A stretch of 44,120 nucleotides of DNA, taken from sequence record NC_019720.1. One strand, written 5' to 3'. The notes under the pieces are model-generated. The model was not told where the DNA came from. It made no database searches and was given only the letters and a program-made list of their open reading frames with translations. Of this stretch, positions 1-44,120 are shown one piece after another (positions within the stretch are counted from its first letter, which is position 1; the number at the start of each line of letters is the position of its first letter). Source of the stretch: Enterobacteria phage mEp213. The translations under genes were made by a program, and so were the position numbers.

Positions 1-501
1 GTGTTCACCATCATGGACCAGGAAATTGCCACTTTAAAACTCAATATCAACCAGCTGGCAGGGATAACCGGCGTACACCGTCAGACGGTTGCCGCGAGAC
101 TGAAAAATGTTGAACCTGCTCCAGGCAGCAACAGCAAGTTAAAGCTCTATCTGGTGACCGACATTCTGACCGAACTGATGATCCCTACCGTTTCGGCCAA
201 CATCGACGATATGCCCCCTTCTGACAGGCTGTCCCACTGGAAAGCAGAGAACGAGAGGCTGAAGTTCGAACAGGATACGGGGCAGTTAATACCCGCAGAT
301 GAAGTGGCGCGAGAATTCTCATTGATGGCGAAAGCCGTCGTCATGGTACTTGAAACCCTCCCGGATGTGCTCGAGCGCGACTGTGCTTTAACGCCTGCTG
401 CGGTAGTTCGTGTGCAAAGCGTTATCGATGATCTGCGCGACCAGATGGCGGAGAAGGTGCAGGACGCTGGAAAAGAGGAGGAGCAGCCTGAGGAGGACTG
501 A
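1..501 (+). CDS. Terminase small subunit (Nu1-like); likely start at ATG 14
   Basis: N-terminal HTH-like segment (LNINQLAGITGVHRQTVAARL), acidic C-terminus, stop overlaps large terminase start (TGATG); sits just downstream of cos if the genome is circularised. Confidence 0.6.
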   Translation: MFTIMDQEIATLKLNINQLAGITGVHRQTVAARLKNVEPAPGSNSKLKLYLVTDILTELMIPTVSANIDDMPPSDRLSHWKAENERLKFEQDTGQLIPADEVAREFSLMAKAVVMVLETLPDVLERDCALTPAAVVRVQSVIDDLRDQMAEKVQDAGKEEEQPEED

Positions 502-2603
502 TGGCAAAGCGGGCATCCGCCAGGGACATCCGCCGCGATGTTTCCGGTATTTTACGAGCCCCGCGTCGTATGCCGGTGGCCGATGCGGTCAGTACTTATA
601 TGCGCGTGCCAATGGGGGCGGGAAACTCAGTTCCGTGGGATCCGGATCTGGCACCCTATGTGATTGAGCCGATGAACTGTCTGGCATCGCGTGAATACGA
701 TGCGGTGGTGTTTGTGGGCCCAGCGCGAACGGGTAAAACCATCGGGCTGATTGACGGCTGGATCGTTTATAACATTGTCTGCGATCCGGCAGATATGCTT
801 GTAATTCAGGTATCTGAGGAAAAAGCGCGCGAGCATTCCAAAAAACGCCTGGACCGTACTTTTCGCTGTAGCCCTGAAGTTAAAACCCGGCTAAGCCCAA
901 GACGTAACGATAACAACGTCTACGACCGTACATTCCGCGCCGGTAACTATCTGAAGCTGGGCTGGCCATCCGTCAATATCATGTCGTCCTCGGACTATAA
1001 AAGTGTGGCGCTGACGGATTATGACCGCTTTCCGGAAGATATCGACGGGGAGGGGGATGCTTTTTCACTGGCATCGAAACGAACCACGACATTCATGTCC
1101 TCCGGGATGACGCTGGTTGAGAGCTCGCCCGGGAGGGATATCAGAGACACAAAATGGCGGCGCTCCACGCCCCATGAAGCCCCTCCGACCACCGGAATTT
1201 TATCGCTCTATAACCGTGGTGACCGCCGTCGTCTTTACTGGCCATGCCCGCATTGCGGCGAATATTTCCAGCCGGAAATGGACAATATGACCGGATACCG
1301 CGACAGCAGCGATCCTGTGCTTGCCAGCGAAGCGGCGTTTCTTCAGTGCCCTGCCTGTAAAGGCAGGATCACACCGGACATGAAGCGTGCGCTTAACATG
1401 AAATGTGTCTGGCTCCGGGACGGGCAAACCATCGACAGGAAAGGCCTGGTTAGCGGTGATGGCCGTCGTTCCCGTATTGCCTCCTTCTGGATGGAAGGTC
1501 CGGCAGCTGCTTACCAGACCTGGGCGCAGCTTATTTATAAGTTTCTGACCGCCGAGCAGGAATATGAATCCACGCGCAGCGAAGAAACCCTGAAGACGGT
1601 GATCAACACCGATTTCGGCAGGCCCTATTTGCCGCGGGCCAGCATGGAGCAGCGTAAAAGTGAATTGCTCGAGCAGCGTGCCGAAGAAGTCCCAAAACGT
1701 TCGGTACCCGATGGCGTGCAGTTTCTCACTGCGACCGTGGACGTGCAGGCCGGGCGCAACCGGCGCTTTGTTGTGCAGATTACGGGTTATGGAAGTATGG
1801 GTGAGCGCTGGATAGTTGACCGTTACAACATCCGGCATTCGCTGCGCTGCGACGGCAACGGGGAAAGCATTCAGGTGGATCCGGCGAGCTATCCGGAGGA
1901 CTGGGATCTTTTACTCACCGACGTCTTTGATAAAACGTGGCCACTCGCAGCTGACCCGTCAAAGGGCATGCGGCTGATGTCGATGGCCGTGGACTCAGGG
2001 GGTGAAGATGGCGTGACGGATAATGCCTACAAATTCTGGCGCAGATGTCGCCGTGAGGGGCTGGGTAAGCGTATCTATCTCTTCAAGGGGGACAGCGTCA
2101 GGCGCAGCAAACTTATCCAGCGAACGTTTCCCGACAACACGGGCAGATCAACGCGCCGCGCACAGGCGACGGGTGATGTGCCTCTTTATCTTCTCCAGAC
2201 CGATGCCCTTAAAGACCGGGTGAATAATGCGCTGTGGCGTGATTCACCCGGCCCTGGCTATGTGCATTTCCCCGCCTGGCTGGGCAGCTGGTTCTATGAC
2301 GAACTGACGTATGAGGAACGCTCGAATGAAGGGAAATGGAGTAAGCCCGGCCGGGGCGCAAACGAAGCATTTGACCTGCTCGTTTATGCCGACGCGCTCG
2401 CCATCCTTAGTGGTTACGAAAAAATCAAATGGCCGTCAGCTCCTGAGTGGGCACGGCGGGAAACGTGGATCGAGGACACGCAGACGGAAACTGGCGAAAT
2501 GCCATCCCCGCCGCCTGCGCCGAAATCTAAATCAAAACCAAAACGTGAGAAGCCCGTAACCGAGCAGGCTAATCCGTGGTCTTCGTCAGGAGGTTGGGTG
2601 TGA
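501..2603 (+). CDS. Terminase large subunit (lambda gpA family)
   Basis: 700 aa; P-loop-like GPARTGKT, typical gpA-family length and position after small subunit. Confidence 0.9.
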   Translation: MAKRASARDIRRDVSGILRAPRRMPVADAVSTYMRVPMGAGNSVPWDPDLAPYVIEPMNCLASREYDAVVFVGPARTGKTIGLIDGWIVYNIVCDPADMLVIQVSEEKAREHSKKRLDRTFRCSPEVKTRLSPRRNDNNVYDRTFRAGNYLKLGWPSVNIMSSSDYKSVALTDYDRFPEDIDGEGDAFSLASKRTTTFMSSGMTLVESSPGRDIRDTKWRRSTPHEAPPTTGILSLYNRGDRRRLYWPCPHCGEYFQPEMDNMTGYRDSSDPVLASEAAFLQCPACKGRITPDMKRALNMKCVWLRDGQTIDRKGLVSGDGRRSRIASFWMEGPAAAYQTWAQLIYKFLTAEQEYESTRSEETLKTVINTDFGRPYLPRASMEQRKSELLEQRAEEVPKRSVPDGVQFLTATVDVQAGRNRRFVVQITGYGSMGERWIVDRYNIRHSLRCDGNGESIQVDPASYPEDWDLLLTDVFDKTWPLAADPSKGMRLMSMAVDSGGEDGVTDNAYKFWRRCRREGLGKRIYLFKGDSVRRSKLIQRTFPDNTGRSTRRAQATGDVPLYLLQTDALKDRVNNALWRDSPGPGYVHFPAWLGSWFYDELTYEERSNEGKWSKPGRGANEAFDLLVYADALAILSGYEKIKWPSAPEWARRETWIEDTQTETGEMPSPPPAPKSKSKPKREKPVTEQANPWSSSGGWV

Positions 2604-2815
2604 ATCCAGCAGATATTCAAAACATGATCGACAGCTACGCTGCAGCCGAGCTGTCTGTTCTGGAGGGGAAATCAATCACTTTCAACGGGCAGCAGATGAC
2701 GCTCGAAAACCTGTCGGAAATCAGAAAAGGCCGTCAGGAATGGGAGCGACGACTGGCTACGCTCAATAACAAACGCCGCGGGCGACCCGGCTACAGGCTG
2801 GCGAGGTTTGGATGA
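2600..2815 (+). CDS. Head-tail joining protein (gpW-like), GTG start
   Basis: About 71 aa between terminase and portal; AGGAGG 5 nt upstream of GTG 2600; stop overlaps portal ATG. Confidence 0.55.
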   Translation: MNPADIQNMIDSYAAAELSVLEGKSITFNGQQMTLENLSEIRKGRQEWERRLATLNNKRRGRPGYRLARFG

Positions 2816-4311
2816 GTTTTTTAGATGATGCGATAGGCCTGTTTTCACCAGGCTGGAAAGCCTCACGCCTGCGTGCCCGCGCAGTTATTAAGGCGTATGA
2901 GGCGGTAAAGCAAACGCGTACCCACAAAGCCCAGAAGGAAAATCGTTCAGCCGATCAGCTCAGCCAGATGGGGGCGGTTTCACTGAGGCAGCAGGCGCGC
3001 TGGCTGGACAACAACCACGATCTGGTGATTGGCGTTTTCGACAAGCTGGAAGAAAGGGTGGTGGGTGCGAAGGGCATCATAGTTGAACCGCATCCGATGC
3101 TGACTAACGGGAAGATAGCTAAAAAGCTGGCCACTGACATCCGCAGAAAGTGGGGCGAATGGTCCGTAAGACCCGATGTTACAACCCAGTTTACCCGCCC
3201 CATGCTGGAGCGGCTGATGCTGCGAACGTGGCTCCGGGACGGTGAGGTATTTGCTCAGCTGGTTCGCGGTACCGGAAATGGTCTTCAGCCGGTTGCTGGC
3301 GTGCCGTTCTGGCTGGAAGCGCTGGAGCCGGACTTCGTGCCGATGAACAGCGATGCCGCCACCCAGCTCAATCAGGGCGTTTTTGTCGATAACTGGGGGC
3401 GCCCGAAAAAATATCAGGTCTATAAAAGCCTGCCAGTATCCGGGCGTCAGTTCGATACCAAAGAGATAGATGCAGAAAACATGCTGCATCTCAAATTCAC
3501 ACGACGCCTGCACCAGACCCGCGGAACGTCTCTATTGTCAGGTGTTCTGATGCGTCTGAGCGCGCTGAAAGAGTACGAGGACTCGGAGCTTACTGCTGCC
3601 AGAATTGCTGCGGCACTCGGCATGTATATCAAAAAAGGCGACGGACAGAGCTTCGATTCTGATTCAAGCAGCGATGACCGCGAGCTGATGATTCAGCCCG
3701 GTATGCTCTATGACGAACTGCAGGCCGGGGAAGAAATCGGGATGATTAAATCCGATCGCCCGAACCCTAACCTCGAATCTTTTCGTAACGGACAGCTGCG
3801 TGCCGTGTCCGCCGGCAGTCGCCTCAGCTTTTCCAGCACATCCAGAAACTACAACGGAACGTACAGTGCCCAGCGGCAGGAGCTTGTCGAGTCAACCGAC
3901 GGATATCTGATTCTTCAGGACTGGTTCATCGGTTCAGTGACCCGGCCCATGTACCGGGCCTGGCTGAAGATGGCTATTGCTGCCGGAGAAATCAAGCTGC
4001 CGAGAGGCATCGATATGGACTCGCTTTATAACGCGGTTTATTCGGGGCCCGTTATGCCGTGGATTGATCCCGTTAAAGAAGCGAATGCCTGGAAAACGCA
4101 GATCCGCGGCGGTGCTGCTACTGAATCCGACTGGATACGTGCCAGCGGTCGCAACCCGGATGATGTTAAGTCACGCCGTAAAGCGGAGGTTGACGAGAAC
4201 CGTGAACAGGGACTGGTGTTTGACACCGACCCCGCCAATGATAAAGGAGGCACCAGTGCCGAAGCCAAAGAACCGGGCGCGCCACCGTCCGAAAGCCAGC
4301 GCAAAAAGTAA
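2812..4311 (+). CDS. Portal protein
   Basis: 499 aa directly after terminase and W-like gene; ATGA start overlap; acidic C-terminus. Confidence 0.85.
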   Translation: MSFLDDAIGLFSPGWKASRLRARAVIKAYEAVKQTRTHKAQKENRSADQLSQMGAVSLRQQARWLDNNHDLVIGVFDKLEERVVGAKGIIVEPHPMLTNGKIAKKLATDIRRKWGEWSVRPDVTTQFTRPMLERLMLRTWLRDGEVFAQLVRGTGNGLQPVAGVPFWLEALEPDFVPMNSDAATQLNQGVFVDNWGRPKKYQVYKSLPVSGRQFDTKEIDAENMLHLKFTRRLHQTRGTSLLSGVLMRLSALKEYEDSELTAARIAAALGMYIKKGDGQSFDSDSSSDDRELMIQPGMLYDELQAGEEIGMIKSDRPNPNLESFRNGQLRAVSAGSRLSFSSTSRNYNGTYSAQRQELVESTDGYLILQDWFIGSVTRPMYRAWLKMAIAAGEIKLPRGIDMDSLYNAVYSGPVMPWIDPVKEANAWKTQIRGGAATESDWIRASGRNPDDVKSRRKAEVDENREQGLVFDTDPANDKGGTSAEAKEPGAPPSESQRKK

Positions 4312-4324
4312 TTCGTGGTTCCGC

Positions 4325-6271
4325 ATGCAGGCCAGCAATAACAGCGAGGCCGACATTTTTATCTATGACGAAATCGGGTACTGGGGCGTAACGGCGAAAC
4401 AGTTCGTCAATGATCTCCGGGCACTTGGGGACGTCACCCACATCAACCTTTATATCAACTCGCCAGGTGGTGATGTCTTCGACGGTATTGCTATTTATAA
4501 CGCGCTGAAGCACCACGGCGCGGCGATTACCGTGCATATCGACGGTCTCGCGGCCTCCATGGCCTCGGTGATTGCGATGGTAGGCAATCCGGTCATCATG
4601 CCTGAAAACACGATGATGATGATCCATAAGCCCTGGGGGTTTGCTGGTGGTGACGCGAGCGATATGCGCGACTATGCAGATCTTCTCGACAAGGTTGAAT
4701 CCGTTCTTATCCCGGCTTATGCGCAGAAAACCGGAAAATCCACCGAAGAAATTGCGGCAATGCTGGAGGACGAAACCTGGATGAACGGCAGCGAGTGCCT
4801 TGAACTGGGTTTTGCCGACCAGGTGACACCATCCCTTCAGGCTATGGCCTGTATTCATTCAAAACGTATTGAGGAATTTGAAAAAATGCCAAAAAGCATT
4901 CGCAACATGATCACCCCGCCGCGCAACACTACCCAGCGTGACCCGGTTATTACCCAGCCTCAGGAACCGCAGGCAAAAACAGACCCGGCACCGGATGAAA
5001 ATGTGATCCGCGCGCAGGTGTTGGCTGAGCAGAAAGCCCGTGTTAACGCTATCGGCGATCTCTTTGCCATGTTCGGCAATAAGCACATGGAACTGCAGAA
5101 TCAGTGTGTGGCCGACCCTGATTGTTCCGTCGATAAGGCGAAAGATTTGCTGCTGGCAGAACTCGGTAAAACGGCCACGCCGTCCAATAAAACCACCCAG
5201 CCGCATATTCATGCGGGCAATGGTAACTTCGTCGCGGATGGTATTCGCCAGGCACTGATGGCGCGTGCCGGGTTCGAAGGTCAGGAGCGGGATAACGTTT
5301 ATAACGGTATGACGCTGCGCGAGTATGCGCGTATGGCCCTGACTGAAAAAGGTATCGGCGTGGCCAGCTACAACCCGATGCAGATGGTTGGCCTGGCGCT
5401 GACCCACAGCACCTCTGACTTTGGCAACATTCTGCTTGATGTTGCGAACAAAGCGCTGATTCAGGGCTGGGACGAGGCGCAGGAAACCTTCGAACAGTGG
5501 ACCAAAAAAGGCCAGCTGTCGGACTTCAAAACGGCGCATCGTGTCGGCATGGGTGGTTTCCCTTCTCTGCGACAGGTTCGCGAAGGGGCTGAGTACAAGT
5601 ACATCACTACCAGTGACAAAGGCGAAACCATCGCGCTTGCCACGTATGGTGAAATCTTCTCAGTAACCCGCCAGGCGATCATCAACGACGATCTGAACCA
5701 GCTTACCGACGTACCGATGAAGATGGGGCGCGCGGCGAAAGCAACGATTGGCGATCTGGTTTACGCCATTCTGACCAAAAACCCGAAACTCTCAGACGGA
5801 AAGGCGCTGTTCCATGCCGATCACAAGAACCTGAGCTCGGGCGCAATTTCTGTGGCCAGCCTGGACGAATCGCGCAAGCTGATGCGTCTGCAGAAGGAGA
5901 GGGAGCGAACCCTGAATATCCGTCCGGCCTACATGCTGGTGCCCGTCGCCCTGGAAACTCTGGCAAATCAGACCATCAAGTCGGCCAGTGTTAAAGGTGC
6001 AGACATCAATGCCGGGATCGTTAACCCTATCCAGAACTTTGCAGAAGTCATTGCCGAACCACGCCTGGATGAAGCTGATGCGAAAGCCTGGTATCTGGCT
6101 GCCGCGAAGGGCACCGACACCATCGAGGTCGCTTATCTCAACGGCGTCGACACGCCATACATCGATCAGCAGGAAGGCTTCACCACTGATGGTATCGCCA
6201 CGAAAGTGCGTATTGATGCCGGTGTGGCGCCGCTGGACTATCGCGGCATGACCAAATCCTCTGGTCAGTAA
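4325..6271 (+). CDS. Prohead protease (ClpP/S49-like) fused to scaffold-like linker and major capsid protein
   Basis: N-terminal ClpP-like segment (INSPGGDVFDGIAIYNAL...HIDGLAASMASVIAM), Pro/Gln-rich linker, C-terminal major-capsid-like domain; the listed 764-aa ORF is trimmed to ATG 4325 after the portal stop. Confidence 0.8.
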   Translation: MQASNNSEADIFIYDEIGYWGVTAKQFVNDLRALGDVTHINLYINSPGGDVFDGIAIYNALKHHGAAITVHIDGLAASMASVIAMVGNPVIMPENTMMMIHKPWGFAGGDASDMRDYADLLDKVESVLIPAYAQKTGKSTEEIAAMLEDETWMNGSECLELGFADQVTPSLQAMACIHSKRIEEFEKMPKSIRNMITPPRNTTQRDPVITQPQEPQAKTDPAPDENVIRAQVLAEQKARVNAIGDLFAMFGNKHMELQNQCVADPDCSVDKAKDLLLAELGKTATPSNKTTQPHIHAGNGNFVADGIRQALMARAGFEGQERDNVYNGMTLREYARMALTEKGIGVASYNPMQMVGLALTHSTSDFGNILLDVANKALIQGWDEAQETFEQWTKKGQLSDFKTAHRVGMGGFPSLRQVREGAEYKYITTSDKGETIALATYGEIFSVTRQAIINDDLNQLTDVPMKMGRAAKATIGDLVYAILTKNPKLSDGKALFHADHKNLSSGAISVASLDESRKLMRLQKERERTLNIRPAYMLVPVALETLANQTIKSASVKGADINAGIVNPIQNFAEVIAEPRLDEADAKAWYLAAAKGTDTIEVAYLNGVDTPYIDQQEGFTTDGIATKVRIDAGVAPLDYRGMTKSSGQ

Positions 6272-6293
6272 AAAACAGTCCTGACAAACAGAC

Positions 6294-6312
6294 GCCCGTA
6301 AGGGCTTTTTTT
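6294..6312 (+). terminator. Intrinsic terminator-like hairpin after capsid gene
   Basis: GCCC-GTAA-GGGC stem-loop followed by T7; a second hairpin (CAGCCCC-GCAA-GGGGCTG, 6324-6341) sits next to the following RBS. Confidence 0.5.
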
Positions 6313-6353
6313 ATACCTGAAACCAGCCCCGCAAGGGGCTGAATGGAGAAGTT

Positions 6354-6680
6354 ATGGCTAAGAACTATGCGCAGGACGGGAAAACGATCCCTCTGGTAAA
6401 CGGCGGTGCAACCGATGTTCACAGCGGCGACCCGGTTGTTGTTGGAAAACTTATCGCGGTGGCAATTACCGATATCCCGGCTGGCGATACCGGGGACGGT
6501 TTTACTGAGGGTGTTTTCCTTCTGCCAAAAGTATCCGCAGATGCGGTTAATGCCGGGGCGCAGGTGTATCTGAAGGACGGCAAAATCACGATCGAAGAAA
6601 CGGACGCCGTTGCCGCGGGCATCGCCTGGGAAGATGCAGGGGCAAACACCACCGTTGTTGAAGTTAAGATCAATGCCTAA
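6354..6680 (+). CDS. Small capsid-associated protein (DUF2190-like, possible head decoration)
   Basis: 108 aa, Gly/Ala/Val-rich beta-type composition immediately after major capsid gene; GGAGAA RBS; family assignment from memory. Confidence 0.5.
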   Translation: MAKNYAQDGKTIPLVNGGATDVHSGDPVVVGKLIAVAITDIPAGDTGDGFTEGVFLLPKVSADAVNAGAQVYLKDGKITIEETDAVAAGIAWEDAGANTTVVEVKINA

Positions 6681-6948
6681 CCCCTTTGACCGGATGGCGG
6701 CGCGCATGGACGCGGCCACCATAAAAAAGATGGGAAAGACAGCGATCATCAATGGCAGCAGCTATGACGTTGTTCCAGCCGATCAACTCGAGGAAATGGG
6801 ACCATTGTCGGGAACAGGTACTTCGCTGGTGGTTTTCTCTGAGCTTTACCAGCCACGCCGAAACGACAGCGTCGACTACGACGGTAAGAACCTGACCGTT
6901 ACCCGCTATGACATGTTCAACGGAAAACCCCACATCCATCTCGAATGA
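6673..6948 (+). CDS. Head completion/head-tail adaptor (gpFII-like)
   Basis: 91 aa; start overlaps upstream stop; motif pattern resembles lambda FII from memory; position before gpZ. Confidence 0.5.
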   Translation: MPNPFDRMAARMDAATIKKMGKTAIINGSSYDVVPADQLEEMGPLSGTGTSLVVFSELYQPRRNDSVDYDGKNLTVTRYDMFNGKPHIHLE

Positions 6949-6957
6949 GGAGGCGCT

Positions 6958-7536
6958 ATGTCTGTGAAAGGACTGGAAAGGGCTATTCAGAACCTGAACA
7001 GCCTCAGCCGGTTAATCGTTCCTGAGGCAACCGCAAAAGCACTAAACCGGGTGGCCAGCAGAACGATAAGCCAGGGGAGCAAAGCTGTAGCGAAAGAAGC
7101 AACAGTTGATGATAACCGGAAAAAGGGACTTCCGGTTCGTCTGGTCCGCCAGCGTTCCCGTCTGCGCAAGGCTCGTCACGATCGCCAGGTCGCGTCGATA
7201 AAAATCAACCGCGGTAATCTTCCTGCGATAAAGCTCGGCACGGCGCGCGTCCGGCTCTCGCGTAAAAAAGGGGCCAGAAACGGAGCGGGCAGCGTCCTTA
7301 AAATCGGGCCCTATACCTTTCGTAACGCTTTTATCCAACAGCTCTCGAACGGGCGCTGGCAGGTCATGCGGCGCGTAGGTCAGGCCCGTTATCCGATTGA
7401 TGTGGTCAAAGTTCCTCTTGAGACACCGCTCACCGTGGCCTTCACCGCTATTTCAAAGCGCCTTATTGAAAGCGATATGCCCAAAGAACTTTCCGCAGCC
7501 CTGAAAAACCAACTGAGGATCCACCTGAAGCGATGA
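6958..7536 (+). CDS. Z: Tail completion protein Z
   Basis: 192 aa; close match to remembered lambda gpZ (NRVASR...SQ, KINRG.LP.IKLG.ARV.LSR, NGRW.VM.RV...RYPIDVVK.P). Confidence 0.85.
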   Translation: MSVKGLERAIQNLNSLSRLIVPEATAKALNRVASRTISQGSKAVAKEATVDDNRKKGLPVRLVRQRSRLRKARHDRQVASIKINRGNLPAIKLGTARVRLSRKKGARNGAGSVLKIGPYTFRNAFIQQLSNGRWQVMRRVGQARYPIDVVKVPLETPLTVAFTAISKRLIESDMPKELSAALKNQLRIHLKR

Positions 7537-7934
7537 ACAGACACAGCGCAATTCGTGCAGCCATTCTGGCAAAACTGAAAGCCGAGATCACCGACACGGT
7601 CACCTGGTTTGACGGGCGCCCTGTTTTTCTTGAAGAGCAGGATCTCCCTGCCGTGGCTGTATACCTTTCTGACGCGGAGTACACCGGCGACTCGCTTGAC
7701 GAAGATTCGTGGCAGGCGGTTGTTCACATCGAGGTATTTCTTAAAGCCTCCAGCCCCGACAGCGCGCTTGATTCCTGGATGGAAGAGAAAGTGTATCCGG
7801 CAATGGCCTTCATCCCGGGTCTGACCGAACTGGTCGAGACGTTCACCCCGCAGGGTTATGACTATCAGCGGGATGATGAAATGGCCACCTGGGGTTCAGT
7901 CGATTTCACGTACTTAATCACCTATTCAATTTAA
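7533..7934 (+). CDS. U: Tail terminator protein U
   Basis: 133 aa; matches lambda gpU motifs (FDGRP.VF.E.D.PAVAVYL..AEYTG, HIEVFL, GYDY.RDD). Confidence 0.85.
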   Translation: MNRHSAIRAAILAKLKAEITDTVTWFDGRPVFLEEQDLPAVAVYLSDAEYTGDSLDEDSWQAVVHIEVFLKASSPDSALDSWMEEKVYPAMAFIPGLTELVETFTPQGYDYQRDDEMATWGSVDFTYLITYSI

Positions 7935-7943
7935 GAGGTACTT

Positions 7944-8687
7944 ATGCCTACTCCAAACCCGCTGGCCCCCGTGAAAGGTGCCGGTACCACACTCTGGCTT
8001 TACACCGGAACGGGCAACGCTTTCGCTAACCCACTCTCGGATATCGACTGGAACCGCCTGGCGAAAATTAAAGAGCTGACGCCGGGCGAAATGACCGCAG
8101 AATCGTATGACGACACTTACCTCGACGACGAGGATGCCGACTGGAACGCGACGGCCCAGGGGGCAAAATCTGCTGGCGATACCTCGTTCACCCTCGCCTG
8201 GAAGCCGGGCGAAGAAGGGCAAAAAGACCTTGTCGCATGGTTTATTGATGGCTCAGTACGTTATTACAAAATCAAATACCCGAACGGTACCGTCGACGTT
8301 TTCTGTGGCTGGTGCAGCAGCCTGGGTAAAGCCATTCCGGCAAAAGAGGTCATTACCCGTACAGCGAAAATCACCAATACCGGCAAGCCGGAACTGGCAG
8401 AAGAAAGCGGGACCCCGAATATCCCCGTGACCGGCGTTACGCTCGATAAAGCCACGGCAAGCGTGGTCGTCGGCGCAACCACAACGCTCAATGTGACGGT
8501 TAACCCTGCCAGTGCCTCAGATACCTCGTTCCGCGTGGCAACCTCCGACGGGGCAAAAGCAACGGTCACCGTTAGCGGCAACGCGATCACCGTCACCGGC
8601 GTGGCGGCAGGCACCGCTGACGTTATTGTTATGACCAGCGACGGTAATTTCGTTGCGGTCTGCAAAGTCACCGTAACTGCAGCGTAA
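7944..8687 (+). CDS. V: Major tail protein V with C-terminal Ig-like domain
   Basis: [15 protein letters not shown]...ANPLSD.DW.RLAK, NGTVDVF.GW.SS.GKA; Thr/Val-rich C-terminal repeats. Confidence 0.9.
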
Positions 8688-8697
8688 GGAAGGACGC

Positions 8698-9138
8698 ATG
8701 TTTCTGAAAAAAGAGAAGTTCACCTGGCAAACAGAGTCCCTGACCATCTTCGAGCTGTCGGCCCTTCAGCGTATTGAGTTCCTCACGTTTATGGCAAATG
8801 AGGAGAAGGCCGTCAGCGCTGACAGCGATGGCATAAGCGATCAGGAAGTCACGACCCGGCTGATAGGTTCAAATATTCGCTGCGGTGCGCGCTTGATCGC
8901 GATGTCTTTGTGGCATAACGAGCCGGCCGGCACGGATGTGGAAACGTTGTATCAGCAGGTCCTGAGCAGCTGGCCGCCGGAGGCTATCGGCAAAGCCGAA
9001 ATGCAGGTCAAGCTACTATCAGGCATGTTATTCCCCGTTGAAGATGAGAAAGTTGATCATCAGGACGTGGAGGGTTTAACTGACTCCTCTGCTAACGAAG
9101 AATCCGTTACCGCGGAAAAGCCCTTGCCAGCGAGCTGA
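8698..9138 (+). CDS. G: Tail assembly chaperone G
   Basis: MFLK....LSELSALQRIE...AMSLWHN matches lambda gpG. Confidence 0.85.
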   Translation: MFLKKEKFTWQTESLTIFELSALQRIEFLTFMANEEKAVSADSDGISDQEVTTRLIGSNIRCGARLIAMSLWHNEPAGTDVETLYQQVLSSWPPEAIGKAEMQVKLLSGMLFPVEDEKVDHQDVEGLTDSSANEESVTAEKPLPAS

Positions 9139-9461
9139 AGTTTGTCCTGAATCTGGCGCGCGAGTTCGGTCGACCCGACTGGCGCGCCATGCTGGCTGGG
9201 ATGACTTCCAGTGAACTGGGCGACTGGCACCTGTTCTACCGGGAGCATTATTTTCAGGACGCGCAGCTCGATGCGCATTTCTCCGGGCTGCTTTATTCCA
9301 TCTCCACTCTTTTCTTCCGCGATCCGGAACTTACCCCCGCACATTTCAGCCTGCTTTCTCCTTCGGAAAGCGTCATCAGCGATGACGAGCCGGATGATGA
9401 TACGCTGATGACCGCCGCTGAGGGGATAACAGGAGGTATCCGATATGGCCCAGCAGATTAG
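8698..9461 (+). CDS. T: Tail assembly chaperone GT fusion via programmed -1 frameshift (slip near 9114-9120)
   Basis: The -1 frame is open from 9096 to 9461 and overlaps the G 3' end; G GAA AAG sits at the lambda G-T slip position; T-frame stop overlaps H start. Confidence 0.65.
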
Positions 9462-12400
9462 CGACCTGGTCATCAACCTTGATGTCGACAGTGCTACTTT
9501 TAGCGAGCAGGTTGCCCGTATAAAGGGGCAGCTAACCGGAATGGGGGACGAATCCGAAAAAGTCCGCACACGTATGCAGCAGGCCGCAGAATTGCAGGCC
9601 TCGGCGCTTGCTAAAGCAGCGGCAGGCAGCGGTGCGGCCATGTCGGATATGTTGGCTCAGCAGTCAACGGCTGCAGCTGGTCTTAGCGCTGACATGCAAA
9701 AAGTCGGCGAGTCCGTTGAACAAACCTACCAGCGAGTGGCTGGATTAAGTGAGCAACTCAGGGAGAACGCATCCCGGGCATCAGCGCTTGCGCAGCAACA
9801 GGATGCGCTGGCGGCGTCGTTCTATCGACAGATTGACGGCGTGAGGTCGCTGACCGGAGAAACGGACTCTCTGTCGTCGGTTCAGGAGCAATTCCGGAAG
9901 GCCCGTGCGCAGGGGAATATCACGCAGCAGGATTATCTTGCGCTGATATCCCAGACCACAGCCCGGCAAAAAGAACTACAACAGGCCGAAGAAAAAGCCA
10001 GTCAGGCTCGATCCCGGTTTCTTCAACAGCTCAAAACCCAGGTTGAAGAACAAAAATTATCCAGAACCGAATTACTGAATCTGAAGGCCGCGCAACTGGG
10101 TGTAAGTGAAGAAGCTGCACCACTTATTGCAAGACTTCAGGAACAGGAAAATGCATGGAGAAAAGGAACGCTCAGTGCCGGGCAGTATCGCCAGGCGATC
10201 CGTATGTTACCCGCTCAGTTTACGGATATTGCAACCTCGATAGCAGGTGGAATGCCGCTGTGGATGGTCCTGATGCAGCAGGGCGGGCAAATCAGCGATT
10301 CATTTGGTGGAGTCGGTAATCTTTTCCAGATTATCAAAGAAGAATTACTGGGGATTAAATCATCCGCAGATGAATCTGAGGAATCACTTTCTGAAAACGC
10401 CAATGCACTGGCGGAGAATGCAGAACACAGCAGAGGTTTTCTGAGGGCTCTGACTCCAGTACGTCTTGCTATGGGTGGACTTGTCGGGGGGCTGGCACTA
10501 TTGGCCTTTGCCTGGTACAAAGGCAGCAGTGAAGCATCTGAATTTAATAAACAGCTTATTCTGACGGGGAATTATGCCGGTAAGACAACCGGACAGCTGA
10601 GCGATTTAGCTCGCAAAATTTCAGAAACGGCAGGTGTCACCACCGGAAATGCAGCTGCCACTCTTGCGAAGGTTGTTGGTAGCGGGCAGTTCCGGGGAAA
10701 CCAGCTGGAATACATCACCACGGCGGCTGCAGCAATGGAGGACGCGGTCGGGCAGTCGGTTGATAAAACGCTCGCGAACTTTAAGAAATTATATGATTCG
10801 CCAACACAGGCGTCAGAAGAGCTTAACAGTCAGCTACATTACCTCTCGGCAGCTCAGTTCCAATATATTTCCGAGCTTGAGCGCAGGGGGGATAAAGAGG
10901 CGGCAGGAGAAAAGGCCGCGCAGGCTTACAGTGCTGCTGAGCAACAGCGAAGCCAGCAGATACTTGATAACCTGGGTTTGATAGATCGCTTTGTTCGTGG
11001 TGTAACGGATACCTGGGGTGCTTACTGGGATGCCGCCCTGGGTATTGGTCGCCAGCAAACGGCCAGCGATCAGCTGGAGTCTGTCAGGGCGCGGATAAAA
11101 ACACTGACGGATAACACCCGGCCGGGTGTTTTTGGAATGGGCAATACTGGTGATGGGGGGGCCGCAGAAAAAGAGTTGGCCTCATTACGTCAGAAGGAAA
11201 GTGAACTTACTTTTGTAATTCGTTCACAGGAGGGGTACAACCAGGCACAGGCCAAATCGCAGCAGTTGAATACTGAAGGAGTGAAAGCCCAGGGGATACT
11301 GAACAAGTTCCTGGACGCAGGCGCGAGCAAAGCACAGAAAAGGGCAGACGCGGAAAGGGAACTCAATAAAGCCATCACAACCAATGCTGAACTGGTCAAA
11401 AAAACGCAATTTCTTCCTGAGGGCCAGCGCGTTAAGCCTCTCAGTAAGGCAGAAATTGCTCAGGCCAGAAAGGGAATAGAGGAACTCTATAAAGATCCAA
11501 AAGTCCCTAAATCAAAAGGATATACCGCCCCTGCTGGTGACAAAGCCGAGGAAAAGGCGCAGGCCGAACTTCTCACCCTTCAGGCCCAGCTTAAAACGCT
11601 CGAGCAGCATATCAGCGTAAACGACGTTATCAGCAAACAGCGTCAGGATCTCTGGCAGACTGAAAATCAGTTCACCGTTCTGCAGGAGGCCGCGGGGCGT
11701 CGTCAGCTTACGGCGCAGGAAAAATCACTGCTGGCGCACAAGGAAGAAACGCTCGAGTACAAGCGGCAGCTGGCCGACCTGGGAGATAAGGTTGCTCAAC
11801 AGCAAAAGCTCAACCAACTGGCCGATCAGGCCGTGAAGTTTGAGCAGCAGCAAAAAGCCGCCAGGGCGGGCCTGCAGGCTCAGTCTGAGGGGGTATCCAC
11901 CCGGGAAGCAGGGCGACAAACTACGCTGCAGCGCCTCAGCGAAAGCTATTCGTACAACCCTCAGGCGCAGCAAAAGGTTCTCGAAGAGCAAAGGGCGACG
12001 TTCGAGGCTGAAGATGCCCTGCGTGCAAACTGGCTGGCCGGAGCGAAACAGGGCTGGGCCGAATATCAGGATTCAGCGACAAACGTTTTCAGCTCTGTTC
12101 AGCAGATTTCGCAGGCAACGTTCAGCGGGCTGGCGGGCCAGCTTACCAGCCTGACGACAACCGGGAAGGCGAGCTTCAGGGAATTCACCAGCTCGATCCT
12201 TAAAATGATTGTGTCCGTTATCAACCAGCTGCTGGTGGCTTACACCATCCAGAGTGCAATGGGCTGGGTTAGCGGCGGGGCGAAAACCTCCTCTGCCGGT
12301 CAGTCATTCGCGGTCCCGTCATACCGGCCACAGGGTTTTGACGTGGGCGGTTTTACCGGGCACGGCGGCAAGTACGAGCCAGCCGGTATCGTTCACCGCG

Positions 12401-12705
12401 GGGAATTCGTCTTCACCAAAGAATCAACCAGCCGCATCGGCGTGGCTAATCTCTATCGCCTGATGCGCGGGTATGCCTCGGGTGGTCTGGTCGGCGGCGG
12501 GAGCGCAGTCGGTGCTGGTATGGGGGGGATAAGTGTTTATGCCCCAGTCAGCATCAGCCAGCAGGGGGGAGACGGAAACATAAATCAGGCGAACGCCACG
12601 GGGACGGCGAAACAGCTGCAGGCGATTGTTCAGCAGACAATCACCGAGCGACTGAAAAAAGAAATGTCCGCAGGCGGCGTGCTTTATTCGAGGAGGACAC
12701 AGTGA
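9445..12705 (+). CDS. H: Tail tape measure protein H
   Basis: 1086 aa; long helical Ala/Gln-rich body; lambda gpH-like N- and C-terminal motifs (QYRQAIRMLPAQFTD, GKYEPAGIVHRGEFVFTKE). Confidence 0.9.
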   Translation: MAQQISDLVINLDVDSATFSEQVARIKGQLTGMGDESEKVRTRMQQAAELQASALAKAAAGSGAAMSDMLAQQSTAAAGLSADMQKVGESVEQTYQRVAGLSEQLRENASRASALAQQQDALAASFYRQIDGVRSLTGETDSLSSVQEQFRKARAQGNITQQDYLALISQTTARQKELQQAEEKASQARSRFLQQLKTQVEEQKLSRTELLNLKAAQLGVSEEAAPLIARLQEQENAWRKGTLSAGQYRQAIRMLPAQFTDIATSIAGGMPLWMVLMQQGGQISDSFGGVGNLFQIIKEELLGIKSSADESEESLSENANALAENAEHSRGFLRALTPVRLAMGGLVGGLALLAFAWYKGSSEASEFNKQLILTGNYAGKTTGQLSDLARKISETAGVTTGNAAATLAKVVGSGQFRGNQLEYITTAAAAMEDAVGQSVDKTLANFKKLYDSPTQASEELNSQLHYLSAAQFQYISELERRGDKEAAGEKAAQAYSAAEQQRSQQILDNLGLIDRFVRGVTDTWGAYWDAALGIGRQQTASDQLESVRARIKTLTDNTRPGVFGMGNTGDGGAAEKELASLRQKESELTFVIRSQEGYNQAQAKSQQLNTEGVKAQGILNKFLDAGASKAQKRADAERELNKAITTNAELVKKTQFLPEGQRVKPLSKAEIAQARKGIEELYKDPKVPKSKGYTAPAGDKAEEKAQAELLTLQAQLKTLEQHISVNDVISKQRQDLWQTENQFTVLQEAAGRRQLTAQEKSLLAHKEETLEYKRQLADLGDKVAQQQKLNQLADQAVKFEQQQKAARAGLQAQSEGVSTREAGRQTTLQRLSESYSYNPQAQQKVLEEQRATFEAEDALRANWLAGAKQGWAEYQDSATNVFSSVQQISQATFSGLAGQLTSLTTTGKASFREFTSSILKMIVSVINQLLVAYTIQSAMGWVSGGAKTSSAGQSFAVPSYRPQGFDVGGFTGHGGKYEPAGIVHRGEFVFTKESTSRIGVANLYRLMRGYASGGLVGGGSAVGAGMGGISVYAPVSISQQGGDGNINQANATGTAKQLQAIVQQTITERLKKEMSAGGVLYSRRTQ

Positions 12706-13040
12706 CGGACACATTTACCTGGCGCACGCGCAAAACCGCGCAGGGCACTGAAACAGCCCGAACGCTGCAGGCCCAGTTCGGGGATGGCTACAAACAGATA
12801 GCAGGGATGGGAATCAACGACAAACAGGAAACGTGGAATCTGGACTGGACTGGAACCAGACAGGAGGCGGCTGCGCTGCGTGCTTTTCTGATGTCTCACG
12901 TTACTAAATCGTTCTGGTGGACCACGCCATGGGGTGAAAAAAAGTTGTTCAGAATGAAGGCCGATTCGTTCAGCGTTTCTTTCCCTACCGGGAAAAAAGC
13001 CACTGTGGCCTTCACTTTTGAACAGGCGTTCGCGCCCTGA
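12702..13040 (+). CDS. M: Minor tail protein M
   Basis: 112 aa; FGDGY.Q motif; GTG start overlaps H stop. Confidence 0.85.
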   Translation: MTDTFTWRTRKTAQGTETARTLQAQFGDGYKQIAGMGINDKQETWNLDWTGTRQEAAALRAFLMSHVTKSFWWTTPWGEKKLFRMKADSFSVSFPTGKKATVAFTFEQAFAP

Positions 13041-13060
13041 TTTTCTCGACAAACACTGAA

Positions 13061-13089
13061 AGCTGCCTCCGGGCGGCTTTTTTTTATGG
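13061..13089 (+). terminator. Intrinsic terminator-like hairpin between M and L
   Basis: AGCTGCC-TCCG-GGCGGCT stem-loop (one wobble pair) followed by T9. Confidence 0.5.
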
Positions 13090-13096
13090 GGGGAGT

Positions 13097-13834
13097 ATGA
13101 GTTTTACGGCAGACATACAACAGCTTGAGCCCGGCAGCGTTATTCAGCTGATTGAGATCGACGGCACTGAATTCGGTATGGATCAGGTGCTGCGTTTTCA
13201 TGCGCACAATATTCAGGAAGAGGGGTGGGCAGCCTTCGCCGCAGAAAATCTGCCCGCCATTATCTGGCAGGGAAACCAGTACGATCCCCATCCCTACGAA
13301 CTTAAGGGGATGGAGTTATCGAGTACAGGTTCCCAGCCAACGCCCACGCTGTCCGTCGGGAACGTCGGAAACTATGTCACCGCGCTGTGTCTTGAATATG
13401 ACGATATGGTCAGGGCTAAGGTCAAAATCCACACCACGCTTTCGAAGTATCTCGATGCCGCCAACTGGAAAAACGGTAACCCGGGTGCCAGCCCGGCCGA
13501 TGAGCGCGTACAGCTCTTTTACGTCAATGCTAAAACCGCAGAGACGCGGGTACAGGTTGATTTCGAGCTGTGTTCTCCTTTCGATATTCAGAGCCTGCAG
13601 CTGCCGACACGGCAGATTACGCCTGTCTGCACCTGGTGTATGCGGGGCTGGTACCGAAGCGGGACCGGATGCGATTACAACGGCACGAAATACTTTACCA
13701 AAGACGGTACACCGACCGATGACCCGTCGAAAGATGTATGTGGCGGCCGCCGGCAGGATTGTCAGGATCGTCACGGCCCGGACGCGCCGCTGCCGTTCGG
13801 CGGTTTTCCGGCTGCAAACCTGCAGGGGAAATAA
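13097..13834 (+). CDS. L: Minor tail protein L
   Basis: 245 aa; W.G..Y.P.P, TCTW, GGF motifs as in lambda gpL; Cys-rich C-terminus. Confidence 0.85.
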   Translation: MSFTADIQQLEPGSVIQLIEIDGTEFGMDQVLRFHAHNIQEEGWAAFAAENLPAIIWQGNQYDPHPYELKGMELSSTGSQPTPTLSVGNVGNYVTALCLEYDDMVRAKVKIHTTLSKYLDAANWKNGNPGASPADERVQLFYVNAKTAETRVQVDFELCSPFDIQSLQLPTRQITPVCTWCMRGWYRSGTGCDYNGTKYFTKDGTPTDDPSKDVCGGRRQDCQDRHGPDAPLPFGGFPAANLQGK

Positions 13835-13835
13835 A

Positions 13836-14555
13836 ATGCGTGAAAAATTGCTGGATGCTATCCGTCAGCACGTCGCTGCTGAATACCCCAAAGAAGCCTG
13901 CGGCCTGATTGTTCAGTCAGGCCAGCAACAAATCTTTATTCCCTGCCGCAACATTGCCGATAAGCCCGAGGAGACATTCACGCTCTCCCCGGAAGACCAG
14001 CTCGCTGCCCGCGCGCGCGGTGAGATCATCATGCTCATTCATTCCCATCCGGATGTGGTTCGGCTGGTGCCATCGGAGCTGGACCGGATCCAGTGCGACT
14101 GGTCGGGGATTGAGTGGGGGATCATGTCCTGGCCGGACGGGGATTTTTGTACGATTTCCCCGCGTGAAGACCGGGATTATGCCGGGCGGCAGTGGGTGCT
14201 GGGTTACGCCGACTGCTGGTCGCTTATCCGTGAATTTTATCTGCGCGAATACGGCATTGTTCTCGGCAATTATTCAGTACCTTACGAATGGTGGGAAAGC
14301 GGCGAGGAGCGGCTCTACGACGACAACTGGGAGCGTGAGGGATTTGTTGAGGTTGCCGCTGGTGCAATGCAGCCAGGGGACATCATCATGATGAGTGTGC
14401 AGGCATCGGTGACTAATCACGCCGCGGTATATGTGGGTGACAACATCATTCTCCATCATCTTTTCGGGCACCTTTCTTCGCGAACGCCTTATGGAAAATA
14501 TTATCGCGACAGAACGGTCCGGGTGGTCAGGCATAAGGACAGAATGCATGGTTAA
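13836..14555 (+). CDS. K: Tail assembly protein K (JAB/MPN plus NlpC/P60-like)
   Basis: EYP.EACGL and HSHP motifs, C-terminal Cys/His residues; the listed 467-aa ORF is trimmed to ATG 13836 after the L stop. Confidence 0.85.
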   Translation: MREKLLDAIRQHVAAEYPKEACGLIVQSGQQQIFIPCRNIADKPEETFTLSPEDQLAARARGEIIMLIHSHPDVVRLVPSELDRIQCDWSGIEWGIMSWPDGDFCTISPREDRDYAGRQWVLGYADCWSLIREFYLREYGIVLGNYSVPYEWWESGEERLYDDNWEREGFVEVAAGAMQPGDIIMMSVQASVTNHAAVYVGDNIILHHLFGHLSSRTPYGKYYRDRTVRVVRHKDRMHG

Positions 14556-15165
14556 GACGCTAATTCTCGAAGGGAAAATGGCTAAAAAATTCGGTAAACG
14601 CGTTCAGTTTGATGTTGCCGATCTGCGCGAAATGCTCAGGGCCATGTGTTCACAGGTTCCCGGATTCAAAAAATATATGTCGGAAGCTCATATGAAGGGG
14701 ATCCGTTTCGCCTTTTTTAACGGTGACAACAATATCGGGCTGGAAGAGTTTGATATGACCCGCGGTGGAAGCGTGTACCGGATCGTGCCCGTTTATGAGG
14801 GGGCCAAAAATTCAGGCGTCCTGCAGATAGTTGTCGGGGCTGTTGCGCTGGTCGCTGCATTCTTTACCGCTGGTGCGAGCATGGCAGCCTGGGGCGCGGC
14901 GATGAGTGCAACAGCTATCAGCGCCACGTCAATTCTGACAGGGGTCGGAGTGTCGATGATGCTGGGGGGCGTTGTCCAGATGCTCACGCCCCAGCCATCC
15001 TTCGGCGCGGGTAAATCCTCCAGCACGGACAACACGCCTAACTACGCCTTCGGGGCGCCGGTCAATACCGTCGCTATGGGGCATCCTGTCCCCCTGGCCT
15101 ACGGTCTGACTGAGGCAGGGGGAGCGATAGTCAGCGCCGGTATGTACTCGAGCGATCAGCAGTAG
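14548..15165 (+). CDS. I: Tail assembly protein I
   Basis: N-terminal ubiquitin-like segment and Gly/Ala-rich hydrophobic C-terminus as in lambda gpI; start overlaps K stop. Confidence 0.8.
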   Translation: MVKTLILEGKMAKKFGKRVQFDVADLREMLRAMCSQVPGFKKYMSEAHMKGIRFAFFNGDNNIGLEEFDMTRGGSVYRIVPVYEGAKNSGVLQIVVGAVALVAAFFTAGASMAAWGAAMSATAISATSILTGVGVSMMLGGVVQMLTPQPSFGAGKSSSTDNTPNYAFGAPVNTVAMGHPVPLAYGLTEAGGAIVSAGMYSSDQQ

Positions 15166-15187
15166 GCCTGTGGCCACTAACTTAAAG

Positions 15188-15207
15188 GTGCTTCGGCACT
15201 TTTTTTA
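15188..15207 (+). terminator. Terminator-like hairpin immediately upstream of J
   Basis: GTGC-TTCG-GCAC stem-loop followed by T7 that runs into the J start codon. Confidence 0.4.
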
Positions 15208-18200
15208 TGGGTGAAAAAATGCAGCTTCTTAAACAAGAAACCATCCTGCAGGGTGCCAAAGGGGGAGGTGGCAGTTCACATACTCCTGTTGAGCAGCCTG
15301 ACGATCTGTTGTCGGTCGCAAAATTAAAAATGCTCATTGCCGTTTCTGAGGGGGAAATACAGGGCGACCTGACCGCTCAGAATATTTTTCTCAACGATAC
15401 GCCGCTGGCAAACGACAGCGGGGAATACAACTTCAGCGGCGTGAAATGGGAGTTCCGCAAGGGCACACAGGACCAGACCTATATTGCCGGGATGCCCCAG
15501 GTCGACAACGAGCTGGCCGTGGGCACAACTGTCACCACCACCGCGCCCTGGACGCGCCAGTTTACAAACCTTTCCCTGGATGCCATCCGTATCAAGCTCA
15601 GCCTTCCGGTCCAGTATCTCTATAAAGATAATGGCGATATGGTGGGCACGGTCACCGAGTATGCGATCGATTTATCAACGGACGGCGGCGCCTGGAAAAC
15701 GGTTGTAAACGGCAAGTTTGACGGAAAGACCAAGACGGAATATCAGCGTGACCACCGTATCGATCTGCCAAAATCCACGTCCGGCTGGTCTGTCAGGGTC
15801 AGGCGTATTACGGCTGATGCCAGCGGATCAAATTCGAAACTGGTTAACGCCTTCAAGGTGTTTTCGTATGCGGAAGTCATCGACAGCAAGCTTCGTTATC
15901 CTTTAACAGCGCTCCTGTATGTCGAAGTGGACAGCAGCCAATTCAACGGCAGCGCGCCGAAAGTGACCTGTAAGATAAAAGGCAAGCTGATTAAGGTTCC
16001 GGATAATTACGATCCGAAAACCCGAACCTATTCTGGTTCATGGTCCGGCGGGTTCAAAATGGCATGGTCCAATAACCCTGCCTGGATCTTTTACGATCTG
16101 GTTCTGGATGAAATTTACGGCATGGGCACGCGCGTGGATGCGTCCATGGTGGATAAGTGGGCGCTGTATTCAATCGCCCAGTACTGTGACGAAATGGTTT
16201 CCGACGGGGCCGGTGGCACCGAACCGCGTTTCACCTGCAACGTTTTCATTCAGAGCCAGGAGGACGCCTGGCAGGTACTTAACGATCTCGCCGCGGTATT
16301 TCGTGGAATAACGTTCTGGGGCAACGATCAGATTTATGTCCAGGCAGACGTCCCGCAGGACGATGTTGACTGGGTTTATAACGTCTCAAACGTTATCGAT
16401 GGGCTGTTTACTTATGCGGGCGGCTCATACAAGAATCGCTACAGCTCCTGCCTGGTGTCCTGGTCCGATCCGCAGAATCATTACAGCGATACCGTTGAGG
16501 GGGTCTACGATTCGGCGCTGGTAGAGCGTTACGACGTCCGGCAGACGTCCCTGACCGCAATCGGCTGCACCTCGCAAAGTGAAGCGCACCGGCGCGGTCG
16601 CTGGGTATTACTCTCCAATGCCAAAGACGGCACCGTATCGTTTGGCGTGGGGTTGGACGGTTATATCCCTTTGCCCGCTGAAATTATCGGTGTCGCCGAT
16701 CCTTTCCGTTCTGGTAAGGAGAACGGGGGCCGCATAAGCGCGGTCAACGGCCGCCAGATTACCCTTGATCGAGAAATAGACTACGCGGCGAAAGACCGGC
16801 TGGTGGTTAACCTTCCCGACGGAAAAGCCCAGACGCGGACAATCAGCGCGGTGAGCGCCGATAAAAAAACGGTGACGGTGGCTACGGCATTCAGTCAGGT
16901 TCCTGTGGCTGGCGCTGTCTGGGCGATAGACAGTGATAACCTCGCAATACAGTACTTCAGGGTCACCTCAATCGCGGCTAACGACGACAGCACAGGCGGT
17001 TTCACTATTACGGCCGTTCAGCACGATCCAAACAAATATCGTTACATCGATGACGGCGTTCGGGTCGAGTCTCCCCCGATCACCGTCACGCCGATAAGCG
17101 TCCTGTCTGCTCCGAAGAATATCGTGGTGACTGAGAGCGATCATGTGTCTCAGGGGCTGACTGTAGCAAGCCTGGACGTGTCATGGGATAAGGTAGAGGG
17201 CGCAATCCGGTATGTTGCCCAGTGGCGTAAGGACAACGGGGACTGGATAAACGTTCCGGTTACCAGCGCGCAGGGTTTCTCGGTTCAGGGCATTTATTCG
17301 GGCAGCTATGACGTGCGCGTACGGGCACTGAATGCGCAGGATACGTCGTCACCATGGGGATACGGTGAAACAACTTATCTCTCCGGTAAAACGGGAAAAC
17401 CGGGTACTCCGCTCAACTTCCTGGCGACCGAAGATGTGGTCTGGCATATCGACCTGACATGGAAATTTCCGGATGGCTCAGGCGACACGGCCTATACAGA
17501 GATTCAGCGCGCCACAACTGCCGACTACGCCAATCCTGAACTGCTGGTCCTGGTGCCGTACCCGGCTGCAGATTATCAGCATGGCCCCATGCCTGCCGGC
17601 GTTCGCCAGTGGTACCGCGCGCGCCTGATTGACCGTATCGGTAACGCCGGGGACTGGACCGACTGGATCATGGGCACGTCCTCGATAGATGTCAGCGAAA
17701 TAACCAATGACATTCTGGAGGATATGAAAGAGTCGGAAACGTTCAAAGACCTGATCGAGAACGCGGTGGACAGCAACGAAAAAATTGCTGGCATGGCTAA
17801 CGATATCAAACAGGCTAACGACGAACTGGAGCAGCAAGCGAAAGATATCGCCAAAAATGCCCAGGACGTAGGGAAGGTTCAGACCAGCGTTAATGAGCTT
17901 TCCAGCACGGTCGGGAATGTTTCGTCTTCACTCAGTCAGCTTGAGCAGACCGTTGCGACGGCTGATACCGCCCTGGGCCAGCGAATCGACAACATCAGCG
18001 TTTCTATGGACGGCATGACGGGCGGGGTGAAGAACTCTGCAATTGCGATAATCCAGGCCAACCTCGCTCAGGTGGCCACGCGTAAAACCCTTTCTGCATC
18101 GGTCGCCGGCAACAGCGCGAATCTGGACCGTATTGATGAGGTGATTGTCAACGACAGGGAGGCAACGGCGCGCTCGCTGCTGAGCCTGCAGACGGACGTT

Positions 18201-18887
18201 AACGGCAACAAGGCATCCATAAACAGCCTGAATCAGACGTTCTCCGACTATCAGCAGGCAACGGCGCGCTCGCTGCTGAGCCTGCAGACGGACGTTAACG
18301 GCAACAAGGCATCCATAAACAGCCTGAATCAGACGTTCTCCGACTATCAGCAGGCAACGGCCACGCAGATAAACGGCATCACGGCGACCGTGAACGGGCA
18401 TACCTCAGCCATCACCACTAATGCTCAGGCGATAGCCAACGTTAATGGCGACCTCAGCGCGATGTATAACATCAAGGTTGGCGTAACCAGTAACGGGCAG
18501 TATTACGCTGCCGGGATGGGGATTGGGGTTCAGAATACACCCTCCGGCATGCAGTCACAGGTAATATTCCTGGCCGACCGATTTGCTGTTACCACTGCTG
18601 CCGGAAACAGCGTGGCGTTACCATTTGTGATCCAGAATGGTCAGACGTTCATCAGGGCCAGCTTCATTCAGGACGGTACCATTGAGAACGCCAAAATCGG
18701 TAACTATATCCAGTCGAATAACTATGTGGCTGGCTCTGCAGGCTGGAAACTTGATAAGGGGGGCACCTGGGAAAACTGCGGCAGCGACGGTCAGGGAGCA
18801 AGAAAATCCACCAATGTCACTGACAGTATCAGGGATTCAAATGGCGTGCTCCGCGTGCAAATCGGCAAACTTACAGGGGTGTTTTGA
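15207..18887 (+). CDS. J: Tail tip/central fibre protein J (host specificity)
   Basis: 1226 aa; lambda gpJ-like through the N-terminal two-thirds (SSHTP, KWALY.I.QYCD, GGTEPR.TCN); divergent, shorter C-terminus. Confidence 0.9.
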   Translation: MGEKMQLLKQETILQGAKGGGGSSHTPVEQPDDLLSVAKLKMLIAVSEGEIQGDLTAQNIFLNDTPLANDSGEYNFSGVKWEFRKGTQDQTYIAGMPQVDNELAVGTTVTTTAPWTRQFTNLSLDAIRIKLSLPVQYLYKDNGDMVGTVTEYAIDLSTDGGAWKTVVNGKFDGKTKTEYQRDHRIDLPKSTSGWSVRVRRITADASGSNSKLVNAFKVFSYAEVIDSKLRYPLTALLYVEVDSSQFNGSAPKVTCKIKGKLIKVPDNYDPKTRTYSGSWSGGFKMAWSNNPAWIFYDLVLDEIYGMGTRVDASMVDKWALYSIAQYCDEMVSDGAGGTEPRFTCNVFIQSQEDAWQVLNDLAAVFRGITFWGNDQIYVQADVPQDDVDWVYNVSNVIDGLFTYAGGSYKNRYSSCLVSWSDPQNHYSDTVEGVYDSALVERYDVRQTSLTAIGCTSQSEAHRRGRWVLLSNAKDGTVSFGVGLDGYIPLPAEIIGVADPFRSGKENGGRISAVNGRQITLDREIDYAAKDRLVVNLPDGKAQTRTISAVSADKKTVTVATAFSQVPVAGAVWAIDSDNLAIQYFRVTSIAANDDSTGGFTITAVQHDPNKYRYIDDGVRVESPPITVTPISVLSAPKNIVVTESDHVSQGLTVASLDVSWDKVEGAIRYVAQWRKDNGDWINVPVTSAQGFSVQGIYSGSYDVRVRALNAQDTSSPWGYGETTYLSGKTGKPGTPLNFLATEDVVWHIDLTWKFPDGSGDTAYTEIQRATTADYANPELLVLVPYPAADYQHGPMPAGVRQWYRARLIDRIGNAGDWTDWIMGTSSIDVSEITNDILEDMKESETFKDLIENAVDSNEKIAGMANDIKQANDELEQQAKDIAKNAQDVGKVQTSVNELSSTVGNVSSSLSQLEQTVATADTALGQRIDNISVSMDGMTGGVKNSAIAIIQANLAQVATRKTLSASVAGNSANLDRIDEVIVNDREATARSLLSLQTDVNGNKASINSLNQTFSDYQQATARSLLSLQTDVNGNKASINSLNQTFSDYQQATATQINGITATVNGHTSAITTNAQAIANVNGDLSAMYNIKVGVTSNGQYYAAGMGIGVQNTPSGMQSQVIFLADRFAVTTAAGNSVALPFVIQNGQTFIRASFIQDGTIENAKIGNYIQSNNYVAGSAGWKLDKGGTWENCGSDGQGARKSTNVTDSIRDSNGVLRVQIGKLTGVF
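18162..18353 (+). repeat. Perfect tandem duplication, 2 x 96 bp, in frame within J
   Basis: Identical 96-nt units at 18162-18257 and 18258-18353; encodes ATARSLLSLQTDVNGNKASINSLNQTFSDYQQ twice. Confidence 0.9.
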
Positions 18888-19189
18888 TGTCATGGGGTAT
18901 ACAAACATGGGATGCGTCGGGTAAACCCAACAACTACGGTATCAAGCCAGTTTCAGTTGTTGGGCGTATACAGCTGGCTGCCGGACAAAACTCCGGCAGT
19001 TGGTCTTTCGCGATGCCCTCAGGAATGAAGGTCGGCTTTGTGCTCTCACTTGATGAAGGTGGAAACAGCGTAGGGAGGCGCATTGTCGCGTCAGGGAACA
19101 CAATAACCGTAACCGCTGCCTCTTCTGTAGGCCTAGGTAATTACCCGGCCTCTAAGTGTGAGGTGATCGTTTTCATGGAGAAAGTATAG
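18884..19189 (+). CDS. Hypothetical protein, single copy of a domain repeated in the next ORF
   Basis: 101 aa; start overlaps J stop (TGATG); shares W-G-x3-W-D-A-S-G-K motif with the downstream ORF. Confidence 0.5.
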   Translation: MMSWGIQTWDASGKPNNYGIKPVSVVGRIQLAAGQNSGSWSFAMPSGMKVGFVLSLDEGGNSVGRRIVASGNTITVTAASSVGLGNYPASKCEVIVFMEKV

Positions 19190-19863
19190 TGTCTGACTTT
19201 GGCGCAATGATATTAATGGAGAACGGCAATCCCTTTGTTACACCACAATCAACGCCTTTCTGCCTCTACGGAAAATACTCCTTCAATTCCTCAGCTAATG
19301 GCAGCTCTCAGCAGGTGGCGCAATATCTTTCGGTTCCTGACGATTATCCGGCAATGGTCTTCATAAAAACGACTAATACTGCGCAGCCGACCCCGGTCAT
19401 TTCATATCGGATTGGAGGAAATGTCTATATTAGTGGCGTAAATCCCTATAACCAGGGCTTTACGCTGACAGCATATGTATTTGCAATTTTTCCGCAAACA
19501 CTTCCCGCGTGGGGATTTGCTATCTGGGATGCCTCCGGGAAGCTTGTTCTGACGAACGAATCAAGGGTGCTTTCTGATCTGCAAACAGTGGGCACGCCAG
19601 GTGCAAGCGGCGGGATTAATATTGACCAGACGCTGAGCGGGTCATGGGCTGTTGCGCCTGCTCAGTTGGGTCAGACCATCATTGTGAATAATTCAACCAA
19701 GCCTCCGACTATCTACACGATAAATGCTTATTCTTCATGCAGGTTTGACGGGGCCAATACGAGGATAAACGCAGGGGGGACCTCCACTGGGGCAGGTTCA
19801 CCTGGAGGGGGAACGAATACTGGCATTTCATTAACCGCCATAAATACAGCGGCCTATGATTGA
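19189..19863 (+). CDS. Hypothetical protein with two tandem copies of the same domain
   Basis: 224 aa; GTG start overlaps upstream stop, GGAGAAAG RBS; second half repeats the WGFAIWDASGK motif; Gly/Thr/Ser-rich tail. Confidence 0.5.
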   Translation: MSDFGAMILMENGNPFVTPQSTPFCLYGKYSFNSSANGSSQQVAQYLSVPDDYPAMVFIKTTNTAQPTPVISYRIGGNVYISGVNPYNQGFTLTAYVFAIFPQTLPAWGFAIWDASGKLVLTNESRVLSDLQTVGTPGASGGINIDQTLSGSWAVAPAQLGQTIIVNNSTKPPTIYTINAYSSCRFDGANTRINAGGTSTGAGSPGGGTNTGISLTAINTAAYD

Positions 19864-19900
19864 TTGATCGTTTTTAGCGATCAATAACATAATATTGATC
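19863..19900. promoter_or_regulatory. Dyad with three GATC sites upstream of lipoprotein moron
   Basis: ATTGATCG-N7-CGATCAAT inverted repeat plus a third GATC 18 bp away, all within about 40 bp. Confidence 0.4.
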
Positions 19901-19974
19901 TATCCAATCAATTATACCCACCAGAATTGTATTGGTATCGTCTAAGATACTGAATTCCTCTGGATACTATCAAA

Positions 19975-20208
19975 ATGAGAAAACTGATTATCTGCATGGC
20001 AGGCGCTGTCATGCTTACAGGATGCGCTGGCGTAATTGAGAAACAGGAACCAGTTTGCAGCGGCACTGCAATCGTTGGCGGTCAGGAAACTACGGTTCAG
20101 ATTTACGGTGTGCGTAAACAAAACAACCAGACGCAGTACCGGGCTGGATATCCTTTCAGCTGGCGCTGGGTAAGTGCGAATACATTTACCGAAACAACCT
20201 GCAAATAA
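19975..20208 (+). CDS. Small lipoprotein moron (possible Cor-like superinfection exclusion protein)
   Basis: 77 aa; signal peptide with LTGC lipobox; standalone between tail genes with its own downstream terminator; Cor assignment is positional only. Confidence 0.5.
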   Translation: MRKLIICMAGAVMLTGCAGVIEKQEPVCSGTAIVGGQETTVQIYGVRKQNNQTQYRAGYPFSWRWVSANTFTETTCK

Positions 20209-20229
20209 CCCACTACGCTTAAACATAAA

Positions 20230-20252
20230 CCTCGCTCCGGCGGGGTTTTTTT
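20230..20252 (+). terminator. Intrinsic terminator after lipoprotein gene
   Basis: CCTCGC-TCCG-GCGGGG hairpin followed by T7. Confidence 0.6.
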
Positions 20253-20268
20253 ATTGCCTGGAGAAAAT

Positions 20269-21201
20269 ATGCTTTATAACACCGGCACCATCGCCATTAA
20301 TGGAAATACCGCCACCGGGACGGGTACAAACTGGACGGAACCGGCCAGCCAGGTCCGCGCTGGCCAGACGATTATCGTGATGTCTAACCCGGTGCAGCTG
20401 TTTCAGATTTCATCCGTGAACAGCGCCACGTCAATGACGGTTACGCCTGCTGCATCACCGGCGCTGAGCGGCCAGAAGTACGGCATTCTGGTATCAGACA
20501 ATATCTCGGTTGATGGGCTGGCGCTGGCCATGTCGCAGCTTATCAAGGAGTATGACGAGAATATTGGTGCGTGGGAGACGTTCGCCACAACCTCAGCCAA
20601 CCAGAACATTACCGTTACGATCAATGGCACCAGTTTATCAATCCCGGCTCTTGGGAAATTACTGCAGAAGGGGAGCAACGGAGCTTTGCCGGTTAATCAA
20701 GGTGGTACCGGCGCAACGAATGCCGCAGGCGCTCGCACAAACCTTGGTTTGGGAGAAGGTTCTCCAGCTATTGGCGTTCCGTTCTTCTGGCCGTCCGCTG
20801 CAATGCCAAATACTGTAATCGACAGCTGGTCCAGTATGGTGTTTTTGAAGTTCAACGGCGCGAAATTCTCTGCCACTGATTATCCTGTGCTGGCGAAAGT
20901 GTTTCCTTCGCTGGTATTACCTGAAGCCCGCGGTGATTTCATTCGTGTCTGGGATGACGGGCGAGGTGCAGATGGTGGTCGCGAATTATTAAGCTGGCAG
21001 GAAGCTACAAACTTTTCTCAGTTTGCCGGGAATATAGGCGTAGGTGCTGGACACGCAATTAACTTTCATGATGGCATCGTCGGAAATCAGCCAGGATTTT
21101 CACGATTTAATTTCACCAGTAACCCTGCGGGTGGTGGTGTGAATTTTGTTGCTGTCAGACCGCGAAATATTGCATTCAACTTTCTTGTAAGGGCTAAATA
21201 A
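20269..21201 (+). CDS. stf: Side tail fibre protein with C-terminal tail-collar-like domain
   Basis: N-terminal fibre repeats (GTIAINGNTATGTGT), conserved NQGGTGATNAAGARTNLGLG motif, collar-like C-terminus. Confidence 0.8.
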   Translation: MLYNTGTIAINGNTATGTGTNWTEPASQVRAGQTIIVMSNPVQLFQISSVNSATSMTVTPAASPALSGQKYGILVSDNISVDGLALAMSQLIKEYDENIGAWETFATTSANQNITVTINGTSLSIPALGKLLQKGSNGALPVNQGGTGATNAAGARTNLGLGEGSPAIGVPFFWPSAAMPNTVIDSWSSMVFLKFNGAKFSATDYPVLAKVFPSLVLPEARGDFIRVWDDGRGADGGRELLSWQEATNFSQFAGNIGVGAGHAINFHDGIVGNQPGFSRFNFTSNPAGGGVNFVAVRPRNIAFNFLVRAK

Positions 21202-21806
21202 TGAAACCTGTTTTCGATGTAAACGGACTGGCAACAGAACCGGGTGAAATCCGCTGTTATTACTACGACGCTGTGACTTCTGAATATATGGGATGGTCTG
21301 ACGAGTTTATTAACATCGGTGTCAGTATGCCCGGATGCTCTACGGCGATAGAACCAGGGGCCGAAGCAGGAGGGAAGGTATTTATTTTTTCTGGATCTGA
21401 GTGGGTGCTTAAAGAAGACCATCGTGGAGAAACAGCATACACCACCAGTAACGGGAAGCCGGTGACTATCGAATATATTGGACCGTTGCGTGAAGGCTTT
21501 ACTTTTGAAGCACCAACTACAAAGTTTGATAAATGGGATGGTAATAAATGGGTTGCCGATCCAGAAGCTCAGCGCGCATATGATATTTCTGTGGCGGCAA
21601 CAAAACTACAGGCGCTGATTAGCCAGGCCAATGACTTTATGAATGGTAAGCAATGGCCTGGTAAAGCAGCAATGGGTCGCCTGAAGGACGCAGAAAAAGA
21701 ACAATATAATGCCTGGCTTGATTATCTGGATGCGCTGGAGGGCGTTGATACCGCCAGCGCACCGGATATTGAATGGCCTACGCCTCCGGAAGTTCAGGCC
21801 AGATGA
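21201..21806 (+). CDS. tfa: Tail fibre assembly chaperone
   Basis: 201 aa; Tfa-like N-terminus and C-terminal DYLDALEGVDTASAPDIEWPTPP motif; ATG overlaps stf stop. Confidence 0.85.
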   Translation: MKPVFDVNGLATEPGEIRCYYYDAVTSEYMGWSDEFINIGVSMPGCSTAIEPGAEAGGKVFIFSGSEWVLKEDHRGETAYTTSNGKPVTIEYIGPLREGFTFEAPTTKFDKWDGNKWVADPEAQRAYDISVAATKLQALISQANDFMNGKQWPGKAAMGRLKDAEKEQYNAWLDYLDALEGVDTASAPDIEWPTPPEVQAR

Positions 21807-21837
21807 CATCCGGCGCACAGGACAAAACTGATACGCA

Positions 21838-21875
21838 CAAAGCCTTGCACTGGATTGCAAGGCTTTGTGCTCTTC
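21838..21875 (+). terminator. Terminator after tail fibre operon
   Basis: 12-bp perfect stem CAAAGCCTTGCA / TGCAAGGCTTTG with 6-nt loop, followed by a U-rich tract. Confidence 0.55.
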
Positions 21876-21907
21876 TGTGAATGTGTGGCTATATGTTTGA
21901 AGATCGT

Positions 21908-22140
21908 TGTGCCGTATTTGTGACATATATATGGCAACATCATGCATCAACTTTCTGTTTGTGCCATCAACTATAGCTTAGTGAATGCGGTTAATGCTTG
22001 CTAAAACAGATAGTTATGATTGGTGCTACAGATTCGTAATGCGAAGGTCGTAGGTTCGACTCCTATTATCGGCACCATTTAAATCAATGAGTTACCTCGC
22101 ATTTAAGTAAACCACGTTCTCCTCTTGTGCCGTATTTGTG
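21908..22140. other. attP-like region: 16-bp arm-type direct repeats flanking a tRNA-derived core
   Basis: TTGTGCCGTATTTGTG at 21908-21923 and 22125-22140; further GTGCCAT words between them. Confidence 0.5.
22032..22077 (+). other. att core: 3' 46 nt of a tRNA-Thr(CGU) gene (thrW-like), not a complete tRNA
   Basis: Matches remembered thrW 3' part from the anticodon loop through T-arm to CCA; no matching 5' acceptor strand upstream. Confidence 0.6.
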
Positions 22141-23252
22141 CCATTGCGACTTATAATCGCATCGATTTTGCTCGCGTGCTCGGTGAGATGCCCGGCTGAA
22201 AGGTGGGCGTATCTTTGAACCATTTCGAGAGTTTCCCATCCTCCCATCTCTTTAAGTGCAAGAAGAGAGACACCGGACTGAACCAGCCAGCTTGCCCAAG
22301 TATGCCTCAGGTCATGGAAGCGGAAGTTGCTAATGCCTGCCCGCTTTAACGCTCCCTTCCATGCCTTGTTGCTGTCGGTTCTCATCTTCCTTATCGCTGC
22401 TGTTTTTGTTCCGTCGCTTCGGTAGGCAGGTTTGGTGTGGACAAACACCCATCTCTTATGGAGCCCCTGCTGTTTTCTTAATATCTGGCATGCGGTTTCG
22501 TTAAGAGGAACTCCGATCGCATTGCCAGCTTTTGTTTCATCAGGGTGCATCCATGCCATTTTCTTATCCAGATCGACCTGTGACCACTCAAGGTCTGTAA
22601 CGTTGGAACGGCGAAGGCCTGTCGTGATTGCAAACATGACCACAGGGAAGAAATGAGGAGCAATTTCTGCAAACAGGCGCTTCGATTCCTCCTCTGTAAG
22701 CCATCTGATTCGTCCATTCTTAACGCGTGGTGTTGATATTTTGGGCGCCCTGTCAAGCCATCCCCATTCAACAGCCATATTGAGAATAGCGCGAAGTATT
22801 GCCAGATGCCGCGTCTTCGTTCCTTTGCTTGCCAGCTTTGGTTTATACTCCGGCACTGGCTTGCCAAGCCGCAAACACCTGTCCCGGCTCATTTCCCAGT
22901 TCAGGCGATGGCGGCGGTTTTCCATCCCGTCTACCGCCTCCATTATTTTTTCTGTTGTTATGTCAGAGAGAATGGTTTCTCTGAAGTGCAACATCCAGAA
23001 CGATATAATGCTCTTGTCATCATCAATGGACTTCTTATCCGATTTCTCACGCAGCCACCGTATACAGGCTTCCTTGAATAGCTTTTTCGGTGATTCCCCG
23101 AGATTTTTTACTCTCCACGCTTCTGCTTTCAGACGATCGTGAAGTTCTTGCGCTTGCCTTTTGTCCGATGTTTCAAGAGAGCGTCTAACTCTTGATCCAT
23201 CTGGCGCGACGAAATCACAGTGCCACGTGCCACCGCGTAGTTTGATTGACAT
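22092..23252 (-). CDS. int: Tyrosine integrase, P22 Int-like
   Basis: 386 aa; C-terminal HDLRHTWASWLVQ.GV and R..Y motifs; close to remembered P22 Int, which uses thrW. Confidence 0.9.
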   Translation of the reverse strand: MSIKLRGGTWHCDFVAPDGSRVRRSLETSDKRQAQELHDRLKAEAWRVKNLGESPKKLFKEACIRWLREKSDKKSIDDDKSIISFWMLHFRETILSDITTEKIMEAVDGMENRRHRLNWEMSRDRCLRLGKPVPEYKPKLASKGTKTRHLAILRAILNMAVEWGWLDRAPKISTPRVKNGRIRWLTEEESKRLFAEIAPHFFPVVMFAITTGLRRSNVTDLEWSQVDLDKKMAWMHPDETKAGNAIGVPLNETACQILRKQQGLHKRWVFVHTKPAYRSDGTKTAAIRKMRTDSNKAWKGALKRAGISNFRFHDLRHTWASWLVQSGVSLLALKEMGGWETLEMVQRYAHLSAGHLTEHASKIDAIISRNGTNTAQEENVVYLNAR

Positions 23253-23476
23253 GCTTTAACCTCCTGCACATCAACCGCATTCACCGCGCTATTGTGTCTT
23301 ACAGACTTAAGCGCCGCAATGCAGTCTGACTTGCAAATGCGATATGGACTTTTAGGTTTATCTGGATTTATCTTTGCGGCCTGAAGTCGTCCACTTCGTA
23401 TCCACTGCGTGATAGTGCCTTTGTCTACCTTCAGATACGATGCTGCCTCTTCACGAGTGAAGATTTCTTCTTCCAC
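23129..23476 (-). CDS. xis: Excisionase, overlapping int start
   Basis: 115 aa directly upstream of and overlapping int in another frame (P22-like arrangement); N-terminal HTH-like segment. Confidence 0.6.
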   Translation of the reverse strand: MEEEIFTREEAASYLKVDKGTITQWIRSGRLQAAKINPDKPKSPYRICKSDCIAALKSVRHNSAVNAVDVQEVKACQSNYAVARGTVISSRQMDQELDALLKHRTKGKRKNFTIV

Positions 23477-23565
23477 TTGGAATCTCCATTTATTGAGTTG
23501 GTATTATTGCGGTAGGTCTGGATATCTTGAGAAATGAACAGGCCTCATCGAGTGTGAGGCTGTGG

Positions 23566-23910
23566 TTAGTCCTTGCGTAACTCGCTGATTCTTCTGTAAG
23601 TCTCTGGTGCTTTGTTTCCGTGTATCTTCATTTCAGACTTCAACAGAGCAACGAGAGAATCCCATTCGTTGAGGATGCCTTTGAATGCCGGAACGCGCTT
23701 TGCAACCTTGTCGAATGAATCCCTGATTTCTGGAATCTGCTCAACAAGTGCAACGCATCGTCGGAAATCGGCTGCATCATGTGGAGCGCCGAAGTGATGA
23801 CCATAGATATTCTTTTTCAGTCCACATGCGATTGAGGCAAGAGTTGCGCTACTGATGCCGACATCGCCAGTCGATTGCCATTTCAAAACCTTCATAGCCA
23901 AATCTGACAT
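23566..23910 (-). CDS. Hypothetical protein
   Basis: 114 aa with GGAG RBS, located just downstream of a leftward terminator. Confidence 0.5.
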   Translation of the reverse strand: MSDLAMKVLKWQSTGDVGISSATLASIACGLKKNIYGHHFGAPHDAADFRRCVALVEQIPEIRDSFDKVAKRVPAFKGILNEWDSLVALLKSEMKIHGNKAPETYRRISELRKD

Positions 23911-23923
23911 TTCTTGTCTCCAA

Positions 23924-23949
23924 TAAAAAAACCGCCATCAGGCGGTTTT
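23924..23949 (-). terminator. Leftward intrinsic terminator (bidirectional hairpin)
   Basis: ACCGCC-ATCA-GGCGGT hairpin flanked by A7 on + (U7 on the - strand transcript). Confidence 0.6.
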
Positions 23950-24105
23950 GTGTTCTTTCAGTTCTTCAATTCGAATATTGGTTACGTCTGCATGTGCTAT
24001 CTGCGCCCATATCATCCAGTGGTCATAGCAGTCGTTGAAGTCCTCTGCTTCGATAACCCTGTTGAATGGTTCTCCATTCCATTCACCTGTGACTCGAAAG
24101 TGCAT
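23938..24105 (-). CDS. Hypothetical small protein (55 aa)
   Basis: GGAG 7 nt upstream of ATG; stop lies inside the terminator hairpin; preferred over the overlapping 79-aa listed ORF. Confidence 0.3.
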   Translation of the reverse strand: MHFRVTGEWNGEPFNRVIEAEDFNDCYDHWMIWAQIAHADVTNIRIEELKEHKTA

Positions 24106-24263
24106 TTATCATCTCCATAAAACAAAACCCGCCGTAGCGAGTTCAGATAAAAGAAATCCCCGCGAGTGCGAGGATTGTTATTGTCTTTGCTTCGTGCATT
24201 TGTCGCACTTTCGGCACCATCCAGATAGGCACATCCGTCCGCAATTAACACATATAGGCCACA

Positions 24264-24542
24264 TCATTTTTCCTCTTTTGGTTTATGAATCTGAATGGTC
24301 ATGCCGCTTTGAGTGGTGACTACAATGACAGAACCAGGCTGAAGGCTGTTAAGATTGAATGCTTCGTAAAACGAATCCAATGCCAGTGCTTTTTTATTCT
24401 TTCGGTTCCACCAACGCCATCCCCTGCTACAGGCCATGTTGACAATCCACTGCCCACTCCTGTAAGCCATATAAAACCAGATGAGCAAAACCTGAAGGAA
24501 TGCTATCCAGTCAATGATCGTATATTTCGCGAAGGAGTCCAT
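24264..24542 (-). CDS. Hypothetical membrane protein (92 aa)
   Basis: Hydrophobic N-terminal helix (IIDWIAFLQVLLIWFYMAY); start overlaps upstream stop (TGATG). Confidence 0.4.
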   Translation of the reverse strand: MDSFAKYTIIDWIAFLQVLLIWFYMAYRSGQWIVNMACSRGWRWWNRKNKKALALDSFYEAFNLNSLQPGSVIVVTTQSGMTIQIHKPKEEK

Positions 24543-24754
24543 CACTTCACCACCTGCGCCGTTTTGATGATTGCTGCCAGACAATTCTTGCAAGGAACAA
24601 GCAGCGTTCCCTGCTCAATGCTCAATAGCGCATGCTGAGCATCCTGAAAAAGCCATTCGAATGACCCTGGCCGATGACCGCACCATGTCTCAATCTCGTG
24701 CTTAGGGAGTTTAACTCCCTCTCGATAGTCATATTTGATGATGTGCTTGCTCAC
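24542..24754 (-). CDS. Hypothetical protein (70 aa)
   Basis: ORF in a chain of overlapping stop/start early genes. Confidence 0.4.
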   Translation of the reverse strand: MSKHIIKYDYREGVKLPKHEIETWCGHRPGSFEWLFQDAQHALLSIEQGTLLVPCKNCLAAIIKTAQVVK

Positions 24755-24942
24755 GACTTCACCTCCTGTTGAGCAGAAACCTGATTTTTGAGTGATTCAG
24801 AAATATTCCTGCAATACCTAGCGGATTCATCGTCGAAAATGCTTTCGAAATACTCAGCAATCCAGCCGAACACAACAACCTGCTCATTGCTTGGATTTGC
24901 ACTTTGATTGAAGGCGGTTATAAGTGATGCACTCATACTCAC
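24751..24942 (-). CDS. Hypothetical protein (63 aa)
   Basis: ORF in a chain of overlapping stop/start early genes. Confidence 0.4.
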   Translation of the reverse strand: MSMSASLITAFNQSANPSNEQVVVFGWIAEYFESIFDDESARYCRNISESLKNQVSAQQEVKS

Positions 24943-25739
24943 TTCACCTCCTGCTGCGGTGCTGCTGCGAGCATGGACTCGGTTTCTGCAATCAGGTGGC
25001 GAGGTAACTGACTGCCAGAACTTTGCATTGCGCGACCAAATGCTAACCAGCGCCGCAATATGTTAGCTGAACCATCCGGAGTTACCGGAGAGTTGCCAGC
25101 CTGAACAGTAGGCATATCCGGACCTTTGCGAATCGCCCTGGCAAGATCGATTGGGTCGTCGTATAACCAGTCACCTGTTTGCGGATGATTGGCCTCTGCC
25201 AGTTGCGCCGCCCATTCAAGGCCGTCTTTGTGACCTTGCAGATAGTCCAACGGCAACTCATCACGATTACTTACGGGTTCGATTTGTTCGGAATTACCGG
25301 ACAACTGCATGGTACCTTCATTGGTGAGGGTACCATCGGACTGAAGCATGGCGGCGCGGCAGGCGTTCACATCACCGTAAATCGGACCGATTAGATTAAA
25401 TCCTTTCATGGGGCAGCCAGCAGGAGAATAAGCAACTGCGCCATCATCGGACACGAATAAAAAGCCAACTGGTTTCAAATCAGGCACAGATGCCGGCGCT
25501 GGCGGGGCGGTGTAGAGAGTACGAGTGTCCTCACCGTCGCTGCTAAGGCGAATCATTTCATCCTCGTCTACGTCAGACCAGGTATCATCGCTGTTGCCGT
25601 AGACTTGATGCACAGCCTCCGCTTCGAGCGATGCCAGCGCGATACGCGCCAGCGCCGAAGCCTCACCACATTGAACGTGGTCAGTTTCGATAATTTGCTG
25701 TAACTGCTCTTTGGTGAATTCTTTGATAATAGTGCTCAT
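24939..25739 (-). CDS. Hypothetical acidic protein (266 aa)
   Basis: Long ORF with start/stop overlap with neighbours. Confidence 0.5.
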   Translation of the reverse strand: MSTIIKEFTKEQLQQIIETDHVQCGEASALARIALASLEAEAVHQVYGNSDDTWSDVDEDEMIRLSSDGEDTRTLYTAPPAPASVPDLKPVGFLFVSDDGAVAYSPAGCPMKGFNLIGPIYGDVNACRAAMLQSDGTLTNEGTMQLSGNSEQIEPVSNRDELPLDYLQGHKDGLEWAAQLAEANHPQTGDWLYDDPIDLARAIRKGPDMPTVQAGNSPVTPDGSANILRRWLAFGRAMQSSGSQLPRHLIAETESMLAAAPQQEVK

Positions 25740-26014
25740 GGGCGAATCTCCGTCCTGCCACCAAGTAAGCGGATTGCCACTCGTTCCCGGAAGGTAAGCG
25801 GTCGATGGTGTCCGCGGGCATTAACAATTTCAGGCTTTCCATTAGGCGGATAATTGACCCTGACCGATTGACCATCTAGCGCGTGAGAAGCCTCGAGTAG
25901 TGCTGACTTTAAGTGCGCAGGGCACTCTTTCTGCACCCGCTCGCCGTCTGAAATGACACCTGCAATCCCCTGAAGCATGCTGGCTAAATTGCTGAGATAA
26001 TTTTTCACATTCAC
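25736..26014 (-). CDS. Hypothetical protein (92 aa)
   Basis: ORF with start/stop overlap with neighbours. Confidence 0.45.
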   Translation of the reverse strand: MNVKNYLSNLASMLQGIAGVISDGERVQKECPAHLKSALLEASHALDGQSVRVNYPPNGKPEIVNARGHHRPLTFRERVAIRLLGGRTEIRP

Positions 26015-26451
26015 TCTCCTTTACCGGTGCCATAGGCAGATAAGCACTCTTCAAATCCAGCCTGATTATCCGTTTGACCTAAACTGAAGCCATGCTGAAG
26101 ACCATGACGAAATGCGCTATCTTGCAATTTATCTGCGCTATCGAGCTTCGCTTCCAGTTTAGCAATACGCTCCTCATACCGAGCGCCAACGGAAACGGCT
26201 TTATGGAAGGCTTCGCACCATTTTGACGATTGCGCCTGCATCTTCTCCAGCTCATCCAGAAGCGCCAGCACGGTAGTGGGGTTTGCTGCGGAGTTCAGCG
26301 CGTTCAAGGCAGTGATATCTGCATCAAGCTGAGTTCCTTCTGCCAGTGAGATATCGAAAATGTCATCAGGCGGCATAACACTAAGGCGCTCATGTGCGCC
26401 AACTGCTGCCGCTGCGATTTCACGCAGCGCCTGTTTGTCGATGTTGCTCAT
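26011..26451 (-). CDS. Ea22-like early protein, paralogue B
   Basis: N-terminus [16 protein letters not shown] parallels the next gene ([14 protein letters not shown]); coiled-coil middle. Confidence 0.5.
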   Translation of the reverse strand: MSNIDKQALREIAAAAVGAHERLSVMPPDDIFDISLAEGTQLDADITALNALNSAANPTTVLALLDELEKMQAQSSKWCEAFHKAVSVGARYEERIAKLEAKLDSADKLQDSAFRHGLQHGFSLGQTDNQAGFEECLSAYGTGKGE

Positions 26452-27092
26452 TGGGCTGCCTCCTTGCGAATCTGCTCCCTGAACAAGCGGGCTGAGACGA
26501 TGATGTCTCTGATGCGTACTGATTTTTCGTCGAACTGCTCACCACCGTTTTTAATATGCGCATCCAGTTCTGCACTGTGATGCCGAATGAAAGCGTTGAG
26601 GTCATGCGCCCGCGCTTCAGCCAGGAAAGCGTCGGTGGCTGGGGTTTTGTTATCTGACTCCAGCCACTGGTTGTAGTAATAATAGAACATGCCAGTAGGA
26701 TAACCACATCCGCTGTGCACGTGGTCTTTCATAGCAGAACCACACATGCAGTAGTCATTGTCAGTATTACTAATGATGTCGATAAGTTGCTGTGTCCGTT
26801 GCTTCAACATCGCATTCTCCGCCGCCAGCGCCGAAAACTTCTCGTGTGCCAACTTAACAGCTGCATCAGCCTGCTTAATTGACTCAGTCGCTTTCTGGTG
26901 GTCTTCGGCCAGCCCTGCTAAATCAGCCTCCAGTTCGGCTAGGCGTTCATTTAATGCATCTCGTTCATCCAGTAGAGCCAGCACAACCTGAGGTGTGACT
27001 TTCATACGAAATGCCAGCAATTTTTGAGGTGTTGCTACTGTTTCAATTGCTACTGCTGCCTCACGCAGTACCTGATAGTCAATCTTGCTCAC
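26448..27092 (-). CDS. Ea22-like early protein, paralogue A (GTG start)
   Basis: AAGGAGG 6 nt upstream of GTG 27092, which overlaps upstream stop (GTGA); Cys/His cluster [15 protein letters not shown]. Confidence 0.5.
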
Positions 27093-27256
27093 TGGTTGCC
27101 TCCTTTGCGCCACATCGCATTCAGATATTTGTTGTCATTAACAGAACCGAAACTATTTCTCTTAAGCAATTCCTCTCTCGATGGCATTGGCTTTACGCGT
27201 TGGCGAATAATCATTTCTGCCGGAAGAATGCCGGGATTGTATGCAAGTCCTCTCAT
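27089..27256 (-). CDS. Hypothetical small protein (55 aa)
   Basis: GAGGAA RBS 6 nt upstream of ATG 27256; trimmed from the listed 115-aa ORF. Confidence 0.35.
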
Positions 27257-27266
27257 GGTAAATTCC

Positions 27267-27560
27267 TCAGTCATTACTGATAGCGCCATAGCGTGAGCGG
27301 TAATTACGCAGGCGCGGGTCAATTTCAGGGAAGTGGGTATATGTGGCTTTGCGGAATGGTCGGATTGATGTCTGGTAAATTCGCTCGCGTTCTTCTTTCT
27401 CTGCAAGCCATATACAATGGCGAAATTCCTTTTCATCTTTCGTTTCCTGCGGTAGAGACATTATCTGGTCGTAGTTTTTCCTGAATTTATCCAGCACCTC
27501 CGATACGGATTTGCCGGAACAGCGGCGCGGGTCATCCGCACCATACAGAGGCGCTGGCAT
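27267..27560 (-). CDS. Hypothetical protein (97 aa); position and length fit P22 Abc2 but unverified
   Basis: ORF immediately downstream of the erf-ssb pair in the leftward operon. Confidence 0.4.
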
Positions 27561-27583
27561 AATGGAATCCTTATTTTGCTACT

Positions 27584-27967
27584 TTAGAAGGGAATTGAAT
27601 CGTCGTATTCAGGATGATTTTGATGATTGCTACTTTGCTGCTGTTGGCTGTTTCCTGAAGTTGCAAATCCAATCTTTGCATTCAGTAATTCAAGAGTGAT
27701 TGATTGACCATTTTGCCCCTGATAAACATCAACCCTGATGTTTTCTCCGGTAATTTCCACAATGCCACCTTCAACAAGAACACTACGGTAGTAATCCGCT
27801 TGCGCTCCTGGCTTGGCAAATACAACGGCGCTGTAGTTTGTCCATTCTTTCTTTTTTGTCTGGCGATCGTAATACTGAACGCCAGCACGGATGTTGAATC
27901 CGATATTTTCCCCGGCCTGAAACTCTCTTGCGGGTTTGTTTAGTCTTACAGTAATCGAATGTGCCAT
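27584..27967 (-). CDS. ssb: Single-stranded DNA-binding protein-like
   Basis: 127 aa; OB-fold-like body and C-terminal acidic tail ending DDSIPF; start overlaps erf stop (TAATG). Confidence 0.55.
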   Translation of the reverse strand: MAHSITVRLNKPAREFQAGENIGFNIRAGVQYYDRQTKKKEWTNYSAVVFAKPGAQADYYRSVLVEGGIVEITGENIRVDVYQGQNGQSITLELLNAKIGFATSGNSQQQQSSNHQNHPEYDDSIPF

Positions 27968-28572
27968 TAAGCAGCCGCTCCTTCTAATTCGTCTCGTCTG
28001 ATGTTGTAAACGTCCTGCGCTTTGTGCTGCTCCGGTGTTCCTTCGAGCATCTTCCACGCTTTGGCGAACGCCTGTTTAAGCTCTTCCACGGTGTTTTTCT
28101 GCATTGCTGCGTCAGTGAATGCTTTTAGAACCTGTTCAGGTGTAGGTGATGGTTTTGATTGCTTTGCTACTGCGTTCTGCTGATGTTTATGCTCGTCTGT
28201 ATCTGCATCTTTCGCATCATCAATGCCGAACAAACCATTGAGGCAATACTTGCGTGCATAAGAGCTTGTAGCTCCCGTAACTTGTGCAGAATCCATCCCT
28301 TTCTTGCTTTCTTCCTCTCGTGCAAGAGCGGTTGCCGTATGACTGTTTTCGCCATCGGTAATAGTTGCCGTGGCTTTCACGTAATACCGATCACCAATCA
28401 ACACAACTTCATCGCTGATTGATAAAAACAGGCCATTCAGTAACGGCTTAACGCCTTCAAGAATGTCTTCGCAGCTTCTGTATTTATATTTTCCGAATGA
28501 GTTGTACTGATTCTTTGGCGCGTTCAGATTTTCCTGAATAGCTGCCAGTCTTGCGTAAAATTCTTTGCTCAT
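27967..28572 (-). CDS. erf: Erf single-strand annealing recombinase (P22 Erf-like)
   Basis: MSKEFYARLAAIQENLNAPKNQYNSFGKYKYRSCEDILEGVKPLL... closely matches remembered P22 Erf. Confidence 0.85.
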   Translation of the reverse strand: MSKEFYARLAAIQENLNAPKNQYNSFGKYKYRSCEDILEGVKPLLNGLFLSISDEVVLIGDRYYVKATATITDGENSHTATALAREEESKKGMDSAQVTGATSSYARKYCLNGLFGIDDAKDADTDEHKHQQNAVAKQSKPSPTPEQVLKAFTDAAMQKNTVEELKQAFAKAWKMLEGTPEQHKAQDVYNIRRDELEGAAA

Positions 28573-28661
28573 ATGATTGTTCTCAGAATGGACATGGCCC
28601 AAGGAAATAACGCTGATTTAATACTTCAGTCTTTGCCGCATTTAAAAATACGCGAACACCT

Positions 28662-28832
28662 TCACGATCTCCCTTCTGGCGATACATTAACGCCTGCTGC
28701 GTGTACATGCGTCTCTGTAACTTGCTCTCCTTCACTGTGGTTGCAAGTGACATGAATATCTCCTTCGTTACCGATTAATTCTTTCATCTGACGAATGAAT
28801 TCTTCGTCTGACCAGTTATCTGTAAAACTCAT
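28662..28832 (-). CDS. Hypothetical small acidic protein (56 aa)
   Basis: ATG overlaps the Kil-like stop (ATGA coupling). Confidence 0.35.
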   Translation of the reverse strand: MSFTDNWSDEEFIRQMKELIGNEGDIHVTCNHSEGEQVTETHVHAAGVNVSPEGRS

Positions 28833-28981
28833 TTCCTGCGATACCACTGAAGGTTGATAGCTGATTTCATCGCTTTATTTGCTTCAAGCCACATTTTTGA
28901 ATCACCAATAAATCTGGCTATTACTGCTTTGTTCTGTGCAGCACGAAGCATCTGGTGATTGATGGCTATTTCATTGCGCAT
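28829..28981 (-). CDS. kil: Kil-like host-killing/cell-division inhibitor (50 aa)
   Basis: IARFIGDSKMWLEA resembles lambda Kil (ATFIGDEKMFREA); directly downstream of cIII-like gene. Confidence 0.5.
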   Translation of the reverse strand: MRNEIAINHQMLRAAQNKAVIARFIGDSKMWLEANKAMKSAINLQWYRRK

Positions 28982-29097
28982 AATAAGACCTCAACTCTTT
29001 TCCATCCGTCACGTAATTTACGGGTGATTCGTTCAAGTAAAGATTCATTTAATTGGAAGGCACCCATGCGAGCGCCTCCCGCGATTGCGTAAATCAT
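28966..29097 (-). CDS. cIII: cIII-like protease inhibitor (43 aa)
   Basis: MIYAIAGG....ESLLERITRKLRDGWKR matches the lambda cIII core from memory; below the ORF-track size cutoff. Confidence 0.65.
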   Translation of the reverse strand: MIYAIAGGARMGAFQLNESLLERITRKLRDGWKRVEVLLCAMK

Positions 29098-29121
29098 GGG
29101 TGGTTCCTTATGTTGGTTTTA

Positions 29122-30090
29122 TTAGTAGGTTATTTTTGTTGCGAATACTTCGCCTTTTACGATGGCTGTTATGATATTTTTAGCAACATCTTCTGATGCA
29201 CCAACCTTGATAAGGTCAGCAAGTATTTTGTTATTTACTTCTTTCCGGTGAGCTTTATCCTTTGCTCTACGCTCTTCTTCTTCCTTGATTCTTTTTTCTT
29301 CTGCTATTCTGGCTTGCTCTTTTGCTTCAGCATCGCGCCGGATTCGTTCAGCCTCCTCCTGTGCTTTTCGGCGTTCTGCTTCAATTGCCGCCTGCTTTTC
29401 TCTTTCAGCTCGTTCTGCTGCCTCTTTTGCTTCGCGCTGTGCTCGTTGCTCGGCCTCAATGCGTTCACGCTCTGCACGTTCCGCTGCGGCCTTAGCTTCT
29501 GCTTCTCTCCTTGCTGCTGCTTCAATTTCGGCTTTTGCCTTTGCTTCGGCTTCTGCTCTGGCTTTCTCTTCAGCTTCTCTTTTTAAGCGTTCTTCATGCT
29601 CTCGCTTTTCCTGCTCCGCTTTGAGTCTTGCCTCTTCTCTTTGGCGGTCAAATTCGCGATCCATCAAAATCGCTATTTCATGGTCAGACTCAATTTGCTT
29701 TGCGAGAGCTTCAGCTGCTGCCTTAGCTTCTTCTTCGGCTTTAATCCGTGCCTGTTCCTCCTCATAATCAGTAAGAGGCTGGCGCGCCTTGGCTTTCAGC
29801 TCATCAAGGCGATCACGCACTGTCTTGCGGTTGGCATCAATTAGCTTTGGAATTTCCTTCAGTTCAGCAACAAGGTCTTTGCCAAGACCATCGAGATATG
29901 TTTTCGTCTGCGCAACTTTATACGCCAGAGAAGCGATCTCCTTTCTGCCCTTTGCCGTTGTGATATCAGGCGCAAAGGACATAACTTCACGTTCAACCCT
30001 TTGAAGGATTTCTTCAATCTGGTCGGCAGACTGAAATACAGTCATTGCATTTGCTTTTTCAATAACAACTAAATCTGTTACTTCACTCAT
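29122..30090 (-). CDS. Charged coiled-coil/single-helix protein (E/R/K/A-rich), unknown function
   Basis: 323 aa from ATG 30090 (GGAGGA RBS); central 200 aa of EEARLKAEQEKREHEERLKREAEEKARAEAEAKAKAE-type repeats. Confidence 0.6.
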   Translation of the reverse strand: MSEVTDLVVIEKANAMTVFQSADQIEEILQRVEREVMSFAPDITTAKGRKEIASLAYKVAQTKTYLDGLGKDLVAELKEIPKLIDANRKTVRDRLDELKAKARQPLTDYEEEQARIKAEEEAKAAAEALAKQIESDHEIAILMDREFDRQREEARLKAEQEKREHEERLKREAEEKARAEAEAKAKAEIEAAARREAEAKAAAERAERERIEAEQRAQREAKEAAERAEREKQAAIEAERRKAQEEAERIRRDAEAKEQARIAEEKRIKEEEERRAKDKAHRKEVNNKILADLIKVGASEDVAKNIITAIVKGEVFATKITY

Positions 30091-30123
30091 ATATCCTCCG
30101 TCAAAAAAAATCGCCCCCACACT

Positions 30124-30191
30124 GGAGGGCAAAGAAGATTTCCAATAATCAGAACAAGTCGGCTCTTGTTTAGTTACGAGCGACATTGCTC
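30124..30191. repeat. 68-bp direct repeat, copy 1, followed by 9-bp-stem hairpin (30193-30220)
   Basis: 67/68 identical to 31521-31588. Confidence 0.9.
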
Positions 30192-30264
30192 CGTGTATTC
30201 ACTCGTTGGAATGAATACACAGTGCAGTGTTTATTCTGTTGTTAGTGCCAAAAATAAAGGCCGA

Positions 30265-30588
30265 CTATGCGGCCTTATCTACATTCCTGAACCAAACGCA
30301 GATCGGACCGTCTTCTGTATCGTGAATCGAACCGACAAACCATCCTTCTCCATCTGGCATGCTTGGCTCCCATCCACTGATGTTTGGATTCCCATCTTCA
30401 AAATACGCGTCAATTACCGTTTGATTGTTGTCGTTTTCCATTTCAACAATTGATGATTCAATGCCATGCTGCTTGCAGAAATATCTGAACTCATCAGCTG
30501 AAATTGCCTCTCTATCCCCAAACAGGTTGGCGTATTCTGGGTGCGTCCAGTAGCCATCCTCGCTTCGCTCTACTACTAATGCTTCCAT
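30265..30588 (-). CDS. Hypothetical strongly acidic protein (107 aa)
   Basis: About 23 Asp/Glu versus 6 Lys/Arg; stop overlaps a GGCCG-N6-CGGCC hairpin. Confidence 0.45.
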   Translation of the reverse strand: MEALVVERSEDGYWTHPEYANLFGDREAISADEFRYFCKQHGIESSIVEMENDNNQTVIDAYFEDGNPNISGWEPSMPDGEGWFVGSIHDTEDGPICVWFRNVDKAA

Positions 30589-30650
30589 ATATCACCTCAA
30601 ATAAGTGGTTTGCTGCCAAAACAATGAACCATCCGGAAATTCCAGATAGT

Positions 30651-30878
30651 TCATAATTCACTCTTCAATACTTCCAGCTTACTAATCGCCGAAAGATATC
30701 CGCGCTGATAGGGCATCATCATTCCTTCGAGCTTGCCACTTCTTAACTCCTCCCTGAGCAATTGTATTGCTTGATCAATAACCTCTGCCTTAGCGTCCTT
30801 TATGGCTTGCTTGCGGGGCTTTGCTTTCTGCTTTGGCAGATTTCTCAAGCATGATGGAATGTATGTCTGATTCATCAC
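30651..30878 (-). CDS. Hypothetical protein (75 aa)
   Basis: ORF contiguous with the upstream gene. Confidence 0.4.
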   Translation of the reverse strand: MMNQTYIPSCLRNLPKQKAKPRKQAIKDAKAEVIDQAIQLLREELRSGKLEGMMMPYQRGYLSAISKLEVLKSEL

Positions 30879-31151
30879 TTACCTCGCCGTCAGTTGTTTT
30901 GATTTCCGGTATCCTGCCGCGTAAATGGCTACGTTTGGCAGGCAAATACTTCCACTGCATTCTTCTGCCTTCTTGCAGCGAAGGCTTCCGAGTGATGCTG
31001 CTTTGTCTGCTCTGACGCAACCAGAGAGCTTTAGCGCAATTTTTCGCGCCAGTCGCTGTTCTTGCATTGCCTGCTCACGTTGAGCCTGTCTGCGTGCTCT
31101 GCGGCGATTTCTGGCGTTATCGTCAGCCAGATATGTAATGACTACTGTCAT
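30879..31151 (-). CDS. Hypothetical protein with Arg-rich N-terminus and four Cys (90 aa)
   Basis: ARNRRRARRQAQREQ segment followed by a Cys cluster. Confidence 0.4.
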   Translation of the reverse strand: MTVVITYLADDNARNRRRARRQAQREQAMQEQRLARKIALKLSGCVRADKAASLGSLRCKKAEECSGSICLPNVAIYAAGYRKSKQLTAR

Positions 31152-31520
31152 GTTGACCTCCGATGATTGACTTTGGCGGTGACGCGCCGGGTGCTTATCT
31201 TCCGGTTGCCGTCGTGCAGCTGCACTTCACGTCACCCCAAAGCCAACTACTCTTTGACTCACACTCTCGCAGTGAGCGCGCTCATGCCCTTGAGTCTCTG
31301 TCGCTTATTAGCCGCTGATAACCGGTGCGCGTCTGGCATTCGCGCTGCCTTTCCGGAGCATGTTCCCTTATTTACCCTCACATCGGTCTGCTAAACCTGC
31401 TCGCCATTACGCGACTCGGGGCAGCATCATTACTGCTGCATTGCCTTTCGGCTGCGGTCTAACCGCGTTAGTGCACCATTACAGCACCTCATGTTTGGTT
31501 AAACTCAGTTCCCGCATTTC

Positions 31521-31588
31521 GGAGGGCAAAGAAGATTTCCAATAATCAGAACAAGTCGGCTCCTGTTTAGTTACGAGCGACATTGCTC
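31521..31588. repeat. 68-bp direct repeat, copy 2, followed by 8-bp-stem hairpin (31591-31614)
   Basis: 67/68 identical to 30124-30191; adjacent hairpin has a different stem but a loop again beginning CTCG. Confidence 0.9.
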
Positions 31589-31620
31589 ACATAGCAGACT
31601 CGCAAATCTGCTATAGGTGC

Positions 31621-31782
31621 TTATTCGCATCGCATGACAACATCAAATTTTTCGAGATTACTTTGTCGCAACAATCCCTCTTCTACGCGGTCAGCTTTTC
31701 TATAATTATCAAATTCGAAATGTTTAATTACTTCTTTCGTTTCTCGCTCTATAACTTCAACAATGTATTTCTTATTCATCAT
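31621..31782 (-). CDS. Hypothetical small protein (53 aa)
   Basis: ATG overlaps upstream stop (ATGA). Confidence 0.4.
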   Translation of the reverse strand: MMNKKYIVEVIERETKEVIKHFEFDNYRKADRVEEGLLRQSNLEKFDVVMRCE

Positions 31783-32063
31783 TCTTCCCCCAGGGCCTTG
31801 CTGATGGCTGCCTTGGCTCGTTTGTATTCGGTTAACTCTCTGCACCCTTCGTCATGCTCGTAAAGGAAGACAAGCTCTTGCAGTGCTTCAAGCAAATCAG
31901 GAGCTGCTGCTATCAGTAGCGCATCCTCCCTTTCATTTCTTGTTGCTGCTTCAATGTATGTGTCACCAATCGTCACACCATGGAACGTAGTCATCATCTC
32001 GTTGACGTTTCTAACCGTGTACTTCCATTTACCAGGCGTACCCTTAAACTCTTTCATATTCAC
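31779..32063 (-). CDS. Hypothetical protein (94 aa)
   Basis: ORF in pL operon. Confidence 0.45.
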   Translation of the reverse strand: MNMKEFKGTPGKWKYTVRNVNEMMTTFHGVTIGDTYIEAATRNEREDALLIAAAPDLLEALQELVFLYEHDEGCRELTEYKRAKAAISKALGEE

Positions 32064-32111
32064 CTCTGTTGTTTATGCCAAAAGAAGGCCGACTATGCGG
32101 CATAATTATTT

Positions 32112-32300
32112 TTAACTATCATCAATACATGGCACTTTATTCCAGTCGATATCGTTTTTATTGTCGTCCCACATGTCTTTGTTTTTGTATTTCTCGCTAC
32201 ATCCTAGGCAAATGTTGTATGGCCTACCGATAAGGTTTAACGAAATACGTTGCATTTCATTTGATTCAAACATGTATCCACAGAACTGACATTTATGCAT
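32112..32300 (-). CDS. Small zinc-ribbon-like protein (62 aa)
   Basis: CxxC...CxxC pattern (CQFCG ... CLGC); first gene after N. Confidence 0.45.
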   Translation of the reverse strand: MHKCQFCGYMFESNEMQRISLNLIGRPYNICLGCSEKYKNKDMWDDNKNDIDWNKVPCIDDS

Positions 32301-32303
32301 ATC

Positions 32304-32636
32304 TCACCCCTCATACAGTAGCTTACTGCCTAATTTCATTTTCTGGCGACCAACACAAGTCACACCCATTTCACTGCGTGGCTTGCTGTACCATGTGCGC
32401 TGATTCTTGCGCTCAATACGTTGCAGGTTGCTTTCAATCTGTTCGTGGTATTCAGCCAGTACCGTAAGGTCTATCGGATTCAGTGCGCTTTCTACTCGTG
32501 ATTTCGGTTTGCGATTCAGCGAGAGAATAGGGCGGTTAACAGGTTTTGCGCTTACCCCAACCAACAGGGGATTTGCTGCTTTCCATTGAGCCTGTTTCTC
32601 TGCGCGACGTTCGCGGCGGCGTGTTTGTGCATCCAT
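32304..32636 (-). CDS. N: Antitermination protein N (lambda-like)
   Basis: MDAQTRRRERRAEKQAQWKAANPLLVGVSAKPVNRPILSLNRKPKSRVESALNPIDLTVLAEYH matches lambda N from memory; divergent C-terminus. Confidence 0.9.
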   Translation of the reverse strand: MDAQTRRRERRAEKQAQWKAANPLLVGVSAKPVNRPILSLNRKPKSRVESALNPIDLTVLAEYHEQIESNLQRIERKNQRTWYSKPRSEMGVTCVGRQKMKLGSKLLYEG

Positions 32637-32904
32637 CTGGATTCTCCTGTCAGTTAGCTTTGGTGGTGTGGTGGCTGGTAGTCTAGCTCCAGCTTGTTGA
32701 GTCTCATTCGGAGGGGTATAACCGGCACCCCAGCGATTTTTCCATGCGACAACGTGCGCGTTATGGCGGCCTTATCGCCCGCGGCTCCCCATCTCGTCCA
32801 CGCTATTGCTAGCGTTGGGAGCGCTTCACCGCTCAACAGTAGGTAAGCACTTGCCAGTGACTAGCTGGCTTCACCACACCCCAAAGCCTTCTGCTTTGAA
32901 TGCT

Positions 32905-32935
32905 GCCCTTCTTCAGGGCTTAATTTTTAAGAGCG
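32905..32935 (-). promoter_or_regulatory. nutL (boxA CGCTCTTAA and boxB GCCCTGAAGAAGGGC on the - strand)
   Basis: Reverse complement of 32905-32935 gives boxA then boxB as in lambda nutL. Confidence 0.85.
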
Positions 32936-32974
32936 TCACCTTCATGGTGGTCAGTGCGTCCTGCTGATGGCTAG

Positions 32975-33036
32975 ATAATCACAAATTGTGTTCGTGCTGT
33001 CAACACGAAATGTGATTGTTTTTATCACAACACGTG
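32975..33036 (-). promoter_or_regulatory. pL with three CAC-N5-GTG operators (OL)
   Basis: - strand -35 TTGACA (32998-33003), 17-bp spacer, -10 GATTAT (32975-32980); operator dyads at 32980-32990, 33004-33014, 33026-33036. Confidence 0.6.
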
Positions 33037-33124
33037 TTTTCATTGATTTTTAAGGTAATTTAATTTTCTTTGGGCAACAAAAAACCCGCCGAAGCGGGTT
33101 TGATGTTTTTAAGTGGCGGGTATA

Positions 33125-33766
33125 TCAGGAGAATTTCATCATCATCTGCACTGCTACGCCGATTATCTTGCAGTTGCCGTCGATTGGGATCAACGGATAG
33201 GCAGGGTTAAGCCCTTTCAGGTATTTGTTACCGCCATCAATGATTAGCTTCTTGAACGTGGCTTCATTAGCATCTGTCAGCTTCGCAACTACCAGGCTTC
33301 CATTAACGGCTTCCTTTCCAGTGTCGAACAGAACCAGCATACCCTCAGGAACGCTAAGGCCGGTAGGAGCTGTCATTGAGTCGCCCTGAACCCTGAGCCA
33401 GAAGGCGTCACCGACAACGTGACAATCTGATTCATACCACTCATCCACTGCCTGAGGGTTGTACGGCTCTACGGCCTCACTCCATGCACCTGCGCTAACC
33501 CAGCTAATCAACGGAAACTTTTCCCCTGGCTTGTATTGTCCCTGATAGTTGTCGCCAAAAAGCAGTTCTGCCGGAGCGACGCCCAAAGCTTTAGCTATTA
33601 CCTCTGCGTCATCAACACTAACGCTTCTGGTTCCTGATTCATAGTTGCCGATCCGAGATTGTGAAGCCCAGCCGCAAAGCTCCGCCAGAGCCTTCTGTGA
33701 AAGCCCTTTATCTTCCCGTAATCGCTTGATACGCGCGGCGATAGTTTCTGTTCTGTTCATGCGCAT
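33125..33766 (-). CDS. cI: CI-type repressor (HTH plus S24 LexA-like autopeptidase domain)
   Basis: N-terminal HTH (LSQKALAELCG), GDSM active-site serine motif, conserved Lys downstream; divergent from cro; terminator hairpin downstream (33084-33105). Confidence 0.85.
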   Translation of the reverse strand: MRMNRTETIAARIKRLREDKGLSQKALAELCGWASQSRIGNYESGTRSVSVDDAEVIAKALGVAPAELLFGDNYQGQYKPGEKFPLISWVSAGAWSEAVEPYNPQAVDEWYESDCHVVGDAFWLRVQGDSMTAPTGLSVPEGMLVLFDTGKEAVNGSLVVAKLTDANEATFKKLIIDGGNKYLKGLNPAYPLIPIDGNCKIIGVAVQMMMKFS

Positions 33767-33773
33767 TTTATAT

Positions 33774-33837
33774 CACATTCCGTGGTTTAAGGCTTTACAC
33801 GATTTGTGTTGACTATCAATCACAATATGTGTTTAAT
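33774..33837. promoter_or_regulatory. OR region: three CAC-N5-GTG operators with pR (and presumably pRM)
   Basis: Dyads at 33774-33784, 33798-33808, 33821-33831 (spacing 24 and 23 bp); -35 TTGACT 33809-33814, -10-like TTTAAT 33832-33837. Confidence 0.6.
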
Positions 33838-33870
33838 AAAGACTGAGTGAACTAGCTCTTAAGGAAACCT

Positions 33871-34086
33871 ATGAACAACATTGCCAACGAACGGAAAAAG
33901 CTTGGCATCACTCAATCTGCGTTAGCAGGCGCGTGTGGCTGGAACCAGTCCCGCTTAGCTAACTACGAGTCAGGTATCCGGACTCCAGATTTAGAGTCGT
34001 GCCGTCGCCTGGTAAAGGCGCTGAATAAATTGGGGAGCAAGACAACGCTAGATGGCTTGTTCCCGCCGGAACACAAAGCCGCTTAA
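33871..34086 (+). CDS. cro: Cro-type HTH repressor
   Basis: 71 aa, XRE-type HTH (LGITQSALAGACGWNQSRLANYESG), divergent from cI; AAGGAA RBS. Confidence 0.8.
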   Translation: MNNIANERKKLGITQSALAGACGWNQSRLANYESGIRTPDLESCRRLVKALNKLGSKTTLDGLFPPEHKAA

Positions 34087-34094
34087 GACATTCC

Positions 34095-34126
34095 AGCTCT
34101 TACACATCCCAGCCCTGAAAAAGGGC
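34095..34126 (+). promoter_or_regulatory. nutR (boxA GCTCTTACA, boxB GCCCTGAAAAAGGGC)
   Basis: Matches lambda nutR from memory; followed by lambda-like tR1/cII leader. Confidence 0.85.
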
Positions 34127-34205
34127 ATCAAATTAAACCACACCTATGGTGTATGCATTTATTTGCATACCTTCAATCAATTGTTATCTAAGGAAATACT
34201 TACAT

Positions 34206-34484
34206 ATGGTTCGTGCAAACAAACGCAACGAGGCTCTACGAATCGAGAGTGCTTTGCTTAACAAAATCGCAATGCTTGGAACTGAGAAGACAGCGGAAGC
34301 TGTGGGAGTTGATAAGTCGCAGATCAGCAGGTGGAAGAGGGATTGGATTCCAAAGTTCTCAATGCTGCTTGCTGTTCTTGAATGGGGTGTTGAAGACGAG
34401 GAGTTGGCGGAACTGGCTAAGAAAGTAGCCAGAATGCTGACAAAAGAAAAAGCCCCGAAGAACGGCGAATTCTTCGAGGCCTGA
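34206..34484 (+). CDS. cII: Transcriptional activator CII (lambda-like)
   Basis: MVRANKRNEALRIESALLNKIAMLGTEKTAEAVGVDKSQISRWKRDWIPKFSMLLAVLEWG matches lambda CII from memory. Confidence 0.9.
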   Translation: MVRANKRNEALRIESALLNKIAMLGTEKTAEAVGVDKSQISRWKRDWIPKFSMLLAVLEWGVEDEELAELAKKVARMLTKEKAPKNGEFFEA

Positions 34485-34518
34485 TGTAGAAAGACTGGAT
34501 CAATCCACAGGAGTAATT

Positions 34519-34680
34519 ATGACAAAACGTCGTAAGAAATACCAGGAAAAAGAAGAGATTCGACACCCTGATTCACCTGAGGGATTAGTGGTAGCCGCAG
34601 CAAATAACAGGGCGTTCGCAGAGCGCCTTGTTGGTGTTTACAGACTAGCCAAAGCAGGAGTGAAACATGGGCGTCGTTAA
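34519..34680 (+). CDS. Hypothetical small basic protein (53 aa) between cII and O
   Basis: AGGAG RBS 7 nt upstream of ATG; 3' end overlaps the O-like start; below the ORF-track cutoff. Confidence 0.4.
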   Translation: MTKRRKKYQEKEEIRHPDSPEGLVVAAANNRAFAERLVGVYRLAKAGVKHGRR

Positions 34681-35488
34681 GTTAGCTGATTACAGGCCTC
34701 AACTGGAGGTCGTGGAGCATCGCGTGGCAGATACCGAAGATGGTTTCATGCGCGTTGCTAACGAGATTACCGACAGTCTGCTGATGGCTGATTTAACCGT
34801 CCGGCAGATGAAGGTGATGCTCGCTATCATGCGCAAGACATACGGATTCAATAAGCCGATGGATCGACTCACAAACACGCAGATAGCAGCCATGACAGGT
34901 ATTCATCACACTCATGTTTGCGCTGCCAAGCGCCAGCTTATTGAGCGTAAATTCCTCATTGCTGATGGCGTGAAAATCGGAGTGAACAAGGTAGTTTCGC
35001 AGTGGATTAGCCAGGACAGCTTAACATTAGCTAAAACAGCTAATAAAACATTAGCCAAGTCGGCTAATGGGTATAAGCCAAGTCAGCTAAACACAAAAGA
35101 CAATATACAAAAGACAATAAATACAAATACCCCCTTACCCCCTAACGGGGGTGGCGATGGGCAGGTTAAACCTGAACGTCGCAAGGCAGAACGAATCGAC
35201 TACGAATCCTTCCTGAACGCCTACAACACCGAAGTCGGTGACAGACTGCCACACGCTGTTGCGGTCAACGAGAAACGCAAACGCCGCCTGAAGAAAATCA
35301 TCCCGCAACTGAAAACGCCAAACGTGGACGGTTTCAGAGCGTATGTCAGGGCGTTTGTGCATCAGGCCAAGCCGTTTTACTTCGGAGACAACGACACGGG
35401 CTGGACAGCTGATTTTGATTATCTGCTGAGGGAAGACTCGTTAACGGGAGTTCGGGAAGGGAAGTTTGCAGACAGGGGGATTGCATGA
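34667..35488 (+). CDS. O: Replication initiator (lambda O-like) containing ori
   Basis: 273 aa; N-terminal O-like DNA-binding region, iterons embedded mid-gene, stop overlaps helicase start. Confidence 0.8.
35027..35130. promoter_or_regulatory. Origin of replication: three about 18-bp dyad iterons at 24-bp spacing plus AT-rich tract
   Basis: TTAGCTAAAACAGCTAAT / TTAGCCAAGTCGGCTAAT / AAGCCAAGTCAGCTAAAC followed by ACAAAAGACAATATACAAAAGACAATAAATAC. Confidence 0.65.
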
Positions 35489-36861
35489 GACAGGATATCG
35501 AAGCGAGCGTTATCGGTGGCCTGCTGATTGGTGGATTAACGCCAACCGCCAGTGACGTTCTGGCAACGCTTGAGCCGGAAGCGTTTTCAATTCCGCTCTA
35601 CAGGAAAGCCTTCGAGGTTATCCGCAAGCAGGCGCGAAACAGAAACCTAATCGACGCGCTGATGGTTGCCGAGGCGTGCGGAGAGGAGCATTTCACGTCA
35701 ATCCTGATGACAAGCAAAAACTGCCCGAGTGCCGCAAACCTGAAGGGATATGCCGGAATGGTCGCGGATAACTATCACCGCCGTCTGGTGCTGGAAATCA
35801 TGGATGAAATGCGTGAACCAATTCAGAGCGGAACCATCGACGCATCGAGTCAGGCGATGGATGAACTTGTAAAACGTCTCTCAGCTATCAGAAAGCCCCG
35901 TGACGAGGTTAAACCTGTACGGTTAGGGGAAATCATAACTGACTACACTGACACGCTTGACAGGCGTCTGAGGAACGGAGAAGAGTCAGATACCCTGAAG
36001 ACCGGAATCGAAGAACTTGACGCCATCACCGGAGGGATGAACGCGGAAGACCTGGTGATTATCGCCGCTCGTCCTGGTATGGGGAAAACCGAACTGGCTC
36101 TGAAGATTGCCGAAGGCGTTGCAAGCCGCGTTATTCCTGGTTCTGACGTCCGGCGCGGGGTATTGATTTTCTCAATGGAAATGAGCGCATTGCAGATTGC
36201 AGAGCGAAGTATTGCCAACGCCGGGAGGATGTCGGTTAGCGTGCTGCGAAATCCTGCATCGATGGATGACGAAGGCTGGGCGCGCGTTGCTAACGGCATG
36301 AGTCAGCTTGCAGATTTGGATGTATGGGTAGTCGATGCCTCGCGGTTATCGGTCGAAGAAATACGCTCAATCGCAGAACGGCACAAACAGGAAAATCCAA
36401 ACCTGTCACTCATCATGGCGGATTATCTTGGCCTGATTGAGAAGCCGAAAGCAGATCGCAACGACCTCGCAATTGCTCACATCTCAGGAAGCCTGAAGGC
36501 GATGGCGAAAGACCTGAAAACACCGGTTATCTCCCTGAGTCAGCTTTCACGCGATGTTGAGAAGCGACCAAACAAACGCCCGACAAACGCAGATTTGCGT
36601 GATTCAGGAAGCATTGAACAGGACGCAGACTCAATCATCATGCTCTATCGGGAAGCGGTATATGACGAGAACAGTAGCGCCGCACCATTTGCTGAAATCA
36701 TTGTGACAAAAAACCGTTTTGGCTCGCTTGGTACGGTTTACCAGCGGTTCTGCAACGGACACTTTGTTGCATGTGACCAGGATGAAGCCAGACAGATTTG
36801 CACAGCATCAAATGCACCTGCTGCGCGTGGCAGACGATATGCACAAGGGGCTGACGTATGA
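35485..36861 (+). CDS. Replicative DNA helicase (DnaB family, P22 gene 12-like)
   Basis: 458 aa; Walker A (ARPGMGKTE), DnaB-type motifs. Confidence 0.85.
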
Positions 36862-36885
36862 CCATCTACATCACTGAGCTAATAA

Positions 36886-36918
36886 CAGGCCTGCTGGTAA
36901 TCGCAGGCCTTTTTATTT
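36886..36918 (+). terminator. Intrinsic terminator after helicase
   Basis: AGGCCTGC-N7-GCAGGCCT hairpin followed by T5. Confidence 0.55.
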
Positions 36919-36933
36919 GGGGGAGAGTAAATC

Positions 36934-37140
36934 GTGGTTAAGTTTATGCTCGTCGCACTCAAATGCGTTGGCGTTGGATGGATTCTTATGACGTTTTTTA
37001 TTGTTCTGCATAGCTACATTCGTCTTGTGAATGACGGTAAAGACCCATGGTATACGTTGTTTGGCGCTGCATTTGTCTGGGTGATTATCGGTGTTATGCC
37101 TGTTGTCGTAGCAAAAATGGCGTGGCGTTTTGTTAGTTGA
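36934..37140 (+). CDS. Small two-helix membrane protein (start GTG 36934 or ATG 36946)
   Basis: Two hydrophobic segments (WILMTFFIVL, AAFVWVIIGVMPVVV). Confidence 0.45.
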   Translation: MVKFMLVALKCVGVGWILMTFFIVLHSYIRLVNDGKDPWYTLFGAAFVWVIIGVMPVVVAKMAWRFVS

Positions 37141-37157
37141 ATTGAGGGTAAGTATCG

Positions 37158-37529
37158 ATGGACGAATCAAGAAAGCAGTTTGAGGAATACGTTGCCAAAA
37201 AATTGAGATTACCATTCGAGATGATAACCGAGGCAAGAAATGGTGATAGGTACTTCGCATTTTCAAGCATGGATATTCGTCACTCCTTAAATGAGTGGTG
37301 GACTTTATGGCAGGCATCGCGAGCAGCTATTGAACTGGATATCGACTGGCCCGAATCGAATGACGACTTTTGGAAAGATGGTGAAGAAGGTGCTTATGCG
37401 ATGGGGCATGAGGATGGGAAGGACAAAATGGTAATTGCAGTGATGAAAGCTATCAGAGCCGCTGGAATTAAAGAGAAGAATTTCGATGAAGCAAATATAC
37501 ATGCTTCGCAACGAAGCAATCAGAAATAA
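37158..37529 (+). CDS. Hypothetical protein (123 aa)
   Basis: ORF at the lambda ren position, overlapping the ninB start. Confidence 0.45.
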   Translation: MDESRKQFEEYVAKKLRLPFEMITEARNGDRYFAFSSMDIRHSLNEWWTLWQASRAAIELDIDWPESNDDFWKDGEEGAYAMGHEDGKDKMVIAVMKAIRAAGIKEKNFDEANIHASQRSNQK

Positions 37530-37932
37530 CGCCATAGACGCAATACTCTCACTACCCATCGACGACAAGTCACCCCACGAAGTCCACGTTAGAGAACCCA
37601 AACGCAGCAAAGCGCAGAATGACCGTATGTGGCCGATGCTGAACGATGTTTCGCGTCAGGTGCTATGGCATGGTCAACGGCTGGCGCCGGAAGACTGGAA
37701 AGACCTGTTCACTGCCCTGTGGCTTAAGACCAAAAAACTGGAGCAACGAAGTGTGCCTGGTATCGATGGTGGCGTTGTCATGCTTGGCGTGCGTACCAGC
37801 AAAATGCGAAAGGCCAACATGACTGAGCTTATCGAAATCATGTTCTGGTTCGGCTCAGAGCGCAACGTGCGATGGAGTGATGACTCCCGGCGAGAGTATG
37901 AATGGTCACAACGAAAAGGGAAGGCTGCATGA
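37486..37932 (+). CDS. ninB: NinB (Orf) recombination mediator
   Basis: DVSRQV.WHG, VMLGVRTSKMR and WSD motifs as in lambda NinB. Confidence 0.8.
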   Translation: MKQIYMLRNEAIRNNAIDAILSLPIDDKSPHEVHVREPKRSKAQNDRMWPMLNDVSRQVLWHGQRLAPEDWKDLFTALWLKTKKLEQRSVPGIDGGVVMLGVRTSKMRKANMTELIEIMFWFGSERNVRWSDDSRREYEWSQRKGKAA

Positions 37933-38456
37933 CTATCAAATCAAATACGCCAGCACACGACAAGGACTGCTGGCAAACGCCGCTTTGGCTTTTTGATGCA
38001 CTGGATATTGAGTTTGGATTCTGGCTGGATTCGGCAGCGAGCGACAAAAATGCTCTGTGCGCTCACTGGTTAACTGAGGCCGACGACGCGCTAAATTCTG
38101 AGTGGATAAGCCACGGTGCAATCTGGAATAACCCACCGTACAGCAATATCAGGCCGTGGGTGGAAAAAGCCGCTGAGCAGTGCATACAACAGCGACAGAC
38201 GGTAGTGATGCTTGTGCCAGAGGATATGTCTGTCGGATGGTTCAGCAAGGCTCTGGAGAGTGTTGACGAAGTTCGCATCATCACTGATGGACGGATTAAT
38301 TTTATCGAACCATCGACAGGGCTGGAGAAGAAGGGAAACAGCAAAGGCTCCATGCTGCTGATTTGGCGACCGTTCATCAGTCCTAGACGGATGTTTACTA
38401 CCGTATCCAAAGCGGCATTGATGGCGATCGGGCAGGGCGTCAGGAGGGCGGCATGA
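37929..38456 (+). CDS. dam: Phage DNA N6-adenine methyltransferase (Dam-like)
   Basis: NPPYS catalytic motif; ATGA start overlap with ninB. Confidence 0.75.
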
Positions 38457-38635
38457 GGCGACAACGACGAAGTATCACCGACATAATCTGCGAAAACTGC
38501 AAATACCTTCCAACGAAGCGCACCAGAAATAAACGCAAGCCAATCCCAAAAGAATCTGACGTAAAAACCTTCAACTACACGGCTCACCTGTGGGATATCC
38601 GGTGGCTTAGAGAACGTGCGAGGAAAACAAGGTGA
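38453..38635 (+). CDS. ninE: NinE
   Basis: 60 aa, matches lambda NinE from memory ([23 protein letters not shown]...). Confidence 0.85.
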
Positions 38636-38802
38636 TTGACCCAAATCGAAGTTACGAACAAGAAAGCGTCGAGCGAGCTTTAACGTGTGCTAACTGCGGT
38701 CAGAAGCTGCATGTGCTGGAAGTTCATGTGTGTGAGCACTGCTGCGCAGAACTGATGAGCGATCCGAATAGCTCAATGTACGAGGAAGAAGACGATGGCT
38801 AA
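38632..38802 (+). CDS. ninF: NinF (GTG start)
   Basis: 56 aa, [44 protein letters not shown] as in lambda NinF; below the ORF-track cutoff. Confidence 0.75.
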
Positions 38803-39400
38803 ACCAGCGCGAAGGAAATGCAAAATATGCAAGGAATGGTTTCACCCGGCATTCTCAAATCAGTGGTGGTGCTGCCCGGAACACGGAACTCAGTTAGCAC
38901 TCAAACTACAAAGTAAACAGCGAAAAAAAGCGGAAAAAGCAGCAGAGAAGAAACGACGACGAGAGGAGCAGAAACAGAAAGATAAACTGAAGATTCGAAA
39001 ACTCGCCTTAAAGCCCCGCAGTTACTGGATTAAACAAGCCCAACAAGCCGTAAACGCCTTCATCAGAGAAAGAGACCGCGACTTACCATGTATCTCGTGC
39101 GGAACGCTCACGTCTGCTCAGTGGGATGCCGGACATTACCGGACAACTGCTGCGGCACCTCAACTCCGATTTGATGAACGCAATATTCACAAGCAATGCG
39201 TGGTGTGCAACCAGCACAAAAGCGGAAATCTCGTTCCGTATCGCGTCGAACTGATTAACCGCATAGGGCAGGAAGCAGTAGACGAAATCGAATCAAACCA
39301 TAGCCGCCATCGCTGGACTATCGAAGAGTGCAAGGCGATCAAGGCAGAGTACCAACAGAAACTCAAAGACCTGCGAAATAGCAGAAGTGAGGCCGCATGA
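38795..39400 (+). CDS. ninG: NinG (Rap) recombination endonuclease
   Basis: 201 aa, lambda NinG-like Cys/His motifs. Confidence 0.85.
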
Positions 39401-39603
39401 CGTTCTCAGTAAAAACCATTCCAGACATGCTCGTTGAAGCATACGGAAACCAGACAGAAGTAGCACGCAGGCTGAAATGTAGTCGCGGCACGGTCAGAAA
39501 ATACGTTGATGATAAAGACGGGAAAATGCACGCCATCGTCAACGACGTTCTTATGGTTCATCGCGGATGGAGTGAAAGAGATGCGCTATTACGAAAGAAT
39601 TGA
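39397..39603 (+). CDS. ninH: NinH
   Basis: 68 aa, matches lambda NinH from memory. Confidence 0.85.
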
Positions 39604-40246
39604 TGGCAGCAAATACCGAAATATTTGGGTAGTTGGCGATCTGCACGGATGCTACACGAACCTGATGAAAAAACTGGAGACGATAGGATTCGACACCAAA
39701 AAAGACCTGCTTATCTCGGTTGGCGATTTGGTTGATCGCGGTACAGAGAACGTCGAATGCCTGGAATTAATCACATTCCCCTGGTTCAGAGCTGTACGTG
39801 GAAACCATGAGCAAATGATGATTGATGGCTTATCAGAGCGTGGAAACGTCAATCACTGGCTGCTTAATGGCGGTGGCTGGTTCTTTAATCTCGATTACGA
39901 CAAAGAAATTCTGGCTAAAGCTCTTGCCCATAAAGCAGGTGAACTTCCGTTAATCATCGAACTGGTGAGCAAAGGTAAAAAATATGTCATCTGCCACGCC
40001 GATTATCCTTGTGACGAATACGAGTTTGGAAAGCCAGTTGATCATCAGCAGGTAATCTGGAACCGCGAACGAATCAGCAACTCACAAGACGGGATCGTGA
40101 AAAAAATCAAAGGCGCGGACACGTTTATCTTTGGTCATACGCCAGCAGTGAAACCACTTAAATTTGCCAACCAAATGTATATCGATACCGGCGCAGTGTT
40201 CTGCGGAAACCTCACATTGATTCAGGTACAGGGAGAAGGCGCATGA
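39584..40246 (+). CDS. ninI: Ser/Thr protein phosphatase (lambda NinI/PPase)
   Basis: GDLHG, GDLVDRG, RGNHE metallophosphatase motifs; start trimmed to MRYYERIDG. Confidence 0.9.
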
Positions 40247-40866
40247 GACTCGAAAGCGTAGCTAAATTTCATTCGCCAAAAAGCCCGATGATGAGCGACT
40301 CACCACGGGCCACGGCTTCTGACTCTCTTTCCGGTACTGATGTGATGGCTGCTATGGGGATGGCGCAATCACAAGCCGGATTCGGTATGGCTGCATTTTG
40401 CGGTAAGCACGAACTCAGCCAGAACGACAAACAAAAGGCTATCAACTATCTGATGCAATTTGCACACAAGGTATCGGGGAAATACCGAGGTGTGGCAAAG
40501 CTCGAAGGAAATACTAAGGCAAAGGTACTGCAAGTGCTCGCAACATTCGCTTATGCGGATTATTGCCGTAGTGCCGCGACGCCGGGGGCAAGATGCAGAG
40601 ATTGCCATGGTACAGGCCGTGCGGTTGATATTGCCAAAACAGAGCTGTGGGGGAGAGTTGTCGAGAAAGAGTGCGGAAGATGCAAAGGCGTCGGCTATTC
40701 AAGGATGCCAGCAAGCGCAGCATATCGCGCTGTAACGATGCTAATCCCAAACCTTACTCAACCAACCTGGTCACGCACTGTTAAGCCGCTGTATGACGCT
40801 CTGGTGGTGCAATGCCACAAAGAAGAGTCAATCGCAGACAACATTTTGAATGCGGTCACACGTTAG
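40243..40866 (+). CDS. Q: Late antiterminator Q (lambda-like)
   Basis: 207 aa, matches lambda Q from memory, including the Cys zinc motif. Confidence 0.9.
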
Positions 40867-40908
40867 CAGCATGATTGCCACGGATGGCAACATATTAACG
40901 GCATGATA

Positions 40909-40937
40909 TTGACTTATTGAATAAAATTGGGTAAATT
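40909..40937 (+). promoter_or_regulatory. Late promoter pR' (-35 TTGACT, 17-bp spacer, -10 TAAATT) with qut region
   Basis: Sequence matches the lambda pR' region from memory up to about 40950. Confidence 0.7.
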
Positions 40938-40972
40938 TGACTCAACGATGGATAAATGCACTAGTTAAATAA

Positions 40973-41002
40973 AGCCCTGAGTTAATAGCTCGGGGCTTTT
41001 TG
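40973..41002 (+). terminator. Extra terminator hairpin in a substituted 6S-RNA region
   Basis: AGCCCTGAG-N7-CTCGGGGCT stem followed by T5, about 35 nt after the expected late start. Confidence 0.5.
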
Positions 41003-41151
41003 CGTTTTAAGCACGGCCTTTCTGAAAGCACATCAAACCAAATACCAGACAGACAAAAATAATCACCTTATCCGCTGTGGCTACGGTGCGGTGTGCTTTG
41101 CTTTGCATAAAAGAAAACTAGCTCAATGTCTGGCTTCGTGAAAGCTGGTGA

Positions 41152-41184
41152 CAGGAGGTTGCGCTAACAACCTCCTGCCGTTTT
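41152..41184 (+). terminator. tR' (lambda-like late terminator)
   Basis: CAGGAGGTTG-CGCTAA-CAACCTCCTG followed by CCGTTTT, as in lambda. Confidence 0.75.
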
Positions 41185-41304
41185 GCCCGTGCATATCGGT
41201 CACGAACAAATCTGATTACTAAACACAGTAGCCTGGATTTGTTCTATCAGTAATCGACCTTATTCCTAATTAAATAGAGCAAATCCCCTTATTGGGGGTA
41301 AGAC

Positions 41305-41628
41305 ATGAAGATGCCAGAAAAACATGACCTGTTAGCCGCCATTCTCGCGGCAAAGGAACAAGGCATCGGGGCAATCCTTGCGTTTGCAATGGCGTACCTT
41401 CGCGGCAGATATAATGGCGGTGCGTTTACAAAAACAGTAATCGACGCAACGATGTGCGCCATTATCGCCTGGTTCATTCGTGACCTTCTCGACTTCGCCG
41501 GACTAAGTAGCAATCTCGCTTATATAACGAGCGTGTTCATCGGCTACATCGGTACTGACTCGATTGGTTCGCTTATCAAACGCTTCGCTGCTAAAAAAGC
41601 CGGAGTAGAAGATGGTGGAAATCAATAA
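41305..41628 (+). CDS. S: Holin S (dual-start MKM motif)
   Basis: 107 aa, three transmembrane segments, lambda S-like. Confidence 0.9.
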
Positions 41629-42088
41629 TCAACGTAAGGCGTTCCTCGATATGCTGGCGTGGTCAGAGGGAACTGATAACGGACGTCAGAAAACCAGAAA
41701 TCATGGTTATGACGTCATTGTAGGAGGAGAGCTATTCACTGATTACTCCGATCACCCTCGCAAACTTGTCACGCTAAACCCCAAACTCAAATCAACAGCC
41801 GCCGGACGTTACCAGCTTCTTTCCCGTTGGTGGGATGCCTACCGTAAGCAGCTTGGCCTGAAAGACTTCTCTCCGAAAAGCCAGGACGCTGTGGCACTGC
41901 AACAGATTAAAGAGCGTGGCGCTTTACCGATGATTGATCGCGGTGATATCCGTCAGGCAATCGACCGTTGCAGCAATATCTGGGCTTCGTTGCCCGGGGC
42001 TGGTTATGGACAGTTCGAGCATAAGGCTGACAGCCTGATTGCAAAATTCAAAGAAGCAGGCGGAACGGTCAGAGAGATTGAGGTATGA
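41612..42088 (+). CDS. R: Endolysin R (lytic transglycosylase)
   Basis: 158 aa, lambda R-like (catalytic Glu in WSEGTDNG). Confidence 0.9.
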
Positions 42089-42522
42089 GCAGAGTAACCG
42101 CGATTATCTCCGCTCTGGTTATCTGCATCATCGTCAGCCTGTCATGGGCGGTTAATCATTACCGTGATAACGCCATTACCTATAAAGAACAGCGCGATAA
42201 GGCCGCATTCATTATCGCTGACATGCAGAAACGTCAACGCAATGTAGCAGAACTCGACGCCAGATATACAAAGGAGCTTGCTGATGCTAACGCGACTATC
42301 GAAAGTCTCCGTGCTGATGTTTCTGCTGGTCGTAAGCGCATGCAAGTCGCCGCCACCTGTGCAAAGTCAACGACCGGAGCCAGCAGCATGGGCGATGGAG
42401 AAAGCCCAAGACTTACAGCAGATGCTGAACTCAATTATTACCGTCTACGAAGTGGAATCGACAGGATAACCGCGCAGGTTAACTACCTGCAGGAGTACAT
42501 CAGGACGCAATGCCTTCGATGA
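42085..42522 (+). CDS. Rz: i-spanin Rz
   Basis: N-terminal transmembrane segment plus coiled coil, lambda Rz-like. Confidence 0.85.
42284..42469 (+). CDS. Rz1: o-spanin Rz1 (lipoprotein embedded in +1 frame of Rz)
   Basis: Signal peptide with VSAC lipobox, Pro-rich mature region; AAGGAG RBS inside Rz. Confidence 0.7.
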
Positions 42523-42815
42523 TAGCGATAATTCTACTCATCATCCTTCACATCTGGCTCTGTAGACAGGGTGGTGATCACTTCTGGAGTGAATCCAGAT
42601 TAAACATCTCATTGCTGATGCTTGAAGTTAAGCATATGGCGCGCGGCAAGGGGCTGCGTTGAGATAAGAGCCAGTTCATTACAAAGCCTATCTACGGGTG
42701 GGCTTGATAATGGATATCCCCGCAAGCGGATAATATGGTTTTTATCCCCTGCGGGGTATAAATAGGACTTGCAAATGCGTGGTTTATCATTTTGAAGCCA
42801 ATGACAGGAGTGGGT

Positions 42816-42974
42816 ATGACACTTGAAGAACGAATTACAGCTTTAGAAAAGGCAGTCACATGCATTGTGAATGAAAAGCAAGAGGACACAACTGCCTTTG
42901 TTGATAAAATTATTCAGGAGATGCGTCAGTCCTCAGTATTTTCGCAGCTTCTAGAAAGGCCTCGTGAAGATTAG
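42816..42974 (+). CDS. Hypothetical small protein (52 aa)
   Basis: AGGAG RBS; 3' end overlaps a convergent gene by 65 nt; TATAAAT box and hairpin upstream. Confidence 0.35.
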   Translation: MTLEERITALEKAVTCIVNEKQEDTTAFVDKIIQEMRQSSVFSQLLERPRED

Positions 42975-43170
42975 GGATGTTTTTAACACGTTCAGGATCA
43001 AGTTTTTCCTGGACAAATTTTGTCAACCCATCATATAAATCTTTGTTCGGGTACAGCTCATTAACTGCTTTAATTAGTGCTCCAAAAGCAAGCTGATTTG
43101 CTATTTTTTGTACGGCTAATTCTTTTTCTAACTGCTCAACCTTTTCTTTTAAACCAAAACCTTCTGACAT
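42910..43170 (-). CDS. Hypothetical helical protein (86 aa)
   Basis: AAGGA RBS 7 nt upstream of ATG; coiled-coil-like sequence. Confidence 0.5.
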   Translation of the reverse strand: MSEGFGLKEKVEQLEKELAVQKIANQLAFGALIKAVNELYPNKDLYDGLTKFVQEKLDPERVKNIPNLHEAFLEAAKILRTDASPE

Positions 43171-43299
43171 TTTTGATTCCTTATTCTGAGGTAATCAGCC
43201 ATTACTCTTTATTAAGTGCGCCAGTGTCCCACCACCGACGGGCTGAATGCCTACATTAACCAGGGTTAAGACGAAACAACACCCTGATATTCAAACAGT

Positions 43300-43323
43300 A
43301 GCCGCCATCACGCGGCTTTTTTA
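43300..43323 (+). terminator. Intrinsic terminator (+ strand)
   Basis: GCCGC-N5-GCGGC hairpin followed by T6. Confidence 0.5.
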
Positions 43324-43435
43324 TGCGCATCGCACGCGCACATCGTAGAAAGTCTTTCAGCTGTGAGCCTGGGCAAACCGTTAACTTTCGGCGGCTTTGC
43401 CGTGCGACAGGCTCACGCCTAAAAGGAAATAAATC

Positions 43436-43903
43436 ATGGGTCATAAAATTATCACGTTGTCCGGCGCGGCGACGGATGTTCTGTATGCGCTGTTTTTCCG
43501 TGGCGCGCTTCAGTCTGGTGATCTGCCAGCCAAATCTGGTGCTGCTGAGCTTCTAGAGCTGGGATTCGCTGAAACACGCCATACCGCGACGGAGTATCAA
43601 AAGGAAAATTATTACACCTTCCTGACCGCTGAAGGGCAGGAGTTCGCCATTAAGCACCTGGTGAATACGCGCTTTGGTGTTCCTGCTGGTGGTTATATTG
43701 GTGGCTCTGTAAATATTCAGTTTGGCCGGATAGAGAACGACCCACGAAAAGGCTATGCCATCAATGTTGGCATCTGTCCCGAAATTAAGACCGGCGTGAA
43801 GCTATCCCCTGAAATGGTAAAAGCGATCTCAGATGTTGTGTCCGAGGAACTGAAGAAGAGTCTTCGGCCAGGTGGCACGATATGGTCAGCGCTGTCGCGA
43901 TGA
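43436..43903 (+). CDS. Hypothetical protein (155 aa) between lysis cassette and cos
   Basis: AAGGA RBS; preceded by a long compound dyad at 43363-43416. Confidence 0.5.
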   Translation: MGHKIITLSGAATDVLYALFFRGALQSGDLPAKSGAAELLELGFAETRHTATEYQKENYYTFLTAEGQEFAIKHLVNTRFGVPAGGYIGGSVNIQFGRIENDPRKGYAINVGICPEIKTGVKLSPEMVKAISDVVSEELKKSLRPGGTIWSALSR

Positions 43904-44003
43904 ATGGACGTTTAGACGTCCAAATTGGTGCGAATCAAGTCGCATTCACGCAAATGATAATCATTATCATTTGCGGGTCCTCCCGGCAGGGTGGCCTGCC
44001 ACG

Positions 44004-44015
44004 GGGCGGCGCGCT
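44004..44015. other. cosN-like cohesive end site (GGGCGGCGCGCT)
   Basis: Flanking sequence ...GGGTCC...CCACG|GGGCGGCGCGCT|CGCGGG parallels the lambda cos junction from memory; palindromes upstream. Confidence 0.55.
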
Positions 44016-44120
44016 CGCGGGAAACGGCTAGTTTTTCGGATCCAGGGTCATCATCATCAAGTGCGCAGGTCTTTGATTTAATTAGAGGCCATTTTCGCAA
44101 GATGTCGAATCGTTCAAAAA

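What the first reader, a model, noticed from the sequence alone, without database searches (positions are those of the whole stretch)
9096..9140. G-T programmed frameshift window with a non-lambda slippery sequence
The T frame opens at 9096 and the G frame stops at 9138, so the -1 shift must occur in this 42-nt window. The only Lys-slippery candidate is G GAA AAG (9114-9120), where lambda has G GGA AAG. The P-site codon would re-pair GAA to GGA, which is less canonical, so the shift site or its efficiency may differ from lambda.
Basis: partly seen in the sequence, partly recalled or inferred. Interest (0 to 1): 0.35.

Follow-up and report, generated by a model that had tools for sequence, protein, structure and literature searches.

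The report
Known G-T tail frameshift site, GGAAAAG variant
This is the ordinary programmed -1 ribosomal frameshift that lambda-like phages use to make the tail assembly protein GT; its slippery heptamer GGAAAAG differs by one base from lambda's, but it is already annotated in sister phages (N15, phi80, LLS) and is the commonest form in this protein family.

Summary
G (8698-9138) stops at TGA 9136-9138. The -1 frame opens at 9096 after TAA 9093-9095 and runs to 9461. GGAAAAG (9114-9120, read G_GAA_AAG) is the only in-frame site in the overlap where the A-site tRNA can re-pair. The window is phage mEp213, whose structural arm is identical to mEp043. The heptamer sits at the position of lambda's G_GGA_AAG, five codons before the G stop. 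GGAAAAG is already annotated as the -1 slippery sequence in N15, phi80 and LLS. In 79 distinct G-T junctions of the T family, 70 carry GGAAAAG and none has another canonical in-frame heptamer in its overlap. In one Providencia prophage the overlap is only 16 nt. Third-codon-position variation switches from the G frame to the T frame exactly at the heptamer. The first G, a four-fold degenerate position, is G in 70 of 71 contexts. I found no conserved upstream Shine-Dalgarno-like sequence or downstream structure specific to GGAAAAG phages. Published in vitro work rates G_GAA_AAG less slippery than G_GGA_AAG, so efficiency may be below lambda's roughly 3%; this is unmeasured. Verdict: real, functional, already known, low novelty.

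The parts
7944..8687 (+). Major tail tube protein (lambda V-like, with a C-terminal Big_2 Ig-like domain). This is the upstream context gene.
   Evidence: Pfam Phage_TTP_12 E = 3.8e-67 and Big_2 E = 1.3e-15; annotated 'major tail protein V' in mEp213.
8698..9138 (+). Gene G, the tail assembly chaperone (146 aa). This is the zero-frame product.
   Evidence: ORF. Pfam PF06894 Phage_TAC_2 E = 2.9e-30. 46% identical to lambda G over the aligned 117 aa (N-terminal part); 38% to N15 gp14 over a 154-column alignment covering the whole protein.
9096..9138 (+). Overlap in which both the G frame and the -1 (T) frame are open. The shift must occur here.
   Evidence: Stop-codon scan: TAA 9093-9095 in the -1 frame and TGA 9136-9138 in the zero frame.
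9114..9120 (+). Slippery heptamer G_GAA_AAG. Zero frame reads Glu-Lys; -1 frame reads GGA_AAA.
   Evidence: It is the only in-frame site with A-site re-pairing. It is homologous to lambda GGGAAAG. The same heptamer is annotated as the -1 slippery sequence in phi80, LLS and N15. The AAA core is invariant in 79 of 79 distinct contexts. The first G is present in 70 of 71 contexts at a four-fold degenerate site.
9120..9461 (+). T segment of the GT fusion in the -1 frame. Predicted GT = join(8698..9120, 9120..9461), 254 aa, with junction ...ESVTAEK|ALASELKF...
   Evidence: Translation. Pfam PF06223 Phage_tail_T E = 2.1e-13. T-frame residues are invariant from the heptamer onward, upstream of the first ATG at 9189. 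The wobble phase switches to this frame at the heptamer.
9445..12705 (+). Tape measure protein (lambda H-like). This is the downstream context gene; its start overlaps the end of T by 17 nt.
   Evidence: ORF; Pfam TMP_2 E = 1.1e-60 and Tape_meas_lam_C E = 5.2e-20.

Best explanation
A small fraction of ribosomes translating G slip back one nucleotide on G_GAA_AAG (9114-9120). They then continue in the -1 frame to make the 254-aa GT fusion, with junction ...TAEK|ALASELK.... Most ribosomes stop at TGA 9136 and make G.

The slip is most likely a two-tRNA event. A-site tRNA-Lys (anticodon mnm5s2UUU) moves from AAG to its preferred AAA. P-site tRNA-Glu (mnm5s2UUC) moves from GAA to GGA, keeping Watson-Crick pairs at codon positions 1 and 3 and a G.U pair at position 2.

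By analogy with lambda, G and the G part of GT coat the tape measure protein, and the T part recruits the tail tube protein. The fixed G:GT ratio is set by the frameshift efficiency.

Shown here: the geometry, the homology, the conservation of the site and the frame switch. Inferred: the tRNA mechanics and the biological role. Unknown: the efficiency.
For: - Frames and the unique candidate site.
- G and T family membership and V-G-T-H synteny.
- The heptamer is at the lambda-homologous position, five codons before the G stop.
- The same heptamer is annotated as the -1 slippery site in phi80 FN582354, LLS PQ299149 and N15 AF064539.
- 70 of 79 distinct junction contexts carry GGAAAAG (80 contexts before dropping the degraded Shigella flexneri copy L057). 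The variants at the same position are all slippery types: GGGAAAG, GGGAAAA and AAAAAAG.
- No other canonical in-frame heptamer occurs in any overlap. The overlap shrinks to 16 nt in Providencia heimbachae L059, where the -1 frame opens 6 nt before the heptamer and TAG follows it directly.
- 25 T-frame codons between the heptamer and the first ATG (9189) are highly conserved and contain no ATG, GTG or TTG.
- The positions of highest variability switch from zero-frame wobble to -1-frame wobble exactly at the heptamer.
- The heptamer's first base is a four-fold degenerate wobble position. It is G in 70 of 71 contexts, while neighbouring four-fold sites show all four bases. This argues that P-site re-pairing to GGA matters.
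- Literature: lambda G:GT is about 30:1, and the NNA_AAG and X_XXA_AAG rules for E. coli (PMC5009743; PMC4066793).
Against: - No GT protein has been observed for this phage, and I found no published measurement for any GGAAAAG phage.
- In a reconstituted E. coli system, AUG_GAA_AAG gave mainly zero-frame product (Peng 2019).
- The A_AAG tetramer alone is barely above background without a stimulator (Sharma 2014).
- I found no conserved stimulator.
- One relative, L138, has AGAAAAG, where P-site re-pairing is worse. So the first G may not be strictly essential.
- The compared sequences are related, so conservation counts overstate independent evidence.
Confidence: 0.88

Rival explanations
1. 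Single-tRNA slippage. Only tRNA-Lys slips on A_AAG, either in the A site or in the P site while the next codon is slow to decode. tRNA-Glu does not re-pair. The site would then work as a hexanucleotide or tetranucleotide NNA_AAG motif, like B. subtilis cdd or IS1222, and not as a heptamer. The product would be the same.
For: [quoted passage not shown]
- NNA_AAG frameshifting is documented in bacteria (PMC5009743).
- Relative L138 has AGAAAAG.
- The codon after AAG is CCC (Pro) in 54 of 70 contexts and a TAG stop in two Providencia prophages. Both could pause the ribosome with tRNA-Lys in the P site; that step is my inference.
Against: - The first G of the heptamer is a four-fold degenerate wobble base, yet it is G in 70 of 71 contexts. 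That is not expected if only A_AAG mattered.
- All other variants seen at this position restore a canonical X_XXA_AAR heptamer.
- A_AAG alone needs a strong stimulator to reach percent-level efficiency, and none was found.
Confidence: 0.25
2. There is no frameshift. T is made on its own from the internal ATG at 9189, as the mEp043 and mEp213 GenBank records annotate it, and the open -1 frame upstream is incidental.
For: The records JQ182734 and PV340538 annotate T as a stand-alone CDS. An ATG exists at 9189.
Against: - The 25 T-frame codons upstream of that ATG (GKALASELKFVLNLAREFGRPDWRA) include 14 invariant residues across lambda, N15, Klebsiella and this phage.
- Wobble-phase variation is in the T frame from the heptamer onward.
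- There is no start codon between 9096 and 9189 in that frame.
- Sister records annotate joined GT CDSs.
Confidence: 0.03
3. The frame change is made at the RNA level, by RNA polymerase slippage on the A run, and not by the ribosome.
For: The heptamer contains a run of four A residues.
Against: - By my own knowledge of the field, known bacterial transcriptional slippage needs much longer homopolymer runs, about 8-9 or more.
- The conserved pattern is codon-phased (G_GAA_AAG, with the final G or A and the first G conserved), which fits tRNA re-pairing.
- Lambda's homologous site is established as ribosomal frameshifting (PMC5009743).
Confidence: 0.01
4. GGAAAAG phages make up for the weaker heptamer with a dedicated cis stimulator: a downstream RNA structure or an upstream SD-like sequence.
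For: - Window 9114-9215 folds at -45.3 kcal/mol, z = -3.4 against shuffles. It has an outer stem starting 6 nt after the heptamer and an inner GC hairpin at 9154-9189.
- The hairpin is more stable than synonymous-codon resamples, z about -2.5.
- One Sodalis prophage has AGGAGGUGG 13 nt upstream of the heptamer.
Against: - The 55 nt downstream are not unusually structured: mean z = +0.23 for 70 GGAAAAG contexts and +0.36 for GGGAAAG contexts.
- The RNAalifold consensus is only -8.0 kcal/mol, with a covariation term of -0.67.
- The middle pair of the outer stem is broken in 31 of 70 sequences, including N15-type and Klebsiella-type phages.
- The local GCCAG/CTGGC hairpin shows no real compensatory change: one cell only, and 34 of 500 shuffles do as well.
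- The inner hairpin starts 34 nt from the heptamer. It lies in an invariant peptide and is equally present in lambda.
- No SD-like sequence precedes the heptamer in the window (best duplex -1.0 kcal/mol). The family mean of -2.6 is weaker than the shuffled mean of -3.4.
Confidence: 0.1

Closest known systems
Phage lambda G/GT programmed -1 frameshift (G_GGA_AAG; Levin, Hendrix and Casjens 1993; Xu, Hendrix and Duda 2004, 2013, 2014, as cited in PMC5009743)
   Same: - Same gene order V-G-T-H and the same Pfam families for G and T.
- The heptamer is at the homologous position, five codons before the G stop.
- Same A-site codon (AAG to AAA).
- T is 59% identical to lambda T and G is 46% identical to lambda G.
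- No canonical stimulator is evident in either phage.
   Different: - The third base of the heptamer is A, not G. The P-site codon is therefore GAA (Glu, tRNA-Glu) and not GGA (Gly). After the slip it pairs with GGA through a G.U pair at the second position, so it is not fully cognate.
- T is shorter: 115 aa against 146 aa from the heptamer onward.
N15 gp14/gp15, phi80 gene 14/G-T and phage LLS genes 11/12: annotated -1 frameshift at GGAAAAG
   Same: - Identical heptamer, identical position and near-identical flanks (...GTTACNGCGGAAAAGCCCT...).
- These records annotate it as 'slippery sequence for -1 translational frameshift'.
- DNA identity over G-T is 87-89% to phi80 and LLS. Over the T part it is about 77% to N15.
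   Different: Nothing of substance. The window's own records (mEp043, mEp213) simply lack the GT join annotation. The G N-terminal region is mosaic relative to N15.
Hexanucleotide or tetranucleotide NNA_AAG / A_AAG -1 frameshift sites (B. subtilis cdd A_CGA_AAG, IS1222 G_CGA_AAG; Sharma et al. 2014)
   Same: A-site AAG-to-AAA re-pairing by the single E. coli tRNA-Lys is the driving step. P-site re-pairing is imperfect.
   Different: Here the P-site tRNA can still form two Watson-Crick pairs plus a G.U pair, and the base that allows this is conserved. The IS examples rely on strong downstream stimulators, and none was found here.
E. coli dnaX -1 frameshift (A_AAA_AAG with an upstream SD and a downstream hairpin)
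   Same: Same A-site codon and the same tRNA-Lys slippage.
   Different: There is no SD-like element 6-17 nt upstream and no conserved hairpin 5-9 nt downstream. Output is expected to be a few percent or less, not about 50%.

Membership tests
Lambda-type tail assembly chaperone G/GT -1 programmed frameshift | Two overlapping ORFs lie between the major tail tube gene and the tape measure gene, with the second in the -1 frame | tested here: met
   V 7944-8687, G 8698-9138, -1 frame 9096-9461, H 9445-12705.
Lambda-type tail assembly chaperone G/GT -1 programmed frameshift | The upstream ORF belongs to the lambda gpG tail assembly chaperone family | tested here: met
   PF06894 Phage_TAC_2, E = 2.9e-30, 105 bits against a cut-off of 27.
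Lambda-type tail assembly chaperone G/GT -1 programmed frameshift | The downstream frame encodes the T domain, and its conserved part has no start codon of its own | tested here: met
   PF06223 Phage_tail_T, E = 2.1e-13. There are 14 invariant residues within the 25 codons between the heptamer and the first ATG at 9189. No ATG, GTG or TTG occurs there.
Lambda-type tail assembly chaperone G/GT -1 programmed frameshift | An in-frame slippery sequence lies in the overlap and is conserved at the homologous position in relatives | tested here: met
   GGAAAAG at 9114-9120. The same column holds GGAAAAG, GGGAAAG, GGGAAAA or AAAAAAG in 78 of 79 distinct loci, and the AAA core is invariant.
Lambda-type tail assembly chaperone G/GT -1 programmed frameshift | The heptamer has the strict canonical form X_XXY_YYZ | tested here: not met
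   The first three bases are G, G, A, so the P-site codon GAA re-pairs to GGA with a second-position G.U pair. This is a near-canonical variant. Strict canonicity does not define the GT family: the N15, phi80 and LLS records annotate this same heptamer.
Lambda-type tail assembly chaperone G/GT -1 programmed frameshift | A GT fusion protein is made at a low fixed ratio to G and is required for tail assembly | not testable with these tools
   This needs protein detection or genetics. Lambda's ratio of about 30:1 comes from the literature (PMC5009743).
Single-tRNA A_AAG / NNA_AAG -1 slippage sites | An in-frame A_AAG is decoded by the single tRNA-Lys(UUU) | tested here: met
   A_AAG lies at 9117-9120 in the G frame. 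The host is E. coli, which has a single tRNA-Lys for both AAA and AAG (PMC5009743).
Single-tRNA A_AAG / NNA_AAG -1 slippage sites | The base 5' of the NNA codon is free to vary, because no P-site re-pairing is needed | tested here: not met
   That base is a four-fold degenerate wobble position, yet it is G in 70 of 71 contexts. Neighbouring four-fold sites vary freely.
dnaX/IS-type stimulated -1 frameshift | An SD-like sequence lies about 6-17 nt upstream of the motif | tested here: not met
   The best anti-SD duplex in -22..-4 is -1.0 kcal/mol in the window. The family mean of -2.6 is weaker than the shuffled mean of -3.4. The only clear case is a Sodalis prophage.
dnaX/IS-type stimulated -1 frameshift | A conserved hairpin or pseudoknot starts 5-9 nt downstream and is supported by covariation | tested here: not met
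   Downstream 55-nt z-scores are about 0. The alifold consensus is -8.0 kcal/mol with negligible covariation. Candidate stems are broken or invariant. The only stable hairpin starts 34 nt downstream.

The most novel reading that the evidence does not exclude
G_GAA_AAG behaves as a poor, one-tRNA slippery sequence in a purified E. coli system. Yet it is the majority, and possibly ancestral, GT shift site across enterobacterial lambda/N15/phi80-type phages. The most novel reading not excluded is one of two. Either in vivo it reaches a lambda-like few percent through an unrecognised stimulator, or these phages assemble tails with a much lower GT:G ratio than lambda. Candidate stimulators are the conserved GC hairpin at 9154-9189, the following CCC codon, or the conserved EPVTAEK nascent peptide. 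Either outcome would revise the idea of one fixed, finely balanced ratio.
Probability: 0.15. Interest if true: 0.4.

Novelty: already known. Interest (0 to 1): 0.15.

Why it matters
Practically, it matters for annotation. The GenBank records of this very phage (mEp043, mEp213) list T as a stand-alone ORF starting at an internal ATG. RefSeq marks T as a truncated pseudogene in E. coli prophages with this G-T type, including Nissle 1917. The correct product is a 254-aa GT fusion made by a -1 shift at 9114-9120.

Scientifically, the survey shows that lambda's textbook G_GGA_AAG is the minority form. G_GAA_AAG dominates the family even though it performs poorly in vitro. That leaves a small, testable question about how much GT these phages make and need. 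It is not a new mechanism.

Tried and rejected
1. Downstream stimulatory structure. The 102-nt fold looked striking (z = -3.4), but it did not hold up.
   - Family-wide 55-nt z-scores are about 0.
   - The RNAalifold consensus is weak.
   - Pair counts show broken or invariant stems and no real covariation.
   - The stable inner hairpin is 34 nt away, lies in an invariant peptide and is shared with lambda.
2. Upstream SD-like stimulator. None in the window or the family, except one Sodalis prophage.
3. The phi80 'IR2' repeat features under the BLAST match are about 260 nt downstream and unrelated.
4. Alternative slip sites. No other canonical in-frame heptamer occurs in any of 79 overlaps.
5. 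Literature.
   - Full-text searches for GGAAAAG with 'slippery' or 'frameshift' returned nothing relevant to phages.
   - Xu 2004, Xu 2013 and Licznar 2003 are not held in the library. What I say about them rests on the Atkins 2016 review or on my own memory, and is marked as such.
6. The heptamer's raw frequency is not informative: 9 occurrences observed against 6.9 expected.

Full report
**Observation**

- Gene G runs from ATG 8698 to TGA 9136-9138.
- The -1 frame has its last stop at TAA 9093-9095. It is open from 9096 to TAG 9459-9461.
- The tape measure gene starts at 9445.
- I enumerated every in-frame heptamer in the 9096-9138 overlap. Only GGAAAAG (9114-9120, read G_GAA_AAG) lets the A-site tRNA keep its first two pairs after a -1 slip (AAG to AAA).
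- At that site the P-site codon goes from GAA to GGA, matching at positions 1 and 3.
- The heptamer itself is not rare: 9 copies in the window against 6.9 expected. The evidence therefore has to come from position and conservation.

**Identity of the locus**

- The window is Escherichia phage mEp213, 100% identical over both halves. Its structural arm is identical to mEp043 c-1, with the same coordinates.
- The 7944-8687 product is a lambda-V-type tail tube protein with an Ig-like domain.
- G matches Pfam Phage_TAC_2 (E = 2.9e-30).
- The -1 frame product matches Phage_tail_T (E = 2.1e-13).
- The next gene is a lambda-type tape measure protein.
- This is the classic V-G-T-H arrangement.

**Already annotated in sister phages**

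- GGAAAAG carries a misc_feature as the -1 slippery sequence in phi80 (FN582354, 10194-10200), in LLS (PQ299149, 'minus-one programmed translational frameshift site GGAAAAG') and in N15 (AF064539, 10027-10033). I read the bases under each feature.
- The records of this phage itself annotate T as a separate ORF from an internal ATG.
- RefSeq marks T as an incomplete pseudogene in E. coli prophages of this type, including Nissle 1917.

**Homology with lambda's site**

- In lambda the heptamer GGGAAAG lies five sense codons before the G stop. In the window, phi80, LLS, N15, mEp237, HK225, Flotzy, Eeyore and Enterobacter phage MStein, GGAAAAG lies at exactly that position. The flanks are recognisably homologous (...CCNGTTNCNGC-heptamer-...GAGCTGA...).
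- The two sites differ by a single G/A transition. It changes Gly to Glu in the G tail.

**Survey of the family**

- I aligned T segments and fetched 45 loci from one-genome-per-species bacterial genomes and 80 loci from viral contigs.
- Together with 15 phage records this gave 80 distinct junction contexts: GGAAAAG 70, GGGAAAG 6, GGGAAAA 2, AAAAAAG 1 and AGAAAAG 1. One of the six GGGAAAG contexts is the degraded Shigella flexneri copy (L057, T frame open for only 11 aa). It was dropped from all later analyses, which therefore use 79 contexts.
- Yokenella and three Kluyvera prophages also have GGAAAAG.
- In the per-species set, GGAAAAG occurs in 23 genomes. These include Enterobacter, Citrobacter, Pluralibacter, Kluyvera, Kosakonia, Klebsiella, Sodalis, Providencia and others.
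- GGGAAAG is confined to Escherichia and Shigella, plus many lambda-identical contaminant contigs.
- Caveat: the viral set is the 80 hits closest to my query, so the proportions are biased toward this clade.

**Pinning the site**

- No relative has any other canonical in-frame X_XXY_YYZ heptamer within its overlap (0 in 79 loci).
- The overlap narrows to 16 nt in Providencia heimbachae. There the -1 frame opens 6 nt before the heptamer, and TAG follows it directly.
- The AAA core is invariant in 79 of 79 contexts.
- The positions of highest variability are zero-frame wobble positions upstream (mean entropy 1.38 bits against 0.5-0.6 in the last 18 nt). They are -1-frame wobble positions downstream (0.81 against 0.2-0.3). 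The switch falls in the 9-nt block that contains the heptamer.
- The 25 T-frame codons between the heptamer and the first ATG (9189) contain 14 invariant residues and no start codon. That rules out independent initiation of T.

**Mechanism**

- The driving step is re-pairing of the single E. coli tRNA-Lys from AAG to AAA. This is the general rule for efficient bacterial -1 sites (Sharma 2014, PMC4066793; Atkins 2016, PMC5009743).
- The P-site tRNA-Glu would re-pair from GAA to GGA with a G.U pair at the second position. This follows from the anticodon sequence and is inference.
- The heptamer's first G is a four-fold degenerate wobble base in 99% of contexts, yet it is G in 70 of 71. The neighbouring four-fold sites at -3, -6 and -9 show all four bases.
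- That is nucleotide-level constraint of the kind expected if P-site re-pairing matters. I therefore favour a two-tRNA slip over pure A_AAG slippage.
- The single AGAAAAG relative keeps the single-tRNA model alive. So do the frequent CCC codon (54 of 70) and the TAG codon (2 of 70) after AAG.

**Efficiency and stimulators**

- Peng et al. 2019 (PMC6924986) compared these two sequences in a reconstituted E. coli system. G_GGA_AAG was slippery. AUG_GAA_AAG gave mainly zero-frame product and is called 'less slippery'.
- The A_AAG tetramer alone is barely above background without a stimulator.
- I therefore asked whether GGAAAAG phages carry a compensating stimulator. They do not, as far as these tests can see.
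  - The 55 nt downstream have mean z = +0.23 (n = 70), against +0.36 for GGGAAAG phages.
  - The alignment consensus structure is -8.0 kcal/mol, with a -0.67 covariation term.
  - The window's attractive 102-nt fold (z = -3.4) has an outer stem whose middle pair is broken in 31 of 70 sequences.
  - The local GCCAG/CTGGC hairpin has no meaningful compensatory change.
  - No SD-like sequence precedes the heptamer.
- The inner GC hairpin (9154-9189) is more stable than synonymous-codon resamples in the window, lambda, N15 and a Klebsiella phage (z from -2.4 to -3.2).
- However, that hairpin starts 34 nt from the heptamer, encodes the invariant LAREFGRPDWRA peptide and is shared with lambda. It cannot be a GGAAAAG-specific compensator. 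I leave it as an unexplained side observation.

**Verdict**

- The finding is a real, functional and correctly located G-T -1 frameshift site.
- It is not new. The same heptamer has been annotated in N15, phi80 and LLS, and it is the commonest form in the family.
- What remains open is quantitative: how efficient G_GAA_AAG is in vivo, and whether these phages need less GT than lambda.
- Interest is low (0.15). The practical value is correcting the annotation of T in the mEp043 and mEp213 records and in RefSeq prophages.

Noticed in passing
window 9189-9461; L003, L004; L142, L143: The GenBank records of this phage (mEp043 c-1, mEp213) annotate T as a stand-alone ORF from an internal ATG, with no GT join. 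RefSeq/PGAP marks T as a pseudogene ('incomplete; missing C-terminus') in E. coli prophages of this G-T type, including Nissle 1917. 37 of 5426 complete E. coli genomes carry this G-T type.
   Followed up: partly
window 9154-9189: A GC-rich hairpin (UGGCGCGC...GCGCGCCA) lies inside T, 34 nt 3' of the heptamer. It is more stable than synonymous-codon resamples in the window, lambda, N15 and Klebsiella phage Kp4865-4 (z -2.4 to -3.2), but not in Providencia or Sodalis prophages. It is 95% paired across 70 sequences, yet it lies in the invariant LAREFGRPDWRA peptide. Function unknown.
   Followed up: partly
window ~9100-9112: DNA similarity to N15, mEp237, HK225 and lambda-like Stx phages begins almost exactly at the slip site. 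The T part is 59-73% identical in protein, while the G body is only 38-46% identical. This suggests a mosaic (recombination) boundary near the G/T junction.
   Followed up: partly
L052 1479-1487 (Sodalis sp. RH21 prophage): A perfect Shine-Dalgarno-like AGGAGGUGG lies at -22..-14 before GGAAAAG (duplex -14.3 kcal/mol with the anti-SD). It is the only locus of 79 with a plausible dnaX-style upstream stimulator.
   Followed up: no
L103 1498-1504; L138 1498-1504; L015 685-691; L058 1501-1507: Natural variants occur at the same position. GGGAAAA sits inside an otherwise phi80-like junction (L103) and in Providencia rustigianii (L058). AAAAAAG is found in an Stx1 phage (L015). AGAAAAG in one viral contig (L138) is the only case without a G at heptamer base 1 among Glu-Lys sites.
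   Followed up: partly
L035-L041, L043-L047, L050, L051, L054, L055, L060: Lambda-identical G-T DNA appears on short, low-coverage contigs in assemblies of unrelated bacteria (Neobacillus, Pseudomonas, Kitasatospora, Shewanella, Chromatium, Enterococcus and others). This is most simply lambda DNA contamination of those assemblies.
   Followed up: no
window 9097-9113: The last codons of G before the heptamer (E-x-V-T/S-A, DNA GARCCNGTNWCNGC) are conserved from lambda to phi80 and N15, although the rest of the G C-terminal region is highly variable. More distant GGAAAAG prophages (Providencia, Sodalis, Kosakonia) lack this motif. It could be a linker requirement or a context effect on the shift.
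   Followed up: no

Follow-up and report, generated by a model that had tools for sequence, protein, structure and literature searches.

The window analysed here is the whole stretch of 44,120 nucleotides of phage mEp213, and all coordinates are positions in this window. Gene J, an open reading frame of 1226 codons, closes the tail-tip gene block, which runs from the tape measure gene through homologues of M, L, K, and I to J according to the open reading frames and the annotation of the identical mEp043 c-1 and mEp213 records. The J protein has the features of the lambda gpJ/TipJ family: an N-terminal hub with FNIII domains and a C-terminal tail-tip fibre domain. Pfam identifies FNIII-A_GpJ (1.3e-40), Phage-tail_3 (5.8e-13), and Phage_Tail_Tip (5.9e-49) in the sequence. 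The homologues of J in the PDB include gp33 of phage T1 (E 1.5e-292), the fibre of F2 pyocin (E 5.9e-284), and lambda gpJ (E 2.2e-125). The distal part of the gene contains two identical copies of a 96-nt unit, which are flanked by short repeated motifs and embedded in an older, degenerate array. The features of the locus and of the genes that bear on its interpretation are as follows.

15207..18887, + strand: gene J, central tail fibre / tail tip protein, 1226 aa (open reading frame, Pfam, PDB homologues)
17970..18449, + strand: older degenerate array with a period of 96 nt (32 aa) and no indels, aa 922-1081 (16-residue layout and motif scan)
18160..18169, + strand: first 10-nt microhomology AGGCAACGGC, at the 5′ edge of copy 1
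18162..18257, + strand: copy 1 of the 96-nt unit in codon register, aa 986-1017, ATARSLLSLQTDVNGNKASINSLNQTFSDYQQ
18256..18265, + strand: second 10-nt microhomology AGGCAACGGC, at the novel junction between the copies
18258..18353, + strand: copy 2 of the 96-nt unit, aa 1018-1049, 100% identical to copy 1, likewise ATARSLLSLQTDVNGNKASINSLNQTFSDYQQ
18352..18361, + strand: third 10-nt microhomology AGGCAACGGC, at the start of the next, older unit (ATATQING...)
18408..18821, + strand: Phage_Tail_Tip domain PF09327, aa 1068-1205, the non-helical distal part of the fibre (Pfam)
18884..19863, + strand: two small genes 3′ of J, 101 aa and 224 aa (open reading frames; annotated as HK022 p24/p25-like)
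19975..20208, + strand: cor, superinfection exclusion, FhuA-associated (annotation of mEp043 c-1)
27967..28572, - strand: ERF-family single-strand annealing protein (Pfam ERF, E 5.6e-44)

Tandem Repeats Finder delimits the repeat to 18160-18361, with a period of 96 nt, 2.1 copies, 100% matches, and no indels. A second repeat search divides it into two 96-nt copies at 18160-18255 and 18256-18351 with 100% identity, and positions 18162-18353 are the identical repeat set in codon register. The reading frame of J stays open across both copies. Both repeat searches and the translation agree with the earlier note on this DNA, which had described a perfect in-frame 96-bp duplication that doubles 32 residues of distal J. 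The exact match at a lag of 96 nt extends over 106 nt at the repeat, and the next longest such match in the whole of J is 8 nt, which excludes a chance origin of the repeat. Because the 10-nt motif borders each unit, the 96-nt periodicity spans 202 nt. At the site of the third motif, on the 3′ side, the single-copy relatives HK106 and Eeyore have the sequences AGGCTACGGC and AGGCTATGGC, respectively. An antisense open reading frame that runs across the repeat (17928-18401, 157 aa) has no support as a gene.

Copy number in mEp phages and recurrence in the family

The copy number of the 96-nt unit differs among records and relatives of mEp213. A separately deposited, permuted record of mEp213 from 2025 (PV340538) contains two copies and differs from the window by one mismatch and no gaps. 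The record of the sister phage mEp043 from the same year (PV340537) contains three perfect copies. Its comparison with the two-copy mEp043 c-1 record from 2012 (JQ182734) gives no mismatches and one 96-nt gap in 42,780 compared nucleotides. The mEp043 c-1 sequence is in turn 100% identical to positions 1-25000 of the window. In HK106 and Eeyore the unit is single in the alignment, without a tandem repeat, and the 37 full-length matches from a search of 5,426 E. coli genomes are all 96 nt shorter than the query and thus represent one-copy prophages. Since public records of otherwise identical genomes hold two or three copies and close relatives hold one, the repeat site in J is demonstrably unstable. 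The earlier note had anticipated a site of variable copy number and proposed a comparison with related phages; that comparison bears it out, as the unit is single in relatives, double in mEp213, and triple in the 2025 record of mEp043.

No publication or sequencing method was found for PV340537 and PV340538. The 2025 assemblies resolve copy number, because one batch gave two copies for mEp213 and three for mEp043. A collapsed array of three copies could in principle underlie the two copies of the 2012 mEp043 c-1 record, and J genes deserve a check of their assemblies and annotations for such collapse.

The duplicated allele was observed in mEp213 and mEp043 only, which are both laboratory-propagated, share an identical 25-kb arm, and passed through the same laboratories. 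The two-copy allele was not found in the 5,426 E. coli genomes. A 28-nt junction query with degenerate third positions had no matches in GTDB genomes or JGI metagenomes, and its sole match in IMG/VR was the mEp043 c-1 record itself. The absence of the duplicated allele from E. coli and GTDB genomes, metagenomes, and other IMG/VR contigs indicates that it may never have been widespread.

Equivalent duplications are present in other members of the family. The gp33 gene of T1 contains a 99-nt tandem pair with no differences at the homologous penultimate unit. All four T1 records, which come from different stocks, agree on two copies of the unit, and most T1-like phages are 99 nt shorter at this site. 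At the same position vB_SsoS_008 has two diverged copies, and the degraded prophage P0109 carries a 32-aa duplication in a shifted register. Adjacent units of 32 or 33 aa with at least 85% identity occur in six of 147 diverse family representatives. Among the best 120 homologue clusters from a search of 5.8 billion proteins, a period-32 repeat was found in P0109 only; the full-length protein of the mEp phage is itself absent among the clusters listed. The fibre of F2 pyocin has two diverged units where the HK106-type J has one. Unit duplications arise and persist in natural lineages, since T1, vB_SsoS_008 with its diverged copies, and the six distant members carry equivalents.

The older array and the fold of the fibre shaft

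The duplicated unit is the third member of the older 32-aa array, the units of which share 44-48 of 96 nt in register. The 16/32-residue register continues without indels from aa 922 to 1097. Forward and reverse matches to the pattern SxSxxMxxLxS alternate at aa 954, 971, 986, 1003, 1018, 1035, and 1050, that is, every 16-17 residues, and each duplicated unit contains one forward match (ATARSLLSLQT) and one reverse match (ASINSLNQTFS). The pattern has ten hits in the region compared with 2.6 ± 1.7 in shuffles, 0.05% of which reach ten, and this statistic is only indicative because the motif classes were set from residue frequencies quoted in PMC12874032. The hydrophobic spacing read from the sequence is 3-4-3-4-3-4-3-4-4, with a sum of 32, which fits heptads that carry a single stutter in each 32-residue period. 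The 10-nt microhomology survives from the older array.

The duplicated units align to residues ~987-1047 of the F2-pyocin fibre, which lie in an experimentally resolved three-stranded coiled coil. AF2 predicts the units to be helical with pLDDT values of 77-93. The monomer predicted from the single sequence forms a continuous helix over J residues 852-1086. With a 60-sequence alignment the predicted helix spans residues 970-1054, and the units stay helical in this model of a monomer, which cannot form a trimeric prism. With the alignment, only the predicted boundary between helix and strand moves upstream, from ~aa 1086 to ~aa 1054, and strands are predicted from ~aa 1058. Because the homologous F-pyocin residues form a trimeric coiled coil and AF2 gives a helix, the repeat is placed in the fibre shaft, where the earlier note had put it.

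In contact with a cell, the shaft of the F7 pyocin fibre refolds from a coiled coil into a beta-prism (He et al. 2026, PMC12874032). The fold switch is predicted to be conserved in siphophage fibres, including that of HK639, a close relative that belongs to the set modelled there; the experimental demonstration concerns the pyocin and no phage, and lambda and T5 are stated not to switch (PMC12874032). The DNA of HK639 J is 87% identical to positions 18000-18763 of the window. The C-terminal 376 aa of J match the F2-pyocin fibre structure 25VF with an E-value of 7.9e-29, and the structure compared is that of F2, not F7. Because the SxSxxMxxLxS strand motif matches once forwards and once reversed in each unit, the 32-residue unit probably corresponds to one hairpin.

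A divergent, receptor-binding C-terminal end had also been proposed for J. The distal position of the repeat in J stands; however, the end of the protein resembles that of T1 and is probably the docking site for a separate receptor-binding protein, the gene for which lies just downstream. The literature puts receptor specificity in the locus 3′ of J, next to cor, and T1 has a matching gp32/gp31/cor arrangement 3′ of its J homologue. The two genes at 18884..19863 are the candidate locus for such a receptor-binding protein, and receptor specificity probably lies there and not in J.

A break in the helix at aa 934-939 (DGMTGG; compare G955 of F2 pyocin) was considered as an attachment site for side fibres. 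Such a site is not claimed, because the side fibres of Ur-lambda attach via a collar on the tube. The older 32-residue array, the recurrence in T1, and the probable membership of J in the reported class of fold-switching shafts are points that the earlier note did not contain.

Origin and significance of the duplication

The anatomy of the repeat points to replication slippage or unequal recombination as its most likely origin. The starting point is the old array with its strict 32-residue period, in which adjacent units still begin with a common short DNA motif. The motif is a perfect 10-mer in the mEp213 lineage, AGGCAACGGC, at a distance of 96 nt, and slippage or illegitimate or unequal recombination between two such 10-mers would have duplicated the intervening unit. 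Host RecA or the phage ERF protein could then act on the two perfect 96-nt copies, through homologous unequal exchange or single-strand annealing, and copy number would drift. The ERF protein, predicted from its sequence, could plausibly catalyse unequal exchange between these copies.

Homology suggests that an insertion of one period would preserve the frame, the hydrophobic register, and the alternation of strand motifs. Because the insertion is exactly one period, the fibre should still assemble, and each copy would add ~32 x 0.148 nm = ~4.7 nm of trimeric helical shaft between the tail-tip hub and the distal tip. If the shaft switches as in F7 pyocin, each unit would, to judge by motif and homology, become one beta-hairpin per chain, and copy number would also alter the length of the prism and the stroke of the switch.

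The J duplication is genuine, very recent, and in register, and it very likely represents one structural module of the central-fibre shaft. The recent date had been proposed from the zero divergence of the copies, and it stands. It is possible, but rather unlikely, that the duplication is a real yet neutral accident of laboratory propagation, which occurred after isolation in stocks with one common structural arm, was tolerated as in register, and has no natural role. The zero divergence fits such an accident, as do the restriction of the allele to two phages from the same laboratories with 25 kb at 100% identity, its absence from 5,426 E. coli genomes, GTDB genomes, and metagenomes, and the change between two and three copies without any other mutation. 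The equivalents in T1, vB_SsoS_008 (as diverged copies), and six of 147 distant family members speak against it, together with the two diverged units of the F2-pyocin fibre in place of the one in HK106-type J. A neutral accident is compatible with slippage or recombination and disputes the significance of the duplication only.

An adaptive role is unlikely. Copy number would in this case be rapidly mutable, and the length of the shaft or the number of hairpins would tune the reach of the tip through LPS or capsule, or the energy or stroke released on receptor binding, and so alter adsorption or host range. Three independent events affect the same penultimate unit, but local microhomology explains recurrence at one site equally well. 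Copy number outpaces point substitutions (no SNPs in 42.8 kb) and the unit fits the hairpin motif of a fold-switching shaft, whereas most relatives have a single copy and receptor specificity is probably encoded downstream of J.

The earlier note had raised the alternative of an assembly artefact, a mis-expanded or mis-collapsed repeat in a truly single-copy genome, which would account for the zero divergence and for the absence of the junction from every other collection searched. It is excluded as a serious contender by independent records and is highly improbable: two separately deposited, differently permuted mEp213 records both have two copies, the 2025 batch gave two copies in mEp213 and three in mEp043, four T1 records of separate stocks show an equivalent duplication that is likewise perfect, and the reading frame is exactly kept. 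Programmed variation by a contingency locus, a phase-variation switch, or a diversity-generating retroelement has a negligible probability, because despite the variable copy number inside a host-recognition gene the copies are identical rather than mutagenised, the anatomy gives no sign of dedicated machinery, and a 96-nt unit that is always in frame at one to three copies cannot switch expression on and off. A contingency locus, with many copies of 1-10 nt units that shift a frame or promoter, was rejected on the same grounds, as the frame is open in all states.

The duplication of a shaft module invites a further, doubtful interpretation, in which the 32-residue unit would be one hairpin of a metastable coiled-coil spring. 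[quoted passage not shown] If this were true, the existing two- and three-copy stocks of mEp043 and mEp213 would be ready-made isogenic variants for a test of the fold switch in a real phage. No paper that unites tandem duplication, tail fibre, coiled coil, and host range was found in the literature.

The value of the locus is threefold. Public records contain genomes that differ in nothing but two versus three copies, along with close relatives that have one, and the variants exist in freezers; the penultimate shaft unit was duplicated independently in the classic phage T1; and the unit coincides with a single period of the shaft, the pyocin homologue of which reportedly stores energy as a coiled coil and releases it on refolding to a beta-prism. 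Variants that differ by one unit would offer a clean test of the role of shaft length or hairpin number in siphophage adsorption and DNA ejection.

Comparison with known systems

The F-type pyocins (F2: PDB 25VF; PA0641; F7 of He et al. 2026) align with J over the full length of the fibre and share the SxSxxMxxLxS pattern with alternating direction. However, the pyocin is a bacteriocin rather than a phage. Its units are old and have diverged from one another instead of being identical, and its shaft bears side fibres, an arrangement not known for mEp213.

Lambda gpJ (PDB 8IYK and others) resembles J in the architecture of the tail-tip hub and in gene position, and the two proteins align over aa 20-630. 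A stretch of the distal domain is also shared, with J residues 1082-1158 aligned to lambda residues 858-934. In contrast, the repeat region has no aligned counterpart in lambda gpJ, the central straight fibre of which is much shorter (residues 808-998). Lambda gpJ has its own LamB-binding domain and is stated to lack an extensive fold switch.

A close parallel to the duplication itself is gp33 of T1 (PDB 9L9P chain S; NC_005833 25043-28561), which is homologous over the full length and shares the C-terminal end ...RVQIGRLTG. In both phages two small genes and cor lie downstream, and exactly one older unit separates the perfect pair from the AMYxxKxG start of the tip domain. The T1 unit differs in its length of 99 nt (33 aa), and its breakpoints are displaced in register by ~9 residues. 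T1 itself is virulent and belongs to the Drexlerviridae, and its copy number is uniform across the four records. The C-terminal 350 residues are unresolved in the T1 structure.

Expansion of in-frame repeats in fibre genes is a familiar route to altered fibre length, and the J duplication itself is therefore ordinary. Repeat-length polymorphism is found in other fibre and antireceptor genes with collagen-like or segmented coiled-coil regions, in which length shifts by unequal recombination and the terminal domains remain intact. The repeat in J differs from these systems in that its unit coincides with a single 32-residue period, in a shaft for which two alternative folds are probable, and in that otherwise identical genomes with differing copy number are already on record.

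A perfect 96-nt duplication in the central tail fibre gene

The 1226-codon open reading frame at 15207-18887 encodes a lambda gpJ-type central tail fibre, J, with the Pfam domains FNIII-A_GpJ, Phage-tail_3, and Phage_Tail_Tip. The nearest solved homologues of J are T1 gp33 (9L9P, E 1.5e-292), the F2-pyocin fibre (25VF, E 5.9e-284), and, over the N-terminal hub, lambda gpJ (E 2.2e-125). Tandem Repeats Finder identified a perfect 96-nt tandem repeat at 18160-18361 (2.1 copies, 100% matches, no indels), and a separate repeat search of the window returned two 96-nt copies with 100% identity. The periodicity exceeds two full units by 10 nt because a 10-mer is present at three positions.

18162-18257: copy 1 of the 96-nt unit in codon register, J residues 986-1017, encoding ATARSLLSLQTDVNGNKASINSLNQTFSDYQQ
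18258-18353: copy 2 of the 96-nt unit in codon register, J residues 1018-1049, encoding ATARSLLSLQTDVNGNKASINSLNQTFSDYQQ
18160, 18256, and 18352: starts of the 10-mer AGGCAACGGC

The earlier note described a perfect, in-frame duplication at exactly these codon-register coordinates, and both properties are confirmed: the two copies encode the same residues, and the reading frame of J is open throughout. The exact match at a lag of 96 nt is 106 nt long at the repeat, versus at most 8 nt elsewhere in the gene, and a chance origin is not an issue. The duplication is genuine, arose very recently, and keeps the register. A 157-aa antisense ORF (17928-18401, minus strand) overlaps the duplicated region, and nothing points to a gene there.

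Copy number in mEp213, mEp043, and their relatives

The earlier note named an assembly artefact as an alternative and suggested that the copy number might vary. Two copies are present in both records of the lambdoid phage mEp213, the window and the separately deposited, permuted record PV340538 from 2025, which differ by one mismatch and no gaps. The 2012 record of mEp043 c-1 (JQ182734) also contains two copies, and the 2025 mEp043 record (PV340537) has three perfect copies, its J gene being 3777 nt long versus 3681 nt. Compared over their full length, the two mEp043 records show 0 mismatches across 42,780 nt and one gap, of 96 nt; therefore, copy number is the sole difference between them. 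The two copies in the 2012 record could be a collapsed array. HK106 and Eeyore have one copy, with no tandem repeat and the unit present once in the alignment. The matching spans of other HK and mEp phages among the DNA matches of the window are about 96 nt shorter, and in 5,426 complete E. coli genomes each of the 37 full-length matches is 504-505 nt long for a 601-nt query. The junction sequence unique to the duplicated allele was not found elsewhere in IMG/VR, GTDB genomes, or JGI metagenomes. The site is thus polymorphic, as the earlier note had suggested, with one, two, or three copies. Taken together, the independent records and the copy counts of the relatives exclude an assembly artefact for mEp213.

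Between the 2025 records of mEp043 and mEp213, the copy number differs although their structural arms are otherwise identical, and the copy number of the unit is unstable. Positions 1-25000 of the window, where all the head and tail genes lie, match mEp043 c-1 with 100% identity, whereas similarity in the early regions is mosaic (59% coverage at 99.1%). The identical arm reflects either a very recent natural module exchange or recombination during laboratory handling.

Several observations concern the records themselves. The sole mismatch between the mEp213 records (position 22080, T versus A) borders the annotated attP core (22032-22079), at which the permuted record has its two ends; a 4-nt overlap was also found where the permuted mEp043 record starts and ends. 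No immunity-gene mutation separates the clear-plaque mutant c-1 from mEp043; the alternatives are that the two stocks are both c-1 or that the lesion of c-1 differs from what the name suggests. Among the 120 best clusters (P0001-P0120), most homologues of the J C-terminus are incomplete proteins cut off at the ends of contigs, chiefly in draft genomes of Enterobacter hormaechei and E. coli; this suggests that breaks within J genes are common in short-read assemblies. Two further repeats occur in the window. A degenerate 6-nt period (29495-29578; GCTTCT, about 14 copies, 64% matches) inside a minus-strand gene annotated as TolA-like or Sf6 gene 33-like is probably a low-complexity coding repeat. 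A-rich 14-nt repeats (35088-35143; 2.6 copies) adjoining two copies of TACCCCCT within replication gene O (coordinates transferred from PV340538) may be origin iterons.

The unit in the fibre shaft

The duplicated units align to residues ~987-1047 of the F2-pyocin fibre, which fall within its experimentally resolved three-stranded alpha-helical shaft (PMC13455828), spanning residues 907-1085 (preprint). AF2 predicts an unbroken helix through the units, with pLDDT of 77-90 from a single sequence and 82-93 from a 60-sequence alignment. The placement of the duplication in the fibre shaft by the earlier note is therefore supported. Hydrophobic positions read from the sequence (L991, L994, V998, N1001, I1005, L1008, F1012, Y1015, T1019, and L1023) are spaced 3-4-3-4-3-4-3-4-4. 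The sum of 32 corresponds to four heptads and one stutter per unit, and therefore the insertion of one unit keeps the coiled-coil register. With the standard coiled-coil geometry of 0.148 nm per residue, each 32-residue unit adds about 4.7 nm.

[quoted passage not shown] AlphaFold methods predicted both states for 21 of 24 siphophage fibres, and each prism strand carries an SxSxxMxxLxS motif, with alternating direction (PMC12874032). One of the modelled examples is HK639 (PMC12874032), which has 87% DNA identity to positions 18000-18763 of the window and a single copy of the unit. In J, forward and reverse matches to the motif alternate at residues 954, 971, 986, 1003, 1018, 1035, and 1050; the region contains 10 matches in all, versus 2.6 ± 1.7 in shuffled sequences. 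Both copies of the unit hold a single forward match (ATARSLLSLQT), an NG turn, and a single reverse match (ASINSLNQTFS), so that in sequence the unit resembles a single beta-hairpin of the prism. The prism topology, like the coiled-coil register, would be preserved by an insertion that adds an even number of strands per unit. Adding the alignment to the monomer AF2 prediction, with the aim of bringing out the beta state, shifted only the helix-to-strand boundary, from residue ~1086 to ~1054. J likely belongs to the fold-switching class.

The C-terminal end of J, which the earlier note called receptor-binding, resembles that of T1 gp33. It is followed (18884-20208) by a 101-aa gene, a 224-aa gene, and cor, annotated as similar to HK022 and N15 genes; gp32, gp31, and cor of T1 have the same arrangement. 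The 101-aa protein has only a sub-threshold Pfam match, Tailspike_C. The receptor specificity of such phages has been placed directly downstream of gpJ, with the C-terminal J tip suggested to give compatibility with the receptor-binding protein (BASEL study; 2026 receptor-prediction preprint), and the locus of two small genes and cor is treated in the literature as encoding an FhuA-type receptor-binding protein. Therefore, the end of J is more probably a docking tip, and a longer or shorter shaft would affect the reach or mechanics of the fibre, not which receptor is chosen.

Origin and recurrence of unit duplications

In single-copy relatives, the 5' boundary of the unit is AGGCAACGGC and the 3' boundary is AGGCTACGGC (HK106) or AGGCTATGGC (Eeyore); the window has the perfect 10-mer at all three unit boundaries. 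The 10-mer encodes the (Q)ATA that opens both the duplicated unit (ATARS...) and the next one (ATATQ...). When J is set out in 16-residue rows, residues 922 to ~1097 form an indel-free periodic array, the older units of which share 44-48 of 96 nt in the 96-nt register. The shared unit starts and the indel-free older array indicate that the microhomology is a remnant of an older repeat array. The anatomy of the site points best to slippage between adjacent units, or to their unequal or illegitimate recombination, as the source of the duplication. The resulting perfect repeats would be substrates for homologous unequal exchange or single-strand annealing, which may have generated the two-versus-three difference. 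Genes for an ERF-family annealing protein and an Abc2 anti-RecBCD protein are present in the window.

T1 gp33 contains a 99-nt tandem pair of the homologous shaft unit (NC_005833, 27809-28006) with 0 differences between copies, present in all four T1 records, and HMMER aligned this pair and the two copies of the window to each other. In both proteins, exactly one older unit, of 34 residues in T1 and 35 in J, separates the pair from the AMYxxKxG motif at which the tip domain starts. Most T1-like phages are 99 nt shorter at the site, and so have one copy. The two copies in vB_SsoS_008 differ from each other, the second being identical to the T1 unit; therefore, at least two natural Tunavirus lineages have the two-copy state. 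P0109, encoded by a degraded prophage (GCA_027668575.1, L006 6001-7296), has a shifted-register 32-residue duplication across the same two J units. When cluster representatives were searched exhaustively, 6 of the 147 diverse members of the family had adjacent 32- or 33-residue units at least 85% identical, at varying positions along the shaft; one pair is perfect. Where HK106-type J proteins carry one unit, the F2-pyocin fibre has two that have diverged. Thus, unit duplication is the normal mode of growth of the shaft.

In P0109, J is reduced to 431 aa with a C-terminal end longer than that of the window J. The called ORF overlaps the end of the M-like gene (Phage_min_tail) that follows the tape-measure gene, and its product starts ...YQQATATQIDSISV.

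The duplication in J adds an example to a known class of events, repeat-length changes in phage fibre shafts. Three features give it value: duplication recurred independently in T1, genomes on record with two and three copies are otherwise identical, and the unit matches one period of a probably metamorphic shaft. Combined, these points allow a current structural hypothesis to be tested in a phage.

Follow-up and report, generated by a model that had tools for sequence, protein, structure and literature searches.

The two genes behind J in phage mEp213 as a probable FhuA-type receptor-binding module

FhuA (TonA) is a classic phage receptor, but to our knowledge it has never been established at protein level how it is recognised by T1, phi80, HK022 and related phages. 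Directly behind the tail tip gene J, Enterobacteria phage mEp213 carries two short genes, ORF1 and ORF2, followed by the exclusion gene cor. Do the two genes encode parts of the tail tip that recognise the receptor, or accessory proteins with another role? We analysed them within the whole stretch of 44,120 nucleotides of record NC_019720.1 (the window), to which all coordinates refer.

Gene layout and relatives of the pair

The region contains the following features.

15207..18887, + strand: J, tail tip / central fibre gene, 1226 aa; 'tail tip host specificity protein J' in GenBank
18408..18884, + strand: C-terminal tip region of J, PF09327 plus the last 21 aa; presumed docking site of ORF1/ORF2
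18875..18879, + strand: Shine-Dalgarno-like AGGGG of ORF1, read from the sequence, inside the 3' end of J; 7-nt spacer to ATG 18887
18887..19189, + strand: ORF1, 100 aa, 10.4 kDa, pI 9.4; homologue of phi80/N15 gp22 and T1 ST32, PHROG 557
19177..19180, + strand: Shine-Dalgarno GGAG of ORF2, read from the sequence; 8-nt spacer to GTG 19189
19189..19863, + strand: ORF2, 224 aa, 23.4 kDa, pI 4.85; homologue of phi80/N15 gp23 and T1 ST31, PHROG 425
19975..20208, + strand: cor, 77 aa, lipobox LTGC; FhuA-directed superinfection-exclusion lipoprotein
20227..20248, + strand: terminator-like hairpin and T-run after cor; 9-bp stem with 5 GC pairs, then TTTTTATT
20254..21806, + strand: side tail fibre (315 aa) and tail fibre assembly protein (201 aa); separate lateral-fibre module

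The TGA of J at 18885-18887 shares one base with the ATG of ORF1 at 18887-18889 (TGATG), and the TAG of ORF1 at 19187-19189 likewise overlaps the GTG of ORF2 at 19189-19191 by one base. Both ORFs are real, and the overlaps bear out the initial annotation, which had described them as translationally coupled to J, first by the TGATG overlap and then by a GTG start with a ribosome-binding site. Its length of 101 aa for the first ORF, which agrees with a program-made ORF list opening the frame at TTG 18884, had to be corrected: because the homologues all open with M-x-W/Y/F-G and GenBank gives 100 aa, we place the start at ATG 18887. The region is 100% identical in sequence in phage mEp043.

The two ORFs had been considered unassignable to a known family. 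We found that ORF1 belongs to PHROG 557 (E 1e-35, covering 1-99 of 100) and ORF2 to PHROG 425 (E 5e-78, covering 1-224 of 224). Pfam and NCBIfam searches gave no family above threshold for either protein, and PDB sequence searches with single sequences and with profiles A1 and A2 gave chance-level matches only (a TetR regulator at E 0.023, CBM77, and the Sf6 tailspike at E about 0.2). Judged by sequence, ORF1 and ORF2 are the pair called gp22/gp23 in phi80 and N15 and gp32/gp31 (ST32/ST31) in T1. The phi80 DNA is 83% identical across the region, with the matching genes annotated gp22 and gp23, and in T1 the ST32 and ST31 homologues lie between J and cor. The pair is a further member of a recognised but poorly characterised module, which earlier work has treated as a receptor-binding locus of the FhuA type behind gpJ (PMC8594841, PMC12309495, bioRxiv 10.64898/2026.04.02.716166).

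Homologues of ORF1 were found in 344 phage records and those of ORF2 in 351, nearly the same set, with about 350 carrying both. At 10 of 10 distant loci inspected (T1; Klebsiella Webervirus, Aeromonas, Erwinia, Pantoea, Salmonella, Enterobacter and Serratia phages; Motto), J was followed by a gene of about 100 aa and then one of about 220 aa, the pair being co-oriented with J throughout. An HMM search with the ORF2 profile over 1.84 billion cluster representatives yielded only 124 clusters; the matches of about 100 aa that were inspected are out-of-frame fragments of ORF2-family genes, none of them resembling ORF1, and therefore this search provides no bridge between the two families.

The J protein itself carries FNIII-A_GpJ (1e-40), Phage-tail_3 and Phage_Tail_Tip (PF09327, 6e-49 at aa 1068-1205) and ends in the last of these, without a C-terminal receptor-binding domain of the lambda type. 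Its last 70 or so residues are conserved in all pair-carrying phages compared. In the published cryo-EM structure of T1 the distal end of J is not resolved (PMC11945409). Downstream, Cor matched NCBIfam lamb_exclu_cor (9e-42 over residues 1-76) and PHROG 1119 (7e-37), and the lateral-fibre module was recognised by PHROG tail fibre families and Pfam Caudo_TAP (7e-28). Cor has a lipoprotein signal peptide with a lipobox cysteine (MRKLIICMAGAVMLTGC); no signal peptide, lipobox or membrane segment was found in ORF1 or ORF2, whose maximum 19-residue Kyte-Doolittle average is 1.15, versus 2.02 for Cor.

The arm motif and the modules

The AF2 model of ORF1 (pLDDT 82.9, confident core 21-100) is a six-strand beta-sandwich with a flexible N-terminal arm, and the model of ORF2 is a two-domain, all-beta protein; both are modelled as soluble beta-sandwiches. 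A Lom/Ail beta-barrel identity was rejected on these models, together with the lack of a Pfam match and of a hydrophobic N-terminus, and a Cor/Llp-type exclusion lipoprotein identity was rejected for want of a lipobox signal peptide. A Foldseek search of the PDB with the ORF1 model returned nothing significant, lambda gpJ not being among the best 50 matches. Against the C-terminal beta-sandwich of the Sf6 tailspike (PF21519), ORF1 scored 16.5 bits at E 0.0085, below the gathering cutoff of 27, and Foldseek gave a probability of about 0.6 (TM 0.36-0.38, 28-31% identity) for the same tailspike, which we take as a lead only. Against BFVD, the ORF1 model found weak matches to phage proteins of about 95-128 aa and no clear ORF2-like match.

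Within the two proteins we distinguish one arm and two modules.

18887..18946, + strand: ORF1 arm (aa 1-20), motif W-G-x4-D-x2-G-K-P-N-N-Y-G; pLDDT 47-54 in the monomer model
19189..19500, + strand: ORF2 N-module, arm aa 1-22 and six-strand beta-sandwich aa 23-104
19501..19860, + strand: ORF2 C-module, arm/hinge aa 105-126 (PAWGFAIWDASGKLVLTNESRV) and larger beta-domain aa 127-224

The initial annotation had proposed that the two ORFs are built from three copies of one domain of about 100 aa, marked by a motif shared in three places. ORF1 residues 2-13 (SWGIQTWDASGK) and ORF2 residues 107-118 (AWGFAIWDASGK) indeed match at 8 of 12 positions (BLASTP E 6e-4), but the third instance, at the N-terminus of ORF2 (DFGAMILMENGN), is degenerate in mEp213, and BLASTP of the N half of ORF2 against its C half found no match. 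The pattern [WYF]-G-x4-D-x2-G is matched by all three arms in more distant members of the family. The N-terminal arm motif of 17-22 aa is present three times, with arms-only profile-profile E values of 7e-6, 1.3e-8 and 7.8e-8, and the arm/hinge of the ORF2 C-module is the most conserved stretch of the family (alignment A1).

Whole-segment alignment with hhalign on diverse family profiles related all three segments: ORF1 to the ORF2 N-module at E 9e-6 over 93 columns, ORF1 to the C-module at E 1.4e-6, and the N-module to the C-module at E 1.2e-6. For every pair, 0 of 100 column shuffles reached the observed score, and reversed profiles gave E about 0.15-0.19. Diverse sequences were needed for this result; hhalign with close homologues alone found just the 12-residue motif. 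We then asked how far the likeness extends beyond the N-terminal segment. With the arms removed, ORF1 and the ORF2 N-module still align at E 1.3e-3, in register (1-79 versus 1-79), and the six predicted strands stand at matching positions in the two models, in agreement with the core alignment; for the C-module core, similarity to ORF1 and to the N-module was no longer detectable (E 0.09-0.35). The proposed threefold repeat holds for the arm, and probably for the domain itself in ORF1 and the first half of ORF2, but not detectably for the core of the second half. The ORF2 N-module is likely a paralogue of ORF1. It is also the most variable part of the pair, with 23-51% identity to distant homologues versus 29-63% for the C-half. 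PHROG 2427 weakly matched ORF1 1-82 and ORF2 109-175.

Receptor binding and its alternatives

In our judgement ORF1 and ORF2 probably form a receptor-binding module of the FhuA type that is encoded separately from J. Within it, ORF2 is probably the receptor-binding protein that contacts FhuA, and ORF1 probably joins ORF2 to the J tip as an adaptor or collar; Cor, the exclusion lipoprotein, is best read as the module's cognate partner. The link to FhuA comes from the literature. The cassette occurs in T1, HK022, N15, ES18 and phi80, all FhuA users, and is missing from close relatives with other receptors; in the BASEL collection, 10 of 10 phages with cor and both proteins use FhuA (PMC13164509). 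More generally, receptor usage correlates with the receptor-binding locus found behind gpJ (PMC8594841; bioRxiv 10.64898/2026.04.02.716166). FhuA dependence was shown by experiment for JLBYU37, JLBYU60, JLBYU41 and Teewinot (PMC10373560), and all four carry the pair. A review lists mEp213 itself among FhuA-dependent phages (PMC9311878), and in AlphaFold-Multimer models of the JLBYU60 homologues the 23-kDa protein sits on the tip of the J trimer and on FhuA (PMC12309495). The pair is also carried by Klebsiella, Aeromonas, Pantoea and Serratia phages with no known FhuA link, so the term 'FhuA-specific' may have to be restricted to the E. coli branch.

Further evidence comes from the fold. The ORF2 model matches the validated receptor-binding protein of Oekolampad (Bas18), bas18_0025 (PDB 9rpt chain C, PHROG 1265), which with Rtp44 represents the LptD type of small siphophages, over 149 of 224 residues at 9% identity. 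Homology to this protein rests on the predicted model, because HMM searches of the PDB, with profile A1, find nothing. ORF2 did not match PHROG 1265, and the ORF2-family profile aligned with the LptD-type protein by hhalign at E 0.0018 with only 15% probability, which does not place ORF2 in that family at the sequence level. Across distant phages, ORF2 is not consistently more divergent than ORF1, and therefore evolutionary rates do not mark ORF2 as the receptor contact. The earlier suggestion of tail-tip accessory or host-range proteins made with J is thus strengthened by the coupling to J, the strict synteny in distant phages and the fold match of ORF2 to a J-associated receptor-binding protein; 'receptor-modulating', the other wording offered, we judge less likely than 'receptor-binding'.

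A scheme for the proposed module can be outlined. [quoted passage not shown] ORF1, a basic 10-kDa single beta-sandwich, would sit between the J tip and ORF2. The 17-22-aa arm of each module ([WYF]-G-x4-D-x2-G, a predicted hairpin) may dock onto the preceding module. ORF2, acidic and with two beta domains, would likely dock as a monomer on the extracellular side of the FhuA barrel, in the way that pb5 of T5 docks on FhuA and the Oekolampad protein on LptD. After lysogeny or infection, Cor would act on FhuA and block the contact with ORF2, leading to superinfection exclusion by the mechanism described in the literature.

One alternative, which we regard as unlikely, is a chaperone role in assembly of the J tip or the tail fibres: one protein or both would be required for morphogenesis but not retained in the finished virion, and FhuA would be bound by the C-terminus of J itself. 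Small genes translationally coupled to a fibre gene are indeed positioned like fibre chaperones (lambda Tfa, tail assembly chaperones), a possible structural or chaperone-like role was raised by Matusiak et al. (PMC12309495), and the receptor is also predicted by k-mers in the C-terminal tip of J (bioRxiv 10.64898/2026.04.02.716166). The strong conservation of ORF1 among close relatives (mean column identity 79%) would be expected for the partner of a conserved J tip. However, the fold of ORF2 resembles a mature receptor-binding protein instead, and the phage already has a dedicated Tfa chaperone, encoded behind the side fibre gene. Phages with widely differing hosts (T1, Klebsiella, Aeromonas, Erwinia, Pantoea and Serratia phages) show 38-68% identity over the last 70 aa of J, which is unexpected for a receptor-contacting surface, and Littlefixvirus virions contain a 21-kDa band, assigned by size only, that fits the ORF2 homologue (PMC12309495).

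A 2026 paper interprets both proteins as superinfection-exclusion accessories (PMC13164509), which would act with Cor in the envelope on FhuA, outside the virion. The position in the slot of lambda lom, which the initial annotation had likewise compared with lom and exclusion genes, is compatible with this role, as are the PHROG annotations (a 'moron / membrane protein' type label on the family of ORF2) and the position of the two genes next to cor and their link to FhuA-using phages (PMC13164509). Nevertheless, we consider it very unlikely. Because signal peptide, lipobox and hydrophobic segment are lacking from both proteins, neither has a route to the envelope; the exclusion gene at this locus is cor, directly behind them. 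At 5 of the 10 distant loci cor is missing but the pair is present, and in T1 and Motto, where cor lies on the opposite strand, the pair is still coupled to and co-oriented with J. PADLOC models matched neither ORF1, ORF2 nor Cor, and the fold of ORF2 matches that of a virion receptor-binding protein. The PHROG label carries no weight, because PHROG 1265, the family of the validated Oekolampad protein, is wrongly labelled 'moron / membrane protein' as well. Slimmer still is the chance that the roles are reversed or shared, with an Ig-like ORF1 trimer binding FhuA and ORF2 as a cap or trigger protein: Matusiak et al. saw a likeness between the small protein and the receptor-binding domain at the C-terminus of lambda gpJ (PMC12309495) and ORF1 is weakly similar to the Sf6 tailspike sandwich, but the PDB search with the ORF1 model found neither lambda gpJ among its best 50 matches nor any significant one, the published multimer models are least confident for the small protein on FhuA (PMC12309495), and among E. 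coli phages conservation is higher in ORF1 than in ORF2 (HK022, 92% versus 74%; JLBYU60, 69% versus 58.5%).

Returning to the receptor-binding module, we also considered, as a tentative and rather doubtful extension, that ORF1 and ORF2 are a split version of the J-adjacent single-chain receptor-binding proteins that target other receptors. Their combined length is 100 + 224 = 324 aa, compared with 321 aa for the LptD-binding Oekolampad protein. All such proteins would then consist of three 'arm plus beta-sandwich' modules, with the conserved arm hairpin attaching each module to its predecessor through strand addition; a related hairpin at the end of J (ISVRDxNGVLRVQIG) would make the tip a head-to-tail chain from J through ORF1 to ORF2. 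The arm profiles gave a single weak match to the J C-terminus (E 0.0018). The ORF1 profile showed no similarity to the first 96 aa of the Oekolampad protein (E 0.6), and therefore the split-protein idea is not established; a 2026 preprint describes the FhuA-type and LptD-type families as unrelated. If true, the two would be one superfamily with a common assembly rule, and swap points between modules could be predicted for phage retargeting.

Taken together, our findings leave the general picture unchanged. What they add to the published proposals is threefold: the FhuA-type protein is clearly linked by fold to the only receptor-binding protein of this locus type that has been validated, evidence now speaks against the 'membrane protein / moron' labels, and a repeated arm motif suggests how modules are joined. 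If ORF2 is the receptor-binding protein and ORF1 the adaptor, the question of FhuA recognition comes down to two genes that can be mutated, swapped or purified, and a route opens to explaining exclusion by Cor and to retargeting small siphophages and lambdoid phages.

Comparison with known systems

The closest systems are the pairs of phi80, N15, T1 and HK022, direct orthologues with no essential difference, whose genes follow the mEp213 order (J, small gene, 224-aa gene, cor); the function of every member is likewise a presumed one. ORF2 is 87% identical to the phi80 protein. Identities for ORF1 and ORF2 are 92% and 74% in HK022, in whose group ORF2 has 212 aa, 56% (tblastn) and 57% (global alignment) in T1, and 69% and 58.5% for the JLBYU60 homologues. 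The Oekolampad protein has a three-dimensional fold in common with ORF2; however, it is a single 321-aa chain encoded on the opposite strand, without a separate partner of about 100 aa, and it targets LptD, unlike the FhuA-type ORF2.

Lom of lambda occupies the same genomic slot after J as ORF1 and ORF2, but is an outer-membrane beta-barrel with a signal peptide, and the two mEp213 proteins have neither feature. In lambda gpJ the receptor-binding function is also found at the distal end of J; there the domain is part of J, whereas mEp213 would use separate genes. T5 follows the same functional logic as that proposed here: pb5, a monomeric receptor-binding protein with a gene of its own, sits on the tip of the straight fibre and binds FhuA, and Llp, a small periplasmic lipoprotein comparable to Cor, blocks the binding of pb5 to FhuA (PMC9586334).

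Gene layout downstream of J

Between positions 18600 and 20300 the window was 100% identical to the records of mEp213 and mEp043, the lambdoid coliphage source, and 83% identical to phi80. Two small ORFs, ORF1 and ORF2, follow the tail-tip gene J here, as listed below.

Features from J onwards
15207-18887: J, 1226 aa; stop TGA 18885-18887
18887-19189: ORF1, 100 aa; start ATG 18887, its A common to the J stop; stop TAG 19187-19189
19189-19863: ORF2, 224 aa; start GTG 19189, its G common to the ORF1 stop
19975-20208: cor, exclusion lipoprotein Cor (NCBIfam, 9e-42)
20227-20248: terminator-like hairpin, 3' of cor
3' of the hairpin: side tail fibre gene, then assembly chaperone gene
Beyond the fibre genes, opposite strand: integrase gene

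The gene structure and coupling to J proposed in the initial annotation were correct, with one-base overlaps at J/ORF1 and ORF1/ORF2, AGGGG 7 nt 5' of the ORF1 ATG and GGAG 8 nt 5' of the ORF2 GTG. A mechanical ORF list began ORF1 at TTG 18884; we placed its start at ATG 18887, since all homologues begin with M-x-[WYF]-G and GenBank gives 100 aa.

The neighbouring genes showed features of their own. The coiled-coil part of J (aa ~985-1052, window 18160-18361) carries a 96-bp sequence duplicated in tandem without mismatch (2.1 copies, 100% match; 32-aa unit QATARSLLSLQTDVNGNKASINSLNQTFSDYQ), which looks like a recent in-frame change in shaft length of the central fibre. The side tail fibre protein (20254-21201) is short (315 aa), and its PHROG matches divide at about residue 170 into an N-terminal part common to long fibres and a C-terminal collar/knob, which suggests a recombinant or truncated Stf. 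In GenBank PV340538, cor begins at the equivalent of window position 20011 and encodes 65 aa (MLTGC...). A start at 19975 gives 77 aa (MRKLIICMAGAVMLTGC) with a proper lipoprotein signal peptide, and the NCBIfam Cor model aligned from residue 1 of this version; the deposited gene is probably truncated at its start.

Family membership, distribution and the arm motif

Neither ORF has a Pfam or NCBIfam model. Both are nevertheless assignable, although the initial annotation could not place them in a known family: over their full lengths, ORF1 matched PHROG 557 ('outer membrane protein', 1e-35) and ORF2 matched PHROG 425 ('membrane associated protein, moron', 5e-78). They correspond to gp22/gp23 of phi80/N15 (annotation of FN582354) and to ST32/ST31 of T1. 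By tblastn of 50,697 phage records, ORF1 was found in 344 and ORF2 in 351. Both were spread over one set of groups, namely lambdoid mEp/HK/phi80 phages, Dhillonvirus, Drexlerviridae (T1 and over 100 Klebsiella Weberviruses among them), and phages of Aeromonas, Erwinia, Pantoea and Serratia. When the ORF2 profile was run exhaustively as an HMM against 1.84 billion cluster representatives, only 124 clusters matched, mostly of about 220 aa with the remainder shorter fragments, so the family is small and compact. For some carriers the deposited host is Campylobacter jejuni or Pseudomonas aeruginosa. Examples are MG065636 (Campylobacter phage A16a, from a set of eight records of this kind) and that of Pseudomonas phage Motto (ON843697), T1-like Drexlerviridae genomes whose ORF1/ORF2 share 53-60% identity with the E. 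coli phage versions, and Motto also carries cor; contamination with coliphages may explain the hosts given.

In all ten distant loci opened, J was followed by a ~100-aa and then a ~220-aa gene, in the same orientation and nearly abutting. In contrast, cor was absent from five of the ten and inverted in T1 and Motto. That the pair stays with J when cor is missing or inverted argues that it belongs to the tail rather than to exclusion. The Aeromonas phage pAEv1818 has, just 3' of its pair, an unannotated ORF (positions 3273-3503 of its locus) with 61% identity to mEp213 Cor, unexpectedly high given the distant host.

The pair had been read as three copies of one ~100-aa domain. The only plain likeness within mEp213 was between ORF1 residues 2-13 and ORF2 107-118 (8/12 identical, E 6e-4); BLASTP of the ORF2 halves against each other found nothing, and profiles from close homologues recovered the same 12 columns only. 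We then widened the profiles with the distant pairs from ten phages and remote ORF2 relatives. In this alignment, [WYF]-G-x4-D-x2-G fits all three N-terminal arms (pairwise E 7e-6, 1.3e-8 and 7.8e-8), and whole segments matched as well: ORF1 with the N-terminal half of ORF2 (ORF2-N; E 9e-6, 93 columns), ORF1 with the C-terminal half (ORF2-C; 1.4e-6), and the two halves with each other (1.2e-6). No pair had its observed score equalled in any of 100 column shuffles, and reversed profiles gave E of about 0.15-0.19. With the arms cut off, ORF1 and the ORF2 N-domain still aligned perfectly in register (1-79 against 1-79, E 1.3e-3), in agreement with the six strands that the two models place at equivalent positions, but the ORF2 C-domain core showed no detectable kinship to either (E 0.09-0.35). 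Hence what survives of the three-copy reading is a three-fold arm motif, which may be new, and two likely paralogous sandwiches; the third core is a larger domain, not detectably similar. PHROG 2427 gave weak matches to ORF1 1-82 and ORF2 109-175.

The last 21 aa of J (window 18822-18884) form a hairpin-like IRDSNGVLRVQIGKLTGVF similar to the arm motif (consensus over the window and the ten loci, ISVRDxNGVLRVQIGRITGVW; hhalign against the ORF2-C arm profile, E 0.0018). It may be a fourth docking element, or chance.

Predicted structures and the case for a tail-tip role

From family alignments, AlphaFold2 predicted for ORF1 a six-strand beta-sandwich with high confidence (residues 21-100, pLDDT about 90) after a low-confidence 20-residue arm, and for ORF2, again confidently, a beta protein of two domains (about 25-99 and about 111-219; pLDDT 90.8, pTM 0.86) with a less confident arm (1-22). 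The ORF1 model matched nothing significant in PDB, and lambda gpJ was not among its top 50 Foldseek matches; the Sf6 tailspike C-terminal sandwich was a weak recurring lead (Pfam E 0.0085, below threshold; phmmer; Foldseek probability about 0.6). The modelled fold of ORF2 is clearly linked to the LptD-type receptor-binding protein of the Dhillonvirus Oekolampad (bas18_0025, PDB 9rpt chain C), which was solved bound to LptDE and seen by cryo-EM as a monomer plugging the extracellular receptor face (PMC12685063). Family profiles agreed weakly (E 0.0018, probability 15%), with ORF2 16-218 collinear with Oekolampad 124-317 and strongest over the inter-domain hinge.

The literature on the cassette points the same way. 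According to PMC13164509, citing Wietzorrek et al. (2006), it lies 3' of the tail fibre genes in T1, HK022, N15, ES18 and phi80, all FhuA users, and is missing from relatives using other receptors. In the BASEL collection, cor and both proteins occur in ten phages, all ten on FhuA (PMC13164509). Maffei et al. proposed that alleles 3' of gpJ encode receptor-binding proteins and exclusion partners (PMC8594841); the correlation between locus and receptor was confirmed across 101 siphoviruses in a 2026 preprint, which also presents a model of the FhuA-type protein on its receptor (bioRxiv 10.64898/2026.04.02.716166), and for the JLBYU60 homologues Matusiak et al. built models both on the J tip and on FhuA (PMC12309495). 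FhuA dependence was shown experimentally for JLBYU37/60/41 and Teewinot (PMC10373560), all of which carry the pair, and mEp213 is itself listed among FhuA-dependent phages (PMC9311878). The last 70 residues of J keep 38-68% identity wherever the pair occurs, as expected for a docking platform; the T1 cryo-EM structure does not resolve the distal fibre (PMC11945409).

We consider it likely that ORF1 and ORF2 are made together with J and mounted on its distal end, where ORF2 would bind FhuA and ORF1 would act as adaptor or collar, with Cor blocking FhuA afterwards. The arm motif may mediate docking from module to module: arms were confidently packed where intramolecular (ORF2 hinge, pLDDT 83-88) and poorly predicted at the ORF1 and ORF2 N-termini, where the partner would be missing. 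That the two proteins are assembly chaperones, not kept in the virion, is an unlikely alternative. Still less probable is a role as exclusion accessories. This was proposed in PMC13164509 and is implied by the PHROG labels, but the ORF2 fold match and the pair's independence of cor weaken it, as does the absence of export signals: we found no signal peptide, lipobox or hydrophobic segment in either ORF, the highest 19-residue Kyte-Doolittle average being 1.15 against 2.02 for Cor, and the 'membrane' labels are thus without sequence support. The least probable reading makes ORF1 the receptor contact. Relative divergence did not clearly single out ORF2.

The pair occurs without cor in over 100 Klebsiella phages and in phages of Pantoea, Enterobacter and Serratia, among them five of the ten loci (two from Klebsiella Weberviruses). 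Their terminal receptor may be an FhuA orthologue or something else; for the Klebsiella carriers this is a testable prediction relevant to phage therapy candidates.

Comparison with the Oekolampad protein

The pair adds one more member to a module that the literature already recognises. The fold link between FhuA-type and LptD-type proteins may be new, as the preprint called the receptor-specific families unrelated and the KanT1 authors reported no structural hits (PMC13164509); the arguments against a membrane or exclusion role may be new as well. Together with the arm motif, these are modest, testable refinements. The validated Oekolampad protein (locus positions 4655-5620, minus strand) itself falls in PHROG 1265 ('moron, auxiliary metabolic gene and host takeover / membrane protein'), so such labels carry little meaning. 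PHROG 425 and 557 have similar labels; the moron/membrane annotations of all three are spreading into RefSeq phage records and appear wrong. As with ORF1/ORF2, the Oekolampad gene adjoins J and has an exclusion lipoprotein as partner (PMC12685063). The three-fold arm motif and the combined length of 100 + 224 aa, against 321 aa in Oekolampad, suggest that ORF1 and ORF2 may represent a split three-module receptor-binding protein.

Follow-up and report, generated by a model that had tools for sequence, protein, structure and literature searches.

The closest described counterparts of the locus analyzed here are the OxyR/Dam-controlled loci agn43, mom, gtr, and opvAB. The agn43 (flu) operator of E. 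coli belongs to prophage-like DNA (CP4-44) and consists of one OxyR tetramer site that includes three GATCs; it is located downstream of the transcription start, and OxyR acts there purely as a repressor. Dam/OxyR control of Mu mom was reportedly described by Bolker and Kahmann in 1989, and mom expression additionally requires the activator C. Dam and OxyR at mom were also the subject of Hattman and Sun (1997), as cited in PMC2909390. For P22 gtr, EMSA showed binding of OxyR to half-site-containing probes, which was lost on GATC methylation (Broadbent 2010, PMC2909390). Two alternative tetramer sites are present at gtr, AB being activating and BC repressing (PMC2909390). A 2026 review of bacterial epigenetic regulation mentions, as OxyR/Dam switches, only agn43 and gtr, beside Lrp-dependent pap.

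We analyzed the region upstream of a small lipoprotein gene in Enterobacteria phage mEp213, using as the window the whole 44,120-nucleotide stretch of sequence record NC_019720.1. Judged by sequence identity, the product is the phage exclusion protein Cor, which is already well known. Cor is an outer-membrane lipoprotein that inactivates the FhuA receptor and is the functional counterpart of T5 Llp. Its block of FhuA, affecting both phage adsorption and ferrichrome uptake, is known for the Cor proteins of phi80, N15, and mEp167 and is also stated in database record notes. Cor is a textbook case of superinfection exclusion that has so far been taken as constitutive in lysogens, and phi80 and N15 lysogens are classically regarded as uniformly converted. 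The searchable literature, queried also with the literal sequences, yielded no report that connects cor with OxyR, Dam, GATC sites, or phase variation. Here, we propose, with a probability of roughly 0.65, that the cor promoter is under a Dam/OxyR epigenetic switch in which OxyR occupancy competes with Dam methylation at positions 19863-19912.

The cor gene of mEp213

An earlier note on this DNA had described a 77-aa lipoprotein with an LTGC lipobox and its own terminator, encoded between an upstream operon and the tail fiber genes. This arrangement was borne out, with the following features:

19975-20208, + strand: cor, encoding a 77-aa prolipoprotein that begins MRKLIICMAGAVMLTGC
19975-20022, + strand: codons of the Cor signal peptide
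20023-20025, + strand: codon of the lipidated cysteine
20227-20256, + strand: intrinsic terminator of cor (hairpin 20227-20248, followed by a T-run), identified by terminator scan, with a 9-bp stem that includes five GC pairs

The gene is flanked by a 224-aa ORF ending at 19863 on one side and by a tail fiber ORF (start at 20254/20269) on the other. The encoded lipoprotein is 100% identical to phi80 Cor and 63% identical to N15 Cor. Cor is annotated in the mEp043, mEp213, HK140, and phi80 records, and the cor terminator in those of phi80, mEp043, and HK140. A total of 113 Cor homologs were collected; source names, where given, were "cor protein" or "phage exclusion lipoprotein Cor". The cysteine of the LTGC lipobox, with predicted cleavage between MRKLIICMAGAVMLTG and C, is nearly invariant across the alignment, and a Pfam search with Cor matched no family. 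The earlier note had regarded the gene as a lipoprotein moron, speculatively of a lysogenic-conversion or exclusion type; the gene is not an anonymous moron, being cor.

GATC sites and the dyad upstream of cor

A perfect dyad and a third GATC 18 bp away had also been noted, and both are present, with the three GATCs contained in a 35-bp span (start-to-start spacing, 13 and 18 bp):

19863-19885, unstranded: perfect dyad ATTGATCG-N7-CGATCAAT, with arms at 19863-19870 and 19878-19885 and the loop TTTTTAG
19866-19869, unstranded: GATC1, a Dam site at approximately -83 from the predicted transcription start
19879-19882, unstranded: GATC2, a Dam site 13 bp from GATC1, at approximately -70
19897-19900, unstranded: GATC3, a Dam site 18 bp from GATC2, at approximately -52

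The first base of the dyad (19863) is the final base of the stop codon of the upstream 224-aa ORF. ATTGATC repeats occur at 19863, 19879, 19894, and 19907, in the order forward, reverse, forward, reverse. GATC is rarer than expected in the window (125 versus 187 +/- 12), and the 111-bp gap upstream of cor holds three GATCs versus 0.3 expected. When 125 GATCs were placed at random in 44 kb, a three-site span of at most 35 bp was obtained in 34% of trials (P = 0.34). Perfect 8-bp inverted repeats with loops of 3 to 12 nt number 27 in the window versus approximately seven expected. Within a single 44-kb window, both the GATC cluster and the 8-bp dyad are statistically unremarkable, and we rejected each as evidence on its own. 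The signal is significant because of a match to the OxyR consensus and conservation across species.

Predicted OxyR half-sites

The earlier note had proposed searching the dyad for an OxyR motif, and the best OxyR-consensus match in the window overlaps it:

19867-19881, unstranded: predicted half-site HS1, ATCGtTtttAgCGAT, 8/10 matches to ATAGnTnnnAnCTAT, centered at approximately -75, with GATC1 and GATC2 at its edges
19889-19903, unstranded: alternative predicted half-site HS2a, ATAAtAttgAtCTAT, 8/10 matches, separated from HS1 by a 7-nt spacer
19898-19912, unstranded: predicted half-site HS2b, ATCTatccaatCAAT, 7/10 matches, separated from HS1 by N16, centered at approximately -44, abutting the -35 position, with GATC3 at its edge

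HS1 and HS2a together (19867-19903) match the contiguous 37-bp OxyR consensus ATAGnTnnnAnCTAT-N7-ATAGnTnnnAnCTAT at 16 of 20 positions, the top score in the window (runner-up, 14/20). In 500 Markov simulations of 44 kb, the probability of a maximum of at least 16 was 0.006, and ~5e-4 such matches would be expected in the 111-bp gap. The same test gave scores of 14 for agn43 and 13 for mom. In the extended register (HS1 and HS2b, N16), the score is 15/20. The imperfect second half-site (7-8/10), for which there are two possible registers, counts against an OxyR operator. HS1 has C at position 3 and G at position 13, the bases that create the GATCs, where the OxyR consensus prefers A and T; selection on the Dam sites themselves would be expected to give this pattern. 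The authors of the opvAB study likewise pointed out that a perfect OxyR consensus would abolish the GATCs (PMC4856963).

Comparison with known Dam/OxyR sites

The register [G-ATCK-N7-CGAT-C]-N16/17-[second half-site] is common to cor, Mu mom, agn43, gtr A-B, and gtr C-B, and the GATCs embedded in the cor half-sites occupy the same positions as their counterparts in gtr A, agn43, and mom. The arms of the cor dyad are identical to those of P22 gtr OxyR(A), ATTGATCGgtaacaaCGATCAAT, at all 16 bases and match OxyR(C) at 15 of 16; both gtr half-sites hold a GATC pair 13 bp apart, like HS1. The two loci also resemble each other in being prophage lysogenic-conversion loci at which a phage receptor is altered, with the site upstream of the promoter. 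They differ in that gtr has three half-sites (A, B, and C) with N17 spacers and four GATCs, whereas cor has one dyad, an imperfect second half-site, and three GATCs. The second half-site of cor, mom, and agn43 has the form G-ATCK-N7-CWAT, with the third GATC at the same position, whereas that of gtr follows the consensus ATAG-N7-CTAT and carries no GATC.

Mu mom has the same GATC spacing as cor (13 and 18 bp), in mirror order, and shares its N16 spacer in the arrangement [ATCK-N7-CGAT]-N16-[ATCK-N7-CWAT], also upstream of the promoter of a phage accessory gene. Its orientation is mirrored: the GATC pair of mom is promoter-proximal and the site ends at an estimated -54, whereas in cor, the half-site with the single GATC abuts -37. 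The agn43 site contains ATCGtttatatCGAT, and cor has ATCGtttttagCGAT. In agn43 the GATC spacing is 13 and 19 bp (N17) versus 13 and 18 bp (N16) in cor; the cor spacer is likewise 1 bp shorter than the N17 of gtr and opvAB, a further point against an OxyR operator. Half-site centers in Salmonella opvAB lie at -75 and -43, versus approximately -75 and -44 in cor (PMC4856963). As in cor, the opvAB half-sites are imperfect (7-8/10) and carry GATCs, and the phenotype, phage resistance at a fitness cost, is like that of Cor (PMC4856963). Unlike cor, opvAB has four half-sites and four GATCs spaced 46, 19, and 46 nt apart, and OxyR is its essential activator (PMC4856963).

The earlier note had grouped the locus with pap as well as with agn43 and gtr. 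The comparative evidence for a methylation-sensitive site of the agn43/gtr type in front of the exclusion lipoprotein gene is strong, but the analogy with pap had to be abandoned. Switches of the pap type have two GATC boxes (in GATCTTTT context) ~102 bp apart and a PapI-like co-regulator (102-bp rule from PMC2909390), whereas neither GATCTTTT nor AAAAGATC occurs in 19850-19975, and the GATC spacing is 13 and 18 bp. Two other regulators were considered and rejected. A Fur site is an attractive idea because FhuA, the target of Cor, is Fur-regulated; the best match to the Fur box GATAATGATAATCATTATC in 19850-19975 reaches only 11/19, a score equaled or exceeded at 210 positions of the window. 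The IHF consensus WATCAANNNNTTR has no match in the region upstream of cor.

The cor promoter

Promoter features were located with the help of the annotated phi80 record:

19913-19918, + strand: weak -35 hexamer TATACC (3/6), inferred from the 17-bp spacer to the -10 element
19933-19941, + strand: extended -10 element TGgTATCGT, annotated in the phi80 record FN582354
19949, + strand: predicted transcription start of cor, transferred from the annotation of FN582354

The phi80 record places the -35 element at the equivalent of 19911-19916. Relative to this annotation-derived transcription start, the predicted OxyR site spans approximately -82 to -37. The extended -10 element (TGnTAnnnT) keeps an exact distance of 39 nt from GATC3, including in the relatives that have diverged most. 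Among 66 distinct relatives carrying the GATC triplet, T19936, A19937, and T19941 were kept in all, G19934 in 64, and T19933 in 61.

Conservation of the module

Upstream regions of cor were drawn from IMG/VR and GTDB genomes, with Cor identity down to ~50%, and represented Enterobacterales of the genera Enterobacter, Rahnella, Hafnia, Citrobacter, Kluyvera, Phytobacter, Dryocola, and others. The arrangement GATC-N9-GATC-N14-GATC was retained in 71 of 85 distinct regions, including some in which the gene upstream of cor differs, and was found in phages of different immunity types. An identical copy of the region is carried by 43 complete E. coli genomes. In the most diverged relatives, identity to the window is only 25-47% over the downstream promoter and 5'UTR and 61-71% over the columns of the module outside the GATCs; these relatives were chosen for the GATC triplet, so all 12 GATC bases are identical by selection.

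Conservation extended to further half-site positions in the 66 distinct relatives with the GATC triplet. In HS1, T6 was kept in 66/66 and A10 in 60/66, and in HS2b, A10, C12, and T15 were each kept in 66/66 and A14 in 65/66. The CTAT arm of HS2a was conserved (T35, 66/66; A36, 59/66; T37, 48/66), and its ATAG arm was not. The dyad arms are invariant, showing no covariation, and the loop is variable.

Ten of the 14 exceptions are decayed remnants in which individual GATCs were lost (the HK022 group, N15, Kpn_R1, L006, L008, L114, and L067); such loci resemble locked variants. The module does not accompany cor in T1-like and Dhillonvirus lytic phages, ES18, and POCJ13.

A proposed Dam/OxyR switch and its alternatives

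The observations made here are the sequence match, the shared architecture, the conservation, and the promoter geometry; that OxyR binds at cor, that its binding is sensitive to methylation, that the states are inherited, and which of them is ON are inferences. The 50 bp just upstream of the promoter (19863-19912) would constitute an operator for the host LysR-type regulator OxyR, with a tetramer on HS1 (the dyad, with GATC1 and GATC2) and on a second half-site with GATC3. The latter would be HS2b if the site is read in the extended, "reduced-form" register and HS2a if it is read in the contiguous one. Methylation of the GATCs would exclude OxyR and bound OxyR would exclude Dam, and through this mutual exclusion each state would be heritable. 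A lysogen population would split into Cor-ON cells, with FhuA blocked and resistant to phages of the T1/phi80 type, and Cor-OFF cells, with FhuA free and ferrichrome uptake intact. Since phi80 and N15 lysogens are classically uniformly converted, the Cor-OFF fraction, if any, may be small.

By analogy with agn43 and mom, we lean slightly toward a sign in which the methylated state is ON and the OxyR-bound, unmethylated state is OFF. Under that logic, methylation would let the extended -10 promoter run, and this would be the default for incoming methylated phage DNA. The geometry, with half-sites centered like OBS-C and OBS-D of opvAB and with a poor -35 element, would equally fit OxyR as an activator.

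OxyR might instead bind the cor site and produce no heritable ON and OFF states, a reading we consider unlikely. Expression would then respond to oxidative stress, with oxidized OxyR on the contiguous HS1 and HS2a register, or to transient hemimethylation after replication, and the GATCs would only tune OxyR affinity. Both registers do score well, and Broadbent 2010 (PMC2909390) leaves open whether Mu mom, which shares the N16 architecture, is phase variable. However, the same type of site in agn43, gtr, and opvAB supports phase variation that is independent of the redox state of OxyR (PMC2909390, PMC4856963), and the strict keeping of three GATCs against OxyR-preferred bases suggests that methylation is central.

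Somewhat less probable again is that the conserved repeats are bound by another factor, such as a different LysR-type regulator, SeqA on hemimethylated GATCs, or an unknown host or phage protein, or that methylation acts directly on RNA polymerase. The dyad also conforms to the generic LysR-type T-N11-A box, and the LysR-type regulator HdfR is methylation-sensitive at std (PMC6735912). The OxyR consensus does not account for the conservation of the outer repeat bases (ATTG...CAAT) and of AAtCaATTAT (19906-19915), and another protein or an extra constraint may be involved. These points have to be set against the identity of the dyad to a half-site within the gtr fragments that OxyR bound in EMSA (PMC2909390). 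A phage repressor in particular was rejected: ATTGATC shows no enrichment in the rest of the phage (9 versus 7.6 expected), the immunity region has none, and the module spans immunity types.

That the GATC cluster arose by chance, or was kept without function through close kinship of the phages, is very improbable. The cluster and the inverted repeat may be unremarkable in a single window, but their exact spacing is kept where the adjacent non-coding DNA is only 25-47% identical and the upstream gene is different. The earlier note had allowed that the dyad might act only as a terminator, or here as an RNA structure, of the upstream J/gene-23 operon, and we regard this as the least credible explanation: the dyad does begin at the last base of the upstream stop codon, and folding of the 66-nt RNA is somewhat more stable than that of shuffled versions (z = -2.5), but the AT-rich stem of the dyad closes a 7-nt loop and lacks a U-tract, the terminator scan made no call there, the minimum-energy fold leaves the dyad unused, Rfam matched no family upstream of cor (sub-threshold matches fell only on the cor terminator), the arms are invariant without covariation around a variable loop, and the downstream tail fiber genes still need transcription.

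The phage-encoded Dam

As had been noted, mEp213 encodes a methyltransferase of the Dam type, although its ORF is slightly longer than the 37929-38456 given earlier:

37902-38456, + strand: Dam-family methyltransferase, matching Pfam PF05869 "Dam" (E-value, ~1e-64 to 8e-65)

The gene is part of the lytic operon, where it occupies the nin region with NinB and NinG on either side and Q farther downstream. In phi80, the GATC module is intact and dam is present only as a pseudogene. The link that had been drawn between this enzyme and a GATC switch is probably incidental, given the lytic nin location and the phi80 module with its dam pseudogene; the phage Dam is probably accessory and not needed for the proposed Dam/OxyR switch.

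Wider occurrence and significance

A broader reading, which we offer tentatively as the odds are somewhat against it, is that the module is a portable Dam/OxyR cassette of Enterobacterales prophages, placed before accessory genes beside tail fibers, that makes receptor blocking by Cor phase-variable. The proposed unit has the form [G-ATCG-N7-CGAT-C]-N16-[G-ATCK-N7-CWAT] (46-50 bp). Examples would be cor in lambdoid phages and small ORFs of unknown function at the Z/fun hotspot in P2-like phages, with gtr and mom as a variant form; in P2 itself, the module is absent at Z/fun. Within the portable-cassette reading, having two OxyR registers (contiguous and extended) might make the switch responsive to redox conditions, and the phage-encoded Dam might determine in advance the state in which progeny DNA starts out. 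Such a cassette would provide bet-hedging, in which resistance to FhuA-dependent phages, colicin M, and albomycin is traded against ferrichrome-iron uptake.

If the cor promoter is a Dam/OxyR switch, lysogens would be mixtures of FhuA-blocked and FhuA-active cells. This would matter for phage-host dynamics, for how susceptible lysogens are to T1-like contaminant phages and FhuA-dependent antimicrobials, and for what a prophage costs its host in iron uptake. cor would be the fifth OxyR/Dam-controlled locus, after agn43, gtr, opvAB, and mom, and the first that acts on a protein receptor. That the same cassette also occurs in other prophage settings would then suggest that prophage accessory genes are under epigenetic phase variation more often than is recognized.

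Identification of the lipoprotein gene and its control region

The window represents a lambdoid phage of the phi80/mEp type. Over 19700-20300 it shared 100% identity with mEp043, mEp213, mEp237, and HK140, and 94% with phi80. The earlier note had described a lipoprotein gene with its own terminator, a perfect upstream dyad with a third GATC, and a phage-encoded Dam-type methyltransferase, and each was recovered. The -35, extended -10, and transcription start of cor were mapped onto the window from their annotation in phi80 record FN582354.

Features of the cor region and the methyltransferase gene
19863: end of the upstream neighbour of cor, an ORF of 224 aa
19863-70 and 19878-85: perfect dyad, ATTGATCG-TTTTTAG-CGATCAAT
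19866, 19879, 19897: GATC1, GATC2, and GATC3
19911-16, + strand: -35
19933-41, + strand: extended -10, TGgTATCGT
19949, + strand: predicted cor transcription start
19975-20208, + strand: cor ORF, 77 aa (MRKLIICMAGAVMLTGC...), LTGC lipobox
20227-20248: terminator-like hairpin with T-run 3' of cor (terminator scan)
20254/20269: start of the downstream neighbour, a tail-fibre ORF
37902-38456: Dam-family methyltransferase (PF05869, E about 1e-64)

By sequence, the lipoprotein is Cor: it was 100% identical to phi80 Cor, which FN582354 describes as an FhuA-blocking lipoprotein of lysogenic conversion. There were 113 Cor homologues in the database, and those with a source-given name were listed as 'cor protein' or 'phage exclusion lipoprotein Cor'. 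Since the gene itself is already known, the question concerns only its control region. The mEp213 GenBank record PV340538.1 (L002) starts cor at an internal ATG (1812-2009, window 20011-20208; 65 aa), so that the signal peptide loses its N-terminal portion; in phi80 and mEp043 the gene is read as 77 aa, with the full lipoprotein signal. Elsewhere, the J host-specificity gene (15207-18887) contains a perfect 96-bp tandem duplication at 18160-18361 (2.1 copies, 100% match), so that the C-terminal part of the protein repeats a 32-aa segment (...ATARSLLSLQTDVNGNKASINSLNQTFSDYQQ...).

Similarity to OxyR operators

The earlier note had proposed searching the dyad for an OxyR motif. When the window was scanned with the consensus ATAGnTnnnAnCTAT-N7-ATAGnTnnnAnCTAT, one match stood out, at 19867-19903, overlapping the dyad (16/20; runner-up, 14/20). 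Scores of at least 16 occurred in 3 of 500 Markov-simulated windows, and ~5e-4 would be expected within the 111-bp gap before cor. The same test on validated regions gave 14 for agn43 and 13 for mom.

The arms of the cor dyad are identical to those of the P22 gtr OxyR(A) half-site (ATTGATCGgtaacaaCGATCAAT) and near-identical to those of OxyR(C) (ATTGATCGcttgtatCGATCAAa). In gtr, GATC1 (-110) and GATC2 (-97) are 13 bp apart within OxyR(A), and OxyR bound probes with these half-sites in EMSA, binding that Dam methylation abolished (Broadbent et al. 2010, PMC2909390). The three GATCs upstream of Mu mom, spaced 18+13 bp, mirror the 13+18 of cor; agn43 has 19+13 and contains ATCGtttatatCGAT. Cor, mom, agn43, gtr A-B, and gtr C-B could be aligned in a common register, [G-ATCK-N7-CGAT-C]-N16/17-[second half-site]. 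Cor, mom, and agn43 have G-ATCK-N7-CWAT as their second half-site, with the third GATC at the same position, whereas gtr A-B and C-B have the consensus ATAG-N7-CTAT without GATC. An N16 spacer is common to cor (half-sites 8/10 and 7/10) and mom (7/10 and 7/10).

Relative to the annotated start, the cor GATCs lie near -83, -70, and -52, and the predicted half-sites are centred near -75 (HS1, within the dyad) and -44 (HS2b, abutting the -35). The hexamer at the -35 position (TATACC) is poor. Conservation covers the extended -10 (T-G-n-T-A-n-n-n-T) and its distance of exactly 39 nt from GATC3, most diverged relatives included.

Within this single sequence, the GATC cluster and dyad are not beyond chance: three GATCs spanned ≤35 bp in 34% of trials with 125 GATCs placed randomly in 44 kb, and perfect 8-bp inverted repeats with 3-12-nt loops number 27 in the window, where ~7 would be expected. 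The weight of evidence is in the OxyR operator match and conservation. GATC is scarce across the whole window (125, against 187 +/- 12 in dinucleotide-preserving shuffles; 100/100 shuffles higher), although the phage encodes a Dam-family methyltransferase. A second perfect inverted repeat at 19879-19900 (GATCAATA-N6-TATTGATC) overlaps the first, and the four ATTGAT/ATCAAT units (19863, 19880, 19894, 19907) chain together into overlapping dyads, an arrangement that would fit alternative registers of protein binding.

Conservation and decay of the module

A set of 116 cor loci, drawn from IMG/VR, GTDB genomes, and GenBank phages, gave 85 distinct upstream regions, of which 71 carried the exact GATC-N9-GATC-N14-GATC module. 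The keepers include prophages of Enterobacter, Rahnella, Hafnia, Citrobacter, Kluyvera, Phytobacter, Dryocola, and Pseudocitrobacter, in which Cor identity was only 49-70%, and loci with a different upstream gene. In the most diverged relatives, identity to the window was 61-71% over non-GATC module columns and 25-47% over the 53 bp downstream.

Columns were counted in the 66 distinct blocks carrying the GATC triplet. In HS1, the OxyR-specified T6 and A10 were kept in 66/66 and 60/66, and loop positions 9 and 11 varied freely. The CTAT arm following GATC3 kept its T, A, and T in 66/66, 59/66, and 48/66, and HS2b kept A10, C12, and T15 in 66/66 and A14 in 65/66. HS1 positions 3/13 are C/G where the consensus has A/T; these create the GATCs, as would be predicted under selection for the Dam sites themselves.

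Among the 14 exceptions, ten are decayed remnants. In the HK022 group (L058-L066), exactly the 4 bp of GATC1 are lost and GATC3 reads TATC; N15 (L121) and Kpn_R1 (L126) have GATC changed to GATT, N15 retaining the ATCG-N7-CGAT half-site with one GATC only. Three further loci (L006, L008, L114) have single-site GATC changes, and GATC-to-GATA or GATT changes occur among the decayed loci. In all of these, the cor promoter may be naturally locked and unable to switch. The module is absent from the cor loci of lytic T1-like and Dhillonvirus phages, ES18, and POCJ13.

The module beyond cor

An exact-dyad scan of IMG/VR gave at least 120 matches; among those listed, 67 were at cor, 1 was at gtrA, and 52 were elsewhere, 41 of these 52 with the third GATC exactly 18 bp away.

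Example dyad loci in IMG/VR (from L128-L246)
L168, 6997-7019
L190, 3257-3279
L195, 4140-4162
L166, 3337-3359
L157, 5676-5698

L190 and L195, the two loci with flanking genes identified, each lie in a P2-like prophage. There the module sits between the genes for tail-fibre assembly and tail sheath, at the Z/fun position of P2; P2 itself lacks it. The module at this position has the N16 half-site architecture of cor and is followed by small unannotated ORFs. ORFs after non-cor modules include a 47-aa MELNQEEAE... protein and a membrane peptide of roughly 40-56 aa; the small ORFs had no Pfam match, and one searched also against PHROGs had none there. At L239, the module precedes a Ner-like HTH gene. 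This distribution suggests a portable cassette.

Alternative readings of the dyad

Another LysR-type protein, or SeqA, may bind the repeats, since conservation of the outer ATTG/CAAT bases and of AAtCaATTAT (19906-15) exceeds what the OxyR consensus demands. A phage repressor is argued against by the lack of ATTGATC enrichment elsewhere in the phage and by the occurrence of the module in phages of differing immunity. Upstream of cor there was no IHF consensus, no Fur box (best, 11/19), and no pap-type GATC box; the earlier analogy to pap fails. Close to the right end of the window (43950-43974) is a palindromic, almost perfect Fur box (GCAAATGATAATCATTATCATTTGC, 17/19 to consensus), and a 'putative Fur-regulated protein' is annotated in the corresponding region of phi80. 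The phage thus has an iron link away from cor, whose product blocks the ferrichrome receptor. A mere terminator or RNA element was excluded: the stem is AT-rich without a U-tract, the terminator scan did not pick it up, the minimum-energy RNA fold leaves the dyad unused, the arms are invariant without covariation, and the region had no Rfam family match.

Proposed switch

We predict that 19863-19912 is an OxyR operator controlling the extended -10 promoter of cor, at which OxyR occupancy would compete with Dam methylation of the three embedded GATCs. The methylation control suggested in the earlier note finds strong comparative support, in an agn43/gtr-type OxyR form and not a pap form.

The window's Dam gene lies between NinB and NinG, upstream of Q, and by analogy with lambdoid genome organisation would belong to a delayed-early lytic operon repressed in the lysogen. 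In phi80 the module is intact and dam is only a frameshifted pseudogene; for both reasons, host Dam should suffice. Speculatively, phage Dam would at most ensure full methylation of progeny DNA. The phi80 pseudogene, damL (NC_021190.1, L249, 26494-27379), is in the pL operon, a different location from the window's nin-region Dam, and its record notes that slipped-strand correction of the frameshift is possible.

We lean towards OxyR as repressor, with methylated DNA ON (about 55%). Methylated = ON with OxyR as repressor is the logic of mom and agn43. With this logic exclusion would begin immediately, since the DNA is methylated both on entry and as packaged, and N15 converts lysogens despite its decayed module, suggesting that the core promoter works without OxyR. 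OxyR as activator is somewhat less probable; the poor -35 and the strictly fixed spacing to the -10 favour it, as does the -75/-44 geometry, which resembles the -75 and -43 centres of OBS-C and OBS-D in opvAB (PMC4856963).

An incomplete literature search found nothing relevant tying cor to OxyR/Dam control or phase variation, and in a 2026 review the OxyR/Dam switches named are agn43 and gtr, beside Lrp-dependent pap, without cor. The cor promoter is thus a predicted new addition to the known Dam/OxyR switches. With either sign, a mixed lysogen population is predicted, in which FhuA-dependent phage resistance would be traded against ferrichrome uptake.

Follow-up and report, generated by a model that had tools for sequence, protein, structure and literature searches.

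How the lambdoid coliphage mEp213 enters the chromosome of its host is the question raised by a short region of its genome, in which a fragment of a tRNA gene lies beside the integrase gene and identical 16-mers stand on either side of it. Do these elements make up a working attachment site and, if so, to which integration system does it belong? We analysed the whole 44,120-bp mEp213 sequence (hereafter, the window), both halves of which are 100% identical to the permuted record PV340538.1. Our results indicate that the region is very probably the mEp213 attP together with the convergently oriented int and xis genes, that these form a module of about 1.8 kb belonging to the SfX/HK542 subtype of the P22 family, and that the 16-mers are probably paired arm-type integrase sites.

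Note that the thrW attachment site of mEp213 is already known: the phage has been published, the attP of a sister record is annotated and the core is in the literature. The att architecture, too, is that of a system characterised decades ago. Over positions 1-24500, the window matches Enterobacteria phage mEp043 c-1 (JQ182734) with 100% identity and without any shift in coordinates; the record of that phage lists a 'prophage attachment site (type CP4-6)' at 22032..22079, similar to the thrW tRNA and ptwF tRNA genes, an integrase similar to that of Shigella phage SfX at 22092..23252 and an excisionase at 23129..23476. Equivalent attP/thrW annotations are present in the HK542, HK446 and mEpX2 records. 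The arm-type sites of mEp213 are absent from its GenBank annotation, and the refinement made here is a map of five predicted sites and the family-wide co-variation of the arm motif with the Int N-terminus. We also considered the permutation of PV340538.1 as proof of integration and rejected it; the ends of that record correspond to window positions 22086 and 22089, just outside the core, and carry no att annotation.

The attP core is the 3' part of thrW

The core and the site that adjoins it are the following:

22032-22077, plus strand: attP common core, ATTCGTAATGCGAAGGTCGTAGGTTCGACTCCTATTATCGGCACCA, 46 nt, identical to nt 31-76 of thrW tRNA-Thr(CGU)
22082-22094, plus strand: predicted IHF-consensus site, AATCAATGAGTTA, adjoining the core and overlapping the int stop codon, in the place of the P22-type H' site

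The preliminary description of this sequence had named the core as the 3' 46 nt of thrW, and had proposed an alignment as the check. In support of this, alignment of the core with the annotated 76-nt tRNA-Thr that lies directly downstream of proA in E. coli LI60C3 gave 100% identity to nt 31-76 of that gene, so the match to a tRNA-Thr 3' end stands. On the 3' side, the identity to thrW continues for 1-2 nt after the CCA, as far as 22078/22079; on the 5' side, it breaks off sharply at 22031. The core was matched in about 5,000 of the 5,426 E. coli genomes. The same description had held that the 5' half of the tRNA is missing. This was borne out: ARAGORN found no tRNA gene in the window, Rfam gave no tRNA match in 21700-22400 even at E<=1, and the thrW identity ends at nt 31; thus, the 5' half is absent. 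The complete cloverleaf of a functional phage-borne tRNA-Thr gene, with the acceptor 5' strand, the D arm and the anticodon arm, was not found here. Two other Rfam matches in 21700-22400, mir-3149 (on the hairpin described below) and FTX_2, were at chance level and were disregarded.

The same 46-mer is the core of the SfI attP, attL and attR sites, and it is identical in SfII, SfV, SfX and P22; junction sequencing established this 46-nt core as the site of SfI recombination in thrW, beside proA (PMC3636060). In the P22 record, the annotated attP core (21300-21322) is ATGCGAAGGTCGTAGGTTCGACT. Since the identical sequence occurs in mEp213 at 22039-22061, strand exchange would be expected there. 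Regarding the predicted IHF site, WATCAANNNNTTR has two exact matches in the window, one of them at 22082-22094, and P22 reads AATCAAATACTTA at the equivalent position. No second IHF consensus was present on the P arm at <=1 mismatch.

Natural prophages carry the module at thrW

The preliminary description had also proposed a search of host genomes for prophages at thrW with this attL and attR, and the search gave a full prophage and an attL remnant. The full prophage is in E. coli VTB97584v, where genes for an Int with 99% identity and for an Xis homologue come after proB, proA and the tRNA-Thr gene thrW, in a 41-kb prophage that has tail-fibre genes at its end. At attL, the 5' part of thrW adjoins a P' arm that does not differ from the one in mEp213; at the far end of the prophage, a P arm 98.6% identical to that of mEp213 is followed by the core. 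For the module, and not for mEp213 itself, this prophage thus shows in vivo integration at thrW that leaves a core at each end; its tail genes are of the baseplate type (myovirus-like). The remnant is in E. coli AVS0467, in which proA-thrW is followed by an mEp213-type P' arm and a decayed int. A further match of 98% to the P' arm and int (H27) was rejected as evidence of lysogeny because it is an IS66-truncated remnant away from thrW.

Could the 46-nt fragment be an inert relic, left for example by an imprecise excision, with the functional attP elsewhere? A partial tRNA without its 5' half could in principle be debris, and many decayed elements crowd the thrW hotspot. However, the 14 nt between the fragment and the int stop are precisely the distance seen in P22, the identical core was mapped experimentally in related phages (PMC3636060), and prophages that carry this Int in nature meet the chromosome precisely at the core, the P' arm lying next to thrW and the P arm at the opposite end. 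A relic is therefore extremely improbable, and we treat the fragment as the functional core.

Three further occurrences of these sequences were observed. In VTB97584v (NZ_CP178707.1, 3648093-3690978), two heterologous elements lie in tandem at thrW. The first is the 41-kb prophage with the mEp213-type att sequences, whose P arm and core run straight into a P' arm of the SfV type, with TGGGAC sites; the second has a different integrase, followed by yfdT and yfdR. In K-12, both thrW and ptwF are present. In K-12 MG1655, ptwF, which is a copy of the thrW core, lies beside the intF gene of CP4-6 and is accompanied by a 68-bp P'-arm fossil (92% identity). This fossil includes the IHF-like site and a tandem CTGTGCCGTATTTGTGCCAT pair, has no integrase behind it and presumably derives from an older prophage of the SfX type that CP4-6 displaced. 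Finally, the 47,948-bp 'plasmid' NZ_CP141750.1 of E. coli 2023CK-01482 carries an intact P arm, core, P' arm and int (98% over the 351-bp query), and this record probably represents the genome of an excised or circular phage that was taken for a plasmid in the assembly.

Int, Xis and the limits of the module

The genes of the module and the elements at its left edge are the following:

22092-23252, minus strand: int, 386-aa tyrosine recombinase (PF00589, E = 2.8e-34), SfX/HK542 subtype of the P22 Int family
23129-23476, minus strand: xis, 115-aa HTH_17 excisionase (PF12728 and TIGR01764)
21819-21867, plus strand: left edge of the module, with a degenerate P22/SfV-type arm-site pair, GGACAAAACTGATACGC, and a hairpin
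21835-21870, plus strand: perfect hairpin with a 15-bp stem and a 6-nt loop (100% complementary inverted repeat), 3' of the stop of the tail-fibre-assembly gene (21806)

The PF00589 match covers Int residues 184-353, and the catalytic signature R..HxxR..(H/W)..Y is present, with R214, H313, R316, W339 and Y348 conserved in the alignment with P22 Int. Both proteins are homologous to their P22 counterparts over their full length, Int with 54% identity over 380 aa (E = 2e-157) and Xis with 42% over 113 aa (E = 4e-31), and xis overlaps the start of int by 124 nt in both phages. Much closer are the integrases of HK446, HK75, ECP1 and mEp043, to which mEp213 Int is at least 99% identical. Across the phage collection, the distribution of Int identities is sharply bimodal (>=99%, n=15; 95-99%, n=1; 60-80%, n=1; <60%, n=239), and we therefore recognise the SfX/HK542 type as a discrete subtype within the P22 Int family. 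The stretch common to HK542, HK446, mEpX2, HK75 and ECP1 runs from 21821 to 23614, with 97.7-98.8% DNA identity, which makes it a cassette of about 1.8 kb.

The degenerate pair and hairpin at the left edge (21819-21867) showed, in local alignments, about 80-85% identity over 46-48 nt to the P-arm pair and hairpin of P22, SfV, BIS08P22 and 2G7b; compared with those phages, they are displaced by 88 bp away from the core. The hairpin is the top terminator-like match on the plus strand and would likely act as the terminator of the late operon. Since it is palindromic, transcripts of the int strand would meet it as well. Taken together, hairpin and degenerate pair (21819-21870) might serve to terminate the late operon, act on int transcripts in the manner of tI/sib, or be the scar of a recombination event.

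Five predicted arm-type sites flank the core

The window has exactly two copies of the sequence TTGTGCCGTATTTGTG, one at 21907-21922 and one at 22125-22140, each on the plus strand, and no further copy was present at <=3 mismatches. The preliminary description had reported identical 16-mers on both arms; the repeats are as it described them, although the left copy begins at 21907, one base before the start that it gave (21908). It had also placed one copy inside the int 3' end, and the right copy indeed occupies codons 371-376 of the 386 of int, on the opposite strand to the gene. Apart from the 96-bp tandem duplication of the tail-fibre gene, this is the sole identical 16-mer pair in the window whose copies are <=300 bp apart, and no such pair arose in 200 shuffles.

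We read each 16-mer as a tandem pair of putative arm-type sites of about 9 bp, 11 bp apart, a spacing close to one helical turn. With a candidate third site on the P arm, the predicted map is as follows:

21907-21915, plus strand: predicted P-arm site 1, TTGTGCCGT, first half of the left 16-mer, with TGTGCC at -124 from the core start
21918-21926, plus strand: predicted P-arm site 2, TTGTGACAT, 11 bp after site 1, one mismatch to TTGTGCCRT, at -113
21959-21967, plus strand: candidate third P-arm site, TTGTGCCAT, at -72 from the core start
22125-22133, plus strand: predicted P'-arm site 1, TTGTGCCGT, first half of the right 16-mer, inside int codons, at +94
22136-22144, plus strand: predicted P'-arm site 2, TTGTGCCAT, 11 bp after site 1, in int codons 370-372, at +105

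Counted from the first base of the core, the motifs of the two phages lie at these positions:

mEp213: -124, -113, -72 (third site), +94 and +105; int stop at +60
P22: -125, -114, -60 (third site), +94 and +105; int stop at +60

When the att regions are aligned, the mEp213 sequence TTGTGCCGTATTTGTG(A/C)CAT stands opposite TGGGACA(N4)TGGGACA of P22. The TGGGACA repeats of P22 were reportedly footprinted as arm-type sites by Smith-Mungo et al. in 1994, and the agreement with their positions within 1 bp supports the suggestion, made in the preliminary description, that the 16-mers are likely arm-type Int sites. Genome-wide, TTGTGCCRT has 22 matches at <=1 mismatch on both strands, five of which fall, all in the same orientation, in one att stretch of 240 bp. 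The P'-arm pair spans int codons 370-376, which encode the peptide NGTNTAQ; the P22 counterpart is SVPNMSH. Since the protein is conserved least in this tail, what appears to have been kept is the DNA motif and not the peptide.

The third P-arm site is flanked by the direct repeats CATCAACTTTCTGTTTGTG and CATCAACTATAGCTTAGTG, 20 bp apart (21945-21983). That these might be Xis binding sites, by analogy with lambda X1/X2, is pure speculation.

The arm layout recurs in relatives, with other motifs

We compared the arms of ten phages: mEp213, P22 and eight relatives chosen as Int homologues at 51-60% identity, namely klb_E (Klebsiella), ENT1 (Enterobacter), Edno5 (Edwardsiella), Eho59 (Erwinia), SfV, 2G7b, APSE-2 and BIS08P22. 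Within the 3' end of int, a pair phased by 11 bp is found at +34/+45 in seven of the ten genomes and at +28/+39 in Edno5, counted from the int stop. Eight of the ten have a P-arm pair at -173 to -201, and the third site is found at -120 to -132, direct or inverted, in eight as well (seven of the nine relatives of mEp213). Note that the variant motifs of Eho59 (both arms) and APSE-2 (P' arm) were missed by the pattern scan and are visible in the sequence. The targeted tRNA core differs in several of the ten phages, and the arm layout persists.

The type of motif varies among the genomes and is TGTGCC, TGGGAC or TGTGTC. It is the same on both arms in mEp213, P22, klb_E, ENT1 and Edno5; SfV and BIS08P22 show a one-base difference between the arms (TGAGAC vs TGGGAC), and in APSE-2 the two arms have differing motifs. 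Moreover, an Int N-terminus with WHC.F and R(V/I)R(R/K) accompanies the TGTG(C/T)C motif, and one with WYAS and KRFKQ or KRIKE accompanies TGGGAC. Such co-variation is what one would predict if the N-terminal domain of a heterobivalent integrase reads these motifs as its arm-type sites. In most of the ten phages, then, the arm layout is shared while the motif co-varies with the Int N-terminus, and the assignment of the arm sites is based on positional homology and on this co-variation, in about ten sequences from only two or three clades.

These data bear on the possibility that the 16-mers are not arm-type sites at all but a chance repeat, a by-product of int coding, or sites for Xis or a transcription factor. 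One copy does lie within a coding region, and 5 of 100 shuffles gave at least two matches at <=3 mismatches. Exact 16-mer pairs <=300 bp apart, in contrast, were seen in none of the 200 shuffles, and the positions of the P22 repeats are matched within 1 bp. The paired layout with 11-bp phasing recurs in most relatives with different motifs, in several of which they are matched between the arms of each genome, and it is the DNA motif, not the Int tail peptide, that appears to be kept. As for Xis, its sites in the lambda paradigm are found on one arm only. We consider it very unlikely that the 16-mers have another role, and keep to their reading as arm-type sites.

The module is distinct from that of P22

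Is the module simply the system of P22, with Int, Xis and arm sites interchangeable between the two phages? Core and geometry are identical and both proteins are full-length homologues, all of which would fit. Against this, identity to P22 is only 54% for Int and 42% for Xis, two of the six core positions of the arm motif differ (TGTGCC vs TGGGAC) with matching differences in the Int N-terminus, and the Int identities fall into two sharply separated groups. It is thus unlikely that the two systems are one and the same. The label 'P22-type', given to int and xis in the preliminary description, was right at the level of the family, and the subtype is that of SfX, HK542, HK446 and HK75 rather than P22's own.

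A further proposal, which we put forward tentatively and hold to be doubtful, is that modules of the SfX type and of the P22/SfV type, although their thrW core is identical, build orthogonal intasomes, through arms and Int N-termini that have diverged together; the element at 21819-21867 would then be the scar of an ancestral exchange of arm specificity. The hybrid junction of VTB97584v, in which an mEp213-type P arm and the core meet an SfV-type P' arm, would be consistent with orthogonal arms. If the arms were orthogonal, unrelated prophages in tandem at thrW could integrate and excise independently, with no cross-excision. Moreover, if the divergence of arm specificity is real, the two modules would be a natural pair of integrases with the same attB and different arms, of use for studying and engineering orthogonal intasomes.

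A model for integration and excision

By homology with lambda and P22, mEp213 Int would be a heterobivalent tyrosine recombinase. Its N-terminal domain is predicted to bind the five arm-type sites mapped above, with the consensus TTGTG(C/A)C(G/A)T, and its core-binding and catalytic domains would act on the 46-bp core common to the phage and thrW. IHF probably bends the DNA at 22082-22094. Strand exchange would take place inside the core, most likely in 22039-22061, to judge by the identity with the annotated P22 attP core. The prophage would thereby land between proA-thrW and the downstream DNA, and the 3' 46 nt brought by the phage would replace the displaced part and leave thrW intact, as is seen for both steps in natural lysogens. 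Xis, together with Int, would reverse the reaction.

This analysis supports thrW as the integration locus of mEp213 and places its predicted arm-type sites; for the phage itself it adds little beyond a correct annotation.

A P22-family module in a mosaic genome

The preliminary description had called the genome a mosaic, in which a P22-like integration module is joined to lambda-like late and tail genes. We examined this by comparing the window, ORF by ORF, with lambda and P22 using tblastn, with the following assignments:

Tail genes, 6958-18887: lambda order Z to J, 29-63% amino acid identity; closest by DNA to phi80 (93%)
Head genes: no lambda match except TerL (24%)
int, xis, eaD, abc2 (92%) and erf (74%): closest to P22
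DnaB-type helicase (90%) and Rz/Rz1 (92%): closest to P22
N (93%), cII (84%), NinI (96%), Q (100%), S and R (99%): closest to lambda
Other nin genes, NinE to NinH: lambda, 91-100%
nutL boxB, 32905-32919, and nutR boxB, 34112-34126: exact lambda sequences
Repressor: neither, with 48% identity to P22 c2 and 34% to lambda cI

The mosaic was therefore right in outline. The comparison upheld int, xis and erf as P22-like (Int 54%, Xis 42% and Erf 74% identical to P22), and likewise N (93%), the nut sites (exact boxB), cII (84%), the nin region (91-100%) and Q (100%) as lambda-like. The lambda-like cos was also found, with the overhang GGGCGGCGCGCT at 44004. Other parts of the description need amendment. 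The lysis genes are lambda-like for S and R (99%), but Rz/Rz1 are P22-like (92%); these spanin genes and the DnaB-type helicase had been missed as P22-like components. The tails are of the lambda type (29-63% at the protein level), but to call the late genes lambda-like was an overstatement, as the heads are not, with only TerL matching at 24%. The heads have been described as Gifsy-2-like, and the cos overhang GGGCGGCGCGCT has been quoted (PMC12315714).

Two observations on the sequence itself may be added. The start of the window is not the cohesive end; the lambda-like cos overhang lies at 44004-44015, 117 bp before the window end. In addition, the J-like central tail-fibre gene (15207-18887) contains a perfect 96-bp tandem duplication at 18160-18361 (2.1 copies, 100%), which repeats the 32-aa unit ATARSLLSLQTDVNGNKASINSLNQTFSDYQQ. 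The alignment with the re-sequenced mEp043 (PV340537) stops exactly at 18361, which suggests that isolates differ either in copy number or in the sequence that follows.

Comparison with known systems

The lambda system resembles that of mEp213 in principle. Lambda Int is heterobivalent, with an N-terminal domain that reads arm-type sites; in both systems, a tyrosine integrase of this kind would act on arm-type sites in both arms, with P' sites overlapping the int 3' end, with IHF sites and with Xis as the directionality factor. In the lambda record, the 'int 4' binding feature (27814-27854) overlaps the int CDS (27812-28882). However, no similarity of Int or Xis to lambda was found by tblastn at E<1e-5, at which many other ORFs of the window match lambda, and the module therefore lies outside the strict lambda Int/att family. 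The targets differ as well: mEp213 uses the 3' end of a tRNA gene, with a 46-bp block of identity, whereas lambda uses a 15-bp attB core between gal and bio.

P22 is far closer. The 46-bp core is identical, four of the five repeat positions agree within 1 bp, the int stop lies 14 nt from the CCA in both phages, xis and int overlap by 124 nt, and an IHF-like site stands beside the core. The differences are in the arms. The motif is TGTGCC/TGTGAC in mEp213 and TGGGACA in P22, and the third P-arm site of mEp213 is 12 bp further from the core (-72 vs -60). The hairpin, which lies between the P-arm sites in P22, is outside the arm sites in mEp213, beside the degenerate P22/SfV-type pair.

Finally, SfX, HK542, HK446, HK75, mEpX2, ECP1 and mEp043 carry the same module as mEp213, with 97.7-100% DNA identity over 21821-23614, an Int identity of at least 99% and the same thrW core. 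Inside att-int-xis there is essentially no difference between these phages and mEp213, but the flanking genes differ, the tail fibres on the left and the ea/early-left genes on the right. The att-int-xis module thus moves as a mosaic unit, and it is a clean example of such a cassette passing as one piece among phages with different virion genes.

Follow-up and report, generated by a model that had tools for sequence, protein, structure and literature searches.

Phage annealing systems (Red, RecET and Erf) are drivers of genome mosaicism and the basis of recombineering, the efficiency of which outside E. coli is limited by accessory requirements. Firmicutes phages carry Mu-Gam-like, DUF2483, DUF1351 or Sipho_Gp157 genes in the slot ahead of erf-ssb or sak4-ssb, a shared position from which the authors who described it conclude that these genes have analogous functions (PMC8093625). 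The gene after erf in Streptococcus phage MM1 encodes a DUF1351 protein whose 330 aa make it about as long as the protein described here from Enterobacteria phage mEp213, a gene product that occupies the same slot beside an annealing protein and SSB but has no detectable homology to any of these four groups. With respect to DUF1351 (PF07083), none of 117 family members matched the Pfam model at E<=0.01, and hhalign against the Streptococcus alignment gave a probability of 0.4-0.8%, although the DUF1351 profile is shallow (>=79% identity) and very remote homology could escape it; moreover, the MM1 protein has a short charged stretch only and lacks a charged helix of about 180 aa of the ER/K type. 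The other relevant comparison is with the ER/K single-alpha-helix (SAH) linkers of myosin VI/X, Zuotin and MAP7/Ensconsin, which the mEp213 protein resembles in motif and not by homology. True homologues are found in Sf6 (gene 33, 98% DNA identity to the mEp213 gene) and in D3 (Orf53) and JBD44 (gp65), whose N-terminal domains are about 50% identical to that of mEp213; all three share its tripartite architecture and recombination-adjacent position, with no substantive difference.

The window analysed is the whole 44,120-nt stretch of Escherichia phage mEp213 (Enterobacteria phage mEp213; NC_019720.1). The gene lies on the minus strand and runs from 30090 to 29122, with the stop codon at 29124-29122 included, according to its ORF and translation; PV340538.1 annotates a CDS at identical coordinates, and the Sf6 counterpart is annotated as gene 33. 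The first-pass annotation had placed the ORF correctly and had given it 323 aa, a figure that includes the stop codon, since the ATG at 30090, the start codon in every GenBank record, yields 322 aa and a stop. The ribosome-binding site is strong, with a Shine-Dalgarno GGAGG (30095-30099, minus strand) that can be read from the sequence 4 nt 5' of the ATG. On the same strand, a terminator scan located an intrinsic-terminator-like element at 30103-30132, composed of a hairpin (30111-30132) and a T8 run, and the Sf6 record carries at the equivalent place the entry 'terminator; homology to phage lambda; tL2A'. The gene sits in the PL operon directly after this tL2a-type terminator, so that transcripts from PL reach it through N antitermination. 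A longer reading of 354 aa from 30186 was rejected as the gene because it crosses the hairpin and its T8 run. Two antisense ORFs on the plus strand, of 160 aa (29285-29767) and 112 aa (29248-29586) in the ORF list, agree with the earlier remark that spurious reading frames oppose the gene, and a search for DNA tandem repeats within the gene returned just a degenerate GCTTCT array.

A repeat search placed copy 1 of a 68-nt direct repeat at 30124-30191 (copy 2, 99% identical, lies at 31521-31588), so that 33 nt separate the repeat from the start codon and the gene does stand directly downstream of copy 1, as had been described. This copy occupies the position of the Sf6 misc_feature 'bsq4 boundary sequence', a module junction. 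The next gene downstream is cIII (28966-29097; Pfam Lambda_CIII, E = 4e-15), and kil (28829-28981; Pfam Lambda_Kil, E = 1.6e-20), erf (27967-28602; Pfam ERF, E = 6.5e-44, and phrog_155), ssb (27584-28057, or 27584-27967 from the annotated start; phrog_44 single-strand DNA-binding protein, E = 1.5e-29) and abc2, for anti-RecBCD protein 2 (27267-27560; Pfam PF11043 Anti-RecBCD_p2, E = 9.6e-63), are likewise on the minus strand, erf being the single-strand annealing protein gene of the recombination module.

Judged by profile similarity, the mEp213 protein is a member of a very large unnamed family, Sf6 gp33 / D3 Orf53 / JBD44 gp65 or PHROG 1376, as its match to phrog_1376 takes in all 362 positions of the profile (E = 2e-108). 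With the 125-aa N-terminal region as query, the matches, counted as cluster representatives at 50% identity, numbered 4,985 with a cutoff of E<=1e-3 and 3,515 with one of E<=1e-10, and the family is one of temperate phages of Proteobacteria. Plasmids account for 25 records only, all of them phage-sized or chromosome-like, with no tie to conjugative leading regions. Nearly all members share one plan, in which a helical-bundle head of about 110 aa is followed by a charged helix of about 180 aa and a C-terminal knob of about 45 aa; 113 of 138 representatives retain it, C-terminal motif included. What is conserved of the long ER/K helix across the family is its length and composition, not its sequence. 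The very large family with its conserved architecture, and the synteny with recombinases, chiefly Erf, that is described below, are new relative to the first reading.

The conserved head of the mEp213 protein comprises aa 1-110 (29761-30090, minus strand). Its consensus is D.sTakGRkeIAS.A.kVa.sKTyLDg.GK.LVa..Ke.pK.iDa.RK..Rd.LD.LkdevR.PLt.WE, and all invariant columns (R49, G70, K78, D85, R88, P105 and E110) are present. The knob comprises aa 286-322 (29125-29235, minus strand), and its motif, HR..IN..A...L...G.....AK....AIA.G.I..V.I.Y, begins a few residues before it at H281 and closes on the almost invariant Y322, the C-terminus of the mEp213 protein being ...AKNIITAIVKGEVFATKITY. With a pI of about 5.4 the protein as a whole is acidic, and neither end domain is strongly basic, which does not point to direct DNA binding. 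Domain shuffling was considered and rejected, in that nearly every knob-only ORF in the fetched loci stems from a copy of the same gene that a frameshift has split, and apparent fusions to other Pfam domains among the listed homologues are chimeras produced by deletion or frameshift, such as P0078, which joins the N-terminus to an Abc2 C-terminus. One odd ORF of 83 aa, on a metagenomic contig, is the exception among the knob-only ORFs.

Searches of Pfam, NCBIfam, PADLOC and the PDB, by sequence and profile and with the whole protein, each end and the 117 members, returned only chance matches to coiled coils or charged regions. In PADLOC-DB the full protein had no match, and a Cas10 'hit' of an N-terminal fragment (E = 0.009) is noise. 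None of the known recombination or structural families accounts for the protein, and the first-pass reading, which such an assignment would have overturned, stands.

The region between head and knob consists of a first charged helical stretch with the segment ESDHEIAILMDREFDRQ (aa 111-149; 29644-29760, minus strand), delimited by alignment and sliding composition, and of the core of the ER/K-type charged helix (aa 150-285; 29236-29643, minus strand), delimited by charge statistics, AlphaFold2 (AF2) and PDB profile matches. The segment is conserved among Enterobacterales homologues in the alignment. Residues 141-290 contain 27% E, 23% A, 18% R and 11% K. Within residues 150-285, 53 pairs at i/i+4 are of opposite charge, while acid-acid pairs number 0 and base-base pairs 4; pairs of opposite charge at i/i+3 and i/i+4 together reach 76, where shuffled sequences average 49.8 +/- 5.4 (z = 4.8), charge has a period of about 8, and the net charge of -1 makes this a charge-balanced helix. 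Hydrophobic residues other than Ala number 8 in 136 aa (6%), and there is no heptad signal. Of the 73 six-frame ORFs of >=120 aa in the window, this ORF is the extreme outlier, with 40 opposite-charge pairs at i/i+4 per 100 aa, the rest averaging 3.7 +/- 2.8 and reaching 15 at most. The pattern is general in the family, where the middle region has a median length of 181 aa, is 48% charged, contains 21% Ala and 0.7% Pro+Gly, and has a median i/i+4 z of 4.5, with z > 2 in 95% of members.

AlphaFold2 predicts a single helix at 108-295 (188 aa), with pLDDT >90 over most of its length, between the helical-bundle head and the small C-terminal knob, and for a 221-aa homologue (119-sequence alignment) it returned a mean pLDDT of 90 and one helix at 81-194; both are monomer runs, which cannot tell a single helix from a coiled coil. 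The core of 150-285 would measure about 20 nm if fully helical, and the whole rod 20-28 nm. The charge pattern and the model bear out the first-pass description of an E/R/K/A-rich acidic and basic helix, acting as a single-alpha-helix or coiled-coil spacer between short globular ends. Its estimate of roughly 200 residues is close for the predicted helix, but too long for the strictly charged core of about 135-175 aa, the purest ER/K stretch being the approximately 135 aa of 150-285 plus residues 107-131.

With dense opposite-charge pairs, a charge periodicity in the range of about 7-9, few hydrophobics and a span of well over 40 aa, which is the minimum for the class, the central region is of the ER/K single-alpha-helix type, and it would accordingly be stiff and monomeric. 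The likeness to the SAH linkers extends to composition (E/R/K/A/Q of at least 85%), to the density of opposite charges at i/i+4 and the charge period of about 8, to the scarcity of hydrophobics and of Pro/Gly, and to the placement between two folded domains; the phage helix differs in being Ala-rich and in a weak 11/3 periodicity. PDB profile matches (Ensconsin, Zuotin, DDRGK1 and ATP synthase b) are confined to the charged stretch. If it is monomeric, the ER/K helix would represent a natural spacer under selection in a virus, and the searchable literature yielded no description of an ER/K linker in a phage recombination-module protein.

These two differences are what a second reading of the helix builds on, one that keeps the same family and context but takes the central region for a coiled coil, homodimeric or antiparallel, that packs along an Ala-rich seam like the hendecad stalk of ATP synthase b, and the protein for a two-headed rod. 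The region is 21-23% Ala, and the spectrum of Ala plus hydrophobic residues peaks near 3.7 residues (11/3), with a family-average power of 2.56x expectation and a nominal p = 0.004 in the mEp213 protein itself; the family profile also weakly matches ATP synthase subunit b (E = 0.008). However, viewed over the whole spectrum the peak is not significant, as 61% of shuffles reach an equal maximum, the few non-Ala hydrophobics and the absent heptad signal speak against this reading, and the strong i/i+4 salt-bridge pattern together with the charge period typifies single alpha-helices. We regard the coiled coil as rather unlikely, though deserving of serious weight.

The functional lead comes from the synteny of the gene with single-strand-annealing recombinases, above all Erf. 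Related loci were found via a 16-sequence core alignment, and 75 genomes from different species were compared. In 61 of these 75 loci, one per species, an Erf gene on the strand of the family gene is no more than 5 kb away, and in 33 it is within 100 nt; RecT is found in four, and any recombination gene in 70. Among 80 E. coli-type prophage loci, Erf is present in 71 and Sak4 in 4, and Abc2 accompanies the family gene in at least 65. Where Erf is absent, the partner is RecT, Bet or Sak4. The gene order varies, from family gene, Erf and YqaJ exonuclease in D3 and JBD44 to recombinase, SSB and family gene in Vibrio BT-1011, and from recE, recT, family gene and rdgC in PhiPLPE to family gene, Sak4, SSB and exonuclease in phiPSA1; in Serratia Eta the family gene is followed at some distance by exoVIII and then bet, and in Acinetobacter TCUAN1 by a Bet-like gene. 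The Stx1a phage, whose family gene is 98% DNA-identical to that of mEp213, has the order family gene, cIII, kil, gam, bet, exo. Unrelated phages keep the family gene close to that of an annealing protein, in the 75 species loci and in seven diverse phages alike, and the family is a regular component of the recombination module, usually encoded immediately upstream of erf; in coliphages cIII and kil intervene. A Mantel correlation of distance matrices between the family protein's domains and the adjacent Erf gave a modest r = 0.28-0.39, which is significant by permutation yet confounded by linkage, against 0.75 for Erf and YqaJ.

A family that numbers thousands of members of one conserved architecture, lacks a Pfam model, goes by the misleading name 'TolA' and mostly lies next to Erf is an obvious candidate accessory factor. 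The best reading of its gene position is an accessory tether or adaptor, and that the mEp213 protein is a soluble, delayed-early head-rod-knob protein of a recombination-module family, acting as such an adaptor for the recombination machinery, is a proposal whose chances we judge to be even. The two end domains may bind two different partners, which the charged helix would keep a set distance apart. These partners could be common elements, namely SSB-coated ssDNA, DNA ends or a host replication or recombination protein, and they are more likely to be so than to be one annealing protein, because nearly the same allele occurs with Erf, Sak4 or Bet. Several points weigh against the proposal. The gene would be dispensable for the action of Erf as such, since P22 presumably has Erf without it; the lambdoid module survey cited below leaves it out; in coliphages cIII and kil intervene; its correlation with Erf is modest; the weak 11/3 periodicity would also suit a dimeric coiled coil; and proximity within an operon amounts to guilt by association. 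In a bolder and unlikely version, the protein would be a general module component whichever annealing protein is present, alongside the exonuclease, the annealing protein, SSB and the anti-RecBCD functions. It would be a spacer of about 20-30 nm that couples SSB-coated ssDNA or the annealing protein, through one end domain, to a host machine such as the replisome or RecBCD, through the other, and also one of the first natural ER/K single-alpha-helix 'rulers' to have a defined job in a bacterial virus. Our literature search found no functional study of Sf6 gene 33, the mEp213 protein or Erf accessory proteins, nor an experimental report of a contribution to recombination or of an interaction with a module protein. 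Should the family protein help Erf systems, recombineering in hosts such as Pseudomonas, Vibrio, Aeromonas and their relatives could benefit from its co-expression.

The same position can be read differently, as that of a protein that protects phage DNA or counters a nuclease or defence system and is thus a functional analogue of the Firmicutes Mu Gam-like proteins instead of an aid to annealing. In keeping with this are the slot beside erf or sak4, which is where Mu-Gam-like, DUF1351 and Gp157 genes also lie (PMC8093625; MM1), the independence of the family gene from the fold of the annealing protein, the acidic overall charge and the early-operon place among the host-directed genes cIII, kil and abc2. 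A simple anti-RecBCD role, however, would be redundant, since dedicated RecBCD modulators co-occur (Abc2 in the prophage loci counted above, Gam in the Stx1a phage), and the balanced charge of the helix is not that of a DNA mimic; no likeness to Gam, Ku-like or known anti-defence folds was seen, nor a PADLOC match. We consider a protective role decidedly improbable.

Less probable still, in our view very much so, is a 'moron'-like accessory early gene that is host-directed and unconnected with recombination, its adjacency to recombinases reflecting the standard order of early operons. It is true that cIII and kil separate the coliphage gene from erf, that a mosaic 'boundary sequence' borders the gene, that co-evolution with Erf is weak, and that a lambdoid survey of 325 recombination modules omits the gene from its module gene list (PMC12315714). 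Nevertheless, the adjacency holds in very distant phages, whose hosts include Pseudomonas, Vibrio, Aeromonas, Acinetobacter, Achromobacter and Iodobacter, with intergenic gaps of often 7-10 nt, while gene order and recombinase fold vary, which is otherwise than a generic operon order predicts.

A TolA-like cell-envelope protein, the reading implied by the GenBank and RefSeq names ('TolA', 'cell envelope biogenesis protein TolA') and by the fact that domain II of TolA likewise forms a long helix rich in Ala, Lys and Glu, is refuted by the membership tests, as NCBIfam TIGR02794 (tolA_full) scores 9.0 bits (E = 0.72) against a cutoff of 59.45 with a match limited to residues 89-256, and no Pfam TolA domain was found in the mEp213 protein, its ends or the family members. 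TolA has a membrane anchor and a domain III, whereas the phage protein has neither and is phage-encoded and cytoplasmic: the transmembrane anchor of domain I is absent (maximum 19-aa Kyte-Doolittle mean 1.03, longest uncharged run 10 aa), the C-terminal 70 aa gave no Pfam match except a chance coiled coil and no PDB sequence or fold match, and the conserved end domains are unrelated to domains I and III. The GenBank label is an artefact of composition, annotation pipelines arriving at 'TolA' because the long, charged, Ala/Glu/Lys-rich helical middle domain resembles that of TolA. At a minimum, hundreds of records of phages and prophages need their 'TolA / cell envelope biogenesis' annotation corrected. 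The erf gene, for its part, carries the GenBank label 'Bet'.

The gene under study, a minus-strand ORF running from an ATG at 30090 to 29122, encodes a 322-aa early protein whose start and end are the same in all records; the first-pass annotation had counted 323 aa, and its ORF was borne out while its protein length was not. On this strand a GGAGG, read from the sequence, lies 4 nt 5' of the ATG, and further upstream is a hairpin followed by T8 (30103-30132), the equivalent of which is annotated in Sf6 as the lambda-type terminator tL2a. A 354-aa alternative reading from 30186 contains this hairpin and T8; that start was rejected because translation would run across them, and the 322-aa form is thus taken as the gene. 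Given the tL2a-type hairpin upstream, the sequence signals indicate that the gene is transcribed from PL under N antitermination, and it is followed on the same strand by cIII, kil, a small Arf-like ORF (phrog_2123), erf, ssb, and abc2. The mEp213 record PV340538.1 (44,124 bp) is 100% identical to a 1,065-nt stretch over the ORF, and counterparts with 98% identity occur in many lambdoid and P22-like phages, including Sf6 (gene 33), HK544, mEp234, mEp043, CUS-3, Sf101, IME10, and some Stx1a phages. The gene is real, expressed-looking, and strongly conserved.

GenBank and RefSeq name the protein "TolA" or "cell envelope biogenesis protein". Sequence comparison refutes this identity: the protein reaches 9 bits with the NCBIfam TolA model, whose cutoff is 59, and the match is confined to the charged region, and a search of the protein for a hydrophobic segment fit for a membrane anchor found none. 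Searches of Pfam, NCBIfam, PADLOC, and PDB sequences with the whole protein and with each end gave no significant match, in keeping with the earlier description, which had assigned no function. Similarly, none of 117 family members matched an informative Pfam family. PDB matches of the 117-member profile (Ensconsin, Zuotin, DDRGK1, and ATP synthase b) fall solely on the charged helix, and since these chains also have long charged helical regions, the matches reflect composition rather than ancestry. The protein is not novel in sequence, being Sf6 gp33, D3 Orf53, and PHROGs entry phrog_1376, but it is mis-annotated, uncharacterised, and absent from Pfam. Another mis-annotation of this kind affects 27967-28602 (minus strand), labelled "Bet / recombination protein Bet" in PV340538.1, although its product belongs to the ERF family (Pfam ERF, E = 6.5e-44; phrog_155, Erf-like).

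The architecture is that of a head, a rod, and a knob, i.e., an N-terminal domain, a charged helix, and a C-terminal domain. Residues 141-290 consist of 27% E, 23% A, 18% R, and 11% K. Between residues 150 and 285, i/i+4 pairs comprise 53 of opposite charge, none acid-acid, and four base-base, like charges repeat at i+8, only 8 of 136 residues are non-alanine hydrophobics, and no heptad signal was seen. Opposite-charge pairs at i/i+3 and i/i+4 number 76 in this region, against 49.8 +/- 5.4 in shuffled sequences (z = 4.8). The window contains 73 six-frame ORFs of 120 aa or more; this one has 40 opposite-charge i/i+4 pairs per 100 aa, while the others average 3.7 +/- 2.8 (maximum 15). Statistically, the rod thus bears the hallmarks of an ER/K single alpha-helix, and AlphaFold2 predicts one helix at 108-295 with pLDDT >90 along most of its length. 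The charged composition and pattern first described are well above chance, and their interpretation as a single alpha-helix or coiled-coil spacer was right; the proposed length of roughly 200 residues agrees with the 188-aa predicted helix, whereas the strictly ER/K part is shorter (~135 aa plus residues 107-131). The rod would measure ~20 nm over residues 150-285, or ~28 nm if the entire predicted helix is counted. It may instead be a dimeric coiled coil with an alanine seam, as alanine and hydrophobic residues show a weak 11/3 periodicity on family average (nominal in the mEp213 protein), but this periodicity is not significant across the whole spectrum. The antisense ORFs attributed to the GAA/GCT-rich DNA were also found (160 and 112 aa).

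Used as query for an exhaustive HMMER search, the first 125 aa retrieved 4,985 cluster representatives (50% identity) at E<=1e-3, the number falling to 3,515 at E<=1e-10. Among the best 138 new representatives, 113 were 250-430 aa long and ended in one shared C-terminal motif (HR..IN..A...L...G.....AK....AIA.G.I..V.I.Y). Conservation is also strong in the N-terminal core, where R49, G70, K78, D85, R88, P105, and E110 are invariant. The middle region keeps its character but not its sequence: its median length is 181 aa (interquartile range 157-197), with 48% charged residues, 21% Ala, and 0.7% Pro+Gly, its net charge is never positive, and i/i+4 opposite-charge enrichment exceeds z = 2 in 95% of members. 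Large in-frame deletions in this region distinguish close E. coli alleles, giving proteins of 245, 261, and 322 aa. Members come from phages and prophages of Gamma- and Betaproteobacteria (Enterobacterales, Pseudomonas, Vibrio, Aeromonas, Acinetobacter, Shewanella, Achromobacter, Alcaligenes, and Bordetella), and a few from Alphaproteobacteria; "plasmid" matches are phage-sized replicons.

Synteny with phage annealing-protein modules is tight and phylogenetically broad. In phages distant from mEp213 the gene (X) lies within or beside the recombination module, as in D3 and JBD44 (X, Erf, YqaJ exonuclease), Vibrio BT-1011 (recombinase, SSB, X), Iodobacter PhiPLPE (recE, recT, X, rdgC), Serratia Eta (X ... 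exoVIII ... bet), Acinetobacter TCUAN1 (X, then a Bet-like gene), and P. syringae phiPSA1 (X, Sak4, SSB, exonuclease). We sampled 75 loci from 75 species genomes, searching all ORFs and naming clusters of neighbour genes via Pfam. In 61 loci the same strand carries an ERF-family gene no more than 5 kb away (no more than 100 nt in 33), RecT occurs in four further loci, and 70 of the 75 contain at least one recombination gene (Erf, RecT, SSB, YqaJ, or DUF3799 nuclease); several of those lacking one are truncated contigs or gene fragments. E. coli-type prophage loci carry Erf in 71 of 80 cases and Sak4 in four, and an Stx1a phage has, upstream of cIII-kil-gam-bet-exo, an allele with 98% DNA identity. 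With Erf, Sak4, or Bet as the neighbouring recombinase, the gene is thus associated with the module itself and not with one annealing-protein fold. Mantel tests of co-evolution with the neighbouring Erf were positive and weak (r = 0.28-0.39; Erf-YqaJ, 0.75).

We infer, with roughly even chances of being right, that the protein serves the recombination machinery as an accessory adaptor or tether; its two conserved ends would bind two partners kept apart by the rod. The same allele accompanies Erf, Sak4, or Bet, and the overall charge is acidic (pI about 5.4), with ends that are not strongly basic. Shared elements are therefore likelier partners than any one annealing protein or naked DNA; candidates would be SSB-ssDNA, DNA ends, or a host replication or recombination protein. 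Alternatively, the protein may act in DNA protection or against a host nuclease or defence system, by analogy with Mu Gam in a comparable slot. In Firmicutes phages the slot beside erf-ssb or sak4-ssb holds Mu-Gam-like, DUF2483, DUF1351, or Sipho_Gp157 genes, which the survey authors read as a sign of analogous function (PMC8093625). However, the co-occurrence of Abc2 or Gam argues against simple RecBCD inhibition, and the charge-balanced helix against DNA mimicry. That it is a host-directed early gene only incidentally adjacent to recombination genes may also be proposed, but the adjacency is kept even where gene order and recombinase fold differ and the hosts are far apart.

In Streptococcus phage MM1, Erf is followed by a 330-aa DUF1351 protein. 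The Pfam DUF1351 model matched none of the 117 members, and hhalign of the family profile against DUF1351, whose profile is shallow, gave probabilities of 0.4% (sequence) and 0.8% (alignment), suggesting that the likeness is positional and not demonstrably ancestral. The gene is not among the module genes listed in a detailed 2025 survey of lambdoid recombination modules (PMC12315714), and our literature search found no functional study of it. As far as could be found, the family architecture and its module synteny are undescribed, and we see in them a clear lead that can be tested, not a surprise.

Frameshifts in the repetitive charged region often split the gene into separate N- and C-terminal ORFs, which correspond to PHROGs 17211 and 21365 and to "hypothetical protein (x2)" annotations. 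Deletions occasionally fuse it to other genes, as in P0078 (first 80 aa plus the Abc2 C-terminus). Such split or fused copies (homologue loci L034, L075, L086, L088, L091, L092, L155, and L166; proteins P0078, P0118, P0072, and P0100) may represent defective-prophage decay or sequencing errors in the repeat. Members on short contigs in non-proteobacterial MAGs (L093, Actinomycetes; L125, Coriobacteriia; L151, Pirellulaceae), one with a matched 70-aa core 100% identical to an E. coli-phage allele, most likely reflect binning contamination and not true host range. On a Bacillota MAG contig (L147, DASRVY010000039.1), a short divergent ORF of ~83 aa at 1101-1388 (minus strand) carries the knob motif only (...EKNRAIVKALMASPSKFSEDQAKDIVRMIIKGELGSVEINY) and adjoins a copy of the full gene that is cut off by the contig end; this ORF may encode a free-standing knob domain or be an artefact of assembly or inversion. 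In five Aeromonas-type prophage loci the gene is followed by a 406-409-aa coiled-coil protein (L102 9049-10278; L103 +1/+2) with no Pfam match and a C-terminus resembling, by eye, a helix-hairpin-helix (...KVRGIGEKLIGQIV...), which may be another uncharacterised module component.

Within the mEp213 PL operon, the gene was placed just downstream of a repeat, and the 68-nt copy indeed ends 33 nt 5' of the start codon. The two copies (30124-30191 and 31521-31588) form a 99% identical direct repeat flanking a ~1.4-kb segment, the former coinciding in position with the "bsq4" boundary sequence of Sf6 and accompanied by a tL2a-like terminator. Two early minus-strand genes, 30265-30588 and 30651-30878, lie between the gene and the first N-like gene; one is phrog_1372, the other has no family match, and Pfam and PADLOC searches matched neither. 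Two different N-family antiterminator genes stand in tandem at 30879-31151 and 32304-32636 (minus strand), one of the Pfam N_peptide type (PF25694, E = 7.7e-16) and the other of the lambda N36 type (PF11438, E = 1.7e-26). Together with the repeats, this looks like module duplication or insertion via recombination at the boundary sequence.
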